NCBI GenBank assembly: GCA_016187485.1
Contig: JACPJO010000004.1
Span: 121,349-185,348 of the forward strand
Origin: Candidatus Uhrbacteria bacterium
GTDB taxonomy: Bacteria > Patescibacteriota > Patescibacteriia > UBA9934 > UBA10169
DNA length: 64,000 nucleotides
Direction: 5' to 3'
The translations under genes and the position numbers were made by a program. Below, piece after piece: positions 1 to 64,000 of the stretch; within the stretch, counting starts at the first letter, position 1; every line of letters begins with the position of its first letter. Below the pieces are notes generated by a model. It was not told the origin of the DNA and did not search any database. It was given only the letters and a program-made list of their open reading frames with translations.

Positions 1-843
1 CGGAACTCCCCGCGATCTGTGCAAGCGCGCTCACGTCTTTAGGAAAGCACGATCCTCCATAACCGATCCCGGCGCGCAAAAAGGCGCTCCCGATACGCGG
101 ATCCTGTCCGATGCATTGCACGATCTCGCGGATATCGGCTCCTGTACGCTCGGCAACTTCGGCAATTTCATTTACAAAGGAGATTTTCGTGGCGAGAAAC
201 GCATTGGCAGCATACTTTGCGAGTTCTGCCGACTCGAGCGATACCACAATCTTCGAGCACTCAAACGGCGCGTAGAGTTGAAGAAGAATATCGGCTCCCC
301 ACTGTTCGTCAGCACCCACCACAATACGGTCCGGTTTCATAAAATCCTCGACCGCTGTCCCCTCGCGGAGAAACTCCGGATTCGACAGTACCGTGACATG
401 CACTTGCTTCGCACTCCGGCCCACTTCCTCAAGCGCTTCCTCCACAATGGCGCGCAGATGACGGTTCGTCCCCACCGGCACGGTACTCTTGGTCACAAGG
501 TAGATGTCGTGGTTCAGAGCAAGCCCGATGGCGCGCGCGGCCGTTTCGATCGCAGAGAGATCCGCACTCCCGTTTTCTTTGGGCGGCGTTCCAACACACA
601 GAAAAACAAAACTGGCGTCACGAAGTGCCTGCGAGAGGTCGGTGGTAAATAGGAGATGCTCGTTTGCCACGGCTGACCTCACCAGCTCCGAAAGTCCAGG
701 TTCAAAGAATGGCATGCGGCCGCTCTGAAGAGCCGTAACTTTGCCCATATCCGTATCAAAACACACCACGCGATTGCCAAGCGAAGCCAGAGCTGCGCCC
801 GTGACAAGTCCTACATAGCCCGTTCCGATAATGGTGATGTCCA
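1..843 (-). CDS. Nucleotide-sugar 6-dehydrogenase (UDP-glucose/UDP-ManNAc dehydrogenase family), partial; the start codon is at 843 and the 3' end runs off the window
   Basis: Reverse-strand translation from 843 reads MDITIIGTGYVGLVTGAALASLGNRVVCFDTD...GTPPKENGSADLS...GGSCFPKD. This shows the N-terminal Rossmann GxGxxG, the catalytic Cys in GGSCFPKD and the UDPG/MGDP dehydrogenase signature. It is missing from the ORF track because no stop lies inside the window. Confidence 0.8.
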
Positions 844-950
844 TAAGGCAGAAACGCTACCACAGTCCCTTGAAAAGACAAACTCCCCAGCCATTTCAGC
901 ATTGGGGAGTTTGTACTGTGCTGTCATTCCATCACGAAAAACTGCTTTTG

Positions 951-3263
951 TCAATCCTCTTTTGTGGACAAAACGACAAAGTTAATGAGCCGGCCGGGAA
1001 CAAATACGACGCGTGCCACCTTCCTATCAGCAAGATGCCCGCCCACCTGCCTGCGAGCCTGCGTTTCCACATCCGCTTGACTCGTGTCTTTGGAAAGAGA
1101 GATGGTCGCACGCAGTTTTCCATTTACCTGTACCGCGAACTCAACGGTGACATCTTGTGCAAGCGCGGGATCATACGACGGCCATACACCATCAAAGATA
1201 GAGACCGAGTGTCCGAGCTTCTCCCAAATCTCTTCTGCAAGGTGCGGCGCATAGGGAGCCAGGATTTTCACAAACATCTCGAAAGATTCCCGGCGCACCC
1301 CATCCTGCATCGCATTGGCACAAATCATCATCTGCGCAATCGCGGTGTTAAACCGCATGGCGTCCGTGTCTTCACTCACTTTTTTTATCGTTTTGTGAAT
1401 TTCCCGCTCAACCTCCCCAACCTTTTCAACTTTTCCAGCCTTTCCAACATCTCCAACCTCCTCGCTCACCCTCCACACCCGATCTAGAAATCGTCGCACA
1501 CCGAGCACCCCATTCGTGTCCCACGGCTTCGCCTCTTCAAACGGCCCCATGAACATCTCATACATCCGCAGCGTATCGGCACCGAACGCTGCAACCACCT
1601 CGTCGGGATTGATGACGTTGCCGCGCGACTTGCTCATCTTCGCCCCATCGGGACCGAGAATCATACCTTGGTTGCGCAGTTTCAAAAACGGCTCGTCAAA
1701 AGAAATAATACCGAGGTCCTTGAGCGCGTAGCAGAAGAACCGCGCATAAAGGAGATGCAGCACCGCATGCTCGACCCCGCCTACGTATAGATCCACCGGG
1801 CACCAATAGTCCAGAGACTTCGCATCGGCAAACTTCTTTTCATTCGTCGGATCGACATACCGCAAGAAATACCAACTGGAGTCCACGAACGTGTCCATCG
1901 TATCGACTTCAAAACGCCACCCCTTGCCATACAGCTTCTCCGCACGCTTGGCGTACTCCTCTGATCGCGCAATGGGAGATTCGCCCGTGGGTCGAAAATC
2001 CACATCGGTGGGAAGCAGAAGCGGCAAATGTTTTTCTTTCACGGGGTGTGGCTGGCCCTCTGGATCGTAGACAATCGGAATGGGCGCGCCCCAAAAGCGC
2101 TGACGCGACACAAGCCAGTCGCGTAGACGGTACGTCGTTTTCTTAGTTCCAAAGTTATTCTCTTCTGGAACAATATTTTTGATGGGAAGGTTGTAGATCT
2201 CGGCAAAAGCGCGGTCACGTTCGTCGTGTGCAGGAACAGCCATGATAGCGCCCACTCCATAGGACGCGAGGACATAATCGGCAATCCATATGGGAATGTT
2301 CTCCCCTGTTGCCGGATTGATGGCATAGGACCCCGTAAACACGCCGGTCTTCTCGCGAGAAAGTTCGGCGCGTTCGAGCGCGGTTTTTTTAGCAGCAGAT
2401 TTTTTGTAAGCTTCCACCTCCTCTTCGCGCGCACTTGTTGTAAGTTCTCCCACAAGCGGATGCTCGGGCGCCAACACAAGATACGTCGCCCCAAAGATGG
2501 TGTCAGGACGCGTGGTGAACACACGGACAGCTGCCGGCTGCCGGTTGCCAGCTACCAGAAGAAAATCAATCTCGACGCCCTCGCTTCTGCCAATCCAATT
2601 CCTCTGCATGGCCTTCAACCGCTCCGGCCAATCAAGATGTTCGAGACCAGCCAGCAACTCCTCGGCGTACTTTGTGATGCGGAAGAACCACTGCTCGAGT
2701 TCCTTTTGCACAACAGGGTTGTGGCAACGATCACACCTCCCGTCTACAACCTGCTCGTTCGCAAGCACCGTGTGGCACGACTCACACCAATTCACCGGCG
2801 CCTTTGCTTTGTACGCCAAGCCCGCTTCATACAGTTTCAAAAAAATCCATTGCGTCCATTTGTAATAAGCGGGATCGGCCGTGGAGAGAGTGCGCGACCA
2901 GTCAAAGGAGAGGCCGACAGATTTCATTTGCCGCGTGAAATTCTCTATCGCCGCCTTTGTCGTCTCTGCAGGATGAGTACCGGATTTGATGGCATAGTTT
3001 TCTGCCGGTAAACCGAAAGCATCAAACCCGATGGGAAAGAGCACGTGCTTCCCCTCCATCCGCGCTTTGCGCGTCATGATATCCACGCCGGTGTAGGATT
3101 CCACATGCCCCACATGGAGTCCCGCTCCCGAAGGATACGGAAACATAACCAAGTGATACCGCGCATCCTCGCGTTTCCTTTTTTCCTCTGTCACTTCTCC
3201 CGCATGATTCTTCTCCCATCTTTTTTGCCATTTCGGTTCAATCTCTCGGTGATTGTAGGGCAT
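951..3263 (-). CDS. leuS: Leucyl-tRNA synthetase
   Basis: 770-aa ORF with the class I HIGH-type motif ([16 protein letters not shown]), the KMSKS motif ([11 protein letters not shown]) and the typical LeuRS N-terminus (..[12 protein letters not shown]..). Confidence 0.9.
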
Positions 3264-3316
3264 AACGGAGAAAGTATAGCAGGGACCAGAGACCGGGGGC
3301 CAGCGACCAGAAGAAG

Positions 3317-4498
3317 CTAAAGCGCCAGGGCGTTCACTGCGTCGTGGAGGATGCGCGCTGCCTGGCGAGCTTCGCTTGAAGAGAGGGAGAGCGGTGGGGA
3401 GAAGAAGAGCGTGCGAGAATCGGAAAACGCGACGAGCGCTCCTCGACGCACACAGCGTAAAAAGATGAGGGGTGCGATGGGACGCTTGAACTCGATGGCG
3501 AAGACCATGCCGATGCCACGTACCTCCTTCACCTGCTTGAGCGCCTTCAGGGGCTCGAGAAGTTTGAGAAGCTCGGCGCCAACGCGGCGAGAATTTTCAA
3601 CAAGCCTCTCATCCCGGATAAGCCGAACATTTTCTCGCACCGCCGCCAAATCCTGCGCGAGCCACCCAAACGTCGCATAGACGGGAATACCCCTGGCGCG
3701 TCGCCACACACGTTCGGTGACAAGTGTTGCCGCCATCGTAGCGTATCCGCCCGTAAATGATTTTCCAAGACAGATAATGTCGGGCTCAATTCCCCACCAC
3801 TCGCTTGCAAACATTTTTCCGGTACGTCCCACCCCTGTGGCCACCTCGTCCATGACAAGAAGCACACCGTGCTTGCGACAGACTCTCTCGATGGCGGGAT
3901 AAAAATCAGCGGGAGGAATGAAGCAACCGGCGTTTGTCCAAATCGGCTCGCTCATGAACGCGGCGATGTTGCGGCGTCGGCAGAGTTTTTCAAATTGCTT
4001 TACGACCTTGCGCGCCTCATCGTCCGTCTTTGGAAGCGGAAGCGAGACAAATCCCGGCAGACGTGGCGCCATCGTTCTCTGCCACGCGTACCCGAGCGAG
4101 GCCGCTCCGTAGGTGTGCCCGTGCCAGGTGTCGCCAATAGAGACGACTGTTTGTTTTCCCGTCGCGGCGCGTGCGCACTTGATGGCGAACTCCACCGCTT
4201 CCGAACCGCTCGTACAGCGAATGGCACGGTTCATCTTCCCCGGAGCCATACGGCAGAGTTCCTTCGCAAACACTTCCTGATCGTCGTCGTGGAATAGCGC
4301 CGGAATGTAAAGGCCCCGACGTCCTTGCGCCGCGATCGCTCTCGCCATCCCCGGATGCGCCCAGCCGACGGTCGCCACACACCACCCGCCGACGAGATCG
4401 AGATACTTCTTCCCTTTCTTATCCCACAGAAACGACCCTTTCCCCTTCACGATACGGACGGGATTGTAGTCAAAAACTTGAGCGATGTGCGAAGTCAT
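3317..4498 (-). CDS. Class III (PLP-dependent) aminotransferase, BioA-like
   Basis: 393 aa with DEVATGVGRTG and DIICLGKSFTGGY (the PLP-lysine block) and a ...MAATLVTERVW tail like BioA/ArgD-family enzymes. Confidence 0.75.
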   Translation of the reverse strand: MTSHIAQVFDYNPVRIVKGKGSFLWDKKGKKYLDLVGGWCVATVGWAHPGMARAIAAQGRRGLYIPALFHDDDQEVFAKELCRMAPGKMNRAIRCTSGSEAVEFAIKCARAATGKQTVVSIGDTWHGHTYGAASLGYAWQRTMAPRLPGFVSLPLPKTDDEARKVVKQFEKLCRRRNIAAFMSEPIWTNAGCFIPPADFYPAIERVCRKHGVLLVMDEVATGVGRTGKMFASEWWGIEPDIICLGKSFTGGYATMAATLVTERVWRRARGIPVYATFGWLAQDLAAVRENVRLIRDERLVENSRRVGAELLKLLEPLKALKQVKEVRGIGMVFAIEFKRPIAPLIFLRCVRRGALVAFSDSRTLFFSPPLSLSSSEARQAARILHDAVNALAL

Positions 4499-4588
4499 AG
4501 GCCCTAAGTATAACCTTGACCCGATGAAAAAACCACGCTATCCTATGGCGTCCGTGGCAATCACGCCCCGGATACATGTGGAGGGGCC

Positions 4589-5359
4589 ATGCCCCATCAA
4601 AAGGACGAAGCTAGCCTGAAGGCACTCATCATCGTCGTGGGAATCGCCCTCGTGGCGACCAGCGTGTGGTTCGTCGTGGCCACCGACCTCCGTTTCGAGG
4701 ACATCGGGCCCGCGGCAAGCAGGGAGCCCACCCCGCCGCCCGAGGCGGTGGTGGAGCCGGTTCCCGTCGACGTGAACACTCCGGAGTGGGATAGCCCTCT
4801 CGAAGGACTCCATGTCGTCTCCCTGCGGCCTGGGTACGAAGGCGAAACGGCATTCGTCGCCATCAAGCTCGAGTCGGAGGGCAGTAGCATCGTCACGGTA
4901 GGCGCGTGCCCGGACGACCCGAACCCCCAGGTGGTGGTGGACCAGAGCGCCGTGGGCGGAGAACCGCCCGAACAGGACGGCAACGTCAGACGCGTGGACG
5001 GCCTCACCGGCAAGACGCTGCCGCCGCGCGCGATGTGCGCCACGTCGTACCTGGTGCAGATTGCCAACCAGCAGGTTGCCGTGGACAAGCCGTTTTTCCA
5101 GGTGATCGTGCCCGTCGAAGAGCTTCGCCAGGGGCTCAAGATCACGGCTCCTGCGAAGATCACGAAGGTCACCCACGACAAGATCCTCTTCCCACGGATA
5201 GAGAAGTTCTCAACCCGTACCGAGTACACGTTGGAAGGTGAAGCGACTCACGTGGTCCGCGACGTTCCGAAGGACCCCGAGGAGGCCGTGCCCGTCACCT
5301 TCACCTACACGGCGAAGGTGACCGAACTTCCCGACAGTGAACGGCAACAAGTGCCATAG
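4589..5359 (+). CDS. Hypothetical membrane-anchored or secreted protein
   Basis: GGAGGGG Shine-Dalgarno sequence 6 nt upstream of the ATG. N-terminal TM/signal-anchor (ALIIVVGIALVATSVWFVVA) followed by a Pro-rich linker. TTGACC-17-TATCCT promoter-like hexamers at 4515-4543. The overlapping minus-strand ORFs are judged shadows. Confidence 0.45.
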   Translation: MPHQKDEASLKALIIVVGIALVATSVWFVVATDLRFEDIGPAASREPTPPPEAVVEPVPVDVNTPEWDSPLEGLHVVSLRPGYEGETAFVAIKLESEGSSIVTVGACPDDPNPQVVVDQSAVGGEPPEQDGNVRRVDGLTGKTLPPRAMCATSYLVQIANQQVAVDKPFFQVIVPVEELRQGLKITAPAKITKVTHDKILFPRIEKFSTRTEYTLEGEATHVVRDVPKDPEEAVPVTFTYTAKVTELPDSERQQVP

Positions 5360-5370
5360 AGGAGACCGCC

Positions 5371-5562
5371 ATGCACGCAGACGAGAAAGACCGACTGACG
5401 CTACCGCGAGTGGAGAGCCAAGACGCGCCGCCCCGGGCACCCGAACCGGAATGGTCGAACCCCGACCGCGTCCCCGGCAGCATCATCCTGCACGTGAGCG
5501 GCCCACCCACCCTCAACCCCGCCGAGTTCCTCCGTTTGGAGGCTCTGGCCCCCATGATCTAG
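5371..5562 (+). CDS. Small hypothetical protein (63 aa)
   Basis: Follows the previous ORF by 11 nt with a GGAG upstream. It is followed by a terminator hairpin. No homology recognised. Confidence 0.3.
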   Translation: MHADEKDRLTLPRVESQDAPPRAPEPEWSNPDRVPGSIILHVSGPPTLNPAEFLRLEALAPMI

Positions 5563-5590
5563 CCGCCACAGCGGCAATGTCCTTTCTTCC

Positions 5591-5615
5591 AAACCGGCCC
5601 CCGCCGGTTTTTCCA
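5591..5615 (+). terminator. Rho-independent terminator (AAACCGGCcccCGCCGGTTT + TTCCATTTT)
   Basis: 8-bp GC-rich stem with a 4-nt loop, directly followed by a T-rich tract, 30 nt after the stop of the 63-aa ORF. Confidence 0.5.
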
Positions 5616-5630
5616 TTTTGTTACATGTCT

Positions 5631-5741
5631 CTTAGTGATCACTTAGAGAGAAAGATCAGGCGAGAGGACTTTTTGTTCTTACTTTAGAGATATTTTCAGT
5701 CAACCCCACTTATCCTCACTTAGTGATCACTTAGAGAGAAA
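5631..5741. repeat. Two direct copies of a 24-bp element, CTTAGTGATCACTTAGAGAGAAAG (5631-5654 and 5718-5741), each containing the perfect 10-bp palindrome AGTGATCACT
   Basis: Read directly. The copies are identical, lie about 63 bp apart in the intergenic region upstream of the 5862 ORF, and a further CTTAGAGAG follows at about 5755. Confidence 0.65.
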
Positions 5742-5861
5742 GCGGGCATGATGACTTAGAGAGCAAATGAGAGGCTTCGTCGCTTGCAAAAATCAAAATT
5801 TCCTGCTAGGTTCCCCTTATTCCAAGCCGGTGCTTGGATGGAGGACCTTGCCATGTCTGTG

Positions 5862-6332
5862 CGACCCGACCCCAACCTCTCCACCGAGGCCAACCGGATC
5901 GGAATCACCCGTCTCGAATCGGAGGCTGCCTGGCACGACTTCCGGCGCCTGTCCCAACTGCTCACCACGCATCTCGTGACCTTCCTGCGCGGGATCCACA
6001 ACCAAGACCCCCGCAACATGGGGCTCGCAGTGTCGCGCCTCTCCGCCAACGCGATCACCCTCTACATCACCCGCAACTGCAACGTACGAGAGGTGGCCGC
6101 GGGTCTGGAGATGCTCGATATCTCCTCTCGGGAGGAACGGCGCGTCAGCTTCTCCATCGTCGTCCGCGACGGCGCGCTCTGGGTCATGGACACCGATGGG
6201 GTCCGCAGTGGGAGCTCCTTCGACGAGATCCACGATGCGCTCCTCGCGCAGATCTGCGACTGGCTCCGCTTCCCCGTCCCCCCGCACCTCCTGCGCAACC
6301 GGCTCCGCGTCGAGCAGGGTCCGACCCCCTAG
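5862..6332 (+). CDS. Hypothetical protein (about 156 aa)
   Basis: ATG at 5862 preceded by GGAGGA. The ORF-track start at 5784 is an upstream extension without an RBS. GC about 64%. No recognisable domain. Confidence 0.4.
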   Translation, partial: RPDPNLSTEANRIGITRLESEAAWHDFRRLSQLLTTHLVTFLRGIHNQDPRNMGLAVSRLSANAITLYITRNCNVREVAAGLEMLDISSREERRVSFSIVVRDGALWVMDTDGVRSGSSFDEIHDALLAQICDWLRFPVPPHLLRNRLRVEQGPTP

Positions 6333-6439
6333 CCAGACCCTCCCGCTCTTGTCACCGGTCTCGACCACCCCTCGGTGGTCTTTCCATTTAAATTCAAACT
6401 TATCCCTATTAAGGGTCAGACCCTTGATGGGGATAAGTC

Positions 6440-7657
6440 CTATTCCATAGCCTCGGCCAGTCGCTCAAGCGCCAAAATGAATGCTCCTCGGCGGAGGTCC
6501 GTCTTCGCCGCTGTCGCACGATCAAAAACGGCACGAGCCTGCTCGCGCATAAGCGGTTCTAATTTTGCAAAAACGTCCACTTCGCTCCAGTGCTCTCCTT
6601 GTAAGTTTTGTTCCCACTCGAAATACGATCCAGTGACGCCGCCGGAGTTCGCCAAAATATCCGGAACCACCGGGATCCCGCGGGCAAACAGGATGTCATC
6701 CGCCTCCACATTCGTGGGGCCGTTCGCAAGCTCAAAGATGACGCTCGCCCGTATCGCCGCCGCGTTGTCCTTTGTGATTTGATTTTCAAGCGCCGCGGGA
6801 ATCAGCACGTCGCAATCGCTTGTGAGAAGTTCCGCGTTTGAGATGGTCTGCGACCCCGCAAAGCCCGTGACGGATTCCGTGGTTTTCTTGTGCGCCTCAA
6901 GATCTGCCGGATCAATCCCGTCTGCTTTGTAGATTGCTCCTTTGGAGTCAGACGCCGCAGTAAGCGTGTGTCCCGCTTGCGTCCAGAGATACGCGGCGTG
7001 GAGTCCTGCATTTCCAAACCCTTGAATAGCTACGCGACAGTGCTCCGGCAAACTCAAACGCCCGCGCAATTCTTCAAACACATAAAACCCGCCTTGCGCA
7101 GTGGACGTTCCACGTCCCTCCGATCCGCCGTGCTCAATCGGTTTACCCGTGATCACTGCTCCGCTCATGTCCCCCGTGATTTTTCCAAACTCGTCCGACA
7201 TCCACGCCATGATCTCCGGCGTCGTGTTCACGTCGGGCGCCGGAACATCCTTGCGAGGTCCGAGCACATCGGCCAGGGCGCGCACCCACCCACGCGACAA
7301 ACGTTCAAGTTCTCCTTTGGATAACGTTTTGGGGTTCACCGTTACGCCTCCTTTGCCCCCACCCATCGGAATCCCTGCGACGGCGCACTTCATCGTCATC
7401 CAAAGAGAGAGCGCCCGCACTTCGTTGATCTCTACTTGTTCGTGATAGCGAATCCCTCCTTTGTAAGGACCGCGAGCGTTGTTGTGCTCTACGCGAAAAC
7501 CCGTAAACATTCGTAGCGTGCCGTCATCCATACGCACCGGGATGGAAACCATGATCTCCCGGTCGGGGTGGCGTAGACGCTCAAGCACGTCATGAGGAAG
7601 ATGCGTGAGAGATGCGGCACGGTCAAGTTGTGTAAGGGCAGTTTCAAATGCAGACAT
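6440..7657 (-). CDS. gdhA: Glutamate dehydrogenase (Glu/Leu/Phe/Val dehydrogenase family)
   Basis: 405 aa with the GDH active-site block (..GPYKGGIRYHEQV..MTMKCAVAGIPMGGGKGG..) and a C-terminal NAD-binding domain (GFGNAG). Confidence 0.9.
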   Translation of the reverse strand: MSAFETALTQLDRAASLTHLPHDVLERLRHPDREIMVSIPVRMDDGTLRMFTGFRVEHNNARGPYKGGIRYHEQVEINEVRALSLWMTMKCAVAGIPMGGGKGGVTVNPKTLSKGELERLSRGWVRALADVLGPRKDVPAPDVNTTPEIMAWMSDEFGKITGDMSGAVITGKPIEHGGSEGRGTSTAQGGFYVFEELRGRLSLPEHCRVAIQGFGNAGLHAAYLWTQAGHTLTAASDSKGAIYKADGIDPADLEAHKKTTESVTGFAGSQTISNAELLTSDCDVLIPAALENQITKDNAAAIRASVIFELANGPTNVEADDILFARGIPVVPDILANSGGVTGSYFEWEQNLQGEHWSEVDVFAKLEPLMREQARAVFDRATAAKTDLRRGAFILALERLAEAME

Positions 7658-7687
7658 AGAGAGTGTAGTGAAGACAATAGGAAGATA

Positions 7688-8611
7688 CTATTCCTCCTGA
7701 GCCGACAGCCACCGTTCCACATCCATCGCCGCCATGCAGCCCATACCGGCGGCAGTCACTGCCTGGCGATAGACGTGATCCGAGACATCCCCTGCCACAA
7801 ACACACCCGGAATCGCCGTAGCACTTGAATCCGGTTTGTGCACAAGATACCCCTTCACATCGAGTTCAAGTTGGCCCCGGAACAACTCGGTATTCGGCTT
7901 GTGCCCAATCGCCGCAAAATATCCCTGTACGCCAAGCTCGGAGATCTCCTTCGTTTGACTGTTCATGATCCGCACGCCCGTTACGTGGTCCTCTCCAAGA
8001 ACTTCTTGCGCCTCTGTGTTGAACAACACCTGAATCTTCGGGTTGGAGAATACCCTCTGCTGCATGATCTTGCTTGCTTTCATCTCCTCTTTACGCACTA
8101 ATACATATGCCTTGTTGACGAATTTCGTGAGAAATGTGGATTCTTCCGCCGCCGAATCTCCCCCGCCAATCACAACCACATCCTTGCCTTTAAAGAAAAA
8201 CCCGTCGCATGTCGCGCAGGCCGAAACACCCTTTCCCATCAATCGCTCTTCTCCGGGAATACCGAGCCACATGGCTGAAGCACCCGTGGCCACAATTACC
8301 GCTTCCGCTTCATGTGTCTCTTTTGCCGTGGAGATGGCAAACGGTCGCTTGGAAAAATCCACCGCCGTGACCTGTTCAGAAATTACCTTCGTGCCAAATC
8401 GAACCGCTTGCTGTTTGAACTGCTCCATGAGTTCGGGCCCCATGATACCACCCGGAAACCCGGGGTAATTTTCTACTTCAGAAGTAATAGTGAGTTGTCC
8501 GCCCGGCTGCGGCCCCTCAAATAAGACCGTGGGAATTTCCGCACGCGTGGCATACAGCGCCGCCGTCCAGCCCGCCGGTCCCGCACCGATAATCATGAGC
8601 TTGGACGTCAT
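7688..8611 (-). CDS. trxB: Thioredoxin-disulfide reductase
   Basis: MIIGAGPAGWTAALYA FAD site, redox-active CATCDG, and a second GGGDSAAEE NADPH-binding motif. Confidence 0.9.
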   Translation of the reverse strand: MTSKLMIIGAGPAGWTAALYATRAEIPTVLFEGPQPGGQLTITSEVENYPGFPGGIMGPELMEQFKQQAVRFGTKVISEQVTAVDFSKRPFAISTAKETHEAEAVIVATGASAMWLGIPGEERLMGKGVSACATCDGFFFKGKDVVVIGGGDSAAEESTFLTKFVNKAYVLVRKEEMKASKIMQQRVFSNPKIQVLFNTEAQEVLGEDHVTGVRIMNSQTKEISELGVQGYFAAIGHKPNTELFRGQLELDVKGYLVHKPDSSATAIPGVFVAGDVSDHVYRQAVTAAGMGCMAAMDVERWLSAQEE

Positions 8612-8612
8612 A

Positions 8613-8987
8613 CTAGACGTGTGCAGAAACCTTCTCCATCATCTGCTCTTTACTCACGGCGCCGGAAAATTGCTCAACTACTCGGCCACCCTTGAAAATA
8701 AGAAACGTTGGAATGGAAAGAATATTGAATTGCTGTGCCAAGTCCCCTTGTTCATCCACGTTCACTTTCCCCACGGTAAGCTTTCCTGCGAGGTCTTTTG
8801 CCACTTCCTCCACAATGGGACCAACCACTTTGCACGGGCCGCACCACGGCGCCCAAAAATCCACGAGCACCGGCCCTGAAGCTTGGAGCACTTCTTGAGT
8901 AAAGTTCTGCGAGGTAAGAGTGAGAGGCATAGAGGAAAATAAAAAGCAGAGGTATGGTAATCCAAACCTCTGCGGGGTGCAACACAC
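8613..8987 (-). CDS. trxA: Thioredoxin. The ATG at 8987 abuts the infB stop (translational coupling). An alternative internal start at 8930 gives a canonical 105-aa thioredoxin.
   Basis: WAPWCGPCK active site and a Trx-fold C-terminus. The 1-nt gap to trxB and 0-nt gap to infB indicate an infB-trxA-trxB operon. Confidence 0.85.
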   Translation of the reverse strand: MCCTPQRFGLPYLCFLFSSMPLTLTSQNFTQEVLQASGPVLVDFWAPWCGPCKVVGPIVEEVAKDLAGKLTVGKVNVDEQGDLAQQFNILSIPTFLIFKGGRVVEQFSGAVSKEQMMEKVSAHV

Positions 8988-11021
8988 TTATCGAGAAGCA
9001 AATCCGGGGATTTCCAGTTTGCGACCCTGATACTCTTCTTCGTAAAACTCTACACGGTCACCGGGTTCCGCTTTTACCTTTCCTTTATAGGAAATACCGA
9101 ACTCCTCGCCCGGTTGAACGGACTTCACAACTCTGGCCCCCGTCTTCATTTCAAGCACACTACCTTCTCCGATAATTTCCGTGCCGCGGAACATGCGCAT
9201 CTTGGCTCCGGGTTTCGCCGTCCCGTTTTTGAGACGCCCGCCCACAATCCATCCGTGTTCGATTTTACGAAACGCCGCGAGAACCTCCATATCGCCAAGC
9301 TCGCGGATGACATAGGCGTCCGGAAGCATCTCCTGCAAACGGCGGAGCACATCCTCGACAATTTTATAGATGATTTTCTCTACAAACAGTTCTACTTTTT
9401 TGTCCCGGGCAAATGCTTCCGCCCCCGGCGTAGGCGCGACACCAAACGCATAGACAATCGCATGGGATGCTTCGGCGTTTTGCACATCCGATTCCGTCAC
9501 ATTGCCCAGTCCACGCGACACCACCGTCACCCCCACATCGGGGTGCTCAATACGGTCGAAGAGTCCAAGCAGGGCCTCGAGCGATCCAAGAACATCCGCT
9601 TTCACCAGCACGGGAAGCAGCTTCTTCTCTCCTTGTTCCGTCGTACCGGAGATCTTGGAAGCCGTCATCTCCACAAGCTGGCCGGACCCTGCAGAGTGCT
9701 CAAACTTCTCGCGGCGCAGGATTTTTTCATTCTCCGCCACCTCCATAATATCCCCCACCGACGGCGTCGTCTTCCAACCAAGCACTTTCACAGGTGTTGA
9801 TGGGGGGGCTTCCTTCACCTCAACCATGCGCCAATTTTTCATAGCGCGGACTTTGCCATAGTGGACACCACGGATTCCAAGCACGTCGCCCACGCGAAGC
9901 GTCCCCGACTGCACAAGCACCGTTGCCACCGGCCCCTGCCCCTTATCAATATGCGAGTCAATGATCGTTCCCACAGCCGACGTAGCGGGATTCGCGCTAA
10001 TGGTTTCTTTTTCCATTTCGGCCACAAGCAAAACCATGTCGAGAAGTTTATCGATGTTTGTTCCCTGCTTGGCGGAGAGAGGCACGGTAATCACTTTGCC
10101 GCCCCACTCATCGGGCAAAAGATTACGCTCCGACAATTGCGTAAGCACCCGCTGTACGTCGGCACCCGGCACGTCAATTTTGTTGATCGCGACCACAAAC
10201 GGCATCTTGGCCGCCAGAATGATGTCGAGCGCCTCGATAGTCTGCGGGCGAATGCCATCGTCCGCCGCGATCACCAGAATGGCGATGTCTGCCACCTTGG
10301 CGCCACGCGAGCGCATCACGGTAAACGCTTCGTGGCCCGGGGTATCAATAAACGTGAGGGGAGACTTTCCCCCTTCTTTGCTCTGATACTCCACTTGGTA
10401 AGCGCCGATGTGCTGGGTAATACCGCCAGCTTCGGTCGCTACCACGTCGGTTTTGCGAATCGCGTCCAATAGTTTCGTCTTTCCGTGGTCGACGTGTCCC
10501 ATCACCACGACAACTGGCGAGCGTGCGCTCCCTGCCGCGCGGCTTTCCCGAAGCACTTCTTCCAGATGTTGATGTTCCACCTCTTCGGCCTTCGATGTTT
10601 CGGATGTCGTCGCCTCGCGCGTCGCCTCATAACCAAGATCGCCCGCAAGAATAGCCGCCGTATCAAAGTCAATGTTCTCATTAAGCGAAGCCAAGATGCC
10701 CGCGCGCATAAGTTCTTGCATGACGCGCGCAATGGGAAGTTGCAGACGTTCCGCAAACTCCCGTACCGTAAGCACCGGAGGAAGCGTTACGTTTTTGTCC
10801 TTCACCACTTCTTTGCGTTCCTGCGTTGCTTTTTGCGCCTCCATGCGTTCCTTAAGTCGCTCGCGACGGCGCATCTCGCTCCACGCGTTTTGAATCTGGC
10901 TCGCGATGCGATTGTCCACCTTAATCGCACGGCGTCCAATGCTAAACCCGAGCTCGGGCAGACGGCGGTAGAGCTCTTCGGGCGTAGCATTCAGACGGCG
11001 AGCGAGTTCCGTAATATTCAT
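8988..11021 (-). CDS. infB: Translation initiation factor IF-2
   Basis: 677 aa with G1-G4 GTPase motifs (GHVDHGKTKLLD, DTPGH, NKID), an N-terminal IF2_N region and C-terminal beta-barrel domains. Confidence 0.95.
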   Translation of the reverse strand: MNITELARRLNATPEELYRRLPELGFSIGRRAIKVDNRIASQIQNAWSEMRRRERLKERMEAQKATQERKEVVKDKNVTLPPVLTVREFAERLQLPIARVMQELMRAGILASLNENIDFDTAAILAGDLGYEATREATTSETSKAEEVEHQHLEEVLRESRAAGSARSPVVVVMGHVDHGKTKLLDAIRKTDVVATEAGGITQHIGAYQVEYQSKEGGKSPLTFIDTPGHEAFTVMRSRGAKVADIAILVIAADDGIRPQTIEALDIILAAKMPFVVAINKIDVPGADVQRVLTQLSERNLLPDEWGGKVITVPLSAKQGTNIDKLLDMVLLVAEMEKETISANPATSAVGTIIDSHIDKGQGPVATVLVQSGTLRVGDVLGIRGVHYGKVRAMKNWRMVEVKEAPPSTPVKVLGWKTTPSVGDIMEVAENEKILRREKFEHSAGSGQLVEMTASKISGTTEQGEKKLLPVLVKADVLGSLEALLGLFDRIEHPDVGVTVVSRGLGNVTESDVQNAEASHAIVYAFGVAPTPGAEAFARDKKVELFVEKIIYKIVEDVLRRLQEMLPDAYVIRELGDMEVLAAFRKIEHGWIVGGRLKNGTAKPGAKMRMFRGTEIIGEGSVLEMKTGARVVKSVQPGEEFGISYKGKVKAEPGDRVEFYEEEYQGRKLEIPGFASR

Positions 11022-11048
11022 GTGCGCGAAGAATAGCCAAAATTTGCG

Positions 11049-11741
11049 GTGCGGTCAACCCTCCGGTATCCTGACCACGTTATGCTTCCGCAAGGAATCC
11101 TCCTCATCGACAAGCCCGCAGGAATGACGTCGCACGACGTGATTGACGTCCTGCGGCGCCAAACAGGCGAGCGGCGCATTGGGCATGCCGGTACGCTCGA
11201 TCCCTTTGCCACGGGTCTTTTGATCGTGGCCGTAGGACGCGAGACCACAAAAACGCTTTCCGCGTACGTTGGGCTCGACAAAGAGTACGAGGCGGAAATC
11301 ATTCTCGGCGCGCGCTCGCAGACGCTTGATCCTGAAGGCCCCGTGGAAGTGCTTGGCGCCCCCTCCCTCTCTTCAGCACAGATCGAAACAGCTTTGCAGT
11401 CTCTGACGGGCAACCTTGCGCAAGTTCCGCCAATGTACTCGGCAATCAAAATAGGGGGAAAGAAACTCTACGAGCTCGCGCGCGTCGGAAAAGAAATCGA
11501 GCGCAAGCCACGCGCCGTGCACGTAAAAACATTTGTTCTTCTCTCTCCTCCCCTCGCTCTCAAAGACGGCACGACCAAACTTCACGTCTGTATAGAGTGT
11601 AGCAGCGGCACCTATATTCGCGCCCTTGCCCGAGACCTCGGGCACGCGCTGGGGACCGAGGCCTACGTATCCGTCCTCCGGCGCACGCGCATTGGGCCGT
11701 ATATGGCAAGGGATGCCCACCCCGTTGACGCAGCAAGGTAG
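11049..11741 (+). CDS. truB: tRNA pseudouridine(55) synthase
   Basis: N-terminus GILLIDKPAGMTSHDVI...GHAGTLDPFATGLL (catalytic Asp in GTLDP). Confidence 0.9.
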   Translation: MRSTLRYPDHVMLPQGILLIDKPAGMTSHDVIDVLRRQTGERRIGHAGTLDPFATGLLIVAVGRETTKTLSAYVGLDKEYEAEIILGARSQTLDPEGPVEVLGAPSLSSAQIETALQSLTGNLAQVPPMYSAIKIGGKKLYELARVGKEIERKPRAVHVKTFVLLSPPLALKDGTTKLHVCIECSSGTYIRALARDLGHALGTEAYVSVLRRTRIGPYMARDAHPVDAAR

Positions 11742-11892
11742 CTTTTGGTATCATCCGGCTGTAATTCTTGATGTTTTTTGGAGCCTGTTCGCTTGTTGAA
11801 GACTGCTTCAGACGCTATGATTTCTCTCGCTTTCTCCCCGTGGAACACTCTGTCCCTTTCGTGATTGCGGGCCTGCGCCTTGTGTCTTTTGC

Positions 11893-13464
11893 GTGCGAAC
11901 ACTCCGTGTTCGTATGTCCCCACAAATTATTGGATCTGTCGTTATCGCCCTTCTTGCCGGAGGGGTAGTTGGGTTTTTCCTCCGGCGTGTCACAGCCGGT
12001 AAAAAAATCGCTACCGCCGAAGCGCAGGCCGAGAAAATCCTGGCGGACGTAAAAGTGCGCGAGCAAGAAGCGCTCATCAAAGCACGCGAGAAGGCTCTCG
12101 CGATTATTGATGAGGGAAAAAAGGACGAAGCACGCCGTCGAAGTGAGATTACCGAATTGCAATCTCGTTTGGAAAAACGCGAAGCTTCGTTCGATCAAAA
12201 ACTCACCGAGCTTGACCGCAAATCCACCGCGCTTGAAGACAACAAACATCGATTAGACGAGGAGACAAAACGATTGGAGGAAACACGAGGAGAGATCGAG
12301 CGCGTGAAAGCCGAGGAGGTGGCAAAGCTCCAAGAGGTTTCCGGACTGACGAAGGAAGAGGCTATTGCACGGCTCGAGCAATCCGTGCAGGCAGAGTACA
12401 GCAATGCTCTCGCAAGCCGTCTGCGAAAACTCGAACAAGTAAACGAAGAGGAGATCGAGGCGAAAAGCCGGCAGATTCTGTCGTTGGCTATCACGCGATT
12501 CGCCGCTGGCCAGTCGGTGGACACTACAACGTCAAGCGTGGAACTTCCTTCGGATGAAATGAAAGGACGCATTATCGGTAAAGAGGGGCGCAACATTAAA
12601 ACCGTTGAACTCATGACGGGCACCGAAATCATCGTGGACGAGACGCCCAACATGATCACCATCTCTTGTTTCTCTCCTATCCGCCGGCAGGTCGCCAAAC
12701 TTGCGCTTGAGGAACTCATCAAGGACGGCCGTATTCAACCGGCACGCATTGAGGAGGCCGTGAAAAACGCAAAGCAGACGCTCTCAAAGGAAATCCGCAA
12801 AGCAGGCGAAGAAGCTCTGGTCGAACTTGGTATTCCCGTCTCCTCCATTGATCCAAAGCTGGTACAGATTCTTGGACGCATGAAATTCCGGACCAGCTAC
12901 GGCCAGAATGCGCTTCAACACTCCATAGAAGTTGCCACTCTTGCAGGTCTGATGGGAGCGGAGCTCGGCGCCGATGTGTTCAACTGCAAAAAGGGCGGGC
13001 TCTTTCACGACATCGGCAAAGCGGTGGATCATGATATGCAGGGAGCACACCCCGAGATTGGTTATAACATATTGAAAAAGTTCGGTTGGCCCGAAGAGCT
13101 TTGCTATCAATCGATCGCGCATCACGAGGATCGCCCGCGCACCATCGAGGGCGCCATCGTAAAGGCGGCAGACGCGATTTCGGGAGCGAGACCCGGCGCG
13201 CGCAAGAATTCGCTGGAACAATTTATCCAGCGTATGGAAGCACTCGAGAAAACCGCTTCCTCATTTGACGGCGTGGAGAAAGTCTACGCCATCCAAGCGG
13301 GGCGCGAAGTGCGTGTGTTCGTGGAGCCGAAGCTCATTGACGACTTAACCGCCTTCCGTCTTGCAAGCGACATCGCTAAAAAGATCGAGGCAGAACTGCA
13401 ATATCCCGGCGAGGTGAAAATCACCCTGATCCGCGAAACGCGCGTCGTTGAGTACGCCCGGTAG
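11893..13464 (+). CDS. rny: Ribonuclease Y (the start may be the ATG at 11914)
   Basis: N-terminal TM helix, long coiled coil, KH domain (IGKEGRNIKTVE) and HD domain (GLFHDIGKAVDH). A TTGTTG-17-TATGAT promoter-like pair lies at about 11795-11826. Confidence 0.9.
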   Translation: MRTLRVRMSPQIIGSVVIALLAGGVVGFFLRRVTAGKKIATAEAQAEKILADVKVREQEALIKAREKALAIIDEGKKDEARRRSEITELQSRLEKREASFDQKLTELDRKSTALEDNKHRLDEETKRLEETRGEIERVKAEEVAKLQEVSGLTKEEAIARLEQSVQAEYSNALASRLRKLEQVNEEEIEAKSRQILSLAITRFAAGQSVDTTTSSVELPSDEMKGRIIGKEGRNIKTVELMTGTEIIVDETPNMITISCFSPIRRQVAKLALEELIKDGRIQPARIEEAVKNAKQTLSKEIRKAGEEALVELGIPVSSIDPKLVQILGRMKFRTSYGQNALQHSIEVATLAGLMGAELGADVFNCKKGGLFHDIGKAVDHDMQGAHPEIGYNILKKFGWPEELCYQSIAHHEDRPRTIEGAIVKAADAISGARPGARKNSLEQFIQRMEALEKTASSFDGVEKVYAIQAGREVRVFVEPKLIDDLTAFRLASDIAKKIEAELQYPGEVKITLIRETRVVEYAR

Positions 13465-13467
13465 TGT

Positions 13468-14265
13468 ATGACGATCCTCGTCTTTGGGGACGTCGTGGGA
13501 AAAATTGGCCGCGAAGCGGTTCGTCTTGTTCTTCCCAAGTGGCGTGAGCACTATACCCCCGCGCTGATTCTGGCTAATGCAGAAAACCTCGCCCACGGGG
13601 CGGGCATCACCACAAAAACAGTGCGTGAAATGCACGACATGGGTATAAACGTGCTCACAGGGGGGAACCACCTCTGGGATAAACCGGCTTATGCGGACGT
13701 GTTTGCCGATCCAGAACTTTCACCCATGTTCGTCCGGCCCCTGAACGAAGTCCGCACCGTGCCGGGAGTTGGCGCACGTCTCGTGGAGCGCGGAGAGACA
13801 TCCTTTGCTATTCTCAACTTGATGGGACAAGCTTTTTTCAAAGACGCATACCCCTCGCCGTTTGCGGCTGTTGATGAAGCTCTCGAAAAGATTCCCCCCG
13901 AAGCTATCGTGCTTGTAGACGTCCACGCAGAGGCCACCTCGGAAAAAGCGCTTCTTGGAAAATACCTCGATGGACGTGCAACAGCCGTCTGGGGTACGCA
14001 TACACACGTACCTTCTGCCGACCAACGCCTTCTCCCGCGGGGTACAGCCTTTGCGACCGACGTGGGGATGAGCGGGGCCCATAACGAGTCTATCGGTATC
14101 CGGTACGACTTGGCTCTCGCGCTCATGAAGGACAAGAAAAAATCCCAGCTTGTTCCCCCGGAAAATGGCCCGGCCGAGGTAAATGCTCTGCTGGTTACCC
14201 TCGATGAAACGAGCAGGCGCGCCAAAGATATTCTCCGTCTACGGGAGATTGTCGAGATTCCTTAA
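13468..14265 (+). CDS. ymdB: YmdB-family metallophosphoesterase (2',3'-cyclic-nucleotide 2'-phosphodiesterase-like, TIGR00282)
   Basis: MTILVFGDVVGKIGREAV...ANAENLAHGAGIT...GGNHLWDK. The start lies 4 nt after the rny stop, matching the conserved rny-ymdB pair. Confidence 0.8.
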   Translation: MTILVFGDVVGKIGREAVRLVLPKWREHYTPALILANAENLAHGAGITTKTVREMHDMGINVLTGGNHLWDKPAYADVFADPELSPMFVRPLNEVRTVPGVGARLVERGETSFAILNLMGQAFFKDAYPSPFAAVDEALEKIPPEAIVLVDVHAEATSEKALLGKYLDGRATAVWGTHTHVPSADQRLLPRGTAFATDVGMSGAHNESIGIRYDLALALMKDKKKSQLVPPENGPAEVNALLVTLDETSRRAKDILRLREIVEIP

Positions 14266-14298
14266 GTGAGCTATACTTGGGCAAAATAATGACTATTT

Positions 14299-14664
14299 AT
14301 GAACAAAGCCGAACTCGCCATGAAGATCGCCGAGCGCCTCAATATCCAAAAGAAACAGGCAGAGGATTTCATCGAAGCTTTTGAGGCTATTACCACGGCT
14401 ACGCTCGCAGAAGGAGGCGAGGTGACTATTGCCGGATTCGGCACGTTCAGCGCACGCACGCGCGCGGGACGCATTGGCGTCAACCCACAAGACCCCAAAG
14501 AACAAATTACGATTCCTCCCGTGTTTGTTCCAAAGTTTAAAGCAGGCAAGGCCCTTAAGGACACATTAAAAGCCGCGGGGAAATCCCGCGGGATCGGTTC
14601 AGCCTCTGCCCCTCTCCCTACTCCTCCTTCGGGCGGAGCGTCGGGAACGCCATCACCTCTTTGA
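14299..14664 (+). CDS. hup: HU-family DNA-binding protein with a Pro/Ser/Gly-rich C-terminal tail
   Basis: MNKAELAMKIAERLNIQKKQAEDFIEAF...GFGTFSARTRAGRIGVNPQ is the canonical HU fold. About 30 extra low-complexity residues overlap the 3' end of convergent lysS. Confidence 0.85.
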   Translation: MNKAELAMKIAERLNIQKKQAEDFIEAFEAITTATLAEGGEVTIAGFGTFSARTRAGRIGVNPQDPKEQITIPPVFVPKFKAGKALKDTLKAAGKSRGIGSASAPLPTPPSGGASGTPSPL

Positions 14665-16093
14665 TGTTTTTGGCACCCGTAAGCAACATGACCATGCGGT
14701 CGAAGCCAATGCCAAGCCCGCACGTGGGCGGGAATCCGTGTTTGATTGCTTCTAGATAATCCTCGTCGGTTTGGTGGGCTTCGTCGAAGCCTGCCTCTTC
14801 TTTTTTCTTTTCCTCTACAAATCTCTGCCAAAGATCCTGCGGATCATTTAACTCCGTATAGTTGTTGCCAACTTCCATCCCAAGCGCAAACGCCTCGAAG
14901 CGCTGCACAAACCGAGGATCTTCACAGCGCTTTGCAAGCGGAGATGTCTCCACGGGATAATCATAAACGATTGTGGGTTGGATAAGCTGCTCCTCCACTT
15001 GGTCTTCAAACAACAGCCCGATCACTTCTCCGATACGGTGAAGCTTATCCAACTCTGCACGCCCTTTTTCTGTAAGACATTTACGCGCAGATGCTTTTGC
15101 GAGATCCACTTCGTTCCAGCCAAGCACATCTTCGCCTGTCACCGCGTGAATGGCTTCCACCATCGTCATGCGCTTCCACGGACGCGCCACAGAAATCACA
15201 GCCTCTTCGTGCACGATGTCGGTTGTGCCAAGCGCGCGCTTGGCAGATTCTTCAAACAACCGCTCAAAGATGTCCATGCCCCACCGGTAATCTTTGTATG
15301 CAGCCTGCGCTTCAAACATGGTGAACTCCGGATTGTGATCGCGGTCGATCCCTTCATTGCGGAACACTTTCGTAATTTCGTAGACTTTTTCAAAACCGCC
15401 AACAATCAGACGTTTCAAATACATCTCGTCGGAGATGCGCAGATAAAAGTCCGCGCCAAGTGCGTTATGATGCGTTGTAAACGGACGGGCAAATCCGCCC
15501 CCATAGATCGGTTGCAGCGTGGGCGTCTCGACATCCAAAAAACCCTCCTCTTCCAGAACATTTCGCAGGGCCCTCATAATAGCCGCGCGCTTGCGGATAT
15601 AATCCTTCGCGAGAGGATTGGTGAGAAAATCCAAATAACGCTGGCGCATACGCGCTTCGGGATCGGCAAGACCATGCCACTTTTCCGGAAGCGGAAGGAG
15701 GGCCTTTGCAAGCATGCGAGAGAGCGTGACGGAGATCGTCATTTCTGCTGTTTTCGTCTTAAAAAGTGTGCCCGTTACTTCAATAAAATCCCCCATCGTA
15801 AAAAATTGATGGAACTGATCGTAGGCCACCTCGCCCACCACGTCCCGTTTGAGCGCAAACTGGATGCGCCCCGTCTCGTCTTCCACATGCCCAAAAGTAA
15901 GGCCGCCATGCTTGCGGATAAGCCGCACGCGCCCCGCCACCGTCACTGCTTGCCCGCGCAAGGAAAGTCCATCGAAGTCCAGAAGAACAGACCCGATCGT
16001 ATGCGTGCGAAAAACCTCCGCTGGGTACGGATCCATGCCTGCCGCACGCATGATCGCTACGCGCTCAATATTGTCATGTTCTTCCTGAATCAT
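14618..16093 (-). CDS. lysS: Lysyl-tRNA synthetase (class II)
   Basis: 491 aa with an N-terminal OB anticodon-binding region and class II motifs (FRNEGID..., GLGIGFDRMVMLLTG). The start overlaps the proS stop by 4 nt (ATGA). Confidence 0.9.
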   Translation of the reverse strand: MIQEEHDNIERVAIMRAAGMDPYPAEVFRTHTIGSVLLDFDGLSLRGQAVTVAGRVRLIRKHGGLTFGHVEDETGRIQFALKRDVVGEVAYDQFHQFFTMGDFIEVTGTLFKTKTAEMTISVTLSRMLAKALLPLPEKWHGLADPEARMRQRYLDFLTNPLAKDYIRKRAAIMRALRNVLEEEGFLDVETPTLQPIYGGGFARPFTTHHNALGADFYLRISDEMYLKRLIVGGFEKVYEITKVFRNEGIDRDHNPEFTMFEAQAAYKDYRWGMDIFERLFEESAKRALGTTDIVHEEAVISVARPWKRMTMVEAIHAVTGEDVLGWNEVDLAKASARKCLTEKGRAELDKLHRIGEVIGLLFEDQVEEQLIQPTIVYDYPVETSPLAKRCEDPRFVQRFEAFALGMEVGNNYTELNDPQDLWQRFVEEKKKEEAGFDEAHQTDEDYLEAIKHGFPPTCGLGIGFDRMVMLLTGAKNIKEVMAFPTLRPKEE

Positions 16094-17349
16094 ACCTCGC
16101 GTAAAAATGTTTGGATGTCTTCAAGAACATCATCGAGCCGCACCATCTGCGCCTCTTCTGCCATACGACGTTTCCACTCAACCGACTGCTCTTTCATGGT
16201 GCGCTCTGAAAGCACCAGGCGCAGGGGCAGCCCAATCAAATCGGCATCGGCAAATTTTTCTCCCGCTGAAAGATCGGCACGATCATCCCACAAAACCTCG
16301 ATCCCTTGCTTCTCCAGCTCATCATGAAGCGATGCCGCCGTCACCTCAAGCTCTTCGGCAAGGACAGGGTCTTTCGCCCGTAAACTTACCAGATGCACGT
16401 GGAACGGCGACACGGACTTTGGCCAACACATGCCGCGCTCGTCATGATGCACCTCTACAATGGAGCCCAGAACACGCGACGGACCAATGCCGTAACAACC
16501 CATAAGCACAGGGAGCATTTTACCGTCCGGTCCTGCCACCTGAAATCCACACGCGTCAGAAAATCGCGTCTTCAGAGGAAAAATATTTCCCACCTCGATA
16601 CATTTTTGGATGTCGTACTTTTTTGTATTCTCCCAATCTGCCTCTGGCACAATTTCGCGGTTGAATGCCTCACCTGTTTGCCGATCAATGTATACGTGGT
16701 CCTCCCCCGCGGGCGTAAGGACTTGAAATTCGTGCGAGTGTTTGGAGAACACGCCGCCGGATGCCGCCACCACGAGCGCAGAGAGACCGCAGTGTTGGAA
16801 GACGCGCATATACGCCTGCTTTGCTTTCTCATAGAAGGCCATCAAGTCTTCCTCGGTGAGATGAAAACTGTACAAATCCTTCATGGAAAACTCGCGACCG
16901 CGAAGCAGACCGGATTTCGCGCGCGGTTCGTTACGGAATTTATCCTGAATTTGGTAGAGCGCAAGCGGCAAGTCCTTATACGACCGCACGTATTCCTTCG
17001 CAAGTGGCGTAATGACCTCCTCGGCCGTGGAGCTTAACGCATATTCTTTTCCGCCGGCACCCTCCAGCTTGAAAAGCACGTCAATAGTGTCCCACCGTCC
17101 CGTCGCGTCATAAAGCGCTTTGGGATGGAGGGCTGGCATCAACACTTCCTGCGCACCAAGCGCATTCATTTCTTCGCGCACAATGCGTTTCACCTTTTCG
17201 AGGACACGAAGTCCAAGCGGCAGATACGTATAGATACCTGCGGCAAGCTGATTCACGAATCCGCCTTGAAGAAGAAGCCGCGCGTTGGTGGAGTCCGCGT
17301 CTGCCGGAGCCATCTTGTTGGTTTTACCGAACATCTGAGAGTAACGCAT
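16090..17349 (-). CDS. proS: Prolyl-tRNA synthetase. The start is placed at the internal ATG (MRYSQMFGKT); the ORF track extends to 17448.
   Basis: ProRS N-terminus (QMFGKTNKMAPADADSTNARLLLQGGF), class II motifs and a C-terminal anticodon-binding/Zn domain. The 33-aa upstream extension has no ProRS similarity. Confidence 0.85.
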   Translation of the reverse strand: MRYSQMFGKTNKMAPADADSTNARLLLQGGFVNQLAAGIYTYLPLGLRVLEKVKRIVREEMNALGAQEVLMPALHPKALYDATGRWDTIDVLFKLEGAGGKEYALSSTAEEVITPLAKEYVRSYKDLPLALYQIQDKFRNEPRAKSGLLRGREFSMKDLYSFHLTEEDLMAFYEKAKQAYMRVFQHCGLSALVVAASGGVFSKHSHEFQVLTPAGEDHVYIDRQTGEAFNREIVPEADWENTKKYDIQKCIEVGNIFPLKTRFSDACGFQVAGPDGKMLPVLMGCYGIGPSRVLGSIVEVHHDERGMCWPKSVSPFHVHLVSLRAKDPVLAEELEVTAASLHDELEKQGIEVLWDDRADLSAGEKFADADLIGLPLRLVLSERTMKEQSVEWKRRMAEEAQMVRLDDVLEDIQTFLREV

Positions 17350-17492
17350 AACAGGCACTATGGTACTGTTTTCACTCCGTTTACGCAACGACTCCCCGTC
17401 CTCACGCTCCCCTTCGGCGAGTGCCACTAAAATACGAAACCACGTCATAGGACGTGGTGAGTACTGACCTCCGCAACCAGATAGGTTGGGGA

Positions 17493-18098
17493 TCAGAAGG
17501 TGAAGAACTGCGGAACGCTGTGCCAGGCCGTCTGGCGCTTTGGAGAAAGTTGGCTTTGCGCAAAGAGCATCATCGTCTCGATGGACCTGACCCGCATGGC
17601 CACACCGAAGCCTTCAAGCACCTTGAGACCCGCTCCCGTGAGTGCCAGGCTCTTTGTCTCTGGATCGCTTTCCCAGATCTCAGGATTCGTGTAGTCCCAG
17701 CGCTCCCCGTCGAAGAGGGCGTCACACTCCCCGGCCGCATCTTCGACGGCGACAACCCCCGGCGCGAGTTCCGCCATGCGGGTGGGAGCGTACTGCGGAA
17801 GCTGACGAGCAACTTTCCGGTAGTACTGGATGGCCTTCTGCCGCATCGTATCCATTGCTCCGTCTCCCTTCTTGGTGGAAAAAACGTATCCAAAACCCCC
17901 TGGCTCTGGACGTTCGCTACAGTAGCGTGCCGGTAGATAAAAATCAAAGGCGACTTCTTTTGACACAAAAGAAAGGCGGCACACTCCATTTTCTGAAGTT
18001 GTGCCGTCGACGCCTACTGGCTGATGAGATGAAGGAACGTGTCCGGCCTCCGAAATAGTGATGTCTGGTGCAGTATTCTTGAATTGGTCCGAACGCAT
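17493..18098 (-). CDS. Hypothetical protein (about 201 aa), directly upstream of proS on the same strand
   Basis: The ORF-track ORF (to 18290) overlaps the terminator of the preceding gene, so the start is placed at the internal ATG at 18098 (MRSDQF...). The C-terminal two thirds have ordinary globular composition. The opposite-strand ORFs are junk-like. Confidence 0.4.
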   Translation of the reverse strand: MRSDQFKNTAPDITISEAGHVPSSHQPVGVDGTTSENGVCRLSFVSKEVAFDFYLPARYCSERPEPGGFGYVFSTKKGDGAMDTMRQKAIQYYRKVARQLPQYAPTRMAELAPGVVAVEDAAGECDALFDGERWDYTNPEIWESDPETKSLALTGAGLKVLEGFGVAMRVRSIETMMLFAQSQLSPKRQTAWHSVPQFFTF

Positions 18099-18144
18099 TT
18101 CGCCGTCTGCGACGTTTCGCAAACCTGACCGCTCGGGTGCTGCC

Positions 18145-18170
18145 GAGAAAGAAAAGTCCCGCCTGGGACT
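18145..18170 (-). terminator. Rho-independent terminator after the zinc-ribbon repeat gene
   Basis: AGTCCCgcctGGGACT hairpin followed, on the minus strand, by TTTTCTTTCT, 14 nt downstream of the stop. Confidence 0.45.
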
Positions 18171-18183
18171 GAAGAAAAAATCC

Positions 18184-19074
18184 CTAGACGGGGCGAGCGG
18201 CCATATTGGCGTGCCGTTGACGTTGGTAGCAACTGGAGCAGATGGCCTTGCCGGTCTCGTTGCGAACCTGCACCGGTTTGACCTCACCACACGTGAAACA
18301 CTTCTCGTGCGTGGAGGGGTCTCGATAACGAGCTTTGTGATAGCAGTTCAGACAGATGGCTTCGCCGGTCTCGTTGCGAACCTCCACTCGTTTGACCTCG
18401 CCACACATGAAACACTTCTCGTGCCTGGAGGGGTCTTTGCGATAGCAGCTCGGACAGACGGCCCTGCCGATCTCGTTGCGAACCTCCACTCGTTTGACCT
18501 CGCCACACGCGAAACACTTCTCGTGCCTGGAAGGGTCTTTGCGATAGCAGTTCGGACAGATGGCTTCGCCGGTCTCGTTGCGAACCTGCACTCGTTTGAC
18601 CTCGTCACACACGAAACACTTCTCGTGCGTGGAGGGGTCTCGATAACGAGCCGTCTGATTGCAGTTCGGACAGATGGCTCCGCCGGTCTCGTTGCGCGCA
18701 GCCACCGGTTTGACCTCTCCACATTCCGAGCACTTCTCGTGAGTAGAAGGGTCGTGGTAGCGAGCCCTCTGATAGCAGTTCAGACAGATGGCCTCGCCGG
18801 TCTCGTTGTGCATTGTCAGCGGTTTGACCTCGCCACACGTGAAACACTCCCCGCACCTGGAAGGGTCTTTGCGATAGCAGTTCGAACAGGTGGCTTTGCC
18901 GGTCTCGTTGCGCGCAGCTATCGGTTTGACCTCGCCACACATGAAACACTTCTCGTGAGTAGAAGGATCGTGGTAGCGAGCCCACTGATAGCAGTTCAGA
19001 CAGATGGCTTTGCCGATCTTACGGTTTTTACGGACAGTCCTGTGCCGTCCGCAGGTATCACAAACACCTTTCAC
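18184..19074 (-). CDS. Tandem zinc-ribbon repeat protein: eight consecutive C-x2-C-x16-C-x2-C modules (296 aa)
   Basis: GTG start with a strong AAGGAGG RBS 7 nt upstream. Repeat unit HEKCFxCGEVKxVxxRNETGxAICxNCY(QxARYxDPST/RKDPSR) x8. The opposite-strand ORF 18058..19134 is its shadow. Confidence 0.75.
   Translation of the reverse strand: MKGVCDTCGRHRTVRKNRKIGKAICLNCYQWARYHDPSTHEKCFMCGEVKPIAARNETGKATCSNCYRKDPSRCGECFTCGEVKPLTMHNETGEAICLNCYQRARYHDPSTHEKCSECGEVKPVAARNETGGAICPNCNQTARYRDPSTHEKCFVCDEVKRVQVRNETGEAICPNCYRKDPSRHEKCFACGEVKRVEVRNEIGRAVCPSCYRKDPSRHEKCFMCGEVKRVEVRNETGEAICLNCYHKARYRDPSTHEKCFTCGEVKPVQVRNETGKAICSSCYQRQRHANMAARPV
18200..19060. repeat. Coding tandem DNA repeat, unit about 99-114 bp x8
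   Basis: Recurring ...CGTTTGACCTCGCCACACATGAAACACTTCTCGTG... blocks at about 18393, 18492, 18591 and onward. Confidence 0.7.
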
Positions 19075-19174
19075 GGCTGCACCTCCTTTCGGTTTGGATC
19101 CTGGAAAAGAGCAGACTCAGATCACTTGATCTGACACCGCACCGTACGTTATTACTTGCTCCACGTCAAGGCTA

Positions 19175-19203
19175 AAACGAAAAAGAAATCCCTCTGGGAT
19201 TTC
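19175..19203 (-). terminator. Rho-independent terminator after the DHQS-like gene
   Basis: GAAATCCCtctgGGATTTC hairpin followed on the minus strand by TTTTTCGTTTT. Confidence 0.45.
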
Positions 19204-19225
19204 TCATGAATTGCATCACTACTTT

Positions 19226-20209
19226 TTAACAGCTAAATTCTTCGACCGACTTCGGAATCTTAAATTTATCACAAAATTTTACAAACAATGGCAACAAATC
19301 ACTTTTTACTAATTCCAGTTCACGATATATCCCCATTGCGACGGCGAGTCCGTGTGGAATTTCAAAATGGGTGTCTTCTTCAATTCGGTCAGAAAGTTCA
19401 TGCCCACCTCTCAAAATTTTCCGCGAGCCGTTTGCGTTTTCTTCCACATCGATTTTTAGACACACTGCTTTCAAAGTCGCGGTCCACAAAATTACTTTCA
19501 GTAAAGATTTTTTATTTGTGTACGGGTCGAAGTCTTGTGAAAGTAAAAAATCAAGAAGTGTCTGTGACTGATAAATTGCATGTTTTATCACTTCGCCAAG
19601 CCCAGTCGAAATTTGTCTTTCTGAAAGTGTTTCTAAAAATCGTGGGTCGAGAAGTATTTGGTTTGGCTCGTAAAAACTTTTGTAATAGTGCTTAAAAAAT
19701 CTTCCTTTATCAATCATGTTTACCCTAACCTTTCCACCGCTTCCATCTGCCATACCGATTACGGTTGTTGGAATTTGCACAAGCGGAACACCCAACAGCT
19801 CGGCAACATACGCGGCGACGTTAAGTGTCAATCCACCACCAATTCCAACAACCTCTTTCGCTCCGCTTTCTTTGATACGATTTTGTTCAATAAAGTTTTT
19901 GAGCCAACCCCATTCTTTAAAGGTTTCTTCTCTCGCTTCTTCAAAAAATACATTTTCTTTCGGGAGAAAATCTTTGAGAAAAGTATTTGATAAACCCTTG
20001 TCGCAAAAAATCAATTGTGAATTATTAAATGTATTTTTTGAAAGAGAAGAAACAGAGAGAGAATATGATTTTATCTCGTCACTTCGTGGGTGGAACGAAG
20101 GAACATCGAAAAACAATTCGAACGAAGAAAGTTTGTCGTCCGAGATATTTTTAAACTTTTCGTCAGTAGTGAGCGATTCATTAAGAATTTTTGAATAAAG
20201 ACCGTGCAT
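19226..20209 (-). CDS. 3-dehydroquinate synthase-like (sugar-phosphate cyclase / Fe-ADH superfamily) protein
   Basis: VVGIGGGLTLNVAAYVAELLGVPLVQIPTTVIGMADGSGGKVRVN (DHQS-like GGG...PTT...D..GGK nucleotide/metal block) and HGLAVAMG. The gene is markedly AT-rich (about 37% GC) compared with its neighbours. Confidence 0.65.
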   Translation of the reverse strand: MHGLYSKILNESLTTDEKFKNISDDKLSSFELFFDVPSFHPRSDEIKSYSLSVSSLSKNTFNNSQLIFCDKGLSNTFLKDFLPKENVFFEEAREETFKEWGWLKNFIEQNRIKESGAKEVVGIGGGLTLNVAAYVAELLGVPLVQIPTTVIGMADGSGGKVRVNMIDKGRFFKHYYKSFYEPNQILLDPRFLETLSERQISTGLGEVIKHAIYQSQTLLDFLLSQDFDPYTNKKSLLKVILWTATLKAVCLKIDVEENANGSRKILRGGHELSDRIEEDTHFEIPHGLAVAMGIYRELELVKSDLLPLFVKFCDKFKIPKSVEEFSC

Positions 20210-20294
20210 ATGATTAAAAAATTTTCTTCCCCCAAAATTGAATACGAATTAGTCGCCGAGCGAAGCGAACCAAAACTCTTTGACTTTTCCTGTC

Positions 20295-20371
20295 TGGTGC
20301 GGCCGGAAGGAGTCGAACCCTCGACCTCGTGGTCCGAAGCCACGCGCTCTATCCAGCTGAGCTACGGCCGC
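20295..20371 (-). tRNA. tRNA-Arg (anticodon TCG)
   Basis: GCGGCCGTAGCTCAGCTGGATAGAGCGCGTGGCTTCGGACCACGAGGTCGAGGGTTCGACTCCTTCCGGCCGCACCA folds as a cloverleaf with anticodon loop CTTCGGA. Confidence 0.85.
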
Positions 20372-20446
20372 ATAAGAAACGCAGGAACTGTAGCGGAAAT
20401 CTTGACGTAGGTCAACGAACACGGCATACTTCCTCTGCTTTTTCGT

Positions 20447-20522
20447 GGGCGCATAGCTCAGTTGGTAGAGCAGTTGGCTCTTAACCAAACGGTCGGAGGT
20501 TCGAATCCTCCTGCGCCCACCA
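20447..20522 (+). tRNA. tRNA-Lys (anticodon CTT)
   Basis: GGGCGCATAGCTCAGTTGGTAGAGCAGTTGGCTCTTAACCAAACGGTCGGAGGTTCGAATCCTCCTGCGCCCACCA with anticodon loop CTCTTAA. A GC hairpin (AAGCCCCGCcatgaGCGGGGCTT) follows at about 20563-20587. Confidence 0.85.
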
Positions 20523-20741
20523 GTCACCACAACTTCGAACCTCCAAGAACCCCAGCAAACAAGCCCCGCCATGAGCGGGGCTTGTGCGTTGGCGAAGTCG
20601 TCGTTGACGGGCGAATCAGCAGCAGCAGAGCCGCCTGTGGACAAGTCGGCGATGACTGACCACGAATTCGGACCACGATCGCACACGAGGGAGTAGAGTC
20701 ACCTGTAGAGCACCGTATGAAGAAGAGGGCTATTCATCTCC

Positions 20742-21560
20742 TTGCGCACCCGCGTCGCAGACCCGCCACCGGTAGGCGGCGTCGACTACGTCAACCGTCC
20801 CACTCCGCGCGGGCAGCCGCTTGCTGCCGCGTCACGCAACCGGAAGCTCGTCGTGCTGTCCGGGTTTTTCGCGTTCCTCAAGGAGAAGGGCCATGCGTCC
20901 GCAGATCCGACGGCGGGCGTGCCGTGGAGCCGGCTCACCCGGTCGGAGCGGCCTGCATTGACCGGCGCCGAGATCGGGCGGTTGCTCCGAGCCACGGAAC
21001 GGGCGCGAAGTCCCTGGGCGGCGGCGCGCGACGCCGCGCTCGTCTCGGTGCTGTTCCATGTCGGCCTGCGGCTCGCCGAGCTGGTGGCCCTCGACGTGGA
21101 CCAGGTGGACCTGCGGGCCGGCCTGCTCTTGGGCGTCAAGCGCAAGGGTGGCAACTCCCAGCCGTTGCCGCTCAACGAGTCAGCGAGGAACGCGCTCTCG
21201 GCCTGGCTGGAAGTTCGTGGCGAGGCCACTTCGTCGGCGCTTCTGCTGTCGCAGACCCGCGGTCGGCTGTCGCGTCGAGCCGTCGAAGCGCGGGTCGCGA
21301 CGCTCGGCCGCGTGGCCGGTTTCTCGTTCAACGTCTCGCCGCACATGCTTCGGCACGGGTTCGCGACGGAGATTCTCGCCGCCGGCGCGAACCTCGAAGA
21401 AGTCCGGCGACTGCTCGGGCACACCAGCATCCTGACGACCAGCCGGTATCTGCATCCCGACGGCAAGGCGCTGCGGGCGGCGGTCAACCGCCTGTCTCGA
21501 CCAGCTCGACGACGGGGTGGCGATGGAACTGGAAAACCAGAAGGGGTCGAAGACCCTTGA
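20742..21560 (+). CDS. Tyrosine recombinase/integrase (XerC/XerD-phage integrase family). The catalytic domain is intact but the N-terminal core-binding domain is missing.
   Basis: ...LLRATERARSPWAAARDAALVSVLFHVGLRLAELVALDVDQVDL...HMLRHGFATEILAAGANLEEVRRLLGHTSILTTSRYLH carries the R...K...HxxR...H...Y catalytic signature. The frame opens at 20721 (a stop lies just upstream) with a TTG start, so about 70 N-terminal residues of the usual fold are absent. Confidence 0.7.
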   Translation: MRTRVADPPPVGGVDYVNRPTPRGQPLAAASRNRKLVVLSGFFAFLKEKGHASADPTAGVPWSRLTRSERPALTGAEIGRLLRATERARSPWAAARDAALVSVLFHVGLRLAELVALDVDQVDLRAGLLLGVKRKGGNSQPLPLNESARNALSAWLEVRGEATSSALLLSQTRGRLSRRAVEARVATLGRVAGFSFNVSPHMLRHGFATEILAAGANLEEVRRLLGHTSILTTSRYLHPDGKALRAAVNRLSRPARRRGGDGTGKPEGVEDP

Positions 21561-21711
21561 CCCCGACCATGCGCCCTCTATAGACGAGGACGCAAGCGAC
21601 GCTGCCGGTCACGGTCACGCTCTTGTATTCTAAACATACGTTCAGTATACTGGTTCCTGACAGCGTGTCGCGACCCGCGCCGTTCAAGCCGCAGCATTCA
21701 TTGGAGCACAC

Positions 21712-21918
21712 ATGAGAGTGCAATACGCACGCCTGATCCGTTCGTTGGCACTCATGACAATTGGCTGGCTACTCCTACTCTACACCCCTCCGAACTTACC
21801 ACTCCCTCCGCTCGGCCCGCGCCTCACGTCCTCGCAGTACCTTCTCATCCACGCGATCGCCCTCTTCGCGATAATCCTGTCCCATCGATTGGATCTGCCG
21901 CGCCGGAAACGACCTTAG
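21712..21918 (+). CDS. Small hypothetical membrane protein (68 aa)
   Basis: GGAG 8 nt upstream and one predicted TM helix. Lies inside the island; low confidence. Confidence 0.2.
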   Translation: MRVQYARLIRSLALMTIGWLLLLYTPPNLPLPPLGPRLTSSQYLLIHAIALFAIILSHRLDLPRRKRP

Positions 21919-21977
21919 GTCGATCCGGCACTGGCCTACCCACCCGCTAAATGCGGGTGTTTCCATCTCCCCAGGAA

Positions 21978-22349
21978 TCAAACGTTGCGAGTTCGCATCC
22001 GACCGCGCTGGCGCCGAATCGCGTTTGTGGCGATGACCAACAGAGCGGCGGACGCGCCATTGGCACCCACCAAGATCAACGCACTGACGGCGACATCGGC
22101 GAAAGACACGTGAGATTGCGGTGCGTGACCCCAGAGGGTCTTGAGCAGCATCCCGACTAGAAAGACGAACAGCCCGAGTTCCATCGCAACGAGCGTGGCC
22201 CGCACACTTAGGCGGGATGCGCCCTCGAATGCCAGTTTCGCTATGTGTTCAGCGACCAGGGAGCCGACGATCACGACCACAGCGAACGACATCCATTGCA
22301 AGACTTGTTCGAACACACGAAGTCTCCCGCAGCGCACATACAGTTTCAC
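21978..22349 (-). CDS. Hypothetical membrane protein (123 aa)
   Basis: Two or three hydrophobic helices. It is in the same frame as the upstream ORF 22356..22772, separated only by a TAG and 2 codons. Confidence 0.3.
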   Translation of the reverse strand: MKLYVRCGRLRVFEQVLQWMSFAVVVIVGSLVAEHIAKLAFEGASRLSVRATLVAMELGLFVFLVGMLLKTLWGHAPQSHVSFADVAVSALILVGANGASAALLVIATNAIRRQRGRMRTRNV

Positions 22350-22355
22350 GCAACC

Positions 22356-22772
22356 CTACGCGAGTGGTCCCCTCTCCTTCACGATCACGAAAAGTACGAG
22401 GAGAGCTTCCAGGAGCAAGACAGCGCCCGCGACGAACAGCATTGCCCCGATGTCAGTCATCCTAAAAGTAACCGCAGCGAGCAGCATGGCGCCTACACAC
22501 ACCAGTGCAACAGACGCAGCGACGAACCCATCTCGGACTCGCGAGTCAACGCGCGCATCGTCAACCGATGGCAACACTGCGGTCACGGCTGCCGGATCGA
22601 CAGTGTCAGCCCCAAACACGCGACTGAAGGTAGCACCGTCGGGTCCCACGCTCACGGAGAGAAGCAGGCGTTCCATGATCCCTTCCTCTGCGATCCCAGA
22701 CTTGAGCATATCCCGGCTAATGATCCGTACTTCAGCGAGTCCCGCAGGGTCATCGTCCTTGACGTCTCGCAT
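22356..22772 (-). CDS. Hypothetical membrane protein (138 aa), possibly one gene with 21978..22349 interrupted by an in-frame amber codon
   Basis: C-terminal TM helices (VALVCVGAMLLAAVTF..., FVAGAVLLLEALLVLFVIV). The plus-strand ORFs 22141..22826 are Ser/Thr/Ala/Arg-rich shadows. Confidence 0.3.
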   Translation of the reverse strand: MRDVKDDDPAGLAEVRIISRDMLKSGIAEEGIMERLLLSVSVGPDGATFSRVFGADTVDPAAVTAVLPSVDDARVDSRVRDGFVAASVALVCVGAMLLAAVTFRMTDIGAMLFVAGAVLLLEALLVLFVIVKERGPLA

Positions 22773-22776
22773 TCTC

Positions 22777-23685
22777 CTAGACCTCCCACTCCGGCAGCCG
22801 TGCGGAATTTAGGCGCCAGAGGCTGAGGAGCGCCGCAACCGTTGTCTGGAACGCCCGCCCGGAGTCCTTCTCCCGTCGCCACGCCTCGTTGTCGTTGAAC
22901 TCCGACCACCGGTAGCGCGTCATGGCAGCGAGAATCACACTCCCGGGTATCGACTCACCCAGCGACTCGCCTGCCCGGAGCTTCTGCAGGGCGGCAATGG
23001 ACGAGGACCCAGTTGAGTCAATACTACTCGCCGGCGCGATCACGCCTCGGAGGACCTTGCGGAGCATGGGGGCAGACTGATCACTCGCCCCAAGAGTCGT
23101 GAGAGCCGACGCCACACTCCTGCAACACGAGACGGCGACTTCGACTGCAGCAGGCACGAGATATGGAGATTCCAGGACATCGGCGACTACACGCCGACGA
23201 GACTGGACGAGTCTGTCAGCGAGTCTCCGCCACACGTACCCAAAGTACTCCGCGCCATCCGTGCAACGTCTCTCGATCCACCGGCCGAGTATCAGCACGG
23301 GTGGACGCGCGATCATCTCCATTGCTTCGAGGAACTCGGCAGCCCCCCAAGAGAGCAACTCGCGCGGCGAGTATTGCTCAACGAGTCCAGTAACCATTCC
23401 CATGGCGGCGAAGCGCGCGCAACTCGTTGCCACGGCCGCTCCGAAACGCGCTGAGTCCTGGTACTGCGAGGCGACTACCCCGAACAGCCCCTTAAGATAG
23501 CGGTCGGCATCGAGCTCAAAGCCGATACCGAACGCAAACAGGTCTGGCAAGAACTCAACCACCTCCGGGTTGAGCAGCCGCCCGGCGCCTTCGGATGTCC
23601 GCGCAACCCGCTCAGCGAAGACATGTCGAGCAGCGAAGTGCCCGGCTTCGTGCGCGATGGGCCACCATCGGTAGACATCGAACAT
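22777..23685 (-). CDS. HEXXH-motif protein (candidate ImmA/IrrE-like zinc metallopeptidase); the motif lies only 10 residues from the N-terminus, so the gene is possibly 5'-truncated
   Basis: WWPIAHEAGHFAARHVF (HExGHxxxxH). The reading frame has a stop 40 codons upstream and no ATG/GTG/TTG in between. Confidence 0.35.
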   Translation of the reverse strand: MFDVYRWWPIAHEAGHFAARHVFAERVARTSEGAGRLLNPEVVEFLPDLFAFGIGFELDADRYLKGLFGVVASQYQDSARFGAAVATSCARFAAMGMVTGLVEQYSPRELLSWGAAEFLEAMEMIARPPVLILGRWIERRCTDGAEYFGYVWRRLADRLVQSRRRVVADVLESPYLVPAAVEVAVSCCRSVASALTTLGASDQSAPMLRKVLRGVIAPASSIDSTGSSSIAALQKLRAGESLGESIPGSVILAAMTRYRWSEFNDNEAWRREKDSGRAFQTTVAALLSLWRLNSARLPEWEV

Positions 23686-24208
23686 CGATGTCGTCGTCAG
23701 ATCAATTACACCGAGGCGGTGCGAATACGGGACTCTTGGATCGAACCCAAATGTAACGAGGCCGCCCGTGCGAAGTTCTGCTCCTCGGCAAGCACAAGGA
23801 AGTCAACACCTGGACCGATTGGGACCGCTGGCTTTGTGGACACCGCTTCTCCGCGTTTGGGATCGCCAGTCTACGTACAGTAAGTCAAGTAGGTTAGAGT
23901 TTATAGCCGAAGCGGAGCAGTCTCGCAAGAAAAGCTCTTGCCACGGAGACATGTCCTTAGCTAGAACGAAAGCGCCCGGCCGGACAGAAGTCCGACCGGG
24001 CTAGAGAGCGTCGCGACGACGCGGTGTTCGGGCAGGCACCCGAATCCCCGCCTGCGCGGCGTAGACGGCGCGGTAATGCTGTCGCGCCGCCGCCTTCCAC
24101 CCGCCCACGGTGCAACACACCGGAGGAGAGCGACATGCAGGCCGCGACGCATCCCTTGTAGCCTATTGAGGCCACAGACCGCAACGTCTGTCAAGCACAC
24201 GTAACTCT

Positions 24209-25126
24209 TCAACTTTCCCGGCTCCCCAAGCTGGTGCGGGAATCTCTGTCCCGTGCCGGCTCCCGGTGAGTCCTTGTCCAGGCGGCCCGGCAACCGTCGG
24301 GCGACCTTGAGGAACCCCCATGTCCGCTCTGTATCGGCCTGCCCCGACCTCCACTTCTCCGCTCCCCACCCTCGCCCTCGACCTGGTCTGCCGCGACCTC
24401 GTGCTCCGGCTTCAGCCCCCGATTCGCATCAAGGTCATCGCCGCACTCGCGGCCGGCGAGCGCGATCCCAGCCGGGTCGCCGAGCACGCCTCGCAGATCC
24501 GCCGGAGGATCGGCTGGCCACGCGACGTTCGGACGTCGATTTGCCGTGCTGACCTCGTACGTATCCTGCGTCGCCTGCTCGATGTTCGCCCAGCACGAAG
24601 GCGTGACGCGGAAGGCTGCCCCTGCCGACGGACCCTCGAAGAAGTCCAGGCCCGAATCCTGAGCTCCGTCATGCACGAAGTGGTTTCGGACCGAATACGA
24701 TATGGCAGCAGGCCAGCCGAACGATTGCCGGATCGAGTCGAAGAGCGCCGAAGCGGTGTCTCGCTTCGATGTTTTTCGGACGATGAACTGCGAGATCAGC
24801 CGCGCAGGCGACTTCGAGTTGCGGCCGGCTTCAGGAGTGCAGAGCACCCGACCGACAAGCCCAGTAACTGAGTCCGAGATCGCCCAGGTAGTTGTAAGAT
24901 AAGCGGAAACTCCCAGGAATCGAGCGTTTCGAAACCTGACGCGAGTGGCGCCAAAGGGGACGCGATCGTCACCGTCAACGCGCTTCTCAAGGTCGGCCAA
25001 GAAGGTTCGTGCGTCTTCGCGGGCAATGATCAGGTCACGCCACCGATCTACTTCGAGACGACTGTCGACCATGCCCCGGAACCCGTCCTCGACTTCCTTT
25101 GGCAACGCGCTTGGACAGCGCAACAA
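24209..25126 (-). CDS. Hypothetical protein (island); the N-terminal about 200 aa are protein-like and the C-terminus is low complexity
   Basis: Ordinary aa composition in MLRCPSALPKEVEDGFRGMVDSRLEVDRWRDLIIAREDARTFLADLEK.... The plus-strand ORF 24320..24871 conflicts with it, and the coding strand is unresolved. Confidence 0.2.
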   Translation of the reverse strand: MLRCPSALPKEVEDGFRGMVDSRLEVDRWRDLIIAREDARTFLADLEKRVDGDDRVPFGATRVRFRNARFLGVSAYLTTTWAISDSVTGLVGRVLCTPEAGRNSKSPARLISQFIVRKTSKRDTASALFDSIRQSFGWPAAISYSVRNHFVHDGAQDSGLDFFEGPSAGAAFRVTPSCWANIEQATQDTYEVSTANRRPNVAWPADPPADLRGVLGDPAGIALAGRECGDDLDANRGLKPEHEVAADQVEGEGGERRSGGRGRPIQSGHGGSSRSPDGCRAAWTRTHREPARDRDSRTSLGSRES

Positions 25127-26738
25127 CGCCTTGTCGATACCGTCGTGCAGGGCTGTCGGGCCCGCTCAGCGTAGTCTGGATGTGGAACGAGAAGCCCTCG
25201 CTCCAGGTGTGCTGCCGTTCGAGCGACGTTGCCGGAACGAGCAGGGCGCTGAGGACACTGGCCCGGGCGGGAGTGGGGGCCTCCCTCGCTACATCCTCGA
25301 CGAGACAGACACCCAGGCGGGTTGCCGACCCCTCAAAGTCTGACCAAAACCCCGGGCCGCCTGCCAATGTTCTCCCAATGAGGTCCTTTGCCCGCTTTCC
25401 GTCGTTCGGTAGGCCACGTGCCCGCCTCGACGCGATTGAGAACTCCTCTTCGGCCACCGAGCAGAGTTCCTGCAGTATTCGATCCGGATCGTCCGCCGCC
25501 GTCGCTCCCATCGCGGCGTAGAAGAGCGGCCAGGCGAGCGTCAGGACAACGTCGTCGAGGCCGATGTTCCGCTCACCGAAGAGCCACTCGACGGACTCAG
25601 TCCTTACGGAGAGAGTACGCAGGCATCTGCAGAGCTCGACGCAGTCCAGGGGCCGGAACTCGGCCACAAGTTCAAGCAGTTCGCCGATTTTCACCCGCTG
25701 AGATGCTGAGCAGCGCTCGATGCCGGCGCGCAACTCGAACGCAAACCGCTCCAGGAGGCCGACGCGCCGTCCTGCTAGTCTCAAGATTCTCTCGCTCCTG
25801 GCAAGCGAAACAAGGACCGCGCGTCCTGCAACACTCAGATTCCCGGACAGTGACGCTTCTAGCACGCCCGTCAGTAGCGCTTCCGCGGCCTCCGAGGGTT
25901 GCAGCGACGCGGCACTGTCTCCGACATCGACGAACAGCCAGGTGCGCAGGACATGATCGCGAAGTACATCGGGCTTCAGCTCCACCAGCCTGTTCCGAGC
26001 GCCCCGTTCCGACAGAGCACGCCTGCGTACGAGGGACGCGATGGCGGCCCTCGCCGCCGGAATGCCAGGAAGCCCGGCGTTCTCGGCCAGGAGTTGGACC
26101 TGCGAGTCATCTTCCCGATTGACGGTACCTAGCAGGGCAACCCACCGGAGGAGAGTGTTGACCTGTTCTGCGGGAAGCTCTGTCTGCTGCTCCACCACCT
26201 CTCGGAGGTACACGTTCGCCAATCCGTCTGCGGTCTCTGGGCTCGCGTGCAGAGCGTGCAGGAGCGCCGGAGCGTCGACTCGGGCGAGAAGGGCAGCCGC
26301 TGCTTCCTCCTGCGAGGGCTTCTCTACTGCGGGCTCTGCCAGCGCCGGATGACGGCCGAACTCCATCCCAAGGGCGCCTACTACCGCTGCTACCCCGATG
26401 CCGATGGCCGCCATTGTCCCGCACGCTACACCCCCGTCCTTCAGTTCGACGCGGAGGTGGAGCAGCGGCTGGAGAACATCTCGCTTCCCCGGGAGACCGT
26501 GGTGTCCCTCAGCGCGGCCCTGGATCATCTTGCCGAAAAGCAGGAAGCAAGGTGCACCGAGGAACGGCGGAGTCTCGGCACGAAGCAGAGCCTGTTGCAA
26601 AACCAGCTCCTGCAGGTGACCGACGGCTACGTGCGAGGCGTGGTCCCCGCGGCTGCGTATGCGCCGCTCCGTGATCGTTACCAGGCGGAACTCAACCAGG
26701 TGGAAGCCTGCCTCCGGGCTCTGGACCGCGATGTCCAC
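25035..26738 (-). CDS. Long ORF (567 aa) of uncertain reality in 70% GC DNA
   Basis: No recognisable domain. It overlaps the clearly recognisable serine-recombinase fragment on the plus strand (26247-26738), so at least its 5' portion is probably a shadow. Confidence 0.12.
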   Translation of the reverse strand: MDIAVQSPEAGFHLVEFRLVTITERRIRSRGDHASHVAVGHLQELVLQQALLRAETPPFLGAPCFLLFGKMIQGRAEGHHGLPGKRDVLQPLLHLRVELKDGGVACGTMAAIGIGVAAVVGALGMEFGRHPALAEPAVEKPSQEEAAAALLARVDAPALLHALHASPETADGLANVYLREVVEQQTELPAEQVNTLLRWVALLGTVNREDDSQVQLLAENAGLPGIPAARAAIASLVRRRALSERGARNRLVELKPDVLRDHVLRTWLFVDVGDSAASLQPSEAAEALLTGVLEASLSGNLSVAGRAVLVSLARSERILRLAGRRVGLLERFAFELRAGIERCSASQRVKIGELLELVAEFRPLDCVELCRCLRTLSVRTESVEWLFGERNIGLDDVVLTLAWPLFYAAMGATAADDPDRILQELCSVAEEEFSIASRRARGLPNDGKRAKDLIGRTLAGGPGFWSDFEGSATRLGVCLVEDVAREAPTPARASVLSALLVPATSLERQHTWSEGFSFHIQTTLSGPDSPARRYRQGVVALSKRVAKGSRGRVPGHGRQSSRSRSVA

Positions 26739-27008
26739 GCGGACGTGGCTGCGGTGAAGTCCCTGCTACAGATGGCCGGGGCGCTCCGGCGCTTCTACGA
26801 CCTGGCGCCAACCGAGCGCGAGAAGAAGGATCTGCTGACTCGGGTCTTCCATCGCATCGTCGTCGTCGACCGCACCGTCCAATCCATCGAGTACCAAGCC
26901 CCCTTCGACTGCCTGCTCTCCGACGACAGCCGGTTGCGGGGTTCTGAGATTCCACCGGACGCAGCGCGGGAGCTGCTCGAAGCCGGCCAGAGTGCGCTGG
27001 CGGCCTGA
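26247..27008 (+). pseudogene. C-terminal fragment (zinc ribbon + coiled coil) of a large serine recombinase; the N-terminal resolvase catalytic domain is absent
   Basis: LLRGLLYCGLCQRRMTAELHPKGAYYRCYPDADGRHCPARYTPVLQFDAEVEQRLENISL matches the LSR zinc-beta-ribbon pattern L.GLL.CG.CG..M....YY.C....C, followed by a coiled coil. The frame opens at 26133 (stop at 26130) with no resolvase domain upstream in any frame. Confidence 0.55.
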
Positions 27009-27123
27009 GAGTCCTCCCTCGAACATCGTTAGTTTGCGTCCACCATCCTACGCGACAGCAGCAAAGCTGGTGGAGCGTAGGATGCCCTCCGGAGCTTTAG
27101 CGCAGGAGGGCTGTGTTGTAGGT

Positions 27124-27154
27124 ATTCTCCGTTCAAGCGGAGAATTTTTGTTTT
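27124..27154 (+). terminator. Rho-independent terminator (ATTCTCCGttcaagCGGAGAAT + TTTTGTTTT). It also lies immediately 3' of the rnc stop on the opposite strand.
   Basis: 8-bp stem with a 6-nt loop and a T-tract. It marks the island/backbone boundary. Confidence 0.5.
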
Positions 27155-27857
27155 ACCCCGCCCATCCTTTTGCTTTTAGTGCATTCTGGGCAGCAGAGAC
27201 TTGTGCTTCTTGTTTGCTCGTCCCCTCACCCGTGGCCACCAACTCGCGTCCAAGATACACCCCAATCACAAACTTCTTGGCATGATCCGGCCCCGATTCT
27301 TCAATCACCTTGTATGCCGGCGTGACGGCAAATCGCTCTTGCGCCTCTTCTTGAAATCGTGATTTTGGATCTACGTACAGCTTGAGCTCAAGAATCTTCG
27401 GCAGCTCGACAAGAATATGCGATAAGATAAATTGCTTCGACACTTCCCATCCCTGGTCCAAATACATGGCCCCAATGATCGCCTCGCAGGCGTTGGCCAA
27501 GATATAGCGTCGGGCTTTTGAGTTGGCATCTTTTGCTTCTCCACGCGAGAGATAGAGAAACTCCTCCGTCCGCCACCGTGCACAAATATCCGAGAGCGTG
27601 TCCGCATTTACAAGCGACGCGCGCCAGTTGGTAAGCTCGCCTTCTGGATTATTGTAGTTCTGATACAGGTGCTCCGTGACGACAAGCTCAAGCACCGCGT
27701 CGCCCAAAAACTCCAGGCGCTCGTTGTGCCCGATGGGAAAGTCCGGATGTTCATTGAGGTAGGACCGGTGAACGAGAGCTTGACGCAACATGTCCGTATT
27801 CTTGAATGTCACGCCCAATTCTCGTTCAAGGTCTCCAAGAGGTGAGTGGAGATCCAT
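27153..27857 (-). CDS. rnc: Ribonuclease III
   Basis: RNase III signature ERLEFLGDAVLELVVTEHLY and a C-terminal dsRBD (..GEGTSKQEAQVSAAQNAL..). Confidence 0.9.
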   Translation of the reverse strand: MDLHSPLGDLERELGVTFKNTDMLRQALVHRSYLNEHPDFPIGHNERLEFLGDAVLELVVTEHLYQNYNNPEGELTNWRASLVNADTLSDICARWRTEEFLYLSRGEAKDANSKARRYILANACEAIIGAMYLDQGWEVSKQFILSHILVELPKILELKLYVDPKSRFQEEAQERFAVTPAYKVIEESGPDHAKKFVIGVYLGRELVATGEGTSKQEAQVSAAQNALKAKGWAG

Positions 27858-27866
27858 AGAAGTATA

Positions 27867-28343
27867 TTATTTTTTCTCTTCATCTTTTTTCTTCGGTGGT
27901 TCTTTGTCTACAGCTTTCTCGTTCCCGCTCGCGATCATATCTTTATAGATGGCCCCAAGCACCCCATTTACAAACCGCCCGGATGCCTCGCCACCGAATC
28001 CTTTCGCCAACTCGATGGCTTCGTTAATCGCTACCTTCGAGGGTACGCGCTCCGAATAACACAGCTCATAAATACCCAGACGAAGGACATTCCTGTCAAT
28101 CACGGTGATGGATTCAATCGGCCAGTCTGGAGCAAAGCGCCGGATGCGCTCATCTATCTCCGTTAACCGTCCCAGAACCCCATCCACGAGTTCTTTGATG
28201 AATCCTTCGTCATCGAACTTCGGCGCAAACTCCCCGCGGGCATATTCCCGCCATGCCTCAAGCTGGCCGGCATCCTTGCCGTTGAAATCCCACAGATAGA
28301 GCGTTTGGAGCGCGATGGTACGCGCAAGGTGCCTGTTCGACAT
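27867..28343 (-). CDS. nusB: Transcription antitermination factor NusB, with a Lys/Glu-rich C-terminal tail
   Basis: ARTIALQTLYLWDFNG..., all-helical NusB fold pattern, and tail ...KAVDKEPPKKKDEEKK. Confidence 0.75.
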   Translation of the reverse strand: MSNRHLARTIALQTLYLWDFNGKDAGQLEAWREYARGEFAPKFDDEGFIKELVDGVLGRLTEIDERIRRFAPDWPIESITVIDRNVLRLGIYELCYSERVPSKVAINEAIELAKGFGGEASGRFVNGVLGAIYKDMIASGNEKAVDKEPPKKKDEEKK

Positions 28344-28391
28344 AGAGCAAAGAGCGTTACAGGGAGTATACCATACAAAAGCGCCTGGGGA

Positions 28392-28679
28392 TTACCCAGA
28401 CGCATGTTCTTTTTCTTCTTTGTGTTCCTCGTGATCGTGATCGTGTGTCCCGGTCTTTGCCTTCATTTTTTCTTGCGCACGTTTCATGAGGCGCTCCACT
28501 GACCGCGCAACATTGAGAACTTGGCGACCTCGATAGAACCCACATTGTGCACACGCCGTATGTGGGCGAACAGGCGCTTTACATTTCGGACAATCCGAAA
28601 TTTGCATCGGCTTCAAGGCATGGTGAGCCCGACGCCGACGTGTTTTGGACTTGGAATGTCTATGGCCCGGCAATGGCAT
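28392..28679 (-). CDS. rpmF: 50S ribosomal protein L32 (zinc-ribbon type) with a His/Glu-rich C-terminal extension
   Basis: HRHSKSKTRRRRAHHAL...CPKCKAPVRPHTACAQCGFYRGRQV is the L32 core with a C-x2-C...C-x2-C ribbon. Tail ...GTHDHDHEEHKEEKEH. Confidence 0.7.
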   Translation of the reverse strand: MPLPGHRHSKSKTRRRRAHHALKPMQISDCPKCKAPVRPHTACAQCGFYRGRQVLNVARSVERLMKRAQEKMKAKTGTHDHDHEEHKEEKEHASG

Positions 28680-28713
28680 AACGGCGGCACTCTAGCAAAG
28701 GAGTACGTGCATG

Positions 28714-31197
28714 TCAAACAAGTTCCGCCGTCGCCACGGCGTCCCCTTCTTTCTTAAATCTCATAACTCGTACTCCCTGCGTAGCCCGTCCAAGCACCGA
28801 GACAGAGGAAAGCGCCGTGCGAATTACCTGCCCTGCCTCCGAAACAACCAAGAGATCACGCTCGTCGTCGGAACGCACAATTCGCGCAGACACTACTGAC
28901 CCCGTTTTGTCCGTGACGTTTGCCGTCATAATGCCGGATCCGCCGCGACCTTGTACTTTGTATTCCTCTACCGGCGTGCGCTTGCCGTACCCATGTTTCA
29001 TGAGCGTGAAGAGCTGATACGCGCCCTTCTTTGCTTTACTTGCAATCACTTCCATCCCCACAATCTCATCCGTGCCGTGCAACTTAATACCGCGCACCCC
29101 CGCCGCCACGCGCCCCATCGCGCGCACGTTCTTTTCGACAAACTGAATTGCCTGACCATCAGCCGTTACCAGAATAATATGGTCGTCCCCATCCGTTGGC
29201 CGTACCCACTGCAAACTATCACCTTCGTTTAATTTAATGGCAATAAGCCCGCTTCGGCGCACCGATTCAAACGCGCCAAGCTCCACTTTTTTTATTGTCC
29301 CGCGTCGCGTTACCATGACCAAATATTTGTACGATTCAATATCTTCAAGCGAGAGAGACGTGGTGACAAGTTCGCCCGGTGCGAGCTGTAGAAAATTCAC
29401 CAGTGCCTGCCCCTTTGCCGTCCGGCTCGCTTCGGGCACATCGTACGCTTTCAACTGGAAGATACGCCCGCGGTTCGTGAAGAAGAGCAAGTCTTTATGC
29501 GTCGTTGTGGCAAAAACTTGTTCTACCGCGTCCTCTTCTTTCGCGGTCATGCCCGAGACGCCTTTCCCCCCACGCGCTTGCGCTTTGAACGTGTCCGGCG
29601 GAAGGCGTTTAATATATCCCCCCTCGGTGATCATCACGACGGTCGGCGCATCAGCGATGACATCCTCCATGCGGAAGTTTTTCACGCCGCTTGCCACAAT
29701 CTCTGTGCGGCGCGCATCGCCGTAGCGTTCCTTCATGTCCTTCGCATCCTGTTTCACGATCATCAGAATTTTCGCCGGAGATTTGAGGATAGCTTCAAGC
29801 TCCTTGATAAGCGCCATCTTCTCTTTATATTCCTGTTCCACCTTCAACCGTTCCAAGTTTGCCAACCGGCGTAGCTGCATCTCTAAAATCGCCAGTGCCT
29901 GCAGCTCCGAAAGTTTAAATTTTTTAATGAGGTTGGCTTTTGCCTCGTCTTGATCGGCAGATTTCTTTATAGTCTCAATCACTTTATCAATCTGCAAAAT
30001 AGCAATGCGGAGTCCCTCCAAAATATGGGCGCGCGCTTGCGCTTTATCAAGATCGTATGCCGTGCGGCGGCGAACCACTTCCTGCCGATGCTTTACGTAC
30101 TCCTCAAGCATGCCGCGCAGGTTGAGGAGGCGCGGCGCAATCCCGTCCACTAGAGCGACAAAATTCGTATGAAAAGTATCTTGCAGTTGTGTGGCTTGAT
30201 ACAGGCGGTTCAACACTTTTCTGGGATACGCGTCCTTCTTGAGTTCAATGACAACGCGCAGCCCGTCTTTGGACGACTCGTCGCGCAAGTCGCGAATGCC
30301 CTCGATCTTTTTCTCCTGCACAAGATCAGCAATCTTCTCAAGCAGCGCCGCCTTGTTCACTTGGTAAGGAATCTCGGTAACAATAATAGCGTGCCCTTGC
30401 TTATCCTCCACGATTTCGGCTTTCGCCCGCATGACGATGCCGCCTCGGCCCGTGGAATACGCTTGGCGGATGTCCTCACGGTTGTAGATAATCCCGCCCG
30501 TGGGAAAATCCGGGCCCTTCACGAACTGCAACAAATCTTCCACGGTCGCTTTTGGATTTTCAATCAAGTGAATGATCGCGTCGCACACTTCGGTGAGGTT
30601 GTGAGGGGGAATATTCGTGGCCATACCGACCGCAATCCCAAGTGTCCCCTCCACCATGAGAGTAGGGAGCTTAGAGGGAAGCACGCGCGGTTCCTTGTGC
30701 GTGCCATCGTAGTTTGGCGCAAACTCCACCGTTTCTTTTTCCAGGTCCACGAGCGCCTCCTCGGCAATAGCAGAAAGCTTGGCCTCCGTATAGCGATAGG
30801 CAGCCGCTTCGTCTCCGTCAATCGAGCCGAAGTTCCCCTGCCCGTGCACAAGGGGGTATCGGAGCGAAAAGTCTTGTGCCAAACGCACAAGCGCCGCATA
30901 CACCGATGCGTCCCCGTGCGGGTGGTATTTCCCAAGCACGTCTCCAACCACCGTGGCGCATTTTTTAAACTTGGCGCTCGCCCGTAGCCCCGACTGCCAC
31001 ATGGAGTAGAGAATGCGCCGTTGAACGGGTTTCATGCCATCGCGCACATCGGGAAGAGCGCGCTGAACAATGACAGACATGGCATAATCCAAATAACTCG
31101 TCTCCATCTCGGTGACAATACTACGATCCACAATGTGCCCAGCGGACGGTGTTACCTGAGTGTCTTCCTGTTTTTCTGGCAGGGGGCGTTTGGCCAT
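28714..31197 (-). CDS. gyrA: DNA gyrase subunit A
   Basis: 827 aa with ...[30 protein letters not shown]..., active-site Tyr region ([10 protein letters not shown]) and C-terminal beta-pinwheel repeats. Confidence 0.95.
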
Positions 31198-31206
31198 ACG
31201 AAAATA

Positions 31207-31407
31207 TTACTTGGCAAAGGCGTTTTGGAATCCATCTTTCAGCTGATCTTGCGTGGCAGCCCCCCCTTCGAGACTCTGTCCGAACGTCCGAAGTGACTCC
31301 CTCACACTCAAGAGCCAAACCGCAAGGCTCCCCGCAAGCACAAGCGCAAAAGCTGTATAGGCAAAGATCCGTGTCCGGTGAGGAAGTTTTGGATCAACAA
31401 GCTGCAT
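31207..31407 (-). CDS. Small hypothetical membrane protein (66 aa; start placed at the internal ATG 31407 so it abuts the upstream stop)
   Basis: Single TM helix (IFAYTAFALVLAGSLAVWLLSV). It sits between the MBL hydrolase gene and gyrA. Confidence 0.3.
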   Translation of the reverse strand: MQLVDPKLPHRTRIFAYTAFALVLAGSLAVWLLSVRESLRTFGQSLEGGAATQDQLKDGFQNAFAK

Positions 31408-31409
31408 AG

Positions 31410-32048
31410 CTATTCGCGGCGTAAAACAACAACTTGAAGAACGTCCTCCGTCAAGTCTTTTTTGGCGACTTTCCATTTGACCTGTTCTTCTTTGGAGGTA
31501 CTGCCAAGCGCGCGCAAAAATTTTTCCGGCCCCAACTCTTTCACGCCGATAGAAGATGCCCCAAAATAGATCGGGACGACCGCGCGCGGCTCAATGGCCG
31601 TCACGACTTCTGCGGCCGTCTCGGCATCGAGCACCACCCCGCCGCCCACGGGCACAAACAGGATGTCTACATCCCCAAGCAATTTCAATTCTTCCTCCGA
31701 AAGCGGACGGTCAAGCGCGCCTAAATGCGCGACCTCCAATCCCTCGGCCGTCAGTCGTGAAACGAAGTGTGCACTCCCATCTTTGCGCGGAACGGGAAGG
31801 GCGTAGCAGAATATGCCACCCACTTCGTACTCGCCCGGAATATCTATGACGAAAGGCTTTCCTTCTATACCCTCAAGCGCGTGCGATTCCGGCGCATCAT
31901 GGGAAGCAACAATCAAATCTGCTTTAAGCAACCGCGGCGGACGCATGCCAACGCTCGACGCATACGGATCCATAACCACGCGCATTTCGCCCTGCGCGTG
32001 CTTTGCCGTCATATCCACACACCCAAGTCCGTGAGAGACAAATTGCAT
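31410..32048 (-). CDS. MBL-fold metal-dependent hydrolase (UPF0173-like)
   Basis: ..DLIVASHDAPESHAL.., ..DILFVPVGGG.. and an overall beta-lactamase-fold pattern of about 210 aa. Confidence 0.65.
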   Translation of the reverse strand: MQFVSHGLGCVDMTAKHAQGEMRVVMDPYASSVGMRPPRLLKADLIVASHDAPESHALEGIEGKPFVIDIPGEYEVGGIFCYALPVPRKDGSAHFVSRLTAEGLEVAHLGALDRPLSEEELKLLGDVDILFVPVGGGVVLDAETAAEVVTAIEPRAVVPIYFGASSIGVKELGPEKFLRALGSTSKEEQVKWKVAKKDLTEDVLQVVVLRRE

Positions 32049-32051
32049 AGT

Positions 32052-32723
32052 TTACATTTCCCCCAAAACATCCTTCCAGTAGTCTACGGCGGCCTTTACA
32101 TCCGTCGGGTCTGGATCACGCTCCGTTACCGACCAGCCCGTGCGGAAGGTCCGTACTTGATTATTGATCTCTTCCGCATAGCGCTTGTCTTTGCCCGCAA
32201 GCGTTTCCAGCTCCTCGATCAACGCTTCAATACTCTTGGCCTCCGCCTCCCAATGCGCCACGCGTTCGTCGTACTCTTTGACGTGGTTTTTCACAATACC
32301 CTTGTCCTCTTGCTCCATTTTGTAGCGCGCCAGCAGCATTCCATCTTCCACCTGGTAGCGCTCTTCCGGAGAGAGCTTCTCCTGAAACCAGCCGCTTGCC
32401 ATAACCTCTTCAATCGTCACCCCGTCTTTCAACATGGGACGGAGTTTCTCCGCCACTTTCGCATCCACGTGGTCAAGCACAAGTGCAGCCTCCATCCCCT
32501 CACCGTACGTTCCGTGCAAATCCAAAAGCGCATGACGGTGTGGATATTCCTTGCGCCCAAGTTCCGCGAGAGCCTCAAGAACGGTTTCCTCTGTGATAGA
32601 TTCATCTGCACGAAACTTCGCAACCTGTGCCTTTGCCTGCTTGGCAAGATCCGGCAGAGTCGGGGGAAGTTTCTTGACGGCAAGGTCAAATTCGAGGAGA
32701 AGAGACTGATGAGGATGGGCCAT
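32052..32723 (-). CDS. Hypothetical protein (223 aa), acidic and helical
   Basis: Clean single ORF 4 nt from the MBL gene. No recognisable motif. Confidence 0.5.
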   Translation of the reverse strand: MAHPHQSLLLEFDLAVKKLPPTLPDLAKQAKAQVAKFRADESITEETVLEALAELGRKEYPHRHALLDLHGTYGEGMEAALVLDHVDAKVAEKLRPMLKDGVTIEEVMASGWFQEKLSPEERYQVEDGMLLARYKMEQEDKGIVKNHVKEYDERVAHWEAEAKSIEALIEELETLAGKDKRYAEEINNQVRTFRTGWSVTERDPDPTDVKAAVDYWKDVLGEM

Positions 32724-32842
32724 AGGAGTAGGGAAAGAATGGGGCTATTGTAGCCCAAGCGGCGATGGTCGTCGAGGGAGTCCGCAAAAAGAGAAACCGA
32801 CCTGTTGAGGTCGGGCGCGGAGGAAGGAACGAGGGGCGGAGG

Positions 32843-33202
32843 CTAGGCCACGGCGGCAGGCTTACCCGTGCTGAAGGCGGTAGCCGGAAGCGGAATGAGA
32901 GCGACGAGCGGCCGCTCGCGATCCTTCAGCTCCTCGACCGGCAACACCGTGTTCGCCAGGCACTCCGTGAGCGCCATGTGCACGCGGGTGTGCAAGTCGT
33001 TGCAGACGTCGGGCGTACGCGTCCCCTTCTCCTTGTAGACGATCTCGACGTAGATCGAACGACCTTCGGTCACGATCGGGATGGGACGGATGTTGTCCGC
33101 GTGCGCGCCAAAGTCGGGCGTGCCGATCATGGCCTTCACGATGGCCTCCATGAGCAGGCCGGGGGTGTAGAACAGCGGGCAGTAGAGCTTGACAGCGGGC
33201 AT
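32843..33202 (-). CDS. T-fold protein, possibly QueF-like (7-cyano-7-deazaguanine reductase family)
   Basis: Start placed at MPAVKLYCP.... LYCP..GTPDFGAH resembles QueF SLCPKTGQPDFA, and PDVCNDLHTRVHMAL resembles HEDCMNIIMNDL. Weak similarity judged by eye only. Confidence 0.35.
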   Translation of the reverse strand: MPAVKLYCPLFYTPGLLMEAIVKAMIGTPDFGAHADNIRPIPIVTEGRSIYVEIVYKEKGTRTPDVCNDLHTRVHMALTECLANTVLPVEELKDRERPLVALIPLPATAFSTGKPAAVA

Positions 33203-33261
33203 GGAGCCTCCAGGGTTGCGTTGGCAATGTAGCAGGATACCAAGAAAAATCAAGGTGGATT

Positions 33262-33291
33262 CTCTCTTAGTGATCTCTAAGAGAGAATCTT
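33262..33291. promoter_or_regulatory. Perfect 12-bp inverted repeat ATTCTCTCTTAG-tgatct-CTAAGAGAGAAT in the divergent intergenic region between the T-fold gene and rpsA
   Basis: Read directly. It contains the TTAGTGATC core seen at 5631/5718, 48552 and 49118. Confidence 0.45.
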
Positions 33292-33413
33292 TGCTATGCG
33301 CCTATCCGCTCCTTGACACTCGGCCTGGCATCGCCTACACTCCCCCCATTCTTTATTCATAGCCCCGTCCGTCCCCGACTACCTAAAAGTCAGGCTACGG
33401 CCGGAAATATCGT

Positions 33414-34544
33414 ATGACCGATCAAATCCCTCTCTCCCCTTTTGGCGCTCTTCTCGCCGAGAACGAGGCCTATTTGCTTTTCCCAAAGCTGGGTGACATC
33501 GTGAAAGGTAAGGTCGTCTCTGCCAACCGCCGCGAGGTGCGCCTCGACTTGAGTGGTGTCGCCGTGGGTGTCGTACGCGGCCGCGAACTTTTTGCCGAAT
33601 CCGAAGAATACGCGTCGCTTGAGCCAGGCAACGAAATCGAAGCAACGGTAATTGGTCTTGAAAACGAAAACGGCGAGATCGAACTCTCCTTCCGATTCAC
33701 GGGTGCCCAAAAGGCATGGGAAGGACTGCGTGATGGCCAGACCAAGAGCGAGATTGTGAAAGCGAAGATCCTCGACGCCAACAAAGGCGGCCTTATTGTG
33801 CAGGTGGGCCATGTCACAGGCTTCCTTCCCGTCTCGCAACTCTCCCCCGACCACTACCCACGCGTATCGGGCGGCGACAAGCAGAAAATCTTGGAGAAGT
33901 TGAAAACATACGTCGGGGAATCTTTCGACGTGCGCCTTCTGGATGTGAATGAACAAGATGAAAAACTCATCGTCTCGGAAAAGGCTGTGTGGGAAGAGAA
34001 GCGTAAAAGCGAAATCTCTCAGTATAAAGTTGGCAATACCGTGGACGGAGACGTTACCGCGCTTGCGGACTTCGGCGCGTTTGTAAAATTCGACGCGCTG
34101 GAAGGATTGGTGCACATCAGTGAAATCGCCTGGCAGCGCATTGACCACCCCAAAGATGTCCTCAAGGTCGGCGACCATGTACGCGCCGAGATCATCGGTA
34201 TAGAGGGATCAAAGATCTTCCTCTCCATGAAGAAACTTATGGAAGATCCGTGGCGTAATGTGGAGAAGAGGTACAAAGTGGGCGACGTGGTAAAGGGCAA
34301 AGTGTTAAAAGTAAATCCCTTCGGCTTCTTTGTAGAACTGGACCAAGACATCCACGGCTTGGCGCACGTAAGTGAGCTTTCGGAAAAGCCCGTGGAAGAT
34401 CTTCACACCATTGCCAATGAGGGCGACACGATTGATTTCAAAGTGGTGTCCATTGAACCAAAAGAGCACCGCCTGGGCTTGAGCCTCAAGGCAATGAAGG
34501 AACCCACGGCTCCTGTCAAAGAAGATGTGCCGCAAGCGGCATAA
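33414..34544 (+). CDS. rpsA: 30S ribosomal protein S1 (four S1 domains)
   Basis: Repeated S1 motifs (GDIVKGKVV..., GQTKSEIVKAKI..., GNTVDGDVTALADFGAFV..., GDVVKGKVLKVNPFGFFV...). Confidence 0.9.
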   Translation: MTDQIPLSPFGALLAENEAYLLFPKLGDIVKGKVVSANRREVRLDLSGVAVGVVRGRELFAESEEYASLEPGNEIEATVIGLENENGEIELSFRFTGAQKAWEGLRDGQTKSEIVKAKILDANKGGLIVQVGHVTGFLPVSQLSPDHYPRVSGGDKQKILEKLKTYVGESFDVRLLDVNEQDEKLIVSEKAVWEEKRKSEISQYKVGNTVDGDVTALADFGAFVKFDALEGLVHISEIAWQRIDHPKDVLKVGDHVRAEIIGIEGSKIFLSMKKLMEDPWRNVEKRYKVGDVVKGKVLKVNPFGFFVELDQDIHGLAHVSELSEKPVEDLHTIANEGDTIDFKVVSIEPKEHRLGLSLKAMKEPTAPVKEDVPQAA

Positions 34545-34601
34545 ATAGATAATGAACGGGGCTTCGAGGCCCCGTTCCTTCGTGTTATACTGCCATCGCT
34601 T

Positions 34602-36458
34602 ATGAAACCTCTCTCGAAAAATGTCATTGTCTTTCTCCTCGTGATCCTTGCGTTTGGCGCCATTCTTTCGACAACCAGAACAACGCAAGAAAAACCTGTC
34701 GAGGCTTCCGTGTCGGAAATTGTTGCAAGCATCCATGCCAGCACTATCACGAAAATTGAGGTGCGCGGCACAGAAATGATCGCGTTTGCGAGCGATGGCC
34801 GACAATTGAAGGCTACGAAAGAATCCCAGCCGTCCGTGCCCGAACTTTTGTCCACCTACGGCGTGAGCGGCGACGAATTGGCGCGCTTGCCCATTGAGAT
34901 CAAACAAAACAGCGGCAAGCATTACCTCTTGAGTGTCCTCCTTCCCTCGCTCCTGCCGCTCTTCATCCTGCTCCTCGTGTTCTATCTCATGTTCCGGCAG
35001 TTCCAGGGAGCGAATGGCCGCGCGCTGCAGTTTGGCATGAGCGGTGCAAAGGAAGTAAGTGCGGAAGATCGTGCGCGCGTCACGTTTGCCGATGTTGCAG
35101 GCGCGAAGGAGGCAAAGGAAGAGCTTGAGGAAGTTGTAGATTTCTTGAAGCAACCAAAAAAGTTTACCGAGGTGGGCGCAAAGATTCCGAAGGGCGTGCT
35201 CCTCATGGGCGCACCCGGCACCGGAAAAACGCTCCTCGCTCGCGCGGTCGCGGGAGAGGCTGACGTGCCGTTCTTTCATATTTCCGGTTCTTCATTTGTA
35301 GAAATGTTCGTAGGGGTGGGCGCTGCACGCGTGCGCGACCTCTTCGCAAAGGCGAAAAAGAGCGCTCCCTGCATTGTCTTCATTGACGAGATCGATGCCG
35401 TAGGGCGCCATCGCGGGGCGGGACTTGGCGGCGGGCACGATGAGCGCGAGCAAACGCTCAACCAGATCTTGGTCGAGATGGATGGATTTGAAACAAACCT
35501 GGGCGTCATCGTGATGGCTGCCACCAATCGCCCCGACGTTCTCGACCCGGCTTTGCTGCGTCCGGGCCGTTTTGACCGGCGCGTCGTCATTGACTTGCCT
35601 GACATTAACGACCGTGAGGCCATTTTGAAGATCCACGCAAAGAACAAACCGCTGGCGGAGGGAGCAAATCTTCGCCGTCTCGCCGAGCGCACCGTAGGAT
35701 TTTCCGGCGCCGATTTGGAGAGTGTTCTGAACGAAGCGGCGATTGCAACCGCGCGCCACGACGAAACGACCATCTCCATGCAGAGACTCACCGATGCCAT
35801 TGAAAAAGTCCTCCTGGGCCCCGAACGCAAGAGCCATGTACTCACAGAGCGCGAGCGTACCGTCACGGCTTATCACGAGGCAGGCCATGCCTTTGTCGCG
35901 CACACGCTTCCCCATGCCGACCCCGTGCACAAAATTTCCATCATTAGCCGCGGACGTGCTGCTGGCTACACCATGAATCTCCCCTCCGAAGATCGCAAAA
36001 TGCACACGCGCGCTTCATTCCTCGATGACATGGCAGTGTTTCTGGGCGGTTATGTTTCCGAGAGCCTCCATTTTGGCGACGTGACGACGGGTGCGTCCGA
36101 TGATCTCAAACGCGCCACCGCACTGGCACGCGACCTTGTTACACGCTACGGTATGAGCGAGGCGCTCGGCGCCCGCACCTATGGGAGTGCTTCGCAGGAG
36201 ATTTTCCTCGGCCGCGACTACCACGAGATGCGTGACTATTCTGACGCCACTGCGGAGGCCATCGATCAAGAGATCTTGCGGCTTGTGGAGGAAGCAAAAG
36301 GACGCGCCAGGAAGATCATTGAGGAAAATCGTGATAAGATGAAGATAATCGCCGACGAACTCTTGGTGAAAGAAACCATCGAGAAAGAACGTTTTGAAGA
36401 ATTGGTCGGCGCTAAAACGTCCATGAAGGAGGAGTATGGCGCACGCGTCCAAACGTAA
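34602..36458 (+). CDS. ftsH: ATP-dependent zinc metalloprotease FtsH
   Basis: N-terminal TM helix, AAA+ module ([18 protein letters not shown], second region of homology) and [10 protein letters not shown] zinc site. Confidence 0.95.
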
Positions 36459-37404
36459 CCCTGCCCGTTACCGAACTCTGCTCCGAGAAGCAGCGCAAGA
36501 ATCCATTGCCGTGCGTGACGGATGGTTTTTTGGTATACCGGCCGCCCTCATTCTCTCCGGGAGTGCCGTGGGGCCCCTTATGCGCGCATGGCGTGGCATT
36601 TCCCTCCCCGAAAACACGTTTTTGGAGCGCCTGTTTCCGTGGAGCGAACCGCTTGGGCAATGGGTCGCACAACTCCCCCTCCTCTCCTCCACACGCGCGA
36701 CCCTTACGTTGAGTTTTGTTATTACCCTGGGATTTTTCCTGGCTATTCTTGCCGTCTTGTGCCAGGGTGCCCTGGTAGAGATGGCCCGCAACAGGCACAA
36801 AAAGTCCCCCCGTTCCCTCCTTCAAAATTCAAAGAAAATATTCTGGCGCGTGCTCGGCATTGATGCTCTTGCCTTCGCGACGACGGCCGCTCTCCTCGCT
36901 CTCCTTTTCGCCCCGCTCCCTGCCCCTCTTTCGTGGTTTGATGACATAACGCAGATGCTATTCCTTCTTGTGGGCTTTGCCCTCCTTCTTGTCTCTTCGG
37001 CCGTAGCAATTTTTGCTTTGGCTGACACGGCATCGGGGACGGGAGTGTGGCAAAGCTGGCGCACAGCTTGGCGCACTGCACTTGCCCACGGTCTCGCAAC
37101 AGTGGAACTTATTCTTCTGCTGCTTGCCGCAAGCTTCGTCATTGGTGCTATTGGAGCAGTCGCCCTATCCTTCATCACCGTGCTCTACAGCACCCTCTAC
37201 CTTGTCTTTGCGTGGGCGGGCTCCCTGGTCCTCACATCGTTTGCCACCACGGTGGCTACGCTCCTGTTCGTGGCCACACTCCTTCTTGGGGCTGGGGTGT
37301 TCACGGCCTTTGCCTACCACACATTGACACGGGCCTACACGCACATAAAAAAGCGGCAGTTTGAGAGCCGGACGCGCCGCATGGTACAACAGATGTGGCT
37401 ATGA
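36436..37404 (+). CDS. Hypothetical polytopic membrane protein (322 aa)
   Basis: At least 6 hydrophobic helices. It overlaps the ftsH stop and the pilB start by a few nt, which is operon-like packing. Confidence 0.5.
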   Translation: MAHASKRNPARYRTLLREAAQESIAVRDGWFFGIPAALILSGSAVGPLMRAWRGISLPENTFLERLFPWSEPLGQWVAQLPLLSSTRATLTLSFVITLGFFLAILAVLCQGALVEMARNRHKKSPRSLLQNSKKIFWRVLGIDALAFATTAALLALLFAPLPAPLSWFDDITQMLFLLVGFALLLVSSAVAIFALADTASGTGVWQSWRTAWRTALAHGLATVELILLLLAASFVIGAIGAVALSFITVLYSTLYLVFAWAGSLVLTSFATTVATLLFVATLLLGAGVFTAFAYHTLTRAYTHIKKRQFESRTRRMVQQMWL

Positions 37405-39134
37405 GCACGCACATGCCCTCTATTGAAGACCTCTTGAAGAAGCCCGCGCCAGGGGCCGGAGTTCGCGCAAAACTAGAATCCGAAAAAACGGCGCCAGAAA
37501 AATTTGAAGAGCGGATGACGTCCATTCAGTTGAAGGAGAAGGAGACGGCAATCGCAGAAGCCGCCGCAGGTTCCGGGGTTCCCTACGTCGCGCTACGCGG
37601 CCTCGCCATTTCTCCAGAAGCCCTCTCTCTTTTGCCCGAAACGGATGCGCAACACCTGCGGATGGTTCCCTTTTTTTGGGTGGGTTCGGAAGTGCGCCTT
37701 GCCGCAATACACCCAGAGGAGACCGCCGTCCAAGATGCGGCGTTTAGTTTGGGAGAACGCAACAAGGCACATATCGTGGTGTATCAAGTTTCCGAAGACT
37801 CTCTCGCCTATGGCCTCGGTCTATACGCGGCGCTTCCCAAAATCACCGCAATCATCAAAGGCGTGCGTCTTACGCAAGAAGAGATCGAGCGCTACCAGCA
37901 GGCCATGCAGGCGCTTTCTGATGTCGCCAAGCTCCTTACAAGCAATCGTGTTTCAGACACGGTCTCTATTCTCGTTGCTGCTGCTTTGCAATTCGACTCT
38001 TCCGACATCCACATCGAAGCTGAAGAGAACAGCATCGCCGTCCGATTCCGCATTGATGGTGTGCTTACCGACATCATGACCCTACCTAAAGACACATGGA
38101 AAAAAATGGTCGCTCGGCTCAAGCTGATCTCGGGTCTCAAGATCAACATCACCGACCGGCCACAAGACGGCCGCTACACGATTTTCTTAAATGAGGGGGA
38201 TACGGACGTGCGTGTTTCCACACTCCCCACGAATTGGGGCGAGTCGGTCGTCATGCGTATTCTGCGCCCCTCCTCCATTCGCGTAGAGTTTCACGACTTG
38301 GGGTTCCGTTCGAAGGCGTTTGCAAAACTGCAAGCGGAAATGCAGAAACCGCACGGGATGATCCTTACGACGGGACCCACCGGTTCGGGAAAAACCACGA
38401 CACTCTATGCCATGCTGCAAAAACTGAACACGAAAGATGTAAAGATTATCACGCTCGAAGATCCTATTGAGTATCACCTGGCGGGCATCAACCAGTCGCA
38501 AGTGGACGCGGCCAGAACCTACACGTTCGCGGCAGGACTCCGCTCCATCTTGCGCCAGGATCCGGACATCATCATGGTGGGGGAAATCCGCGATCTGGAA
38601 ACCGCTGAGACAGCCGTGAATGCGGCACTCACGGGTCACCTCCTCCTTTCCACCGTCCACACAAACGACGCGGCTGGCGCTATTCCACGCCTCCTCAACA
38701 TGGGCGTAAAAGGGTTCCTCCTCTCGCAAGCAGTCAATGTGGTTTTGGGACAGCGCTTGGTACGTCGCCTATGCGCCTCGTGCAAACAGCCAGCGGCTCT
38801 TTCGCCCGAAGACCTCACCCGCGCGCGCGAACAACTGGAATCTATCCCTGAAGCATCCGGCGAGCGTCTTGCATCGCTCGAGGGGCTTACGTTCTTTACG
38901 GCAAAAGGGTGCGATAAGTGTCACGGCGGATACAAAGGCCGGCTTGGTATCTACGAGGTCTTGCTTATGGATGCGCTTGTCGCAGAAAAGATGAAAGAAG
39001 GATCGATCTCCACCGAAGATATGCGCACAATCGCCGTCGCGCAGGGCATGGTCACGATGTTCCAAGACGGATTACTGAAAGCACTTGAAGGACTTACAAG
39101 TCTTGAGGAATTAACGCGCGTCGCCTCCACATAA
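37395..39134 (+). CDS. pilB: Type II/IV secretion system ATPase (PilB/GspE family)
   Basis: N-terminal GSPII_E_N domain, Walker A GPTGSGKTTTLYAML, Asp/His boxes and the tetracysteine motif CASCKQ...CDKCHGGYKGR. Confidence 0.85.
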   Translation: MAMSTHMPSIEDLLKKPAPGAGVRAKLESEKTAPEKFEERMTSIQLKEKETAIAEAAAGSGVPYVALRGLAISPEALSLLPETDAQHLRMVPFFWVGSEVRLAAIHPEETAVQDAAFSLGERNKAHIVVYQVSEDSLAYGLGLYAALPKITAIIKGVRLTQEEIERYQQAMQALSDVAKLLTSNRVSDTVSILVAAALQFDSSDIHIEAEENSIAVRFRIDGVLTDIMTLPKDTWKKMVARLKLISGLKINITDRPQDGRYTIFLNEGDTDVRVSTLPTNWGESVVMRILRPSSIRVEFHDLGFRSKAFAKLQAEMQKPHGMILTTGPTGSGKTTTLYAMLQKLNTKDVKIITLEDPIEYHLAGINQSQVDAARTYTFAAGLRSILRQDPDIIMVGEIRDLETAETAVNAALTGHLLLSTVHTNDAAGAIPRLLNMGVKGFLLSQAVNVVLGQRLVRRLCASCKQPAALSPEDLTRAREQLESIPEASGERLASLEGLTFFTAKGCDKCHGGYKGRLGIYEVLLMDALVAEKMKEGSISTEDMRTIAVAQGMVTMFQDGLLKALEGLTSLEELTRVAST

Positions 39135-39569
39135 AGGAGTCACGTCGATCGTGCGGGCAGTTTCTGTCGCTCCAAACTGAAACAGGATGTCCCACCCGGC
39201 GTCATGCCGGTTTTTTGTCTCCTCATCGGGCCACTCCACAACGATAATCGCGTCCTTCCTCTCCGCCCATTCGTCCAGTCCGAGATGTTTCCATGCACCC
39301 TCTGCAGAGGAGAGGCGATAAAAATCCGCATGGACAAGATACCGGATGATTGGATGCGTTGTTTTATACACATGCACGAGCGTGAACGTGGGACTCCGCA
39401 CAGGTGTCGTCGACCCAAGCGATTTGGCAAGCGCGCGGACAAACGCCGTCTTCCCCACGCCAAGCTCCCCGCGAAGCAGGGTCACCTCCCCGCCGCGCAT
39501 AGACGCAATCAAATCCTTCGCAACAGGAGAAAGTTCCTCTTCTCTTTCTGTGTGCCACGTTTTTGTCAT
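39111..39569 (-). CDS. tsaE: tRNA threonylcarbamoyladenosine biosynthesis protein TsaE
   Basis: ...GEVTLLRGELGVGKTAFVRALAKSLG... P-loop typical of YjeE/TsaE. Confidence 0.85.
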   Translation of the reverse strand: MTKTWHTEREEELSPVAKDLIASMRGGEVTLLRGELGVGKTAFVRALAKSLGSTTPVRSPTFTLVHVYKTTHPIIRYLVHADFYRLSSAEGAWKHLGLDEWAERKDAIIVVEWPDEETKNRHDAGWDILFQFGATETARTIDVTPLCGGDAR

Positions 39570-40570
39570 ACAAGCGAAAGATGCGGATCAGACTCAAGCG
39601 TCAGCGGGTCAACAAATAGTCCTTCCCGTGCTTTCAAAAGCCCCGCCACGCCGATCATCGCCGCGTTATCTGTGCAAAATTTCAACTCCGGAATAAGAAG
39701 GGGAAGACGGTGAGACGCGGCAAGCACATTCAGCCGCTCGCGCAGAGGCCGGTTCGCCGATACGCCACCCACCACCGTAAGCGACGCGGGAGCATACGCA
39801 CGGATCGCCTGCGCGGTTTTTCGCGCTAGTGTATCCACGACCGCTTCTTCAAAACTTGCAGCGATGTCGGCAAGAGAGTGAGGCGCGGCGGCTCCATCAT
39901 GCACCACCCGGCGAACGGCGGTTTTGAGTCCACTGAAACTTACTTCAAGTGTGTCAGCATCCATCATCGGGCGCGGAAACGCAATCGCCGAGGACGAACC
40001 CCCCTCTGCCAGTTGCGAGAGGGCCGGGCCGCCCGGGTATCCGAGCCCAAGCAACTTTGCCACTTTGTCGAACGCCTCCCCCGCGGCATCATCGCGCGTA
40101 CCGCCAAGATAGGTGCGATGAATAAAACTTTTAAACAAAACCCACTCCGTGTGACCGCCAGATACGATCAGTGCAAGAAGAGGAAACAATGGAGTTTCCT
40201 GTCCCAGCCAGGCGCTCGCCACATGCCCTTCCAGATGATTAACCGCGACGAGCGGCTTTTGCCAAAGGTGCGCAAGCGTCTTGGCACACTCCACGCCTAC
40301 GCGAAGTGCCACGACAAGTCCGGGTCCTTGCGTGACAGCAATGGCATCTATATCTTCTCCCCTTCGCGACACCCCGGCTTCTTTAAGGACAGGAAAAAGG
40401 CTTTCCATATGCATGCGCGCCGCCACCTCCGGCACGACACCACCATATTTGGCATGGGTCTGCATTTGAGAAGAGACAAGATTTTTCTCAACAATAAACT
40501 TTCCCTCTTGTTCAGAAACAATGGCCACCGCCGTTTCATCGCAGCTTGTTTCAATCGCCAACACGCGCAT
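39566..40570 (-). CDS. tsaD: tRNA N6-adenosine threonylcarbamoyltransferase TsaD (start at MRVLAIETSCDET; the ORF track runs 645 nt further upstream)
   Basis: Kae1/TsaD motifs: ETSCDETAVAIV, GVSANRPLRE, metal-binding HxxH (NHLEGH). The upstream 215-aa extension is Arg/Gly/Ser-rich junk overlapping another gene. Confidence 0.9.
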   Translation of the reverse strand: MRVLAIETSCDETAVAIVSEQEGKFIVEKNLVSSQMQTHAKYGGVVPEVAARMHMESLFPVLKEAGVSRRGEDIDAIAVTQGPGLVVALRVGVECAKTLAHLWQKPLVAVNHLEGHVASAWLGQETPLFPLLALIVSGGHTEWVLFKSFIHRTYLGGTRDDAAGEAFDKVAKLLGLGYPGGPALSQLAEGGSSSAIAFPRPMMDADTLEVSFSGLKTAVRRVVHDGAAAPHSLADIAASFEEAVVDTLARKTAQAIRAYAPASLTVVGGVSANRPLRERLNVLAASHRLPLLIPELKFCTDNAAMIGVAGLLKAREGLFVDPLTLESDPHLSLV

Positions 40571-40644
40571 AAGTGTCCGTAGAGTACCTGACAATACTTG
40601 GTAACGAAAGACCGGCGAAGCCGGTCGTAAGAAGAGAAAACGAG

Positions 40645-42120
40645 CTACTCCTTCCAGTGAGCCTTGCGGAGCACGAGCCCGATGGATGCACCCACCGAAG
40701 GGACAGGCGGTTCCCCGACGGCAAGAAGGGCGCCGCCGCCAATCTCGATACGCAGTCCCGCCGCTTTCGACGGCCAGAGCGGGATTTCCACTCCGCCCAT
40801 CGCGATGGGTCCCACCCTGGCGGGCGAAGTACCGGGAAGATTCGAGAACGTGAAACGCGCCTGCATGCCGACCCACGGCTTCACCTGCCGTTCGGGGCGC
40901 AACGAGAGTCGGAGGCCCGCACGAAGAGCGGGAAGAAGAAGCGGCACCGAACCGTAGCCCGAGAACGCTGCCTCGCCGCCAAGTTCGAGTTCGACAGGCC
41001 CCTTGAGCCGGAAATCGCCGAGCACCGCGATGTCCACCCAGCTCGTGCCATAGAAGAGGTACCCCGCTGAAATGGCGAGACCGACCGGTCCACTCGTCAC
41101 GTCGTGACGAGAGGTGTAGCGCTCGACCGGAGCTCCCGCAAGATAGGTAAGCGGGCGCTTGGCGTTGCGGTCGTATGTGTAAATGAACGGGGGTGACTCT
41201 TCTCCCTCCGGCCACACCGCAACCGTCACGTTTCCCTTTTCGCGGCCGAAGAGTGTCTCCTGCACCAGACGCGCGTCCACATCATCCGGTCGGCGTCGCA
41301 GCAGATGCCGAATCCCCTCCATCGAGACGATGTGCGCACCGTTCTGCACATTCCACAGTCGCGTTTGCCAGGGACCATCTTCAATGCGCCACTGCATCAC
41401 ATGCTCCCCCGGCAGAACCGAGAGACCGCCGACTTCCTCGCCTACATGCACCAGATGATCACGACCGTCCACGAGGAACGCCGTAAGCGTCAGGCCCGCC
41501 AGCGAGTAGCGGATCGCCACGCGTGACTCCGATTCGGCCTCGGCAACAGCCGTGTTATACACGGCTTCGAGTTCCGCACCGAAATCGCTGTCCCACTCGG
41601 GGTGTCCCCGCAAGACGATGGATTGACGGAAGAGCGTTCGGGCCACAGCGGCGCCGGCGGTCCAGTGCGCATGGATGCCCCGCAGAGTAAGCACGCGAGC
41701 CAGTTCTTCGGGCTTGAGACCCTCTGTGGCACAGGGCAAAGCCGCCACCAAGTCGTCGAGATAGATGTCCGCCTCCTCAAGATCGAGCGCAACCAGCGCC
41801 TCCTTCGCCTTGGTCGTGTACTCCACGAAATTCTGGTGGAACGGGACACGGCCGGTCTGGCATCCACGGCCAGGAAATCCACCCACAACCCAGAACGGAT
41901 CGCCGGATTCCTGTACCGATGCCGGCAGGGTGACGTCCGAGATCCACACGGGCGCGATGCTGGACGTGTCCACGCCCTCACTCACGAGTGCCGCAAGTGC
42001 CCTCTCAAGCGACACGCCGTCGTAGTAGAGGGTGGTCTGTGCCTCTGCCGCCGTCGGCAGAGCCAGAAGGACAAGCAGAGTTGTAAAGATACGCATGACT
42101 TCCTCCGTCGGTCCCTTCAA
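40645..42120 (-). CDS. Hypothetical secreted protein (signal peptide MRIFTTLLVLLALPTAAEAQ; likely start at ATG 42096)
   Basis: Clear signal peptide and about 480 aa of ordinary composition with a Gly-rich beta-like C-terminus. GC about 63%. Confidence 0.55.
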   Translation of the reverse strand: MKGPTEEVMRIFTTLLVLLALPTAAEAQTTLYYDGVSLERALAALVSEGVDTSSIAPVWISDVTLPASVQESGDPFWVVGGFPGRGCQTGRVPFHQNFVEYTTKAKEALVALDLEEADIYLDDLVAALPCATEGLKPEELARVLTLRGIHAHWTAGAAVARTLFRQSIVLRGHPEWDSDFGAELEAVYNTAVAEAESESRVAIRYSLAGLTLTAFLVDGRDHLVHVGEEVGGLSVLPGEHVMQWRIEDGPWQTRLWNVQNGAHIVSMEGIRHLLRRRPDDVDARLVQETLFGREKGNVTVAVWPEGEESPPFIYTYDRNAKRPLTYLAGAPVERYTSRHDVTSGPVGLAISAGYLFYGTSWVDIAVLGDFRLKGPVELELGGEAAFSGYGSVPLLLPALRAGLRLSLRPERQVKPWVGMQARFTFSNLPGTSPARVGPIAMGGVEIPLWPSKAAGLRIEIGGGALLAVGEPPVPSVGASIGLVLRKAHWKE

Positions 42121-42198
42121 AGAAGAGCCGAGAGAAGAGCTTGCCTAAATTTTCCCATCTCGTCAACCGTCCTCATTTCTGTTAGTCTACGGACATCT

Positions 42199-43050
42199 AT
42201 GCTGCAGCGCGAGAGAGCACAATGGGACGATTATGAGCTGTTGGACTCCGGAGGATTAGAAAAATGCGAACGGTTCGGTTCGGTTGTGTTGGTGCGCCCT
42301 GAACCACAGGCCCTTTGGGAAAAGGCTAACGCCGGAAGTCTGTGGAAAAAGGCTCACGCGCGCTTTGTGCAAGAAGGAGCAGAGGGCCGGTGGATCACCG
42401 CGCGTCCCTTGCCGGAGCCCTGGGAACTTCGCTGGAACAACTTGGTCTTCGGACTTGAGCTTACCTCTTTTAAACACACGGGCATTTTTCCCGAACAGGC
42501 AGCAAACTGGAAATATCTGGAGAGTGTTCTGCACCCGGGTTCTTCCGTTTTAAATCTTTTCGGATACACGGGTGCCGCGAGCCTTGTCGCCGCAGGATGC
42601 GGAGCCCACGTGGTGCATGTGGATGCCAGCAAACCCTCTGTGACGTGGGGAAAAGAAAATGTGAAACGGTCAGGGTTGGAGGGCCGGCAGATACGCTGGA
42701 TTGTGGATGACGCCAAAAAATTTGTCGCGCGCGAAGGTCGGCGCGGCCACCGTTACCATGCCATCCTCCTTGACCCGCCGGCATTTGGTCGCGGTCCGAG
42801 CGGCGAAGTGTGGAAGTTTGAACGTGACCTTTTCCTTACCCTGAAAGAATGCGGGAAGATCACTGCAGAACATGGACATGTACTTGTGAACGCTTACTCG
42901 CTCGGTTTCTCTGCCGTCATTATCGAACAAGTTGTGAAAAGCGCCCTTCCTTTCGTGCGCGAAACGGAGACGATCGAACTTACGCTCCAAGAATCCACCC
43001 CGCGCGCCTTTGTCTTGCCCGGCGGCGTCACGGTGCGCGCCGTATGGTGA
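42199..43050 (+). CDS. Class I SAM-dependent rRNA methyltransferase (RlmI/RlmK-like)
   Basis: Start placed at MLQRERAQWDDYELLDSGG.... Contains ..LNLFGYTGAASLVAAGCGAHVVHVDASK.. (SAM site) and ..ILLDPPAFGRG... The ORF-track N-terminal extension overlaps the convergent secreted-protein gene. Confidence 0.75.
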   Translation: MLQRERAQWDDYELLDSGGLEKCERFGSVVLVRPEPQALWEKANAGSLWKKAHARFVQEGAEGRWITARPLPEPWELRWNNLVFGLELTSFKHTGIFPEQAANWKYLESVLHPGSSVLNLFGYTGAASLVAAGCGAHVVHVDASKPSVTWGKENVKRSGLEGRQIRWIVDDAKKFVAREGRRGHRYHAILLDPPAFGRGPSGEVWKFERDLFLTLKECGKITAEHGHVLVNAYSLGFSAVIIEQVVKSALPFVRETETIELTLQESTPRAFVLPGGVTVRAVW

Positions 43051-43715
43051 AGTTCCCCGTTATCCTCTACGAAGACAACCACCTCATTGCGGTAGAGAAG
43101 CCGGCGGGCCTTCCTATGGAGCCCGGCGGAAAGAGTCCCAAAAACCTTCTCGACGAAGTGAAGTCTTTCATCAAAACACGTGACCATAAACCCGGACGCG
43201 TTTTTTTGGGACTGGTACACCGGCTCGACCGGCCCGTGAGCGGCGTCGTGTTGTTCGCAAAGACAAGTAAAGCCGCCGCGCGGCTTTCCGCGCAGTTTCG
43301 TTTACACACCGTCGAGAAAATCTATCATGCCCTAGTGGAGACAGGAGGGTCGGTGCCGCCGAAGGGTTGGCAAACTCTCGAGCAATTTATTACAAAGGAG
43401 GAACCGGGAAAATGTGTGCGTGTGTCAGAGAATGGGGAAAGCAAGGGGCAGAAAGCCGTCATGAAGTTTTGCTTTCTTAAAGAGCGGCACGGAAAAGCCC
43501 TCGTGGAAATTAAGCCGCTTACGGGCCGACCGCATCAAATTCGAGCCGGCCTTTCTTCCCGCGGATTTCCCATATTGGGTGATGGTCTTTACGGGTCTAC
43601 GGAAGCCTATAACAAGGGAATCGCCCTTCATGCAATGTCCCTTTCTTTTGAACATCCCACAACAAAAGAGCGTGTCTATATCGAAAGTGTCGGAGATTTG
43701 TCGGAACAAATCTGA
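43044..43715 (+). CDS. RluA-family pseudouridine synthase
   Basis: Start at MVKFPVILYEDNHLIAVEKPAGLPMEP (ATGGTGA overlap with the upstream stop). Catalytic GLVHRLDRPVSGVVLFAKT. Confidence 0.85.
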   Translation: MVKFPVILYEDNHLIAVEKPAGLPMEPGGKSPKNLLDEVKSFIKTRDHKPGRVFLGLVHRLDRPVSGVVLFAKTSKAAARLSAQFRLHTVEKIYHALVETGGSVPPKGWQTLEQFITKEEPGKCVRVSENGESKGQKAVMKFCFLKERHGKALVEIKPLTGRPHQIRAGLSSRGFPILGDGLYGSTEAYNKGIALHAMSLSFEHPTTKERVYIESVGDLSEQI

Positions 43716-43735
43716 CAAGTCTCACAGAATTTCTA

Positions 43736-43762
43736 GGGCCATTTTCTGGCCTTTTTTGTTTG
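43736..43762 (+). terminator. Rho-independent terminator (GGCCAttttcTGGCC + TTTTTTGTTTG)
   Basis: Read directly, 21 nt after the rluA-family stop. Confidence 0.45.
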
Positions 43763-43833
43763 TTACCAGATTTCGCACACCTTTTCTCGGCAGGGATGGA
43801 GAAGTCCGGCATACTGGGCAAACGAGGTGGCCC

Positions 43834-44289
43834 ATGCAATTCCGATTCCTTCAGTTCTTTTTCTTCCGCGACAACACGCCCATCGATCGTACCGAAGAAA
43901 CCCCCTACGTTCTCGGGACGACGTTCTTCTTCCGGCGCGACGGCAATTTCTGCTTCATGGACACGCGGAAGCTCGATGGTGCACGCAGCACGCTTCATCT
44001 GTCGGAGGACGGGCGACGCCTGTGCCTCACCGACGAAGAGCTCACCTTCGTGCGTGTAGAGACGGACGAGGGCGATGCCCTGTATCGAGGACAGCGCGAG
44101 ATCGTCTGCGATAATGTGGTCGCTGCGCATTTCAAGGTAGACAGCATCACCGTGGTGGTCGTAACAAACCCTGACGTGTTCCAGCTCGATCCCATCGAGC
44201 GCACGGCCTTCGTGAACCCCCGTGGTCTGCACTTCAATAAGACCTCTAGGCAGTTGTCCCCCGCTCGTTCTTTCGGCGACGACTCCTAG
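43834..44289 (+). CDS. Hypothetical protein (about 151 aa)
   Basis: ATG with a GAGGTGG RBS 4 nt upstream (43824-30). Aromatic-rich globular composition. The competing minus ORF 43597..44232 has no RBS. Confidence 0.35.
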   Translation: MQFRFLQFFFFRDNTPIDRTEETPYVLGTTFFFRRDGNFCFMDTRKLDGARSTLHLSEDGRRLCLTDEELTFVRVETDEGDALYRGQREIVCDNVVAAHFKVDSITVVVVTNPDVFQLDPIERTAFVNPRGLHFNKTSRQLSPARSFGDDS

Positions 44290-44391
44290 TCGCTCGTTCC
44301 CTCCCTCGCCCTGCCTTCGGCAGGGTTTCGACTATCGGCTCCGCCCTCTTTTGCTATTGACAACTTCCCCAAAACTTTCTACGTTTAAATC

Positions 44392-45159
44392 ATGGACGCT
44401 ATGAAGAAGCCTCTTTACTCGCCGGAACTGTTGGAGACTCTGGGTATCGGCACAAAAGAGATGGATATTTACATGGCGCTCCTGCGGCTTGGCACAGCTC
44501 CTCTCCGCCTTGTGGCGGAAGAAGCCCATGTCAACCGCGGTCTGTGTTACGACGCTCTCAAGCGACTGGTCTCGCGAGGACTCGCGGGATACGTAGACGC
44601 CAAGCGTCATAGATATTTCCGTGCCGAGGACCCCGGGAGATTGCGCGCGCTTGCCACCAAAAAAGAAGTGGCGATCGAGGAAGCGCGCGAAGAGCTCGGT
44701 CGTCTCATCCCCCTCTTACAAGCCACCACGGGCGTGAGTGAATACCGCCCGGCAGTGCGCTATCTGGAAGGGACTGCAGGAGTGCATGATCTTTTAGAAG
44801 ATGTCTTGCGTGTAAGCGAGGAGACGCGAGACAGACTGTATCGCGTGTATTCCTCCGCGGGATTGCGCGACCTCATCTCTGCCGCATGGCCGAGATTCAA
44901 GGAGGAACGCGTCCGTCGAGGTGTGCGTGTACGCGCTATCTCGATCGGTGAAGGAGGGACGACGGTTGGCCTTGATGAGCGGCGATGGCTTTCCAAAAGT
45001 GCTGAAGCGCCATCTTACATCTTCATATACGCGGGCAAGACCGCCTGCGTAGCCCAAGACCGTCACCGCCAGCTATTTGGGGTGATTACCGAAGACGCTG
45101 CCATCGCCAAGACCCAGCAACTCATTTTTGATGCCCTATGGAAGCAACTGCCCTCGTAA
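44392..45159 (+). CDS. TrmB-like HTH transcriptional regulator
   Basis: N-terminal wHTH (..LLETLGIGTKEMDIYMALLRLGTAPLRLVAEEAHVNRGLCYDALKRLVSRGLAGYV..) and a C-terminal TrmB-type domain. Confidence 0.6.
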   Translation: MDAMKKPLYSPELLETLGIGTKEMDIYMALLRLGTAPLRLVAEEAHVNRGLCYDALKRLVSRGLAGYVDAKRHRYFRAEDPGRLRALATKKEVAIEEAREELGRLIPLLQATTGVSEYRPAVRYLEGTAGVHDLLEDVLRVSEETRDRLYRVYSSAGLRDLISAAWPRFKEERVRRGVRVRAISIGEGGTTVGLDERRWLSKSAEAPSYIFIYAGKTACVAQDRHRQLFGVITEDAAIAKTQQLIFDALWKQLPS

Positions 45160-45611
45160 CGCCGCCCTTTTACCCCAAGCACATTTCCGCCGGCACGGTC
45201 TTGTACCGTGTGAGTCCTGTAGGGGATTACCGATTCCTTATTATGTATCGCCGGAAATCGGGCACATGGCACCTGCCTAAGGGTACGCAACGTCCAGAAG
45301 AAACACTTGAAGAGACCGCCATGCGCGAGACGCAAGACGAAACTGGCATGACTCCCAAACTGGAGGAGTTCCTCGGCACTGTCGAGTCCACGTTCGAACG
45401 GAGTGGCGAACCCATCCAAAAAGAAACACACTACTACTTGGCGCGGTTGGCAGATGAGTTTTCCCGAATTCCAGACAATGAGCATGACATTCGTGTATTC
45501 GTTCATTTTCACGAGGCGGATCGGTTTCTGCGCGAAGGAACGATCTACGAAGAGGAGTGGGGGGTTCTTGAGGAGGCCTACGCACGGCTTCTCGAGCGCG
45601 AAGAGAAGTGA
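45138..45611 (+). CDS. NUDIX hydrolase
   Basis: Nudix box GTQRPEETLEETAMRETQDETG (Gx5Ex7REUxEExGU). Confidence 0.75.
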   Translation: MEATALVTPPFYPKHISAGTVLYRVSPVGDYRFLIMYRRKSGTWHLPKGTQRPEETLEETAMRETQDETGMTPKLEEFLGTVESTFERSGEPIQKETHYYLARLADEFSRIPDNEHDIRVFVHFHEADRFLREGTIYEEEWGVLEEAYARLLEREEK

Positions 45612-45692
45612 TGGCTTGCCAGAACTGGCAGGCCGCCACGTCCTTTCGATGGGCTCCAGTGTGCGTGCGCGCGGAAGCGGGAGAAGGGTTTC

Positions 45693-46556
45693 ATGGAAGT
45701 AGATGCAACGGTGTTGATCGTGATCGCTGCCCTCAATGAGGCCAGCGGTCTTCCCCAAACCCTGGAAGCACTCAGGAATGAGTGCGGAGAGGAGGCAGAA
45801 GTCGTCGTTGTAGACGACGGCTCAACAGACGAGACGGCACTCTTCGCCGAGCTGGGTGGGGCAAGCCTCATCCGGCAGGAGCAATGCACGGGCAAGTGCG
45901 CCGCTGTGATGCGGGGCATTCGCGAGCGGATCCAGCCGCATCACCGCGCCGTCGTTACCTGCGACGCGGACGGACAGCACCAGGCGGAAGACGTCCGCCG
46001 GGTTCTCGAAGCCCTCCGGAAGTACGACGTGGTCTTCACGTCGCGCTACCGGGGTGACTGCCCCATCGCCATCGGCGAGCCGCCGGTGGATCGGCAATTC
46101 CTGAACGCGATGGTCACGGCCGCGGTAGAACGCATCGTCCCGTGGGGTCTCACGGACCCGGTCTGCGGACTGCGCGGATTCCGGGTCCACATCGCGCGCT
46201 GGCTCCTCACGCAGGAGTTCGTGACGCAAGGCTACGGTCTCGAGCTTGAGACGGTCTTCCGTCTCTGCTTCCTGCAGGGAGCACGCACGGGCACAGCACC
46301 CTTCAGCATGACCGAGATTCCCATCCGGCCGGTCTATGCGGGGACGCCCAAGATGAGTGCCTACTACGCCGAGGGATCTCTACGTGTGGCCGAACGCTCC
46401 ACGCGAGCCGCCGACCACCTCGAGACGCTCACGAGTCTCATGCGCGCCTTCGGGTTCCATACCATTCCGCGGGATCAAGGTCTCGTGGAGCTGGTGCGGG
46501 CCAGCGGGGCCCACCTGCGCGCCGTGGGAGGCCCATCGGGTCCCACCGCCGCATAG
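45693..46556 (+). CDS. Family 2 glycosyltransferase (dolichyl-phosphate sugar transferase-like)
   Basis: VLIVIAALNEASGLPQTLEAL...VVVVDDGSTDETA...TCDADGQH (DxD and catalytic motifs). Confidence 0.8.
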   Translation: MEVDATVLIVIAALNEASGLPQTLEALRNECGEEAEVVVVDDGSTDETALFAELGGASLIRQEQCTGKCAAVMRGIRERIQPHHRAVVTCDADGQHQAEDVRRVLEALRKYDVVFTSRYRGDCPIAIGEPPVDRQFLNAMVTAAVERIVPWGLTDPVCGLRGFRVHIARWLLTQEFVTQGYGLELETVFRLCFLQGARTGTAPFSMTEIPIRPVYAGTPKMSAYYAEGSLRVAERSTRAADHLETLTSLMRAFGFHTIPRDQGLVELVRASGAHLRAVGGPSGPTAA

Positions 46557-46578
46557 CCAGCAAGCCCTTTCTTCTTCC

Positions 46579-46608
46579 AGAGCACGCATGTGCTCTGTTT
46601 CATTTTAT
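46579..46608 (+). terminator. Terminator hairpin AGAGCACgcatGTGCTCT + GTTTCATTTT
   Basis: Read directly after the GT2 stop. Confidence 0.4.
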
Positions 46609-46615
46609 GAGGCCC

Positions 46616-47479
46616 TTATTGCGCATCGGAGAATATCTGTGTGAAGTAGTATATGCCGTTTGACCCAATGGCAATGCCGATGCCTGTCGTGTCAAATACT
46701 CTCCGTTCAATGTTTTCTTTGTGATCTGTGCTCTCCATCCATCCGTTCACCGCAACGTGCACTGGATCGCGCGCGTTGTTCGCCGCAACATTTTCCGCAA
46801 TCATTCCCGCATCCAGGAACGTACGAATGTCTGCCACCCGCTCATTGAACCCATCATGCCCTACGCTGGCAGTTCCGTTGGCCATGTTTTGACTGTGAAT
46901 TTTTGCGCTTGCGGCAAGTTGGTCGTTCCACACCAGCCGGCCGAGACCCGCGTTGGCACGAACATCGTTGATTTTCTGAAACACAGACTGCTCAAGCTCG
47001 CCAGAGGCATTTACCGATAACGTCGCCGCAGGAATTTTCTCCAAGTCCGCAGTGGAAATACCAAGCCCCTTCTCACTCATGAGGAGAAAAGCGCGTGTGG
47101 GGTTCCCAAGAAAAGATCCGCGGCGAGTAACAGGATCTACGTAGTACGCTTCCCCCCGTGATTCCACGTCAAGAAGAATACGACCAGAGAGACGCCCGGG
47201 AAATTGCGCAGAGAGATATGTGCTAAGTTCATCATGTTTGATGCCGAGACCTTTGTTCCGCATGATCCAAAAGGCGTCCGCTGGCCGACCAAGGTAATAA
47301 CGTTTGTTATCGAGCGGATCTACATAATATGCTTCGCCCCGCGATTCCACCTGCAGAAGAATTCTTCCGGCAAGCCTTTGCGTGAGCGAAGGAGATTCCG
47401 CGGTATACGTGATTTGTACAGGCGGCGAGAGAAGCCCAAGCGAGAGCAGGCCACCGAGGGTTGTAGAAAGATATGGCAT
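46616..47479 (-). CDS. Secreted CAP/SCP/PR1-like domain protein with two N-terminal 45-aa repeats
   Basis: Signal peptide. The duplicated GRILLQVESRGEAYYVDP... module occurs twice. C-terminal CAP signature ...GIGIAIGSNGIYYFTQIF. Confidence 0.75.
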   Translation of the reverse strand: MPYLSTTLGGLLSLGLLSPPVQITYTAESPSLTQRLAGRILLQVESRGEAYYVDPLDNKRYYLGRPADAFWIMRNKGLGIKHDELSTYLSAQFPGRLSGRILLDVESRGEAYYVDPVTRRGSFLGNPTRAFLLMSEKGLGISTADLEKIPAATLSVNASGELEQSVFQKINDVRANAGLGRLVWNDQLAASAKIHSQNMANGTASVGHDGFNERVADIRTFLDAGMIAENVAANNARDPVHVAVNGWMESTDHKENIERRVFDTTGIGIAIGSNGIYYFTQIFSDAQ

Positions 47480-47569
47480 ACATCATAAGATTAGATGGCA
47501 TGCCATAGATGACGGACGGCGGGAAAAAGTCTGTCATGTCTGTGATATACTGGAAAAAATCACATCTTT

Positions 47570-47863
47570 ATGACTATTCAAGAAATTCTCTCTCTAGAAA
47601 AAGAGATTTGGAAGGAGCAGAATCTCACGCTGCCAGAAATGATTATTCGTCACGGCGTCACCATGGGAGATCTGTGCCGCATCGCGCGCAGAGCTAATAA
47701 GGATAGCGCCTTACAGACGCCAGAGGAGTTACAAAAAGAGTTGGGAAATCTCATCACATCGAGCGTACGCTTCTGTGCCGATTTGGGTTTTGATCCAGAC
47801 GTGTGCGTCGAGAGATCCCTCGAGTGCCAGAGAAAATTCGTCCGCGAAAATCCACAAACATAG
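47570..47863 (+). CDS. Small MazG-like nucleotide pyrophosphohydrolase (97 aa)
   Basis: All-helical protein, with ...TPEELQKELGNLITSSVRFCADLGFDP... resembling the EExGD(L/V) metal site of MazG/HisE-like NTP-PPases. Weak. Confidence 0.4.
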   Translation: MTIQEILSLEKEIWKEQNLTLPEMIIRHGVTMGDLCRIARRANKDSALQTPEELQKELGNLITSSVRFCADLGFDPDVCVERSLECQRKFVRENPQT

Positions 47864-47931
47864 GCCATAAAAGCAAGAACGCACCCGGCGGGCGTAGACC
47901 GAGTGGTCTTGCACCGCGCGAGCGCGCAGAT

Positions 47932-48285
47932 TTAGGTTGGGGGAACCCAGATGCCGGTACGGAGGTACTGGTAGCCCTTGACGTAGGCATGAGCCCGCAT
48001 CATCCACAGGTGGGCATACTTGAAGAGGGCACTCGAGAAAAAAACGGTGGCCCAGTAGTACGTGAACGGCTCGTCGGTAAGCTCCACGCCGTAGAAGATG
48101 GCCGTCGTCCCGTAGTAGGAGTCGTGCCCGAATTGTCCGATCCCGATGTGGCTTCCCGTGAAGAGGTCCACGAGCGGGAGAGCGAAGGCGAACCACGCCA
48201 ACATGACGAAGATGCTCGCGCCGAAGACGAGCCACCACCAGCGTGATCCGCTGGTACGGTTCACGGCCTTTTGAAGAACGTCCAA
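47932..48285 (-). CDS. Hypothetical aromatic-rich membrane protein (117 aa)
   Basis: Two hydrophobic helices (WWWLVFGASIFVMLAWFAFALPLV; YYWATVFFSSALF). The overlapping plus ORF 47803..48246 is a charged, low-complexity shadow. Confidence 0.4.
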   Translation of the reverse strand: MDVLQKAVNRTSGSRWWWLVFGASIFVMLAWFAFALPLVDLFTGSHIGIGQFGHDSYYGTTAIFYGVELTDEPFTYYWATVFFSSALFKYAHLWMMRAHAYVKGYQYLRTGIWVPPT

Positions 48286-48551
48286 GCTTCCTCCTCGCGG
48301 TTTTACCGCTGTGTGAGTTTCTCGCCGAAGTGGCGAGAAGTACTCCTAAAATAACAAAAAGTGAGCATTTTGTCAATGCTTCGCGTGCTTTTGTGGGCAT
48401 TTCAACTAACGAGAACTCATATCAAAAACACTCTTTGGTCGTTTCGGATCAAACGACATCTGAAACGCCTTCAAAGCTATTTTTGATATGAGCTCTAACT
48501 AGCTCTTGCGTCTACGCTCAATTGCTTCCCTGCTCCGAAATCCGTTCATGA

Positions 48552-48584
48552 CCCGACTAGTGATCCGGCCGGATCACTAGTCGG
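48552..48584. promoter_or_regulatory. Perfect 32-bp palindrome CCGACTAGTGATCCGG|CCGGATCACTAGTCGG at the 3' end of the wHTH-Cas2-like gene
   Basis: Read directly. It overlaps the gene's stop codon. Confidence 0.6.
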
Positions 48585-49107
48585 ATTGCTTAGCAATGTA
48601 AACCCGGATCCAATCTCCCGCTCCTGCCATCTTAATGAGCTGTGAAAGTGGTTTGGCAATATCAAAATTCGACGCCCAAACACTCTGTTGTATAGGAATA
48701 AAACCTATGGAGGACAAAAATCTTCGCCATTGAAGTCGCAAAGGCCGTAAACTTTCTGGAATATCAAACACGACGAGGCAATCGGTATCCTCGGGTAAAG
48801 TGGCTGCGAAATGCAGCTGGAGGCGGACGTACTCAAAAAGGCCTTTCTGTGTCAGTGCTGCCTCAAAAATTCCAGCTTTTTCTCGCAGCTTCAAAAGCTT
48901 TTGCTTTTTCAGTTGGTGCAACGCGTTGATTTTTTGTCTTTTTGCCAGATCGAGACGCATTCTCTCAAGATCAAACTGATAATACCAAAGAGCTTTTCTC
49001 CCTCGATACGTCTGTATATGCTCAAGTGTCATATACAAATTTCCAAACGCTTCAAGAAGTTTTGAAACGCTTGAATTTTGACGGAGAGGTCTTTCAAAAC
49101 TTTTCAT
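48577..49107 (-). CDS. wHTH + Cas2/VapD-like domain fusion protein (176 aa)
   Basis: N-terminal helix-rich wHTH-like region (..SKLLEAFGNLYMTLEHIQTYRGRKALWYYQFDL..). The C-terminal LVVFDIPESLRPLRLQWRRFLSSIGFIPIQQSVWAS...DWIRVYIA follows the Cas2 beta1-alpha1-beta2...beta4 pattern (VVYDI..R+..L...G.RVQ.SVF...DSVRIY). The architecture is like PaaX-type regulators. Inference from motif inspection only. Confidence 0.55.
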   Translation of the reverse strand: MKSFERPLRQNSSVSKLLEAFGNLYMTLEHIQTYRGRKALWYYQFDLERMRLDLAKRQKINALHQLKKQKLLKLREKAGIFEAALTQKGLFEYVRLQLHFAATLPEDTDCLVVFDIPESLRPLRLQWRRFLSSIGFIPIQQSVWASNFDIAKPLSQLIKMAGAGDWIRVYIAKQSD

Positions 49108-49117
49108 AGCGGTTTGA

Positions 49118-49143
49118 TTAGTGATCCGGCTGGATCACTAGAG
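49118..49143. promoter_or_regulatory. Near-perfect palindrome TAGTGATCCggctGGATCACTA 11 nt upstream of the wHTH-Cas2-like start
   Basis: Read directly. The 9-bp arms are identical to those of the palindrome at 48552. Confidence 0.6.
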
Positions 49144-49236
49144 ATCCAAAAATTTTCGAGCGCCGCCAGATCTCTGACATCTTTATCGTAATGGTGGGTG
49201 GGGACACCAACAGAGCGGGCGCTTTTGACAGCCTCT

Positions 49237-49863
49237 TCAGATTCCTGCACTTTCGAGAGACTTTTTTATTTCCTCAAATATCAACAAGTGGCCTTTAGCA
49301 TTGGGATGCAGGCCATCATCCGTTAGATCGCGCAGATCGCTCCGCGCTTCTAGCACAGAAAATATTTCGATAAACGGCACGTGCTCCGCCTGACAAACCT
49401 CTTTGGCAATACGTTCGTACATTTTTATGCGCTCATTGAGAAAGAAGATATAACCCTTCCACGGATTACAAACATCCTCCACAACAGGGCTATCGCCAAC
49501 CCATAAAACATGCCCCGTAAGTTCTTTCGCTAGGGTAAGGATTCTCAAGACATTCTCACGGTACTCATCCTCTGGAACCTTTGAGACATCGTCCTCTACC
49601 CGTGCGTCATTTCCCCCAAGACTAATGAACATCGTCCACTCTTTCTTTGGTTTTCCGCGGAGACGCACACGTGTTTCTGACTCCATCCGTCCGAGAACAT
49701 CACGCGTTGTATCTCCCGAAATAGCAAGGTTGTGAAAATGGCAACGCTTCTCTTTTGTATCGAGCCACTGGCGCAAACGTCCAGCCCAGCCGCCGTGCTC
49801 ATAATCAGTCTGCCCAAAAGCCGTGCTCATGCCAAATAAAAGATAGCGCATACCGTCACCCAA
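49237..49863 (-). CDS. SGNH/GDSL-family hydrolase
   Basis: Block III/V motifs ...FISLGGNDA... and C-terminal ...DDGLHPNAKGH... (DxxH). Confidence 0.75.
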   Translation of the reverse strand: MGDGMRYLLFGMSTAFGQTDYEHGGWAGRLRQWLDTKEKRCHFHNLAISGDTTRDVLGRMESETRVRLRGKPKKEWTMFISLGGNDARVEDDVSKVPEDEYRENVLRILTLAKELTGHVLWVGDSPVVEDVCNPWKGYIFFLNERIKMYERIAKEVCQAEHVPFIEIFSVLEARSDLRDLTDDGLHPNAKGHLLIFEEIKKSLESAGI

Positions 49864-50437
49864 GAATCAATTTCTTCAATTCGGCCATTTTGTTCGCATC
49901 CAATTTGGCCTCCAAGAGTTTTACTCGTAACTCCTTCTCTTCAAAGTTTGGGTCCACAGCTCTCTGTACAAACTCATCGAAGGTCACAAAATCGAGATCG
50001 ATCTTTTCTCCACCGTCGAGATCTTGTTCTGTAACCTTGCGACACCCCCGAGCAATGAAAATATAAACCGCCCACTCGATTTTGCTTACAGGTTGGTGTG
50101 CATCAAGCAGAATCCAATCGGCTGCTTCATATCCAGATTCTTCAAGCAGCTCACGCTTGGCGGCTTCTATCGGACTTTCCCCTTCATCAACTCTTCCGCC
50201 AAAAGTGCCGACAAACACATCTTGACCAGGCTGCTGTTGCCGGCAGAGGATAATCTTGCCATCTTCCGTCACAGGGACGACAAGCACGGTATCTGGTCTA
50301 CGAAGCTTTTCAAACATCGTCCGAGAGCCATCAAACAACTCCTGTTCCCATTGATAAACATCAAAAATGACGCCCTTGAAAACCCTGGTGGCATTTTCAG
50401 GAATCGGTTGCTTCGATTGCGGTTTTGCGATATGCAT
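49856..50437 (-). CDS. NUDIX hydrolase (ADP-ribose pyrophosphatase-like)
   Basis: Nudix box GGRVDEGESPIEAAKRELLEESG. Confidence 0.8.
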   Translation of the reverse strand: MHIAKPQSKQPIPENATRVFKGVIFDVYQWEQELFDGSRTMFEKLRRPDTVLVVPVTEDGKIILCRQQQPGQDVFVGTFGGRVDEGESPIEAAKRELLEESGYEAADWILLDAHQPVSKIEWAVYIFIARGCRKVTEQDLDGGEKIDLDFVTFDEFVQRAVDPNFEEKELRVKLLEAKLDANKMAELKKLILG

Positions 50438-50552
50438 AGGTACCCAACGTCATTCCCGCGTAGAGTATCACACTCCCAGTAAACGCCTAAAACACAAAAA
50501 GGGGTCAGGTCTTGAATTTTGAATTTTAAAAAGTCGACGTTATCTGGATATA

Positions 50553-50585
50553 CAAAAAGCCACCAGCAATGCTGGCGGCCTTTTT
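50553..50585. terminator. Bidirectional rho-independent terminator (AAAAA-GCCACCAGCaatGCTGGCGGC-CTTTTT)
   Basis: 9-bp stem flanked by an A-run and a T-run. It lies immediately 3' of tRNA-Glu on the minus strand. Confidence 0.5.
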
Positions 50586-50659
50586 GGTGACCCCACCGGG
50601 AATCGAACCCGGATTACAGGCTTGAAAAGCCCGTGTCCTAACCATTAGACGATGGGGCC
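50585..50659 (-). tRNA. tRNA-Glu (anticodon TTC)
   Basis: GGCCCCATCGTCTAATGGTTAGGACACGGGCTTTTCAAGCCTGTAATCCGGGTTCGATTCCCGGTGGGGTCACCA. Glu-type D-loop, anticodon loop TTTTCAA. Confidence 0.85.
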
Positions 50660-50817
50660 GTTAATATGGCGCGAAGAATCTATCATATTAGTATGGGCAA
50701 ATCAAGACAAAATCAGCAAATTCAAAATTCAAGACCTGACCCCAATTCGATTCCATTTAAATAAGTACTCATCGGGTGTATATACATCATGGGTAAATTA
50801 AGCCCTCCAGCAACGGT

Positions 50818-51453
50818 ATGCAAACAACTCCGTTTCCTCCTCCCCTTATCATGGCACACCGTGGCGGACGATTTTGGACCGCCAGTAACTTTTCTTATAT
50901 CGACGAGGCGCGTGAGAGCGGCGCCGATATTGTGGAACTCGATGTTCGCGCGCGCGGCACGGAGCTCATTGTGCAGCATGACATGCGTTCGTCCTATCAA
51001 GGCGTCCTTCGTGATGCGCTTGCGCGATGCGAGGGAGCAGATGTCTTTCTCGATGTAAAGGATCGCGGAGTCGATATCTGGAGGCTACTCGACCTCGTGA
51101 AGTTATCGAATGTACATTCTTTTATCGTCGGTTCTTTTTATGCGTCGGTACTCCGCCCACTCGTCGGAGGAGGCACAACGCTCGCGTTCTCTCATATCGG
51201 AATCCCCGCGCCCATCCCCCCCGCAGTAGCTTCAGGCGCCACATGGCTATCTGTCCCGTGCTGGCGATTCACTCCTGGGTTAGTGCAAAAGTGTCGGGAA
51301 CAAAACATCAAACTGTCTCCCTGGGGAAATTTTCAAAAAAATGCCTCTGAGAGAAGCCAACTTCGATGTGCCATGCTCGGCGCACACTCTATCGCCACAT
51401 ACGACGTCAGGCACCTGCGCGAAATAATGAAACAACAAGGGATTCTCTCGTAG
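50818..51453 (+). CDS. Glycerophosphodiester phosphodiesterase family protein
   Basis: IMAHRGG...ADIVELDVRARGTELIVQHD (GDPD HR(G)...E.D..H.D catalytic pattern). Confidence 0.65.
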   Translation: MQTTPFPPPLIMAHRGGRFWTASNFSYIDEARESGADIVELDVRARGTELIVQHDMRSSYQGVLRDALARCEGADVFLDVKDRGVDIWRLLDLVKLSNVHSFIVGSFYASVLRPLVGGGTTLAFSHIGIPAPIPPAVASGATWLSVPCWRFTPGLVQKCREQNIKLSPWGNFQKNASERSQLRCAMLGAHSIATYDVRHLREIMKQQGILS

Positions 51454-51503
51454 GCGCTCCTTAGGGCGCTTTCCGTTTTGTGTTATGCTGTGGCCAACCA
51501 TTT

Positions 51504-52262
51504 ATGAAATCCAAAAAACGCACACCCGTCATCCTCCCCGCCCTCTCTTTTCTTTTCGCTCTCGCGGCCCTCGCCATCGCCCTTTACGGTCTGTGGCGCC
51601 CCACAACGCAGGAACCAGTGGCTCAAGTTATCCAAACAGAAACACCGGAGCCGACCGCCAAGCCCGCGAACATATCCCGCAAGCCGGAAGACCTTCCGGA
51701 GGGAATCTATTACGAAGGTGCATATGAGGAATGGGGACGCGCCACCGATGTCACATCGCGTTTTGCCACAATGGAAGAACTCGGATTTACGTTCACCGCG
51801 CCGGCATCGTGGGGCGAGGCCGTTTTCACTTTTCAGCCGGGACGCATCTTTGCTGGCGGTGGCACCTACAGCGGGAACTTTCTCAGTACCAGCGTGCAAT
51901 TCTCCGCGCTCGTTCCACGCTATGTGGAAGGTCGGGAAGGGTATATAGGAGATGCTCTCGGATACGAAAAGCGAGAAGACGGGTACGTCCTCAAATGGAT
52001 TCCAAGCGCAGACAAACTATTCCCGGTGATCCCCGTTCCCGCCGATCAGGTCGTGGATGAAATCAAAACGAAAAATGGGTCCGCCCTCGTCATTCGTGGA
52101 AAAGCCACCGAGGATATGTCCTTCTTTCCCACCGACCCACGCGAGCGCGTCGCAATCTTCAATATTTCAAATGGGGCAACACCGGCGGGAGTCTTTTTCG
52201 CAGCCCCTGATGTTCCGGCCATCGAATTTCGCGCGTTCCTCGAGAGCCTTGAAACAAAATAA
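51504..52262 (+). CDS. Hypothetical membrane-anchored extracytoplasmic protein
   Basis: Start at MKSKKRTPVILPALSFLFALAALAIALYGLW (signal-anchor). No recognisable domain. Confidence 0.45.
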   Translation: MKSKKRTPVILPALSFLFALAALAIALYGLWRPTTQEPVAQVIQTETPEPTAKPANISRKPEDLPEGIYYEGAYEEWGRATDVTSRFATMEELGFTFTAPASWGEAVFTFQPGRIFAGGGTYSGNFLSTSVQFSALVPRYVEGREGYIGDALGYEKREDGYVLKWIPSADKLFPVIPVPADQVVDEIKTKNGSALVIRGKATEDMSFFPTDPRERVAIFNISNGATPAGVFFAAPDVPAIEFRAFLESLETK

Positions 52263-52274
52263 CTGCTATACTAG

Positions 52275-52715
52275 GTGGGTATGCCGCGAGCAAAATCTCT
52301 CTCCCCTCTTTCCCTGGTCGCCGAAGACGTGCCCTATTTTGACGTGAAGGCTGCAACGGACCAGCCGGCGTGGAGCGTAGACGAAGAAGGAGAGCTGGCC
52401 CTCGATGTCATGGAAACACCAAACGACGTAGTCGTGCGCTCTGCCATTGCCGGCGTGCATCCCAAAGACCTCGCCATCCACGTCACCGAGGACACCCTCA
52501 CAATCCGTGGCACGCGCGAATATCACGAGGAACACCACATCATCACCACTCACGTACAGGAATGCCACTGGGGGGCTTTCTCTCGCACCGTCGTCTTGCC
52601 GCACACCGTACGCGCCGACGATGCCATTGCCACCATTAAAGGCGGTGTGCTTACCATCATTCTGCCAAAAAGCCGTCACGACGGCCGGGTTCCTATTCAC
52701 CCTCTTGAGCCATGA
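52275..52715 (+). CDS. Hsp20/alpha-crystallin family small heat-shock protein
   Basis: ...LALDVMETPNDVVVRSAIAGVHPKDLAIHVTEDTLTIRG...GAFSRTVVLP...AIATIKGGVLTIILPK (ACD core and the conserved G-x-L motif). Confidence 0.85.
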   Translation: MGMPRAKSLSPLSLVAEDVPYFDVKAATDQPAWSVDEEGELALDVMETPNDVVVRSAIAGVHPKDLAIHVTEDTLTIRGTREYHEEHHIITTHVQECHWGAFSRTVVLPHTVRADDAIATIKGGVLTIILPKSRHDGRVPIHPLEP

Positions 52716-54598
52716 TCCCCCCTCTCCCCCTACCACAGGAACCATCCAAACATCTGCGCGCACTTTTCCTTGCGGCGCTTTTTGTATTGATTTTCTTGGG
52801 AGTCTCTTCCGCCCTCGCCTCCACCTACCGCGGTCGCGTGTACCCTGGCGTACGCATAGGATCGCTTGCCGTCGGAGGAATGACCCCTGCGGAAGTTCGC
52901 TCTGCCCTCACGGAACGCGTTGAGCGTATCGTTGCTCAGGGTATTGAGGTGCAGGTCAAAGAAACACGTTCTCATCTCTCGCTTGAAAACATTTCTCAAC
53001 AAGACCCGGATCTTTCCCGCACGCTTGTTTCTGCCAACGTTGACGCCGTCATGGAGATGGCCCTGCAGAAGGGTCGCGGCCACAATAGTTTTATGAACAT
53101 CCTGTTGGCTTTGGTGCCGCTTGTTGAACGTCCACGCATCGTCGTACCCGTAGCGCTCGATGCAGAAGAGCTGTCCGCCCGCCTTGCGGAATCTTTCCCT
53201 GCTTTTCACGAACCTGCTGCTCCCACGCGCTTTGCCATCAACAAAGAAGGAACGGCATGGAACATCCAGATTGTACCAGGAGAAGATCGACAGCAGCTTT
53301 CCGCCAAAGTGATTTTGGACCGTTTGATGCTGGCCGTCTCCACGCTCGATGCCGCATGGCTAGCAACACCCGTCGAAGTCCCCCTCGTCACAGTGAAACC
53401 ACGCGTGTCTCCCGATGAGGCGCGCCTTCTTATTCCCGAGGCCGATGCCACTCTTGCCCGGGCACCCTATCATCTCCGTTACACAAGTCCCGATAGGGAA
53501 GAATTCGCTTGGGAGCTCTCTGCGGAGCGGCTTGCTTCCATGCTTCTCCCCACCCCTTCGGGAGTAGATTTGGAAGAAGGAGCACTCGAAGATTTCCTCG
53601 ACACGATGGCGCGTGAGGTAAACATTACCGCCGAAGATGCGCGAATGGAGTTTGACGGCGTGCGTGTAAAAGAGTTCCGTCCATCGCGCGAGGGCCGCGA
53701 ACTCGACCGAGATGAAACCCGCGGCATCGTCCGTCGTCTTGTAGGGTACGCGCGTGACGGATCCGCATTCGTGGTCGTGCGTATGACACAACCCACAACC
53801 GACGTGGAGGACGTAAATACTTTGGGGATCAAAGAGGTCCTCGGCACGGGAATCTCCTCCTATGCGGGTAGCCCCGGTAATCGCATAAAAAATATCGCAA
53901 ACGGCGCCCGACTCCTAAACGGCATCCTTATTGCACCGGGCGAAACATTCTCCCTGCTCTCTGCCTTACGCCCCTTTAACACAGAAAACGGGTATCTGCC
54001 GGAACTCGTTATCAAGGGCGACCGCATCATTCCAGAAATCGGCGGCGGGCTTTGCCAAATTGGCACGACCACCTTCCGCGCCGTCATGAATTCTGGTCTC
54101 CCTATTGTGGCACGACAGAATCACTCTCTTGTCGTCACGTACTACAACGACCCCGCCAATGGCAACCCGGGCACAGACGCGACCATCTACGATCCGTGGC
54201 CTGATTTTAAATTTTTAAACGATACGGGAAATTACCTTTTGTTCGTCACCGAGAACGATGTGACAAAAAAAGAACTACGCTTCTCTTTTTGGGGAACGCG
54301 GGACGGCCGAAAAGGTTCTTATTCCCCCCCCATCGTGGAAAAATGGATCCCCGCAGGAGCTACACGAGAAATCAAAACCACCGACCTCGCTCCCGGCGTT
54401 CGTCAATGTCAGAGTGCGCACCCAGGCGCCGTGGCCTCCTTCGTCTATACAGTGGAAAAGCCCGACGGGACAAAAGAAGACCGCACCTTCACCTCTTCAT
54501 ATCGTCCGTTGCCAACCATTTGTTTGGTCGGTGTGGAAAAAACCGACATACCTCCCCTTTCCCCCTACATCACTCCAGAAGTCATCCCCACAGAATGA
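52712..54598 (+). CDS. VanW-family protein (N-terminal TM anchor, PG-binding-like region, C-terminal VanW domain)
   Basis: VanW signature ...IIPEIGGGLCQIGTTTFRAVMNSGLPIVARQNHS.... Confidence 0.8.
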   Translation: MIPPLPLPQEPSKHLRALFLAALFVLIFLGVSSALASTYRGRVYPGVRIGSLAVGGMTPAEVRSALTERVERIVAQGIEVQVKETRSHLSLENISQQDPDLSRTLVSANVDAVMEMALQKGRGHNSFMNILLALVPLVERPRIVVPVALDAEELSARLAESFPAFHEPAAPTRFAINKEGTAWNIQIVPGEDRQQLSAKVILDRLMLAVSTLDAAWLATPVEVPLVTVKPRVSPDEARLLIPEADATLARAPYHLRYTSPDREEFAWELSAERLASMLLPTPSGVDLEEGALEDFLDTMAREVNITAEDARMEFDGVRVKEFRPSREGRELDRDETRGIVRRLVGYARDGSAFVVVRMTQPTTDVEDVNTLGIKEVLGTGISSYAGSPGNRIKNIANGARLLNGILIAPGETFSLLSALRPFNTENGYLPELVIKGDRIIPEIGGGLCQIGTTTFRAVMNSGLPIVARQNHSLVVTYYNDPANGNPGTDATIYDPWPDFKFLNDTGNYLLFVTENDVTKKELRFSFWGTRDGRKGSYSPPIVEKWIPAGATREIKTTDLAPGVRQCQSAHPGAVASFVYTVEKPDGTKEDRTFTSSYRPLPTICLVGVEKTDIPPLSPYITPEVIPTE

Positions 54599-54827
54599 GT
54601 TATCCCCTTCCCACCAAAAAAGGAACCGCGTAGGATGCAAGTGGACTTGCGGCGCGATTGGCCTCGGTCAAACGCGCACGAAAGTTTTTCAAACAAAAAC
54701 AAAAAACCGTTTCTCGCGGGAAGCTGCAGGCAAGAAGATTCATCATGTGGAAGAATCGAGCCGAGGCCTGATTTTTCCATAGATCAATCCCCATGCTTGT
54801 CGTGCCTGCAGTTTCCCAAGAGAAACA

Positions 54828-54868
54828 GCAAAGGAGGAGCGAAATCGCTCCTCCCTTTGTTTTTGTTT
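54828..54868. terminator. Strong terminator hairpin AAAGGAGGAGCGaaatCGCTCCTCCCTTT + GTTTTTGTTTG between convergent vanW and clpP
   Basis: 13-bp stem and T-tract on the plus strand. The minus strand has a moderately U-rich tail. Confidence 0.55.
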
Positions 54869-54916
54869 GAATGAACAAGGCATGCTAACACGCCCGGCAC
54901 TCTGTGTCAATAGCCC

Positions 54917-55510
54917 CTACTTCGCACGAATGACTTTATCAATAATGCCGTAGCGAAGAGCTTCGGCGGGGTCCATAAAGTTGTCGCGGTCTGTATCCTT
55001 ATCGACCTGCGTTTTGGACTGCCCCGTGTGCTTGGCAAGAATCATGGAAAGATTGTCCTTCACCTTCAAAATGCGCTCCGCATGAATCTTAATGTCTGTC
55101 GCCTGCCCTTGCATACCACCGAGCACTTGGTGAATCATAATCTCGGCGTTTGGAAGAGCGAAGCGTTTGCCCGCGGCACCTGCCGAAAGAAGTACCGCGC
55201 CCATCGAAGCGGCGAGTCCCACGCAGATCGTCGAGACATCCGGCTTCACGTATTGCATCGCGTCATAAATTGCGAGGCCAGATGTCACAGAACCCCCCGG
55301 AGAATTGATATAGATCTTGATGTCCTTTTCTTTATCCTGACTTTCCAGGAATAACAGCTGTGCGATCACCGTATTCGCGACATCATCATCAATCGCCGTT
55401 CCAAGAAAGATGATACGGTCAATGAGGAGGCGCGAATAAATATCGTACGCGCGTTCCCCAAGATGCGTTTTTTCAATGACGGTAGGAATGAGAAATTGGT
55501 TGGTTGGCAT
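54917..55510 (-). CDS. clpP: ATP-dependent Clp protease proteolytic subunit
   Basis: ...[28 protein letters not shown]...[13 protein letters not shown]... (Ser-His-Asp triad context). Confidence 0.95.
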
Positions 55511-55554
55511 AGTGGGGGAAGTATAGCAAACGTTCGGGTGTGACGGGTAGCGAT

Positions 55555-56550
55555 TTAGAAATACGAAATGAGGGGGACGTGATTACCGGCGGCATCCACA
55601 AGAAACATATCTTCGCCCTCTTGTGCCACCGAAGCCCCCGCAACACTGAAGCCGGCAGCCTTTATATGCCCGCCTCCGCCGTGACGACTGGCGATCTCCG
55701 CCACATTGCGGGTCGTGCCACGCAGACTCGCTTTTACGCTCCCGTCTTGCTTTTCCACGAGTACGCAAATCATGGGCGCCCCGTGAACAAGGCTCGTCAA
55801 AAAATTAGCGAGAGACGACGTATCCAAGTCGAGATCCTCATCTTTGGGAACGTCCTCGCGCTTGAGGTACGTCACCACCGTGCCGTCGGGAAGTTTCTGC
55901 AAACGCTCCATACACGTCCCCCACACACGAAGAAGCGAGACGGGTTTATTAGCGTACATGGCGCGCACGACGTCGTGTACACGCGCACCTAGCCGTCCAA
56001 GTTCCGCTGCCGCCTCCAGACACACGACGTTCGTCGCATCGTTGCTGAAAAAAGTGGTGTCCGTGCAAATTGCCGTGAGCAAACACGTCGCGGATTCGTG
56101 TGAGAGAGCAACACGGTTCTTTTTGAGAAACTGCCATACAACCTCCCCCGTAGAGGAAGCCTCGGGTATGAGTAAATTGAGATCGCCGTAGCGCGGATTC
56201 GTTACGTGATGGTCGAAAGAGATAAGGAACGGGTGATGCGGGACATGGGAACGGAACTCCACAACGTGGTCCCCATCGGCACAATCAAAGGAGAGGATAA
56301 GGTCAATCGTCGAGTCGTGCAGCGCGACTGTATCAAAAGTGATTTCCCGGATACCTGGAAGAAAATTGAAAGCTTCAGAAATCGGCATAGGAGAAATATG
56401 CGTCACCCGTTTATGAAGCCTCCGAAGAACCTGGGCCACGGCAAGCGAGGAGCCCATCGTGTCCCCATCGATGCGCACATCGTTAACGATCAAGACGTGC
56501 TTGGCCGCCTGTATACGCTCCCATGCCTGTTGTGCGCGCCGTTCGTCCAT
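55555..56550 (-). CDS. DHH/DHHA1 phosphoesterase, NrnA-like (nanoRNase/pAp phosphatase). Start placed at [10 protein letters not shown]...; the ORF track extends to 56658.
   Basis: DHH motifs: [24 protein letters not shown] (DHH), and DHHA1 [13 protein letters not shown]. Confidence 0.8.
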
Positions 56551-56749
56551 AAGGGGGATAGGGTACGTTTTCCTGCCGTCCTCGTCAACCCTCGTTGGGC
56601 ATTTCGTGTAAGACAAGGGTTGACGAAATAAGGGAAAAATGACACGCTGGCGCGTCATGCTAGGTTCCTAGCCGCTGACCAGCCCAGCGCCTGCTGGGGG
56701 GAGGTCTTTCGTGGTCCACATCAACCTGACACCGGAAAGGGTCACGTTC

Positions 56750-57388
56750 ATGAACGAAGAACTTCGTAGCCTCAAGCAAAGAATCCTCGTTCTCGCTGTC
56801 CTTGGTCTCGGTCTCGGCATCCTTCTCATCGGCTTCATCTGGAAGACGCGCGCGGACGAGGACGCCATCGTGGCAGAGCTCGGCTGGCGCACGGGACCCA
56901 TCAGCACGTTCCCGCGGGCAGCGGGCGGCGACATCGTCTCCCTTCAGTCCCAGATCATAGCCCTCGCAGACCGGACAGCGGAGCTCGAGAAGCGCCACGC
57001 CCTTACGACCGACCAAGCCGATGTCTTGAGCCACATCCCCGCGGGTAGGCTCCACCAGCTCGAAGGGATCCTCAAGAGCTACGAAGAGGATGGGGGCGAC
57101 CTGGATCGTGACGGGGGTCCCGATGCCACCACCGACGTAAGCGAGACACTCAAGGAGCGCGGCCTCGTCGCCTTCCTGGGCTATCGGCGCACGCCGCATG
57201 GTGTGCGAAGCTACTGGGTGGGAACCCTCTCCCCCACGGGAGAACCCAGACTTCACATCATCATGTGCACGCCTGTGGCGAACGGCAAGCCGCTCTCGGA
57301 GTCCCCGAAGGATGGCGCGCCTCCTGCATCCGTGCGTCCATGCTTCGTCACAGACGCGCTTCCGGACCCCGATCCCACCGGCGGCTAG
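56750..57388 (+). CDS. Hypothetical membrane-anchored protein
   Basis: Start at MNEELRSLKQRILVLAVLGLGLGILLIGFIW (TM anchor). GC-rich (about 63%). The minus ORF 56660..57256 is judged a shadow. Confidence 0.35.
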   Translation: MNEELRSLKQRILVLAVLGLGLGILLIGFIWKTRADEDAIVAELGWRTGPISTFPRAAGGDIVSLQSQIIALADRTAELEKRHALTTDQADVLSHIPAGRLHQLEGILKSYEEDGGDLDRDGGPDATTDVSETLKERGLVAFLGYRRTPHGVRSYWVGTLSPTGEPRLHIIMCTPVANGKPLSESPKDGAPPASVRPCFVTDALPDPDPTGG

Positions 57389-57474
57389 CCCGCTTCCGTC
57401 CCTTTTTCTCAGCGACTCGCAAGAGTCGCTTTCGCATTCCTACAAGCTACAAGCTTTGATACACTATCGCCGAT

Positions 57475-59781
57475 ATGTACCTCTCGCGCATCGAGCTTCA
57501 AGGCTTCAAGACCTTCGCCGCAAAAACCACTCTCGCCTTCTTACCAAAAAAGGCTATGGGGCACTCCCCCATCACGGCCATTGTGGGTCCGAATGGTTCG
57601 GGAAAATCCAACTTGGCCGACGCCATTCGTTGGGCTATGGGCGAACAGTCTTTGAAGCTCCTGCGCGGCAAGGAATCTACCGACATTATTTTCTCTGGTT
57701 CGGCGCAAAAAGGCCGCGGGGGTTTTGCCGAAGTCTCTCTCACTTTTGACAACAGCGATGGCGCTTTCCCGCTTGAGACCCCTGAAGTCTCTGTCACACG
57801 CCGCCTCTATCGCGACGGCGAGTCGGCTTATCTCCTCAACAACACTCCCGCGCGCCTTGCGGACATCCAGCTTCTTCTCGCCGAAAGCGGCGTGGGCCAG
57901 CGTTCGTATTCCGTGATCGGCCAGGGCATGGTGGATGCCATCCTCATTGCAAGCCCCGAGGAACGGAAGCAGTTTTTTGACGACGCCACTGGCGTGCGGC
58001 CGCTGCAGATGAAGCGCCATCAAGCTATGTTGAAACTTCGTCACACCTACGAAAACTTAGCCGAGACGGAAATGATCATGGCTGAAATTGAACCGCGCTT
58101 GCGTCTTCTACGACGCCAGCGTCGTCGTCTAGACGAACGCGCAGAAGTCGAGCAGGAACTTATCCGCGTGCGCGAAAACTATCTGGGCGGACTATGGCGC
58201 GAGCTCACGGCAGAGTGGGAAGTGGCGAAAAAAGATTTAGATGCAGCAGAAAAGTTTGCGGCGAGACTTCGCCAAGACGTCGCAACGCTCGAAACCAGTC
58301 TCTCGTCGCTTGAGAAGCCGGGCAAAGCGCCCGACGGACTCGCCGAACTTCAGAGGGCATACAAAGATGCACAAACACTCGTCCAAAAAGCGCGCGAGGA
58401 ACGCTATCGTTTGGAAAAAGAGATTGAGTTGGCGCGCGTGCGCGCGCAGGCGTCGTGGGCGCCTTTGCCATTGGCGGATATTTTGGGGGAGCTGGAAGAA
58501 ATCAGCAAAAAGTTCGAAAAAGATCTAAAAAGTTTGAAAGGTTTGAAAAGTCTGGAGGAGTTGAAACTGCTTCTGCCGGACATCGAGAAGCTCCACGGAC
58601 AGAGTGAGAAACTACGCAAGCGACTCACACGACCGGCGCCGGAAGATGTCGAGGTAGATAAAGAACTTGCAGGGAAGCTTACTCAAACCAAAAAGAGCAT
58701 CGAAGAGGCTGAGCACGAGCGGAAACGCACGGAGGCGGCGCTTGATGCCTACGCCTCACGTGCGGCAGACGAACGCCAAGCCCTCTTTGCTGGGGAGCGG
58801 CAACTCCGAGAAACACAACATGCGCTGCACGAAGCAGAGGCAAAAGAGCACGAACGGGAAATTCATGTGGCGCGGCTGGAAGAACGGCGCGTGGGGGCAA
58901 GACAAGAAGCCGAGGGGGAACTTCACGACGCGGCCGAAGCATTCCTGGGCCGTCGAGATCTTCCGCACAACACTTCAGCGGAGCGGGAAAAATTGCGCGC
59001 AGAGCTTGAACGGCTTAAGTACAAACTCGAACTCATCGGCGGCATTGACCCAGAGACAGTAGCGGAGTTCGAGCAGACCGAGGCGCGCTTCAATCATCTG
59101 GAAGAACAAATCAAAGACCTCCGCGCCGCCATGCGCGACACCGAGCACGTCGTAGATGAACTCGACGAAAAAATCCACAAACAGTCCGAGGCCGCTTTCC
59201 GCGACATCAACGCACACTTCCAAACCTATTTTAAGGTGCTCTTCGGTGGCGGAACATGCTCGCTTGTAAAGATGACGCGTGAAGAAATCGCCCCCACAGG
59301 GTCAGAACACCCAGAGGCGGAGGCGCACGAGGGTGACGTAGATGCGTCGCTTGCAAAGATGGATTCGCCTGCTCTCAAGGAACTGCAGGCTCGTGTAAAA
59401 GAACGTGCGGATCGGACGGTCGGCATCGATATTCACGCCACGCCTCCCGGCAAAAAACTCAAAGCCTTGGCTCTCCTCTCCGGCGGGGAGCGCGCACTCA
59501 CCTCCATTGCCTTGCTGGCAGCCATCATGGCAACGAACCCCGCTCCGTTCGTCGTGCTCGATGAAGTAGACGCGGCGTTGGACGAAGCCAACACACTCCG
59601 CTTTGCCGCCATCCTAGAGGAGCTGGCAAAAAAGACACAATATATTGTCGTCACCCACAACCGCGCCACAATGGAGAAAGCCGACGTCCTCTACGGCGTC
59701 ACCATGAACGAAGACGGCGTAAGCCAGCTCTTGTCGGTTGATCTGTCTGATATTGCCCCCACCTCCGCTACCCGGCGGTAG
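57475..59781 (+). CDS. smc: SMC-like chromosome-partition ABC ATPase, short (768 aa), with no recognisable hinge
   Basis: SMC N-head (MYLSRIELQGFKTFA...AIVGPNGSGKSNLADAIRWAMGEQSLKLLRG...DIIFSGS). SMC C-head (...LIGGIDPETVAEFEQ..., LSGGERALTSIALLAAIMATNPAPFVVLDEVDAALD). About 400 aa of continuous coiled coil lies between them, without the Gly-rich hinge or a CxxC hook. Confidence 0.8.
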   Translation: MYLSRIELQGFKTFAAKTTLAFLPKKAMGHSPITAIVGPNGSGKSNLADAIRWAMGEQSLKLLRGKESTDIIFSGSAQKGRGGFAEVSLTFDNSDGAFPLETPEVSVTRRLYRDGESAYLLNNTPARLADIQLLLAESGVGQRSYSVIGQGMVDAILIASPEERKQFFDDATGVRPLQMKRHQAMLKLRHTYENLAETEMIMAEIEPRLRLLRRQRRRLDERAEVEQELIRVRENYLGGLWRELTAEWEVAKKDLDAAEKFAARLRQDVATLETSLSSLEKPGKAPDGLAELQRAYKDAQTLVQKAREERYRLEKEIELARVRAQASWAPLPLADILGELEEISKKFEKDLKSLKGLKSLEELKLLLPDIEKLHGQSEKLRKRLTRPAPEDVEVDKELAGKLTQTKKSIEEAEHERKRTEAALDAYASRAADERQALFAGERQLRETQHALHEAEAKEHEREIHVARLEERRVGARQEAEGELHDAAEAFLGRRDLPHNTSAEREKLRAELERLKYKLELIGGIDPETVAEFEQTEARFNHLEEQIKDLRAAMRDTEHVVDELDEKIHKQSEAAFRDINAHFQTYFKVLFGGGTCSLVKMTREEIAPTGSEHPEAEAHEGDVDASLAKMDSPALKELQARVKERADRTVGIDIHATPPGKKLKALALLSGGERALTSIALLAAIMATNPAPFVVLDEVDAALDEANTLRFAAILEELAKKTQYIVVTHNRATMEKADVLYGVTMNEDGVSQLLSVDLSDIAPTSATRR

Positions 59782-59832
59782 GCAAAACGACTATTGACAC
59801 CTCCGCTCGCGTACGTTACCCTCTTGCCACCT

Positions 59833-60153
59833 ATGTTAACGCTTCGACTTTCACGCATCGGGAAACGCAAACAACCCTACTTTCGTTTGATTGCTGTTGA
59901 AAAAGGCAAAGATCCGTGGGGCACGAATGTGGAGATTCTCGGCACCTACGATCCGCGCTCTAAAGCACAAACATTCAACACCGAGCGCGTCTCCTACTGG
60001 TTGGGAAAGGGGGCACAGCCGTCCGACCGCGTCCACAATATGCTCGTGGACCTCAAGCTCCTGGAGAGCAAAAAACGCACGGCCTCGCGCATCTCCCATA
60101 AACGCCAGGGAAAACTGGCCGCGGCCGCGCCGAAAGCAGAGACCTCCGCCTAA
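59833..60153 (+). CDS. rpsP: 30S ribosomal protein S16 with a basic C-terminal extension (start at MLTLRLSRIGKRK)
   Basis: MLTLRLSRIGKRKQPYFRLIAVEKGKDPWGTNVEILGTYDPR matches the S16 N-terminus. TTGACA-17-TACCCT promoter-like hexamers at 59796-59824. Confidence 0.85.
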   Translation: MLTLRLSRIGKRKQPYFRLIAVEKGKDPWGTNVEILGTYDPRSKAQTFNTERVSYWLGKGAQPSDRVHNMLVDLKLLESKKRTASRISHKRQGKLAAAAPKAETSA

Positions 60154-60233
60154 TCAACGCTCCTGCGGCTTGCCCGCCCAGGAGCGTTTTGCTATGATCG
60201 GCGCACATAACTCATCTATTTTCAGATCTTCAT

Positions 60234-60572
60234 ATGGAGCAAGATCAGCAGTTTGTTGAATACGTGATCAAGGCGATCGTCAATAACCCCGATGACGTCC
60301 GGACCGAGCGCACCGTGGATGAGCGCGGCGTCCTCATTACCTTGCACGTGAACCAAACCGACATGGGCTACGTGATCGGCCGCGAAGGGCAGACCGCCCG
60401 CTCGGTACGCACACTTCTCAAAATTGTGGGGGCCAAGCACAACGCGCGCGTGAACCTCAAGATCTACGAGCCAGAAGGATCGCGGCCGCCGCGACGTGAG
60501 CACCGTGAGGATGTTGCGCCAGTGGCTCCTGCCGCTGCCGACACATCTGACCTCGATGACTTGGGTATCTAA
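60234..60572 (+). CDS. KH-domain RNA-binding protein (YlqC/UPF0109-like)
   Basis: ...VIGREGQTARSVRTLLKIVG... (KH GXXG loop). In the conserved position after rpsP. Confidence 0.75.
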   Translation: MEQDQQFVEYVIKAIVNNPDDVRTERTVDERGVLITLHVNQTDMGYVIGREGQTARSVRTLLKIVGAKHNARVNLKIYEPEGSRPPRREHREDVAPVAPAAADTSDLDDLGI

Positions 60573-60801
60573 GTCGCCGCAAAAGAAAACCACTTCCTTC
60601 GGGAGGTGGTTTTTGATGCGCAAAGTTGCTATTATGGAGTCGCTATGAACGATGTCCGCAAACAATTACAAGAGGCACGCCAAACTTTCCGCGATTCCAT
60701 GAAGGCCGTACGCGAGAAAGAATCCGGAGCGTTTCGAGAAGCTATCGAAGAAATGGATAAAGCAGAGATCCCTCTCAAGAGAAAAGAACTCCTCGCTCTG
60801 T

Positions 60802-62169
60802 ATGGATGACACACGATCTCTTGAACGTGGGCGAGAGCTCAATGAGGTAACCCGCGAGAATGAAGAGCCCTCTGCTTTGGAGCACACGGTGGCGGAAATG
60901 GTGGAAGCCATGCAAGCGGAGCGGGAAAGCGCACGGCGAGATTTTGAAGCACGCAAGTTCACGCATGTGGGGGTGATGCAGACGCTTGCACGCAGACGGC
61001 AGGCCCCAGAAGCAGCATCCATCATCGAGACCTACCAACGAAAGGTGGCCGAGATTTCTGAGGACGCCAAGCAGCAGGACAAGCGTCTCGAAGAAGTCCT
61101 CAAGCAGGGAGAAAAGAAGGAGGGCGAAACGAAAAAGGTTGAAGGGCCCAAGACACTTCGTGAAACGCTCGAGGCTCGTTTGAAACATATTGAGACAGAA
61201 ATTGATGCTGTGCCTCGATTCTCTCCCGAGCAGGAAGCGCTCTTTGCCAAGCATAAGGCGATCCGCTACGAGTTGGAGCAGCTCGACCGCACAGAAGATC
61301 CGACGGAACGTGCGGCGCTCGAACAGGAGTTGGGAAAACGCGAAGCCATGCGTACAGAGGAGGATGCGCGGCTGCCAAAAGAGGAGCCTCCGATCGTACC
61401 CATCGAGACCCACACATCTGCCCCGGCACCCGTATCAAAAGAAAACATCGTCCCAGCTACTCCTGAACCAGAAGAGATAGACGAGGCAAAGCGCGCGCGG
61501 TATGACGCGGCGGAAAAAGCTCGTGAGCTCGACGCAGAGCGGTTGGAGTACGAACGCACGTGGGGCATGGCAAACGAACTCACTGCACGTCTGAAATCCT
61601 CTGACGCAAGCGAGCGTTGGGTTGCAGAAACTCTCCTTAAAGATCTCGCCCCAAAACTTGATCTCGCTTCAAAACTTTCGAAAATGGAGAGCGACCTCCT
61701 GAATCATGGGGTAGTCCATCGTACCGAACTCTCCGCACGGCCGCCGGGAGAACGCTTCCGGAAAGAATTCGACATCCTCGTCGCCACACACAAAAAGTAT
61801 GGAAAGGACTTTGAGGAAGCAATGCTCCGAGATATTGCTCACACACTCATGGGTTCGGAAGCCGCTGGCACAACGCCGCCCCAGGAATCAGCCCCCGCAA
61901 AAGAAACCGAGAATGTCCCTCCCACAAAGGAGGCGATCCCAGACCTCCCTATTGATCAACTTTACCGGTGGCTGGTGTCGTCACAGAGCATGCCCGGAGA
62001 GGAGGGGGAGAATCTTTTCGAGATCCTGCGCCAAGAGATGGCCAAGCGCCTCTCCACCGAAGAGGGGATGCAACGAGAAATGAAACATGCAGAAAAAAAC
62101 GGCAACCAAGATATTCTGCGCGTTCTTGAAGACCATCGCGCAAAACACTATCCCACCCTTGTCGTATGA
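60802..62169 (+). CDS. Hypothetical highly charged coiled-coil protein (455 aa)
   Basis: Glu/Lys/Arg-rich, predicted helical. It occupies the position where rimM usually lies between the KH protein gene and trmD. Its stop overlaps the trmD start. Confidence 0.5.
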   Translation: MDDTRSLERGRELNEVTRENEEPSALEHTVAEMVEAMQAERESARRDFEARKFTHVGVMQTLARRRQAPEAASIIETYQRKVAEISEDAKQQDKRLEEVLKQGEKKEGETKKVEGPKTLRETLEARLKHIETEIDAVPRFSPEQEALFAKHKAIRYELEQLDRTEDPTERAALEQELGKREAMRTEEDARLPKEEPPIVPIETHTSAPAPVSKENIVPATPEPEEIDEAKRARYDAAEKARELDAERLEYERTWGMANELTARLKSSDASERWVAETLLKDLAPKLDLASKLSKMESDLLNHGVVHRTELSARPPGERFRKEFDILVATHKKYGKDFEEAMLRDIAHTLMGSEAAGTTPPQESAPAKETENVPPTKEAIPDLPIDQLYRWLVSSQSMPGEEGENLFEILRQEMAKRLSTEEGMQREMKHAEKNGNQDILRVLEDHRAKHYPTLVV

Positions 62170-62849
62170 AATCTTTTGACATCCTGACAATCTTTCCCGA
62201 AGTTTGTACGCCCTATCTCGAGACTTCCATTCTGGGGCGAGCGCAGGAAAAAAAACTTGTACGTATTGCGGCCCATAATTTGCGGGATTGGAGTCCGGAC
62301 AAAAAACATAAAAAGGTGGACGACAAGCCATTTGGCGGTGGACCGGGCATGGTTATGGGTATTCAAGCATTCGATCAAGCATTGAAGAAGTTGAAGAGAA
62401 AAAATGCGCGGGTGATTCTTACAAGTGCTTCAGGGAAACGGTTCACGCAAGCCGACGCAAAGCGCCTGGCAAAATACGACCAGCTCATTTTCCTGTGCGG
62501 ACGCTACGAGGGAGTAGATCACCGCGTGGAAAAACACTTGGCAGATGAGGCGCTCTCCATCGGCGATTATGTCCTCACCGGCGGCGAACTCCCTGCCCTC
62601 GCCATGATCGATGCCATCACCCGCCTTATTCCTGGCGTGCTAGGAAAAGAGGCCTCCCTCACCATGGAGTCCCACGATACTCCGGGCGTCCTCGAGTATC
62701 CCCAGTACACCCGGCCGGAGGTCTATCCTTTCAAAAAAGACCGGAAAATAAAGAAATTACGTGTGCCGACCGTCCTTCTGTCCGGCCACCACGAGAAAAT
62801 TACCCACTGGCGCCAGAAGCAGACGAAAGGCCATACTCGCAACGTCTAA
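62166..62849 (+). CDS. trmD: tRNA (guanine37-N1)-methyltransferase
   Basis: MKSFDILTIFPEV...PFGGGPGMVM... (SPOUT trefoil-knot SAM site) and C-terminal ...GDYVLTGGELPALAMIDAI.... Confidence 0.9.
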   Translation: MKSFDILTIFPEVCTPYLETSILGRAQEKKLVRIAAHNLRDWSPDKKHKKVDDKPFGGGPGMVMGIQAFDQALKKLKRKNARVILTSASGKRFTQADAKRLAKYDQLIFLCGRYEGVDHRVEKHLADEALSIGDYVLTGGELPALAMIDAITRLIPGVLGKEASLTMESHDTPGVLEYPQYTRPEVYPFKKDRKIKKLRVPTVLLSGHHEKITHWRQKQTKGHTRNV

Positions 62850-62880
62850 TGGAGGGTGGAAAGAATCTGGAAATCCCCTG

Positions 62881-62909
62881 TTGACAGGCATATTCGCCTC
62901 CGGTACACT
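62881..62909 (+). promoter_or_regulatory. Candidate rRNA promoter TTGACA-17 bp-TACACT, about 185 nt upstream of the 16S 5' end
   Basis: Consensus -35 hexamer and a near-consensus -10 with 17-bp spacing. It is followed by a GGCCttcgGGCC (UUCG tetraloop) leader hairpin at about 62990. Confidence 0.35.
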
Positions 62910-63093
62910 ACGCCCGCTACGTAAGAACTTTCACAATTTATAGCATTACGAAACCAATTAGATTTTGTGTGATCATAACGTCCTCGCGTGGCCTTCGGGC
63001 CGCCCGAGATTATCACCAAGATAATAATTCCTTTATAGAGTATAGAGCGAAAGCTCAAACAGCAGATCCCTCGCAAGAGGGGTATATCTGAGA

Positions 63094-64000
<907 letters not shown>

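Follow-up and report, generated by a model that had tools for sequence, protein, structure and literature searches.

The locus described here raises the question of why a small protein that joins a winged helix to a Cas2-like domain should be encoded between two long palindromes, and whether the protein binds these palindromes, acts on them, or leaves them alone. We addressed this within the window, i.e., the whole 64-kb stretch of DNA that was analysed, and in related loci of other bacteria. The open reading frame of the preliminary description (hereafter gene X) was borne out in both coordinates and length (Table 1). Its ATG start is backed by alignment to a 39%-identical homologue, in preference to the start at Met26 chosen in one public gene call.

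Table 1. Positions of gene X and of the two flanking palindromes in the window
Feature	Position	Strand	Basis
Gene X, short PaaX-like protein	48577..49107	minus	ORF, 176 aa, ATG start
Upstream site, 22-nt palindrome TAGTGATCCGGCTGGATCACTA, one central mismatch	49119..49140		sequence and exact-match search
Downstream site, perfect 32-nt palindrome CCGACTAGTGATCCGGCCGGATCACTAGTCGG	48553..48584		sequence and palindrome extension

The gene X protein consists of a predicted winged helix (residues ~13 to 99) and a Cas2-like ferredoxin-fold domain (residues ~108 to 173), the latter carrying the motifs CLVVFDIPE, R124/R128, GF, and QQSVW. Residues 110 to 173 were matched by Pfam PF20803 PaaX_M (E = 7.5e-12; 45.6 bits against a cutoff of 24), the Cas2-like middle domain of PaaX, and the TIGR01573 cas2 model scored 21.6 bits, just under its cutoff of 24.5. 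The AlphaFold2 model (pLDDT 86.6) has a β-α-β-β-α-β topology across residues 108 to 173, with modelled strands at 108 to 114, 137 to 140, 143 to 146, and 167 to 173 and helices at 118 to 133 and 151 to 160. The best Foldseek matches of this model were E. coli PaaX (8a39) and S. pyogenes Cas2 of type II-A (5zyf; rmsd 3.2 over 68 columns), both with a probability of 1.00, and further matches included Rv0674 and the winged-helix protein F-93. The N-terminal PaaX Pfam model gave no match in gene X at E <= 10, and model residues 30 to 50 are of low confidence; residues 56 to 99 are predicted to form a helix, a β-hairpin wing, and a second helix, for which winged-helix proteins and the whole PaaX chain are the apparent structural counterparts. 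PaaX_C, the C-terminal helical effector-binding domain, was not found in gene X by Pfam, and the protein stops at residue 176, directly after the Cas2-like domain; an hhalign alignment to PaaX covered only PaaX residues 57 to 172. These profile and AlphaFold/Foldseek results support the two-part layout of PaaX type that had been proposed earlier, with both profile and fold similarity to Cas2/PaaX_M present in the C-terminal half, which had been read as Cas2-like. The protein had also been taken for a stand-alone module outside any CRISPR-Cas locus, and rightly so: there is no CRISPR array in the 64-kb window and no Cas protein among the ten neighbouring proteins scanned against Pfam (~44.4 to 52.3 kb of the window), and in 34 family loci no immediate neighbour matched a Pfam cas family. 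Gene X is surrounded by a GDSL hydrolase, two NUDIX proteins, a CAP-domain protein, a glycosyltransferase, and proteins without a Pfam match, with no paa catabolic genes among these neighbours.

Both palindromes had initially been called perfect, which is true of the downstream site, extending to 32 nt, and not of the upstream site, with its one mismatch (CCGGCTGG) at the centre. The upstream site lies 11 nt from the ATG, its dyad being 22 nt ahead of the A of this codon, and the stop codon of gene X (TAG, 48579 to 48577, minus strand) falls inside the gene-proximal arm of the downstream site. The sequence TAGTGATCCGGCYGGATCACTA occurs in the 64-kb window only at 48558 to 48579 and 49119 to 49140 (0 expected in 100 shuffles), and the half-site CTAGTGATCCGG has no additional copies above chance in the same 64 kb. 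De Bruijn-graph contigs of five samples terminate within the downstream palindrome. The exact window palindrome is not kept in relatives, which retain instead the architecture and a CG-NN-CG core.

The family to which gene X belongs is large, comprising 3005 clusters at 50% identity, many members of which are publicly annotated as "Cas2"; all of the 120 homologues listed carry PF20803. In an alignment of 34 sequences, C110, V112, F114, D115, P117, E118, R124, R128, Q140, S142, and V143 are invariant, D115 aligning with the Asp of the FDMP motif in Cas2 but with Ser in E. coli PaaX, and the family profile matched PDB Cas2 chains with E values of 0.012 to 0.08. The preliminary description had raised the co-occurrence of the sites with homologues of the gene in related genomes, and we found it: in 34 of the 39 related loci examined across bacteria of the candidate phyla radiation (CPR), the gene lies between two similar dyad-symmetric sites. 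The sequence shared by the two flanks beat the best of up to 60 spacing-matched controls taken from the same locus in 24 of 32 scored loci. Bracketing was observed in three distant members (Daviesbacteria, Parcubacteria, and Berkelbacteria type) and in the 59%-identical homologue P0004. The upstream-equivalent site lies 10 to 49 nt ahead of the start codon in homologous loci, the downstream-equivalent site at the stop codon or just past it, and the two sites of a locus are 540 to 620 bp apart. The dyad-to-ATG distance is exactly 11 nt in 12 homologous loci, a class in which the start codon is itself part of the arm, and in one locus (L012) the same repeat provides the start codon ATG and, at the opposite end, the stop codon TGA. 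Genomes carry 2 to 4 paralogues, the arms of which differ from one another. A Shine-Dalgarno sequence was present in 3 of 37 family genes versus 19 of 149 crude controls, so that its absence is not distinctive. We found no description of the palindrome-gene-palindrome layout in the literature searched (PaaX with Cas2, stand-alone Cas2 with HTH, and CGATCG palindromes in Patescibacteria); this large family and the bracketing that recurs across it are new here.

The family sites share a conserved CG-NN-CG core, mostly CGATCG, and have locus-specific arms. Arm positions were symmetric in 82% of cases (69 sites), versus 53.6% after shuffling and 32 to 40% when the partner was slid, and the covariation score of the arms was 0.643 versus 0.18, with both-sided change in 14 of 16 rings. 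Among the 227 non-Watson-Crick cells, wobble-type ones were not overrepresented (29), which speaks for a constraint at the DNA level and not at the RNA level. Furthermore, CA/TG is preferred at positions +/-13 to 14, rings 8 to 11 are A/T rich, and rings 5 to 7 are the least constrained, and such base-specific conservation beyond complementarity is as expected of a bipartite protein site. Half-sites share 75% identity in a given locus and 35% across loci, and arm divergence follows protein divergence (r = 0.3, P < 0.001). The repeated unit at L050 reads TTGACA-16 nt-TAGTAT with the core within the spacer, which is a classical operator position. A threefold enrichment of CGATCG over base composition in related loci disappeared under a Markov expectation (184 observed, 173 expected), and we therefore dropped a link to highly iterated palindromes.

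The sites are specific to the gene, as had been suspected: other loci have their own pair, and sites are missing where the gene is missing. In ~350 kb of related loci we found three extra palindrome copies; solo copies are present in L014, L022, and L028. No such palindrome was present at three Uhrbacteria uvrA-uvrC junctions without the gene (10-kb loci), and uvrA and uvrC abut or overlap in genomes that lack it. Family genes that share the uvrA|uvrC junction are only 30 to 34% identical and scattered on the family tree, which suggests independent insertions. The 3' site is present with the next gene either co-directional or convergent. The gene X of the window occupies the same place in eight samples, and all eight samples with the neighbouring hydrolase carry it, so that strain-level absence was not seen. 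We saw no identical or near-identical gene copies within one genome, and clusters at 90% identity always have one context. Thus, the module comes and goes as one unit and shows no sign of recent transposition. The order uvrB-P-uvrA-P-X-P-uvrC at L014 prompted us to consider a LexA-like regulator of uvr genes, which we rejected because uvrA and uvrC abut without a site in related genomes and most family members lie in other contexts.

We consider that there is about an even chance that this is a self-contained accessory module of palindrome, gene, and palindrome, whose product is a minimal PaaX-type dimer predicted to bind the flanking sites and thereby to repress or insulate its own gene. The sequence evidence favours specific protein-DNA recognition, and from it we infer dimer binding, repression, and looping or insulation as follows. 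The winged helix would serve base recognition and the Cas2-like domain would make the dimer, the PaaX effector domain being dispensed with. Such a dimer may sit on double-stranded DNA at both long dyad-symmetric sites around its own gene, with the winged helices contacting the outer arms, ~8 to 14 bp from the dyad, and the Cas2-like dimer lying over the conserved CG-NN-CG core. Occupation of the upstream site, lying next to the start codon or taking it in, would repress expression of the gene itself, and occupation of the downstream site at the stop codon would supply a second anchor, by which either a loop might be closed around the gene or a roadblock might shield the inserted gene from adjacent genes. 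Taken as a unit, the module is accessory, being inserted between housekeeping genes that otherwise abut, and its sites are gained and lost together with the gene. PaaX, an autoregulated repressor, recognises inverted half-sites spaced 27 bp apart, TGATTC-N27-GAATCA (PMC9493321), and the 24- to 48-bp sites of the family accordingly fit PaaX geometry.

Several observations count against this regulator reading. The second, 3' site is beyond the need of a simple autoregulator. In L002, L008, L012, L028, and L050, the two copies are identical over 26 to 37 nt, asymmetric positions included, which exceeds what contacts with a protein would preserve and resembles a recent duplication or gene conversion, and the longest perfect palindromes of the family reach 46 to 48 nt. 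D115 is invariant in the family and replaced by Ser in E. coli PaaX, a hint of some activity other than dimerisation. In addition, no convincing sigma-70-type promoter was found upstream of gene X in the window, nor a sigma-70 promoter at a consistent place relative to the dyad across loci (only that of L050 is convincing), and the gap to the upstream gene is only 27 to 40 nt in some loci.

A second explanation is a mobile or selfish cassette, the protein of which would recognise the palindromic ends by its winged helix and act on them through a Cas2-like domain that is competent for catalysis; we regard this as a serious but doubtful possibility. The protein might nick or cleave at or near the CG-NN-CG core, or recruit host recombination; the two copies would then have arisen when the unit inserted into a cognate site or recombined with one, and solo copies would be excision scars. 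Presence and absence at conserved junctions, with no palindromes at empty uvrA/uvrC, speak for such a cassette, as do the low identity and tree scatter of the genes at that junction, the number of paralogues per genome, the near-identity of copies over 26 to 37 nt in several loci, and the invariant Cas2 catalytic Asp, which sets the family apart from PaaX. Besides, the coding sequence exactly fills the space between the sites, with the start codon fixed 11 nt from the dyad and the stop within the other site, and in 34 of 39 loci the family gene is poorer in GC than its host locus (mean, -7 points; P = 6e-10), the GC content in the window being 0.427 for gene X versus 0.557. Mobility is nevertheless hard to reconcile with the lack of near-identical copies in a genome, the single context of each 90%-identity cluster, and the fixed place of gene X in eight samples. 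The two copies have the same orientation at some loci and opposite orientations at others (151 direct versus 147 inverted informative positions), and we therefore rejected simple target-site duplication as their sole origin. No recombinase, transposase, or HUH motif was found, no Tyr is invariant in the alignment, and a scan of viral contigs revealed no family member. Cas2 alone is not known to carry out strand transfer, which further weakens the cassette. In its fullest form, i.e., a new minimal selfish or mobile CPR cassette whose winged-helix-Cas2 protein, with the active-site Asp intact, recognises and acts on its own bounding palindromes independently of Cas1, we think the proposal unlikely.

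A third explanation places the palindromes at the RNA level as transcript hairpins, which the protein either does not touch or binds through its Cas2-like, RNase-type domain; the 3' hairpin would be a terminator or stabiliser, and the 5' hairpin would either terminate read-through or mask the start codon. Indeed, the downstream site folds as RNA at -28.9 kcal/mol (z = -6.1), A- and T-tracts flank the sites like bidirectional terminators in L008, L011, L018, L028, L030, and L034, these genomes contain other terminator-like long perfect palindromes (L015, 7055 to 7088), and the arm takes in the start codon in loci of the 11-nt class. We nonetheless judge this reading improbable, since G.U-type pairs are not enriched, specific bases and not complementarity alone are conserved, and the rings beside the would-be loop are the least symmetric. 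Neither palindrome of the window has a U-tract, an Rfam search gave no credible family, and RNA structure leaves unexplained both the occurrence of the sites only with this gene and their arms, which are shared within a locus and differ between paralogues.

The suggestion of a toxin-antitoxin-like module in the preliminary description fared worse. In a single-chain version, a toxic Cas2/VapD-type RNase would be autoregulated at the palindromes by its fused winged helix, and it is true that Cas2 is a member of the VapD interferase family (PMC6452270), that the catalytic Asp is kept, and that a palindrome close to the start codon is in keeping with the autoregulation usual in modules of this kind. 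We found nothing else in its support: no small partner ORF is conserved beside the gene at any locus examined, the flanks consisting of palindromes and unrelated genes, PaaX as the closest characterised relative dimerises through this domain, and the 3' site is left unexplained, which together make the module very improbable. Finally, despite the few extra copies near some family members, it is scarcely credible that generic genome-wide repeats, REP-like elements or ordinary terminators, flank gene X by chance, because the 64 kb contain two copies, both at gene X and not dispersed, 34 of 39 other loci show the pairing again with locus-specific arms, none of the three 10-kb Uhrbacteria loci without the gene contains the palindromes, and seven exact matches of the window palindrome in metagenome contigs are all single sites on unrelated contigs with no family gene near. 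These seven matches are uninformative on dispersal in the source genome.

Thousands of small CPR proteins labelled "CRISPR-associated endonuclease Cas2" or "PaaX" are neither; together they make up one coherent family, whose genomic signature is fixed and unusual, a gene framed by two copies of its own long palindrome, and annotation as Cas2 needs correcting under either the regulator or the cassette reading. If the protein simply binds its sites, the family would offer a ready collection of orthogonal repressor-operator pairs, the sites of which can be predicted, from unculturable organisms, and a clean system for the co-evolution of a DNA-binding protein with its site. If instead the Cas2 active site is used on the palindromes, this would be the first homologue of Cas2 to have a sequence-specific DNA target of its own and would provide an experimentally testable link of Cas2-fold proteins to palindromic repeats outside CRISPR. 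A true cassette would represent a Cas1-independent partnership of a Cas2 homologue with palindromic repeats and might bear on how Cas2 and repeats became associated during the evolution of CRISPR.

Among known systems, PaaX of E. coli (8a39; Pfam PaaX, PaaX_M, and PaaX_C) is the best structural match, its N-terminal winged helix and PaaX_M having counterparts in the same order in the predicted winged helix and PaaX_M domain of gene X, and it binds long inverted repeats and represses its own promoter (PMC9493321), the family sites likewise being long dyads. However, gene X encodes 176 aa versus 316 aa, is devoid of the phenylacetyl-CoA effector domain and of nearby paa genes, and has retained the catalytic Asp of Cas2 together with the FDIPE motif, neither of which occurs in PaaX; its sites are full palindromes on both sides of the gene, whereas those of PaaX lie only in promoters. 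With Cas2 (TIGR01573/PF09827; 5zyf and 5xvn), gene X shares the ferredoxin-like β-α-β-β-α-β fold, the Asp ending strand 1, R..R in helix 1, GF, and Q.SV(W/F), although it is fused to a winged helix, scores below the TIGR01573 cutoff, and has neither an array in the window nor cas genes among the neighbours scanned. Its position between palindromic repeats resembles CRISPR repeat-spacer-repeat in form only, the "spacer" being a gene. REPtrons are RAYT genes flanked by REP palindromes, and IS200/IS605 elements consist of a single small gene between terminal hairpins; as in these systems, one small gene of ferredoxin-like fold is tightly bracketed by lineage-specific palindromes, with several divergent copies per genome. 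In contrast to these HUH Y1 systems, no His-x-His and no Tyr are among the invariant columns of the 34-sequence alignment, and the winged helix suggests recognition of duplex, not single-stranded, DNA; nor are the palindromes dispersed in tens to hundreds, as in REPtrons, in the 64-kb window or ~350 kb of related loci. Integron attC cassettes and Xer-dependent pdif modules are also compact single-gene units between unrelated genes with imperfect palindromes (arm, 6- to 8-bp centre, and arm), but here no integrase or Xer association was seen, the cargo is always one gene family, and the sites co-vary with the gene. Looping repressors such as DeoR, GalR, and LacI (O1-O2) likewise have two cognate operators hundreds of base pairs apart, one at the start of the regulated gene, as the candidate operators are here; in gene X, unlike in these repressors, the putative loop would enclose exactly the regulator's own gene, with the second candidate operator at the stop codon in nearly all members of the family.

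The C-terminal part of the 176-aa protein (residues 110 to 173) matched the Pfam model PaaX_M ("PaaX protein central Cas2-like domain") with 45.6 bits against a cutoff of 24, and the Cas2 model TIGR01573 with 21.6 bits, just under its cutoff of 24.5. An AlphaFold2 model built with 34 homologues (mean pLDDT, 86.6) consisted of an N-terminal half of helix, wing, and helix and a C-terminal half with the order b-a-b-b-a-b. In a Foldseek search against PDB, Escherichia coli PaaX (8a39) ranked first and Streptococcus pyogenes Cas2 (5zyf) was matched with a probability of 1.00 and an rmsd of 3.2 A, and further matches included the PaaX-like proteins Rv0674 and 3l09 and winged-helix proteins such as F-93. 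The Cas2-like C-terminal half proposed in the preliminary description was borne out by these results, which also support the PaaX-type two-part layout proposed there. The protein ends at the point where the effector domain of PaaX would start. Retention of the Cas2 hallmark motifs sets the family apart from E. coli PaaX; the Asp that ends strand 1 (D115) is invariant in the family, whereas the aligned residue of PaaX is Ser. Alignment with a 39%-identical homologue favored the ATG start over the Met26 start of one public gene call.

A profile search of 1.84 billion cluster representatives returned 3005 clusters at E <= 0.001 and 620 at E <= 1e-10, with lengths of 105 to 239 aa in all of the best 150 of the 3005. 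PF20803 was present in all 120 matches listed by an indexed search; the named sources among these were Patescibacteria (Uhrbacteria, Daviesbacteria, Parcubacteria, and Berkelbacteria), and the named matches were labeled "Cas2," "PaaX," or hypothetical. Several of the species-representative genomes, from which 34 loci were drawn, carry two to four divergent paralogues, and no family members were found on viral contigs.

The window contains two copies of TAGTGATCCGGCYGGATCACTA, against 0 expected, and no third copy was found in the 64 kb with up to three mismatches allowed, nor did the half-site have additional copies above chance. Of the two palindromes first described as near-identical and perfect, the downstream one is indeed perfect, but the upstream one is not. 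We also observed an imperfect 26-nt inverted repeat (77% complementary; arms 49042-49067 and 49092-49117, 24 nt between them), with one arm spanning the start codon plus the preceding 10 nt and the other spanning codons 14 to 22; this could hide the start codon in the mRNA.

Positions of the features in the window and at numbered homologous loci or contigs (L numbers)
Feature	Locus	Position	Strand	Remarks
ORF of the 176-aa protein	Window	48577-49107	minus	ATG start
Downstream site	Window	48553-48584		Perfect palindrome, 32 nt at full extent; stop codon inside
Upstream site	Window	49119-49140		One central mismatch; end 11 nt short of ATG
Second palindrome family, CTCTTAGTGATC(A/T)CTAAGAG	Window	5629-5648, 5717-5736, 33264-33283		3 copies versus 0 expected
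Tandem array	Window	18250-19019		102-114-nt units, ~6 copies, 68-76% identity
Paired palindromes on one flank	L007	5492-5568
Paired palindromes on one flank	L017	5422-5510
Paired palindromes on one flank	L024	5350-5427
Paired palindromes on one flank	L028	4578-4784
Contig breaks at palindromes	L001, L053-L057	end
Contig breaks at palindromes	L037-L039	start
Extra copy	L014			uvrB-uvrA spacer
Extra copy	L022			Arms those of paralogue L024, same genome
Extra copy	L028			Second site upstream of gene

Bracketing is a property of the family. The first homologue examined had a 26-nt repeat of unrelated sequence directly before the ATG and directly after the stop codon, and nearly all loci had a dyad-symmetric site by the start codon and a similar one at or just past the stop codon, including that of the 59%-identical homologue P0004 and those of three distant members of Daviesbacteria, Parcubacteria, and Berkelbacteria type. 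In 24 of 32 scored loci, the best sequence shared by the upstream and downstream flanks surpassed every one of up to 60 spacing-matched controls taken from that locus. The sites are 20 to 48 nt long and have only a short core in common, which is CGATCG in most, CGGCCG in the window and four other loci (L016, L019, L031, and L050), and CGTACG in L003 and L009. The arms vary from locus to locus and among paralogues within one genome (half-site identity, 75% within versus 35% between loci), and their divergence follows that of the protein (r = 0.3, p < 0.001). In 12 loci of different clades the dyad lies exactly 11 nt ahead of the start codon, the TG of the ATG being the outer TG of the site, and the ORF end frequently falls within the second site; in L012, copies of the same repeat provide both the ATG and, at the opposite end, TGA. 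The repeated unit of L050 holds TTGACA-16 nt-TAGTAT with the core in the spacer.

Some loci have two cognate palindromes side by side on one gene flank, 47 to 175 nt apart, and those of L017 are in inverted orientation and form a larger hairpin. Besides, in several samples public contigs built from de Bruijn graphs (k = 31) break off in or at family palindromes: five end 22 nt past the stop codon of the window's gene, and three have their start at the palindrome ahead of P0004. Because such assemblies are broken by perfect palindromes of 31 nt or more, the modules can be expected to lie often at contig ends and to be under-sampled.

An alignment of 69 sites on the dyad showed symmetry at 82% of arm positions, compared with 53.6% after shuffling and 32 to 40% with the partner column slid, and changes on both sides in 14 of 16 rings (position pairs counted out from the dyad). 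G.U-type pairs made up 29 of 227 non-Watson-Crick cells, which is no enrichment, and the symmetry is thus that of duplex DNA half-sites and not of an RNA stem. CA/TG at +/-13-14 and A/T at rings 8 to 11 were favored, and rings 5 to 7, adjoining the core, were least symmetric; such a bipartite pattern would be expected for a protein site rather than a hairpin.

The sites are linked to the gene. Three extra copies occurred in ~350 kb of related loci, the seven exact matches that the window's motif had in metagenomes were unrelated chance sites, and the possibility that the palindromes are generic, REP-like repeats, raised in the preliminary description, was rejected on the counts in the window and related loci. 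A position between uvrA and uvrC is common among the 34 loci (four UvrA upstream and five UvrC downstream neighbors), and two loci have the gene between recJ and rnhA; elsewhere the contexts vary. In four Uhrbacteria uvrB-uvrA-uvrC clusters lacking the gene, uvrA and uvrC overlap, lie end to end, or have other small genes between them, and none of the three with DNA examined had family-type palindromes, implying that the sites come and go with the gene. In Uhrbacteria (L047, L048, L049, and the P0267 locus), the junctions of this cluster are hot spots of small accessory genes, holding a 94-aa GIY-YIG protein, a cupredoxin, an MFS fragment, a 171-aa protein that is pentapeptide-repeat-like by eye, or the palindrome-bracketed gene; elsewhere, in other genomes, there is a 4-nt overlap of uvrA with uvrC.

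We regard a self-contained accessory module as the reading with the best support: a minimal dimer of the PaaX type would bind the two sites framing its own gene. In E. coli, PaaX represses its own promoter and recognizes inverted half-sites with a spacing of 27 bp (PMC9493321), which makes the unusual site length understandable. We infer binding, repression, and looping as follows: the outer arms would be read by the winged helices with the Cas2-like dimer over the conserved core, the upstream site would serve autorepression, and the downstream site might be a second anchor for looping, or a roadblock or insulator.

That the palindrome-gene-palindrome unit is instead a cassette, or the protein a nuclease, seems to us unlikely but worth weighing, because plain autoregulation leaves unexplained the near-perfect identity of the two copies over 26 to 37 nt in several loci, perfect palindromes reaching 48 nt, the exact fit of the ORF between its two sites, and the invariant Cas2 catalytic Asp. 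The family gene is also lower in GC than its locus (mean, 7 points; 34 of 39 loci; p = 6e-10), and members at the same junction are only 30 to 34% identical and scattered over the family tree. Active mobility is counted against by the lack of near-identical paralogues, by a single context per 90%-identity cluster examined, and by the fixation of the window's gene in 8 of 8 samples carrying the neighboring hydrolase. Simple target-site duplication does not account for the two copies, since their relative orientation is direct or inverted depending on the locus (151 versus 147 informative positions). A purely RNA-level role of the palindromes is disfavored by the pair statistics and by the absence of U-tracts at the window sites. 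For the toxin-antitoxin-like module suggested at first, we found no support beyond the fold.

The preliminary view of a stand-alone gene holds, as the window has no CRISPR array and none of the 10 neighboring proteins scanned is a Cas protein; those with a family match are a GDSL hydrolase, NUDIX proteins, a CAP-domain protein, a glycosyltransferase, and a TrmB-type regulator. The GC content of the window's gene is 0.427 versus 0.557 for its locus. A low-GC stretch at ~48200-50800 (0.42 to 0.50, against 0.56 for the window and 0.60 to 0.67 just outside) takes in this gene together with the GDSL hydrolase and a NUDIX gene and possibly represents a small island of acquired DNA. The second palindrome family looks unrelated and is probably the operator of another regulator; all three copies are in apparently intergenic spacers, two of them 88 nt apart upstream of an ORF starting near 5854 and the third before a gene starting near 33416, and its half-site CTTAGTGA resembles the CTAGTGA half-site of the gene-bracketing palindromes, with the halves 10 bp closer. 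The tandem array is the only multi-copy repeat of the window and is not a CRISPR array.

In the literature searched, which was incomplete, we found no description of the family or its architecture, and an earlier one is possible. The protein is related to PaaX, in truncated form, and structurally to Cas2, yet by definition it is neither: for a PaaX it lacks the effector domain and neighboring paa genes, and for a Cas2 it scores below the model cutoff, with no cas1 or array nearby. In layout the module is like REPtrons and IS200 elements, but it differs from them in having neither HUH chemistry nor dispersed repeats.
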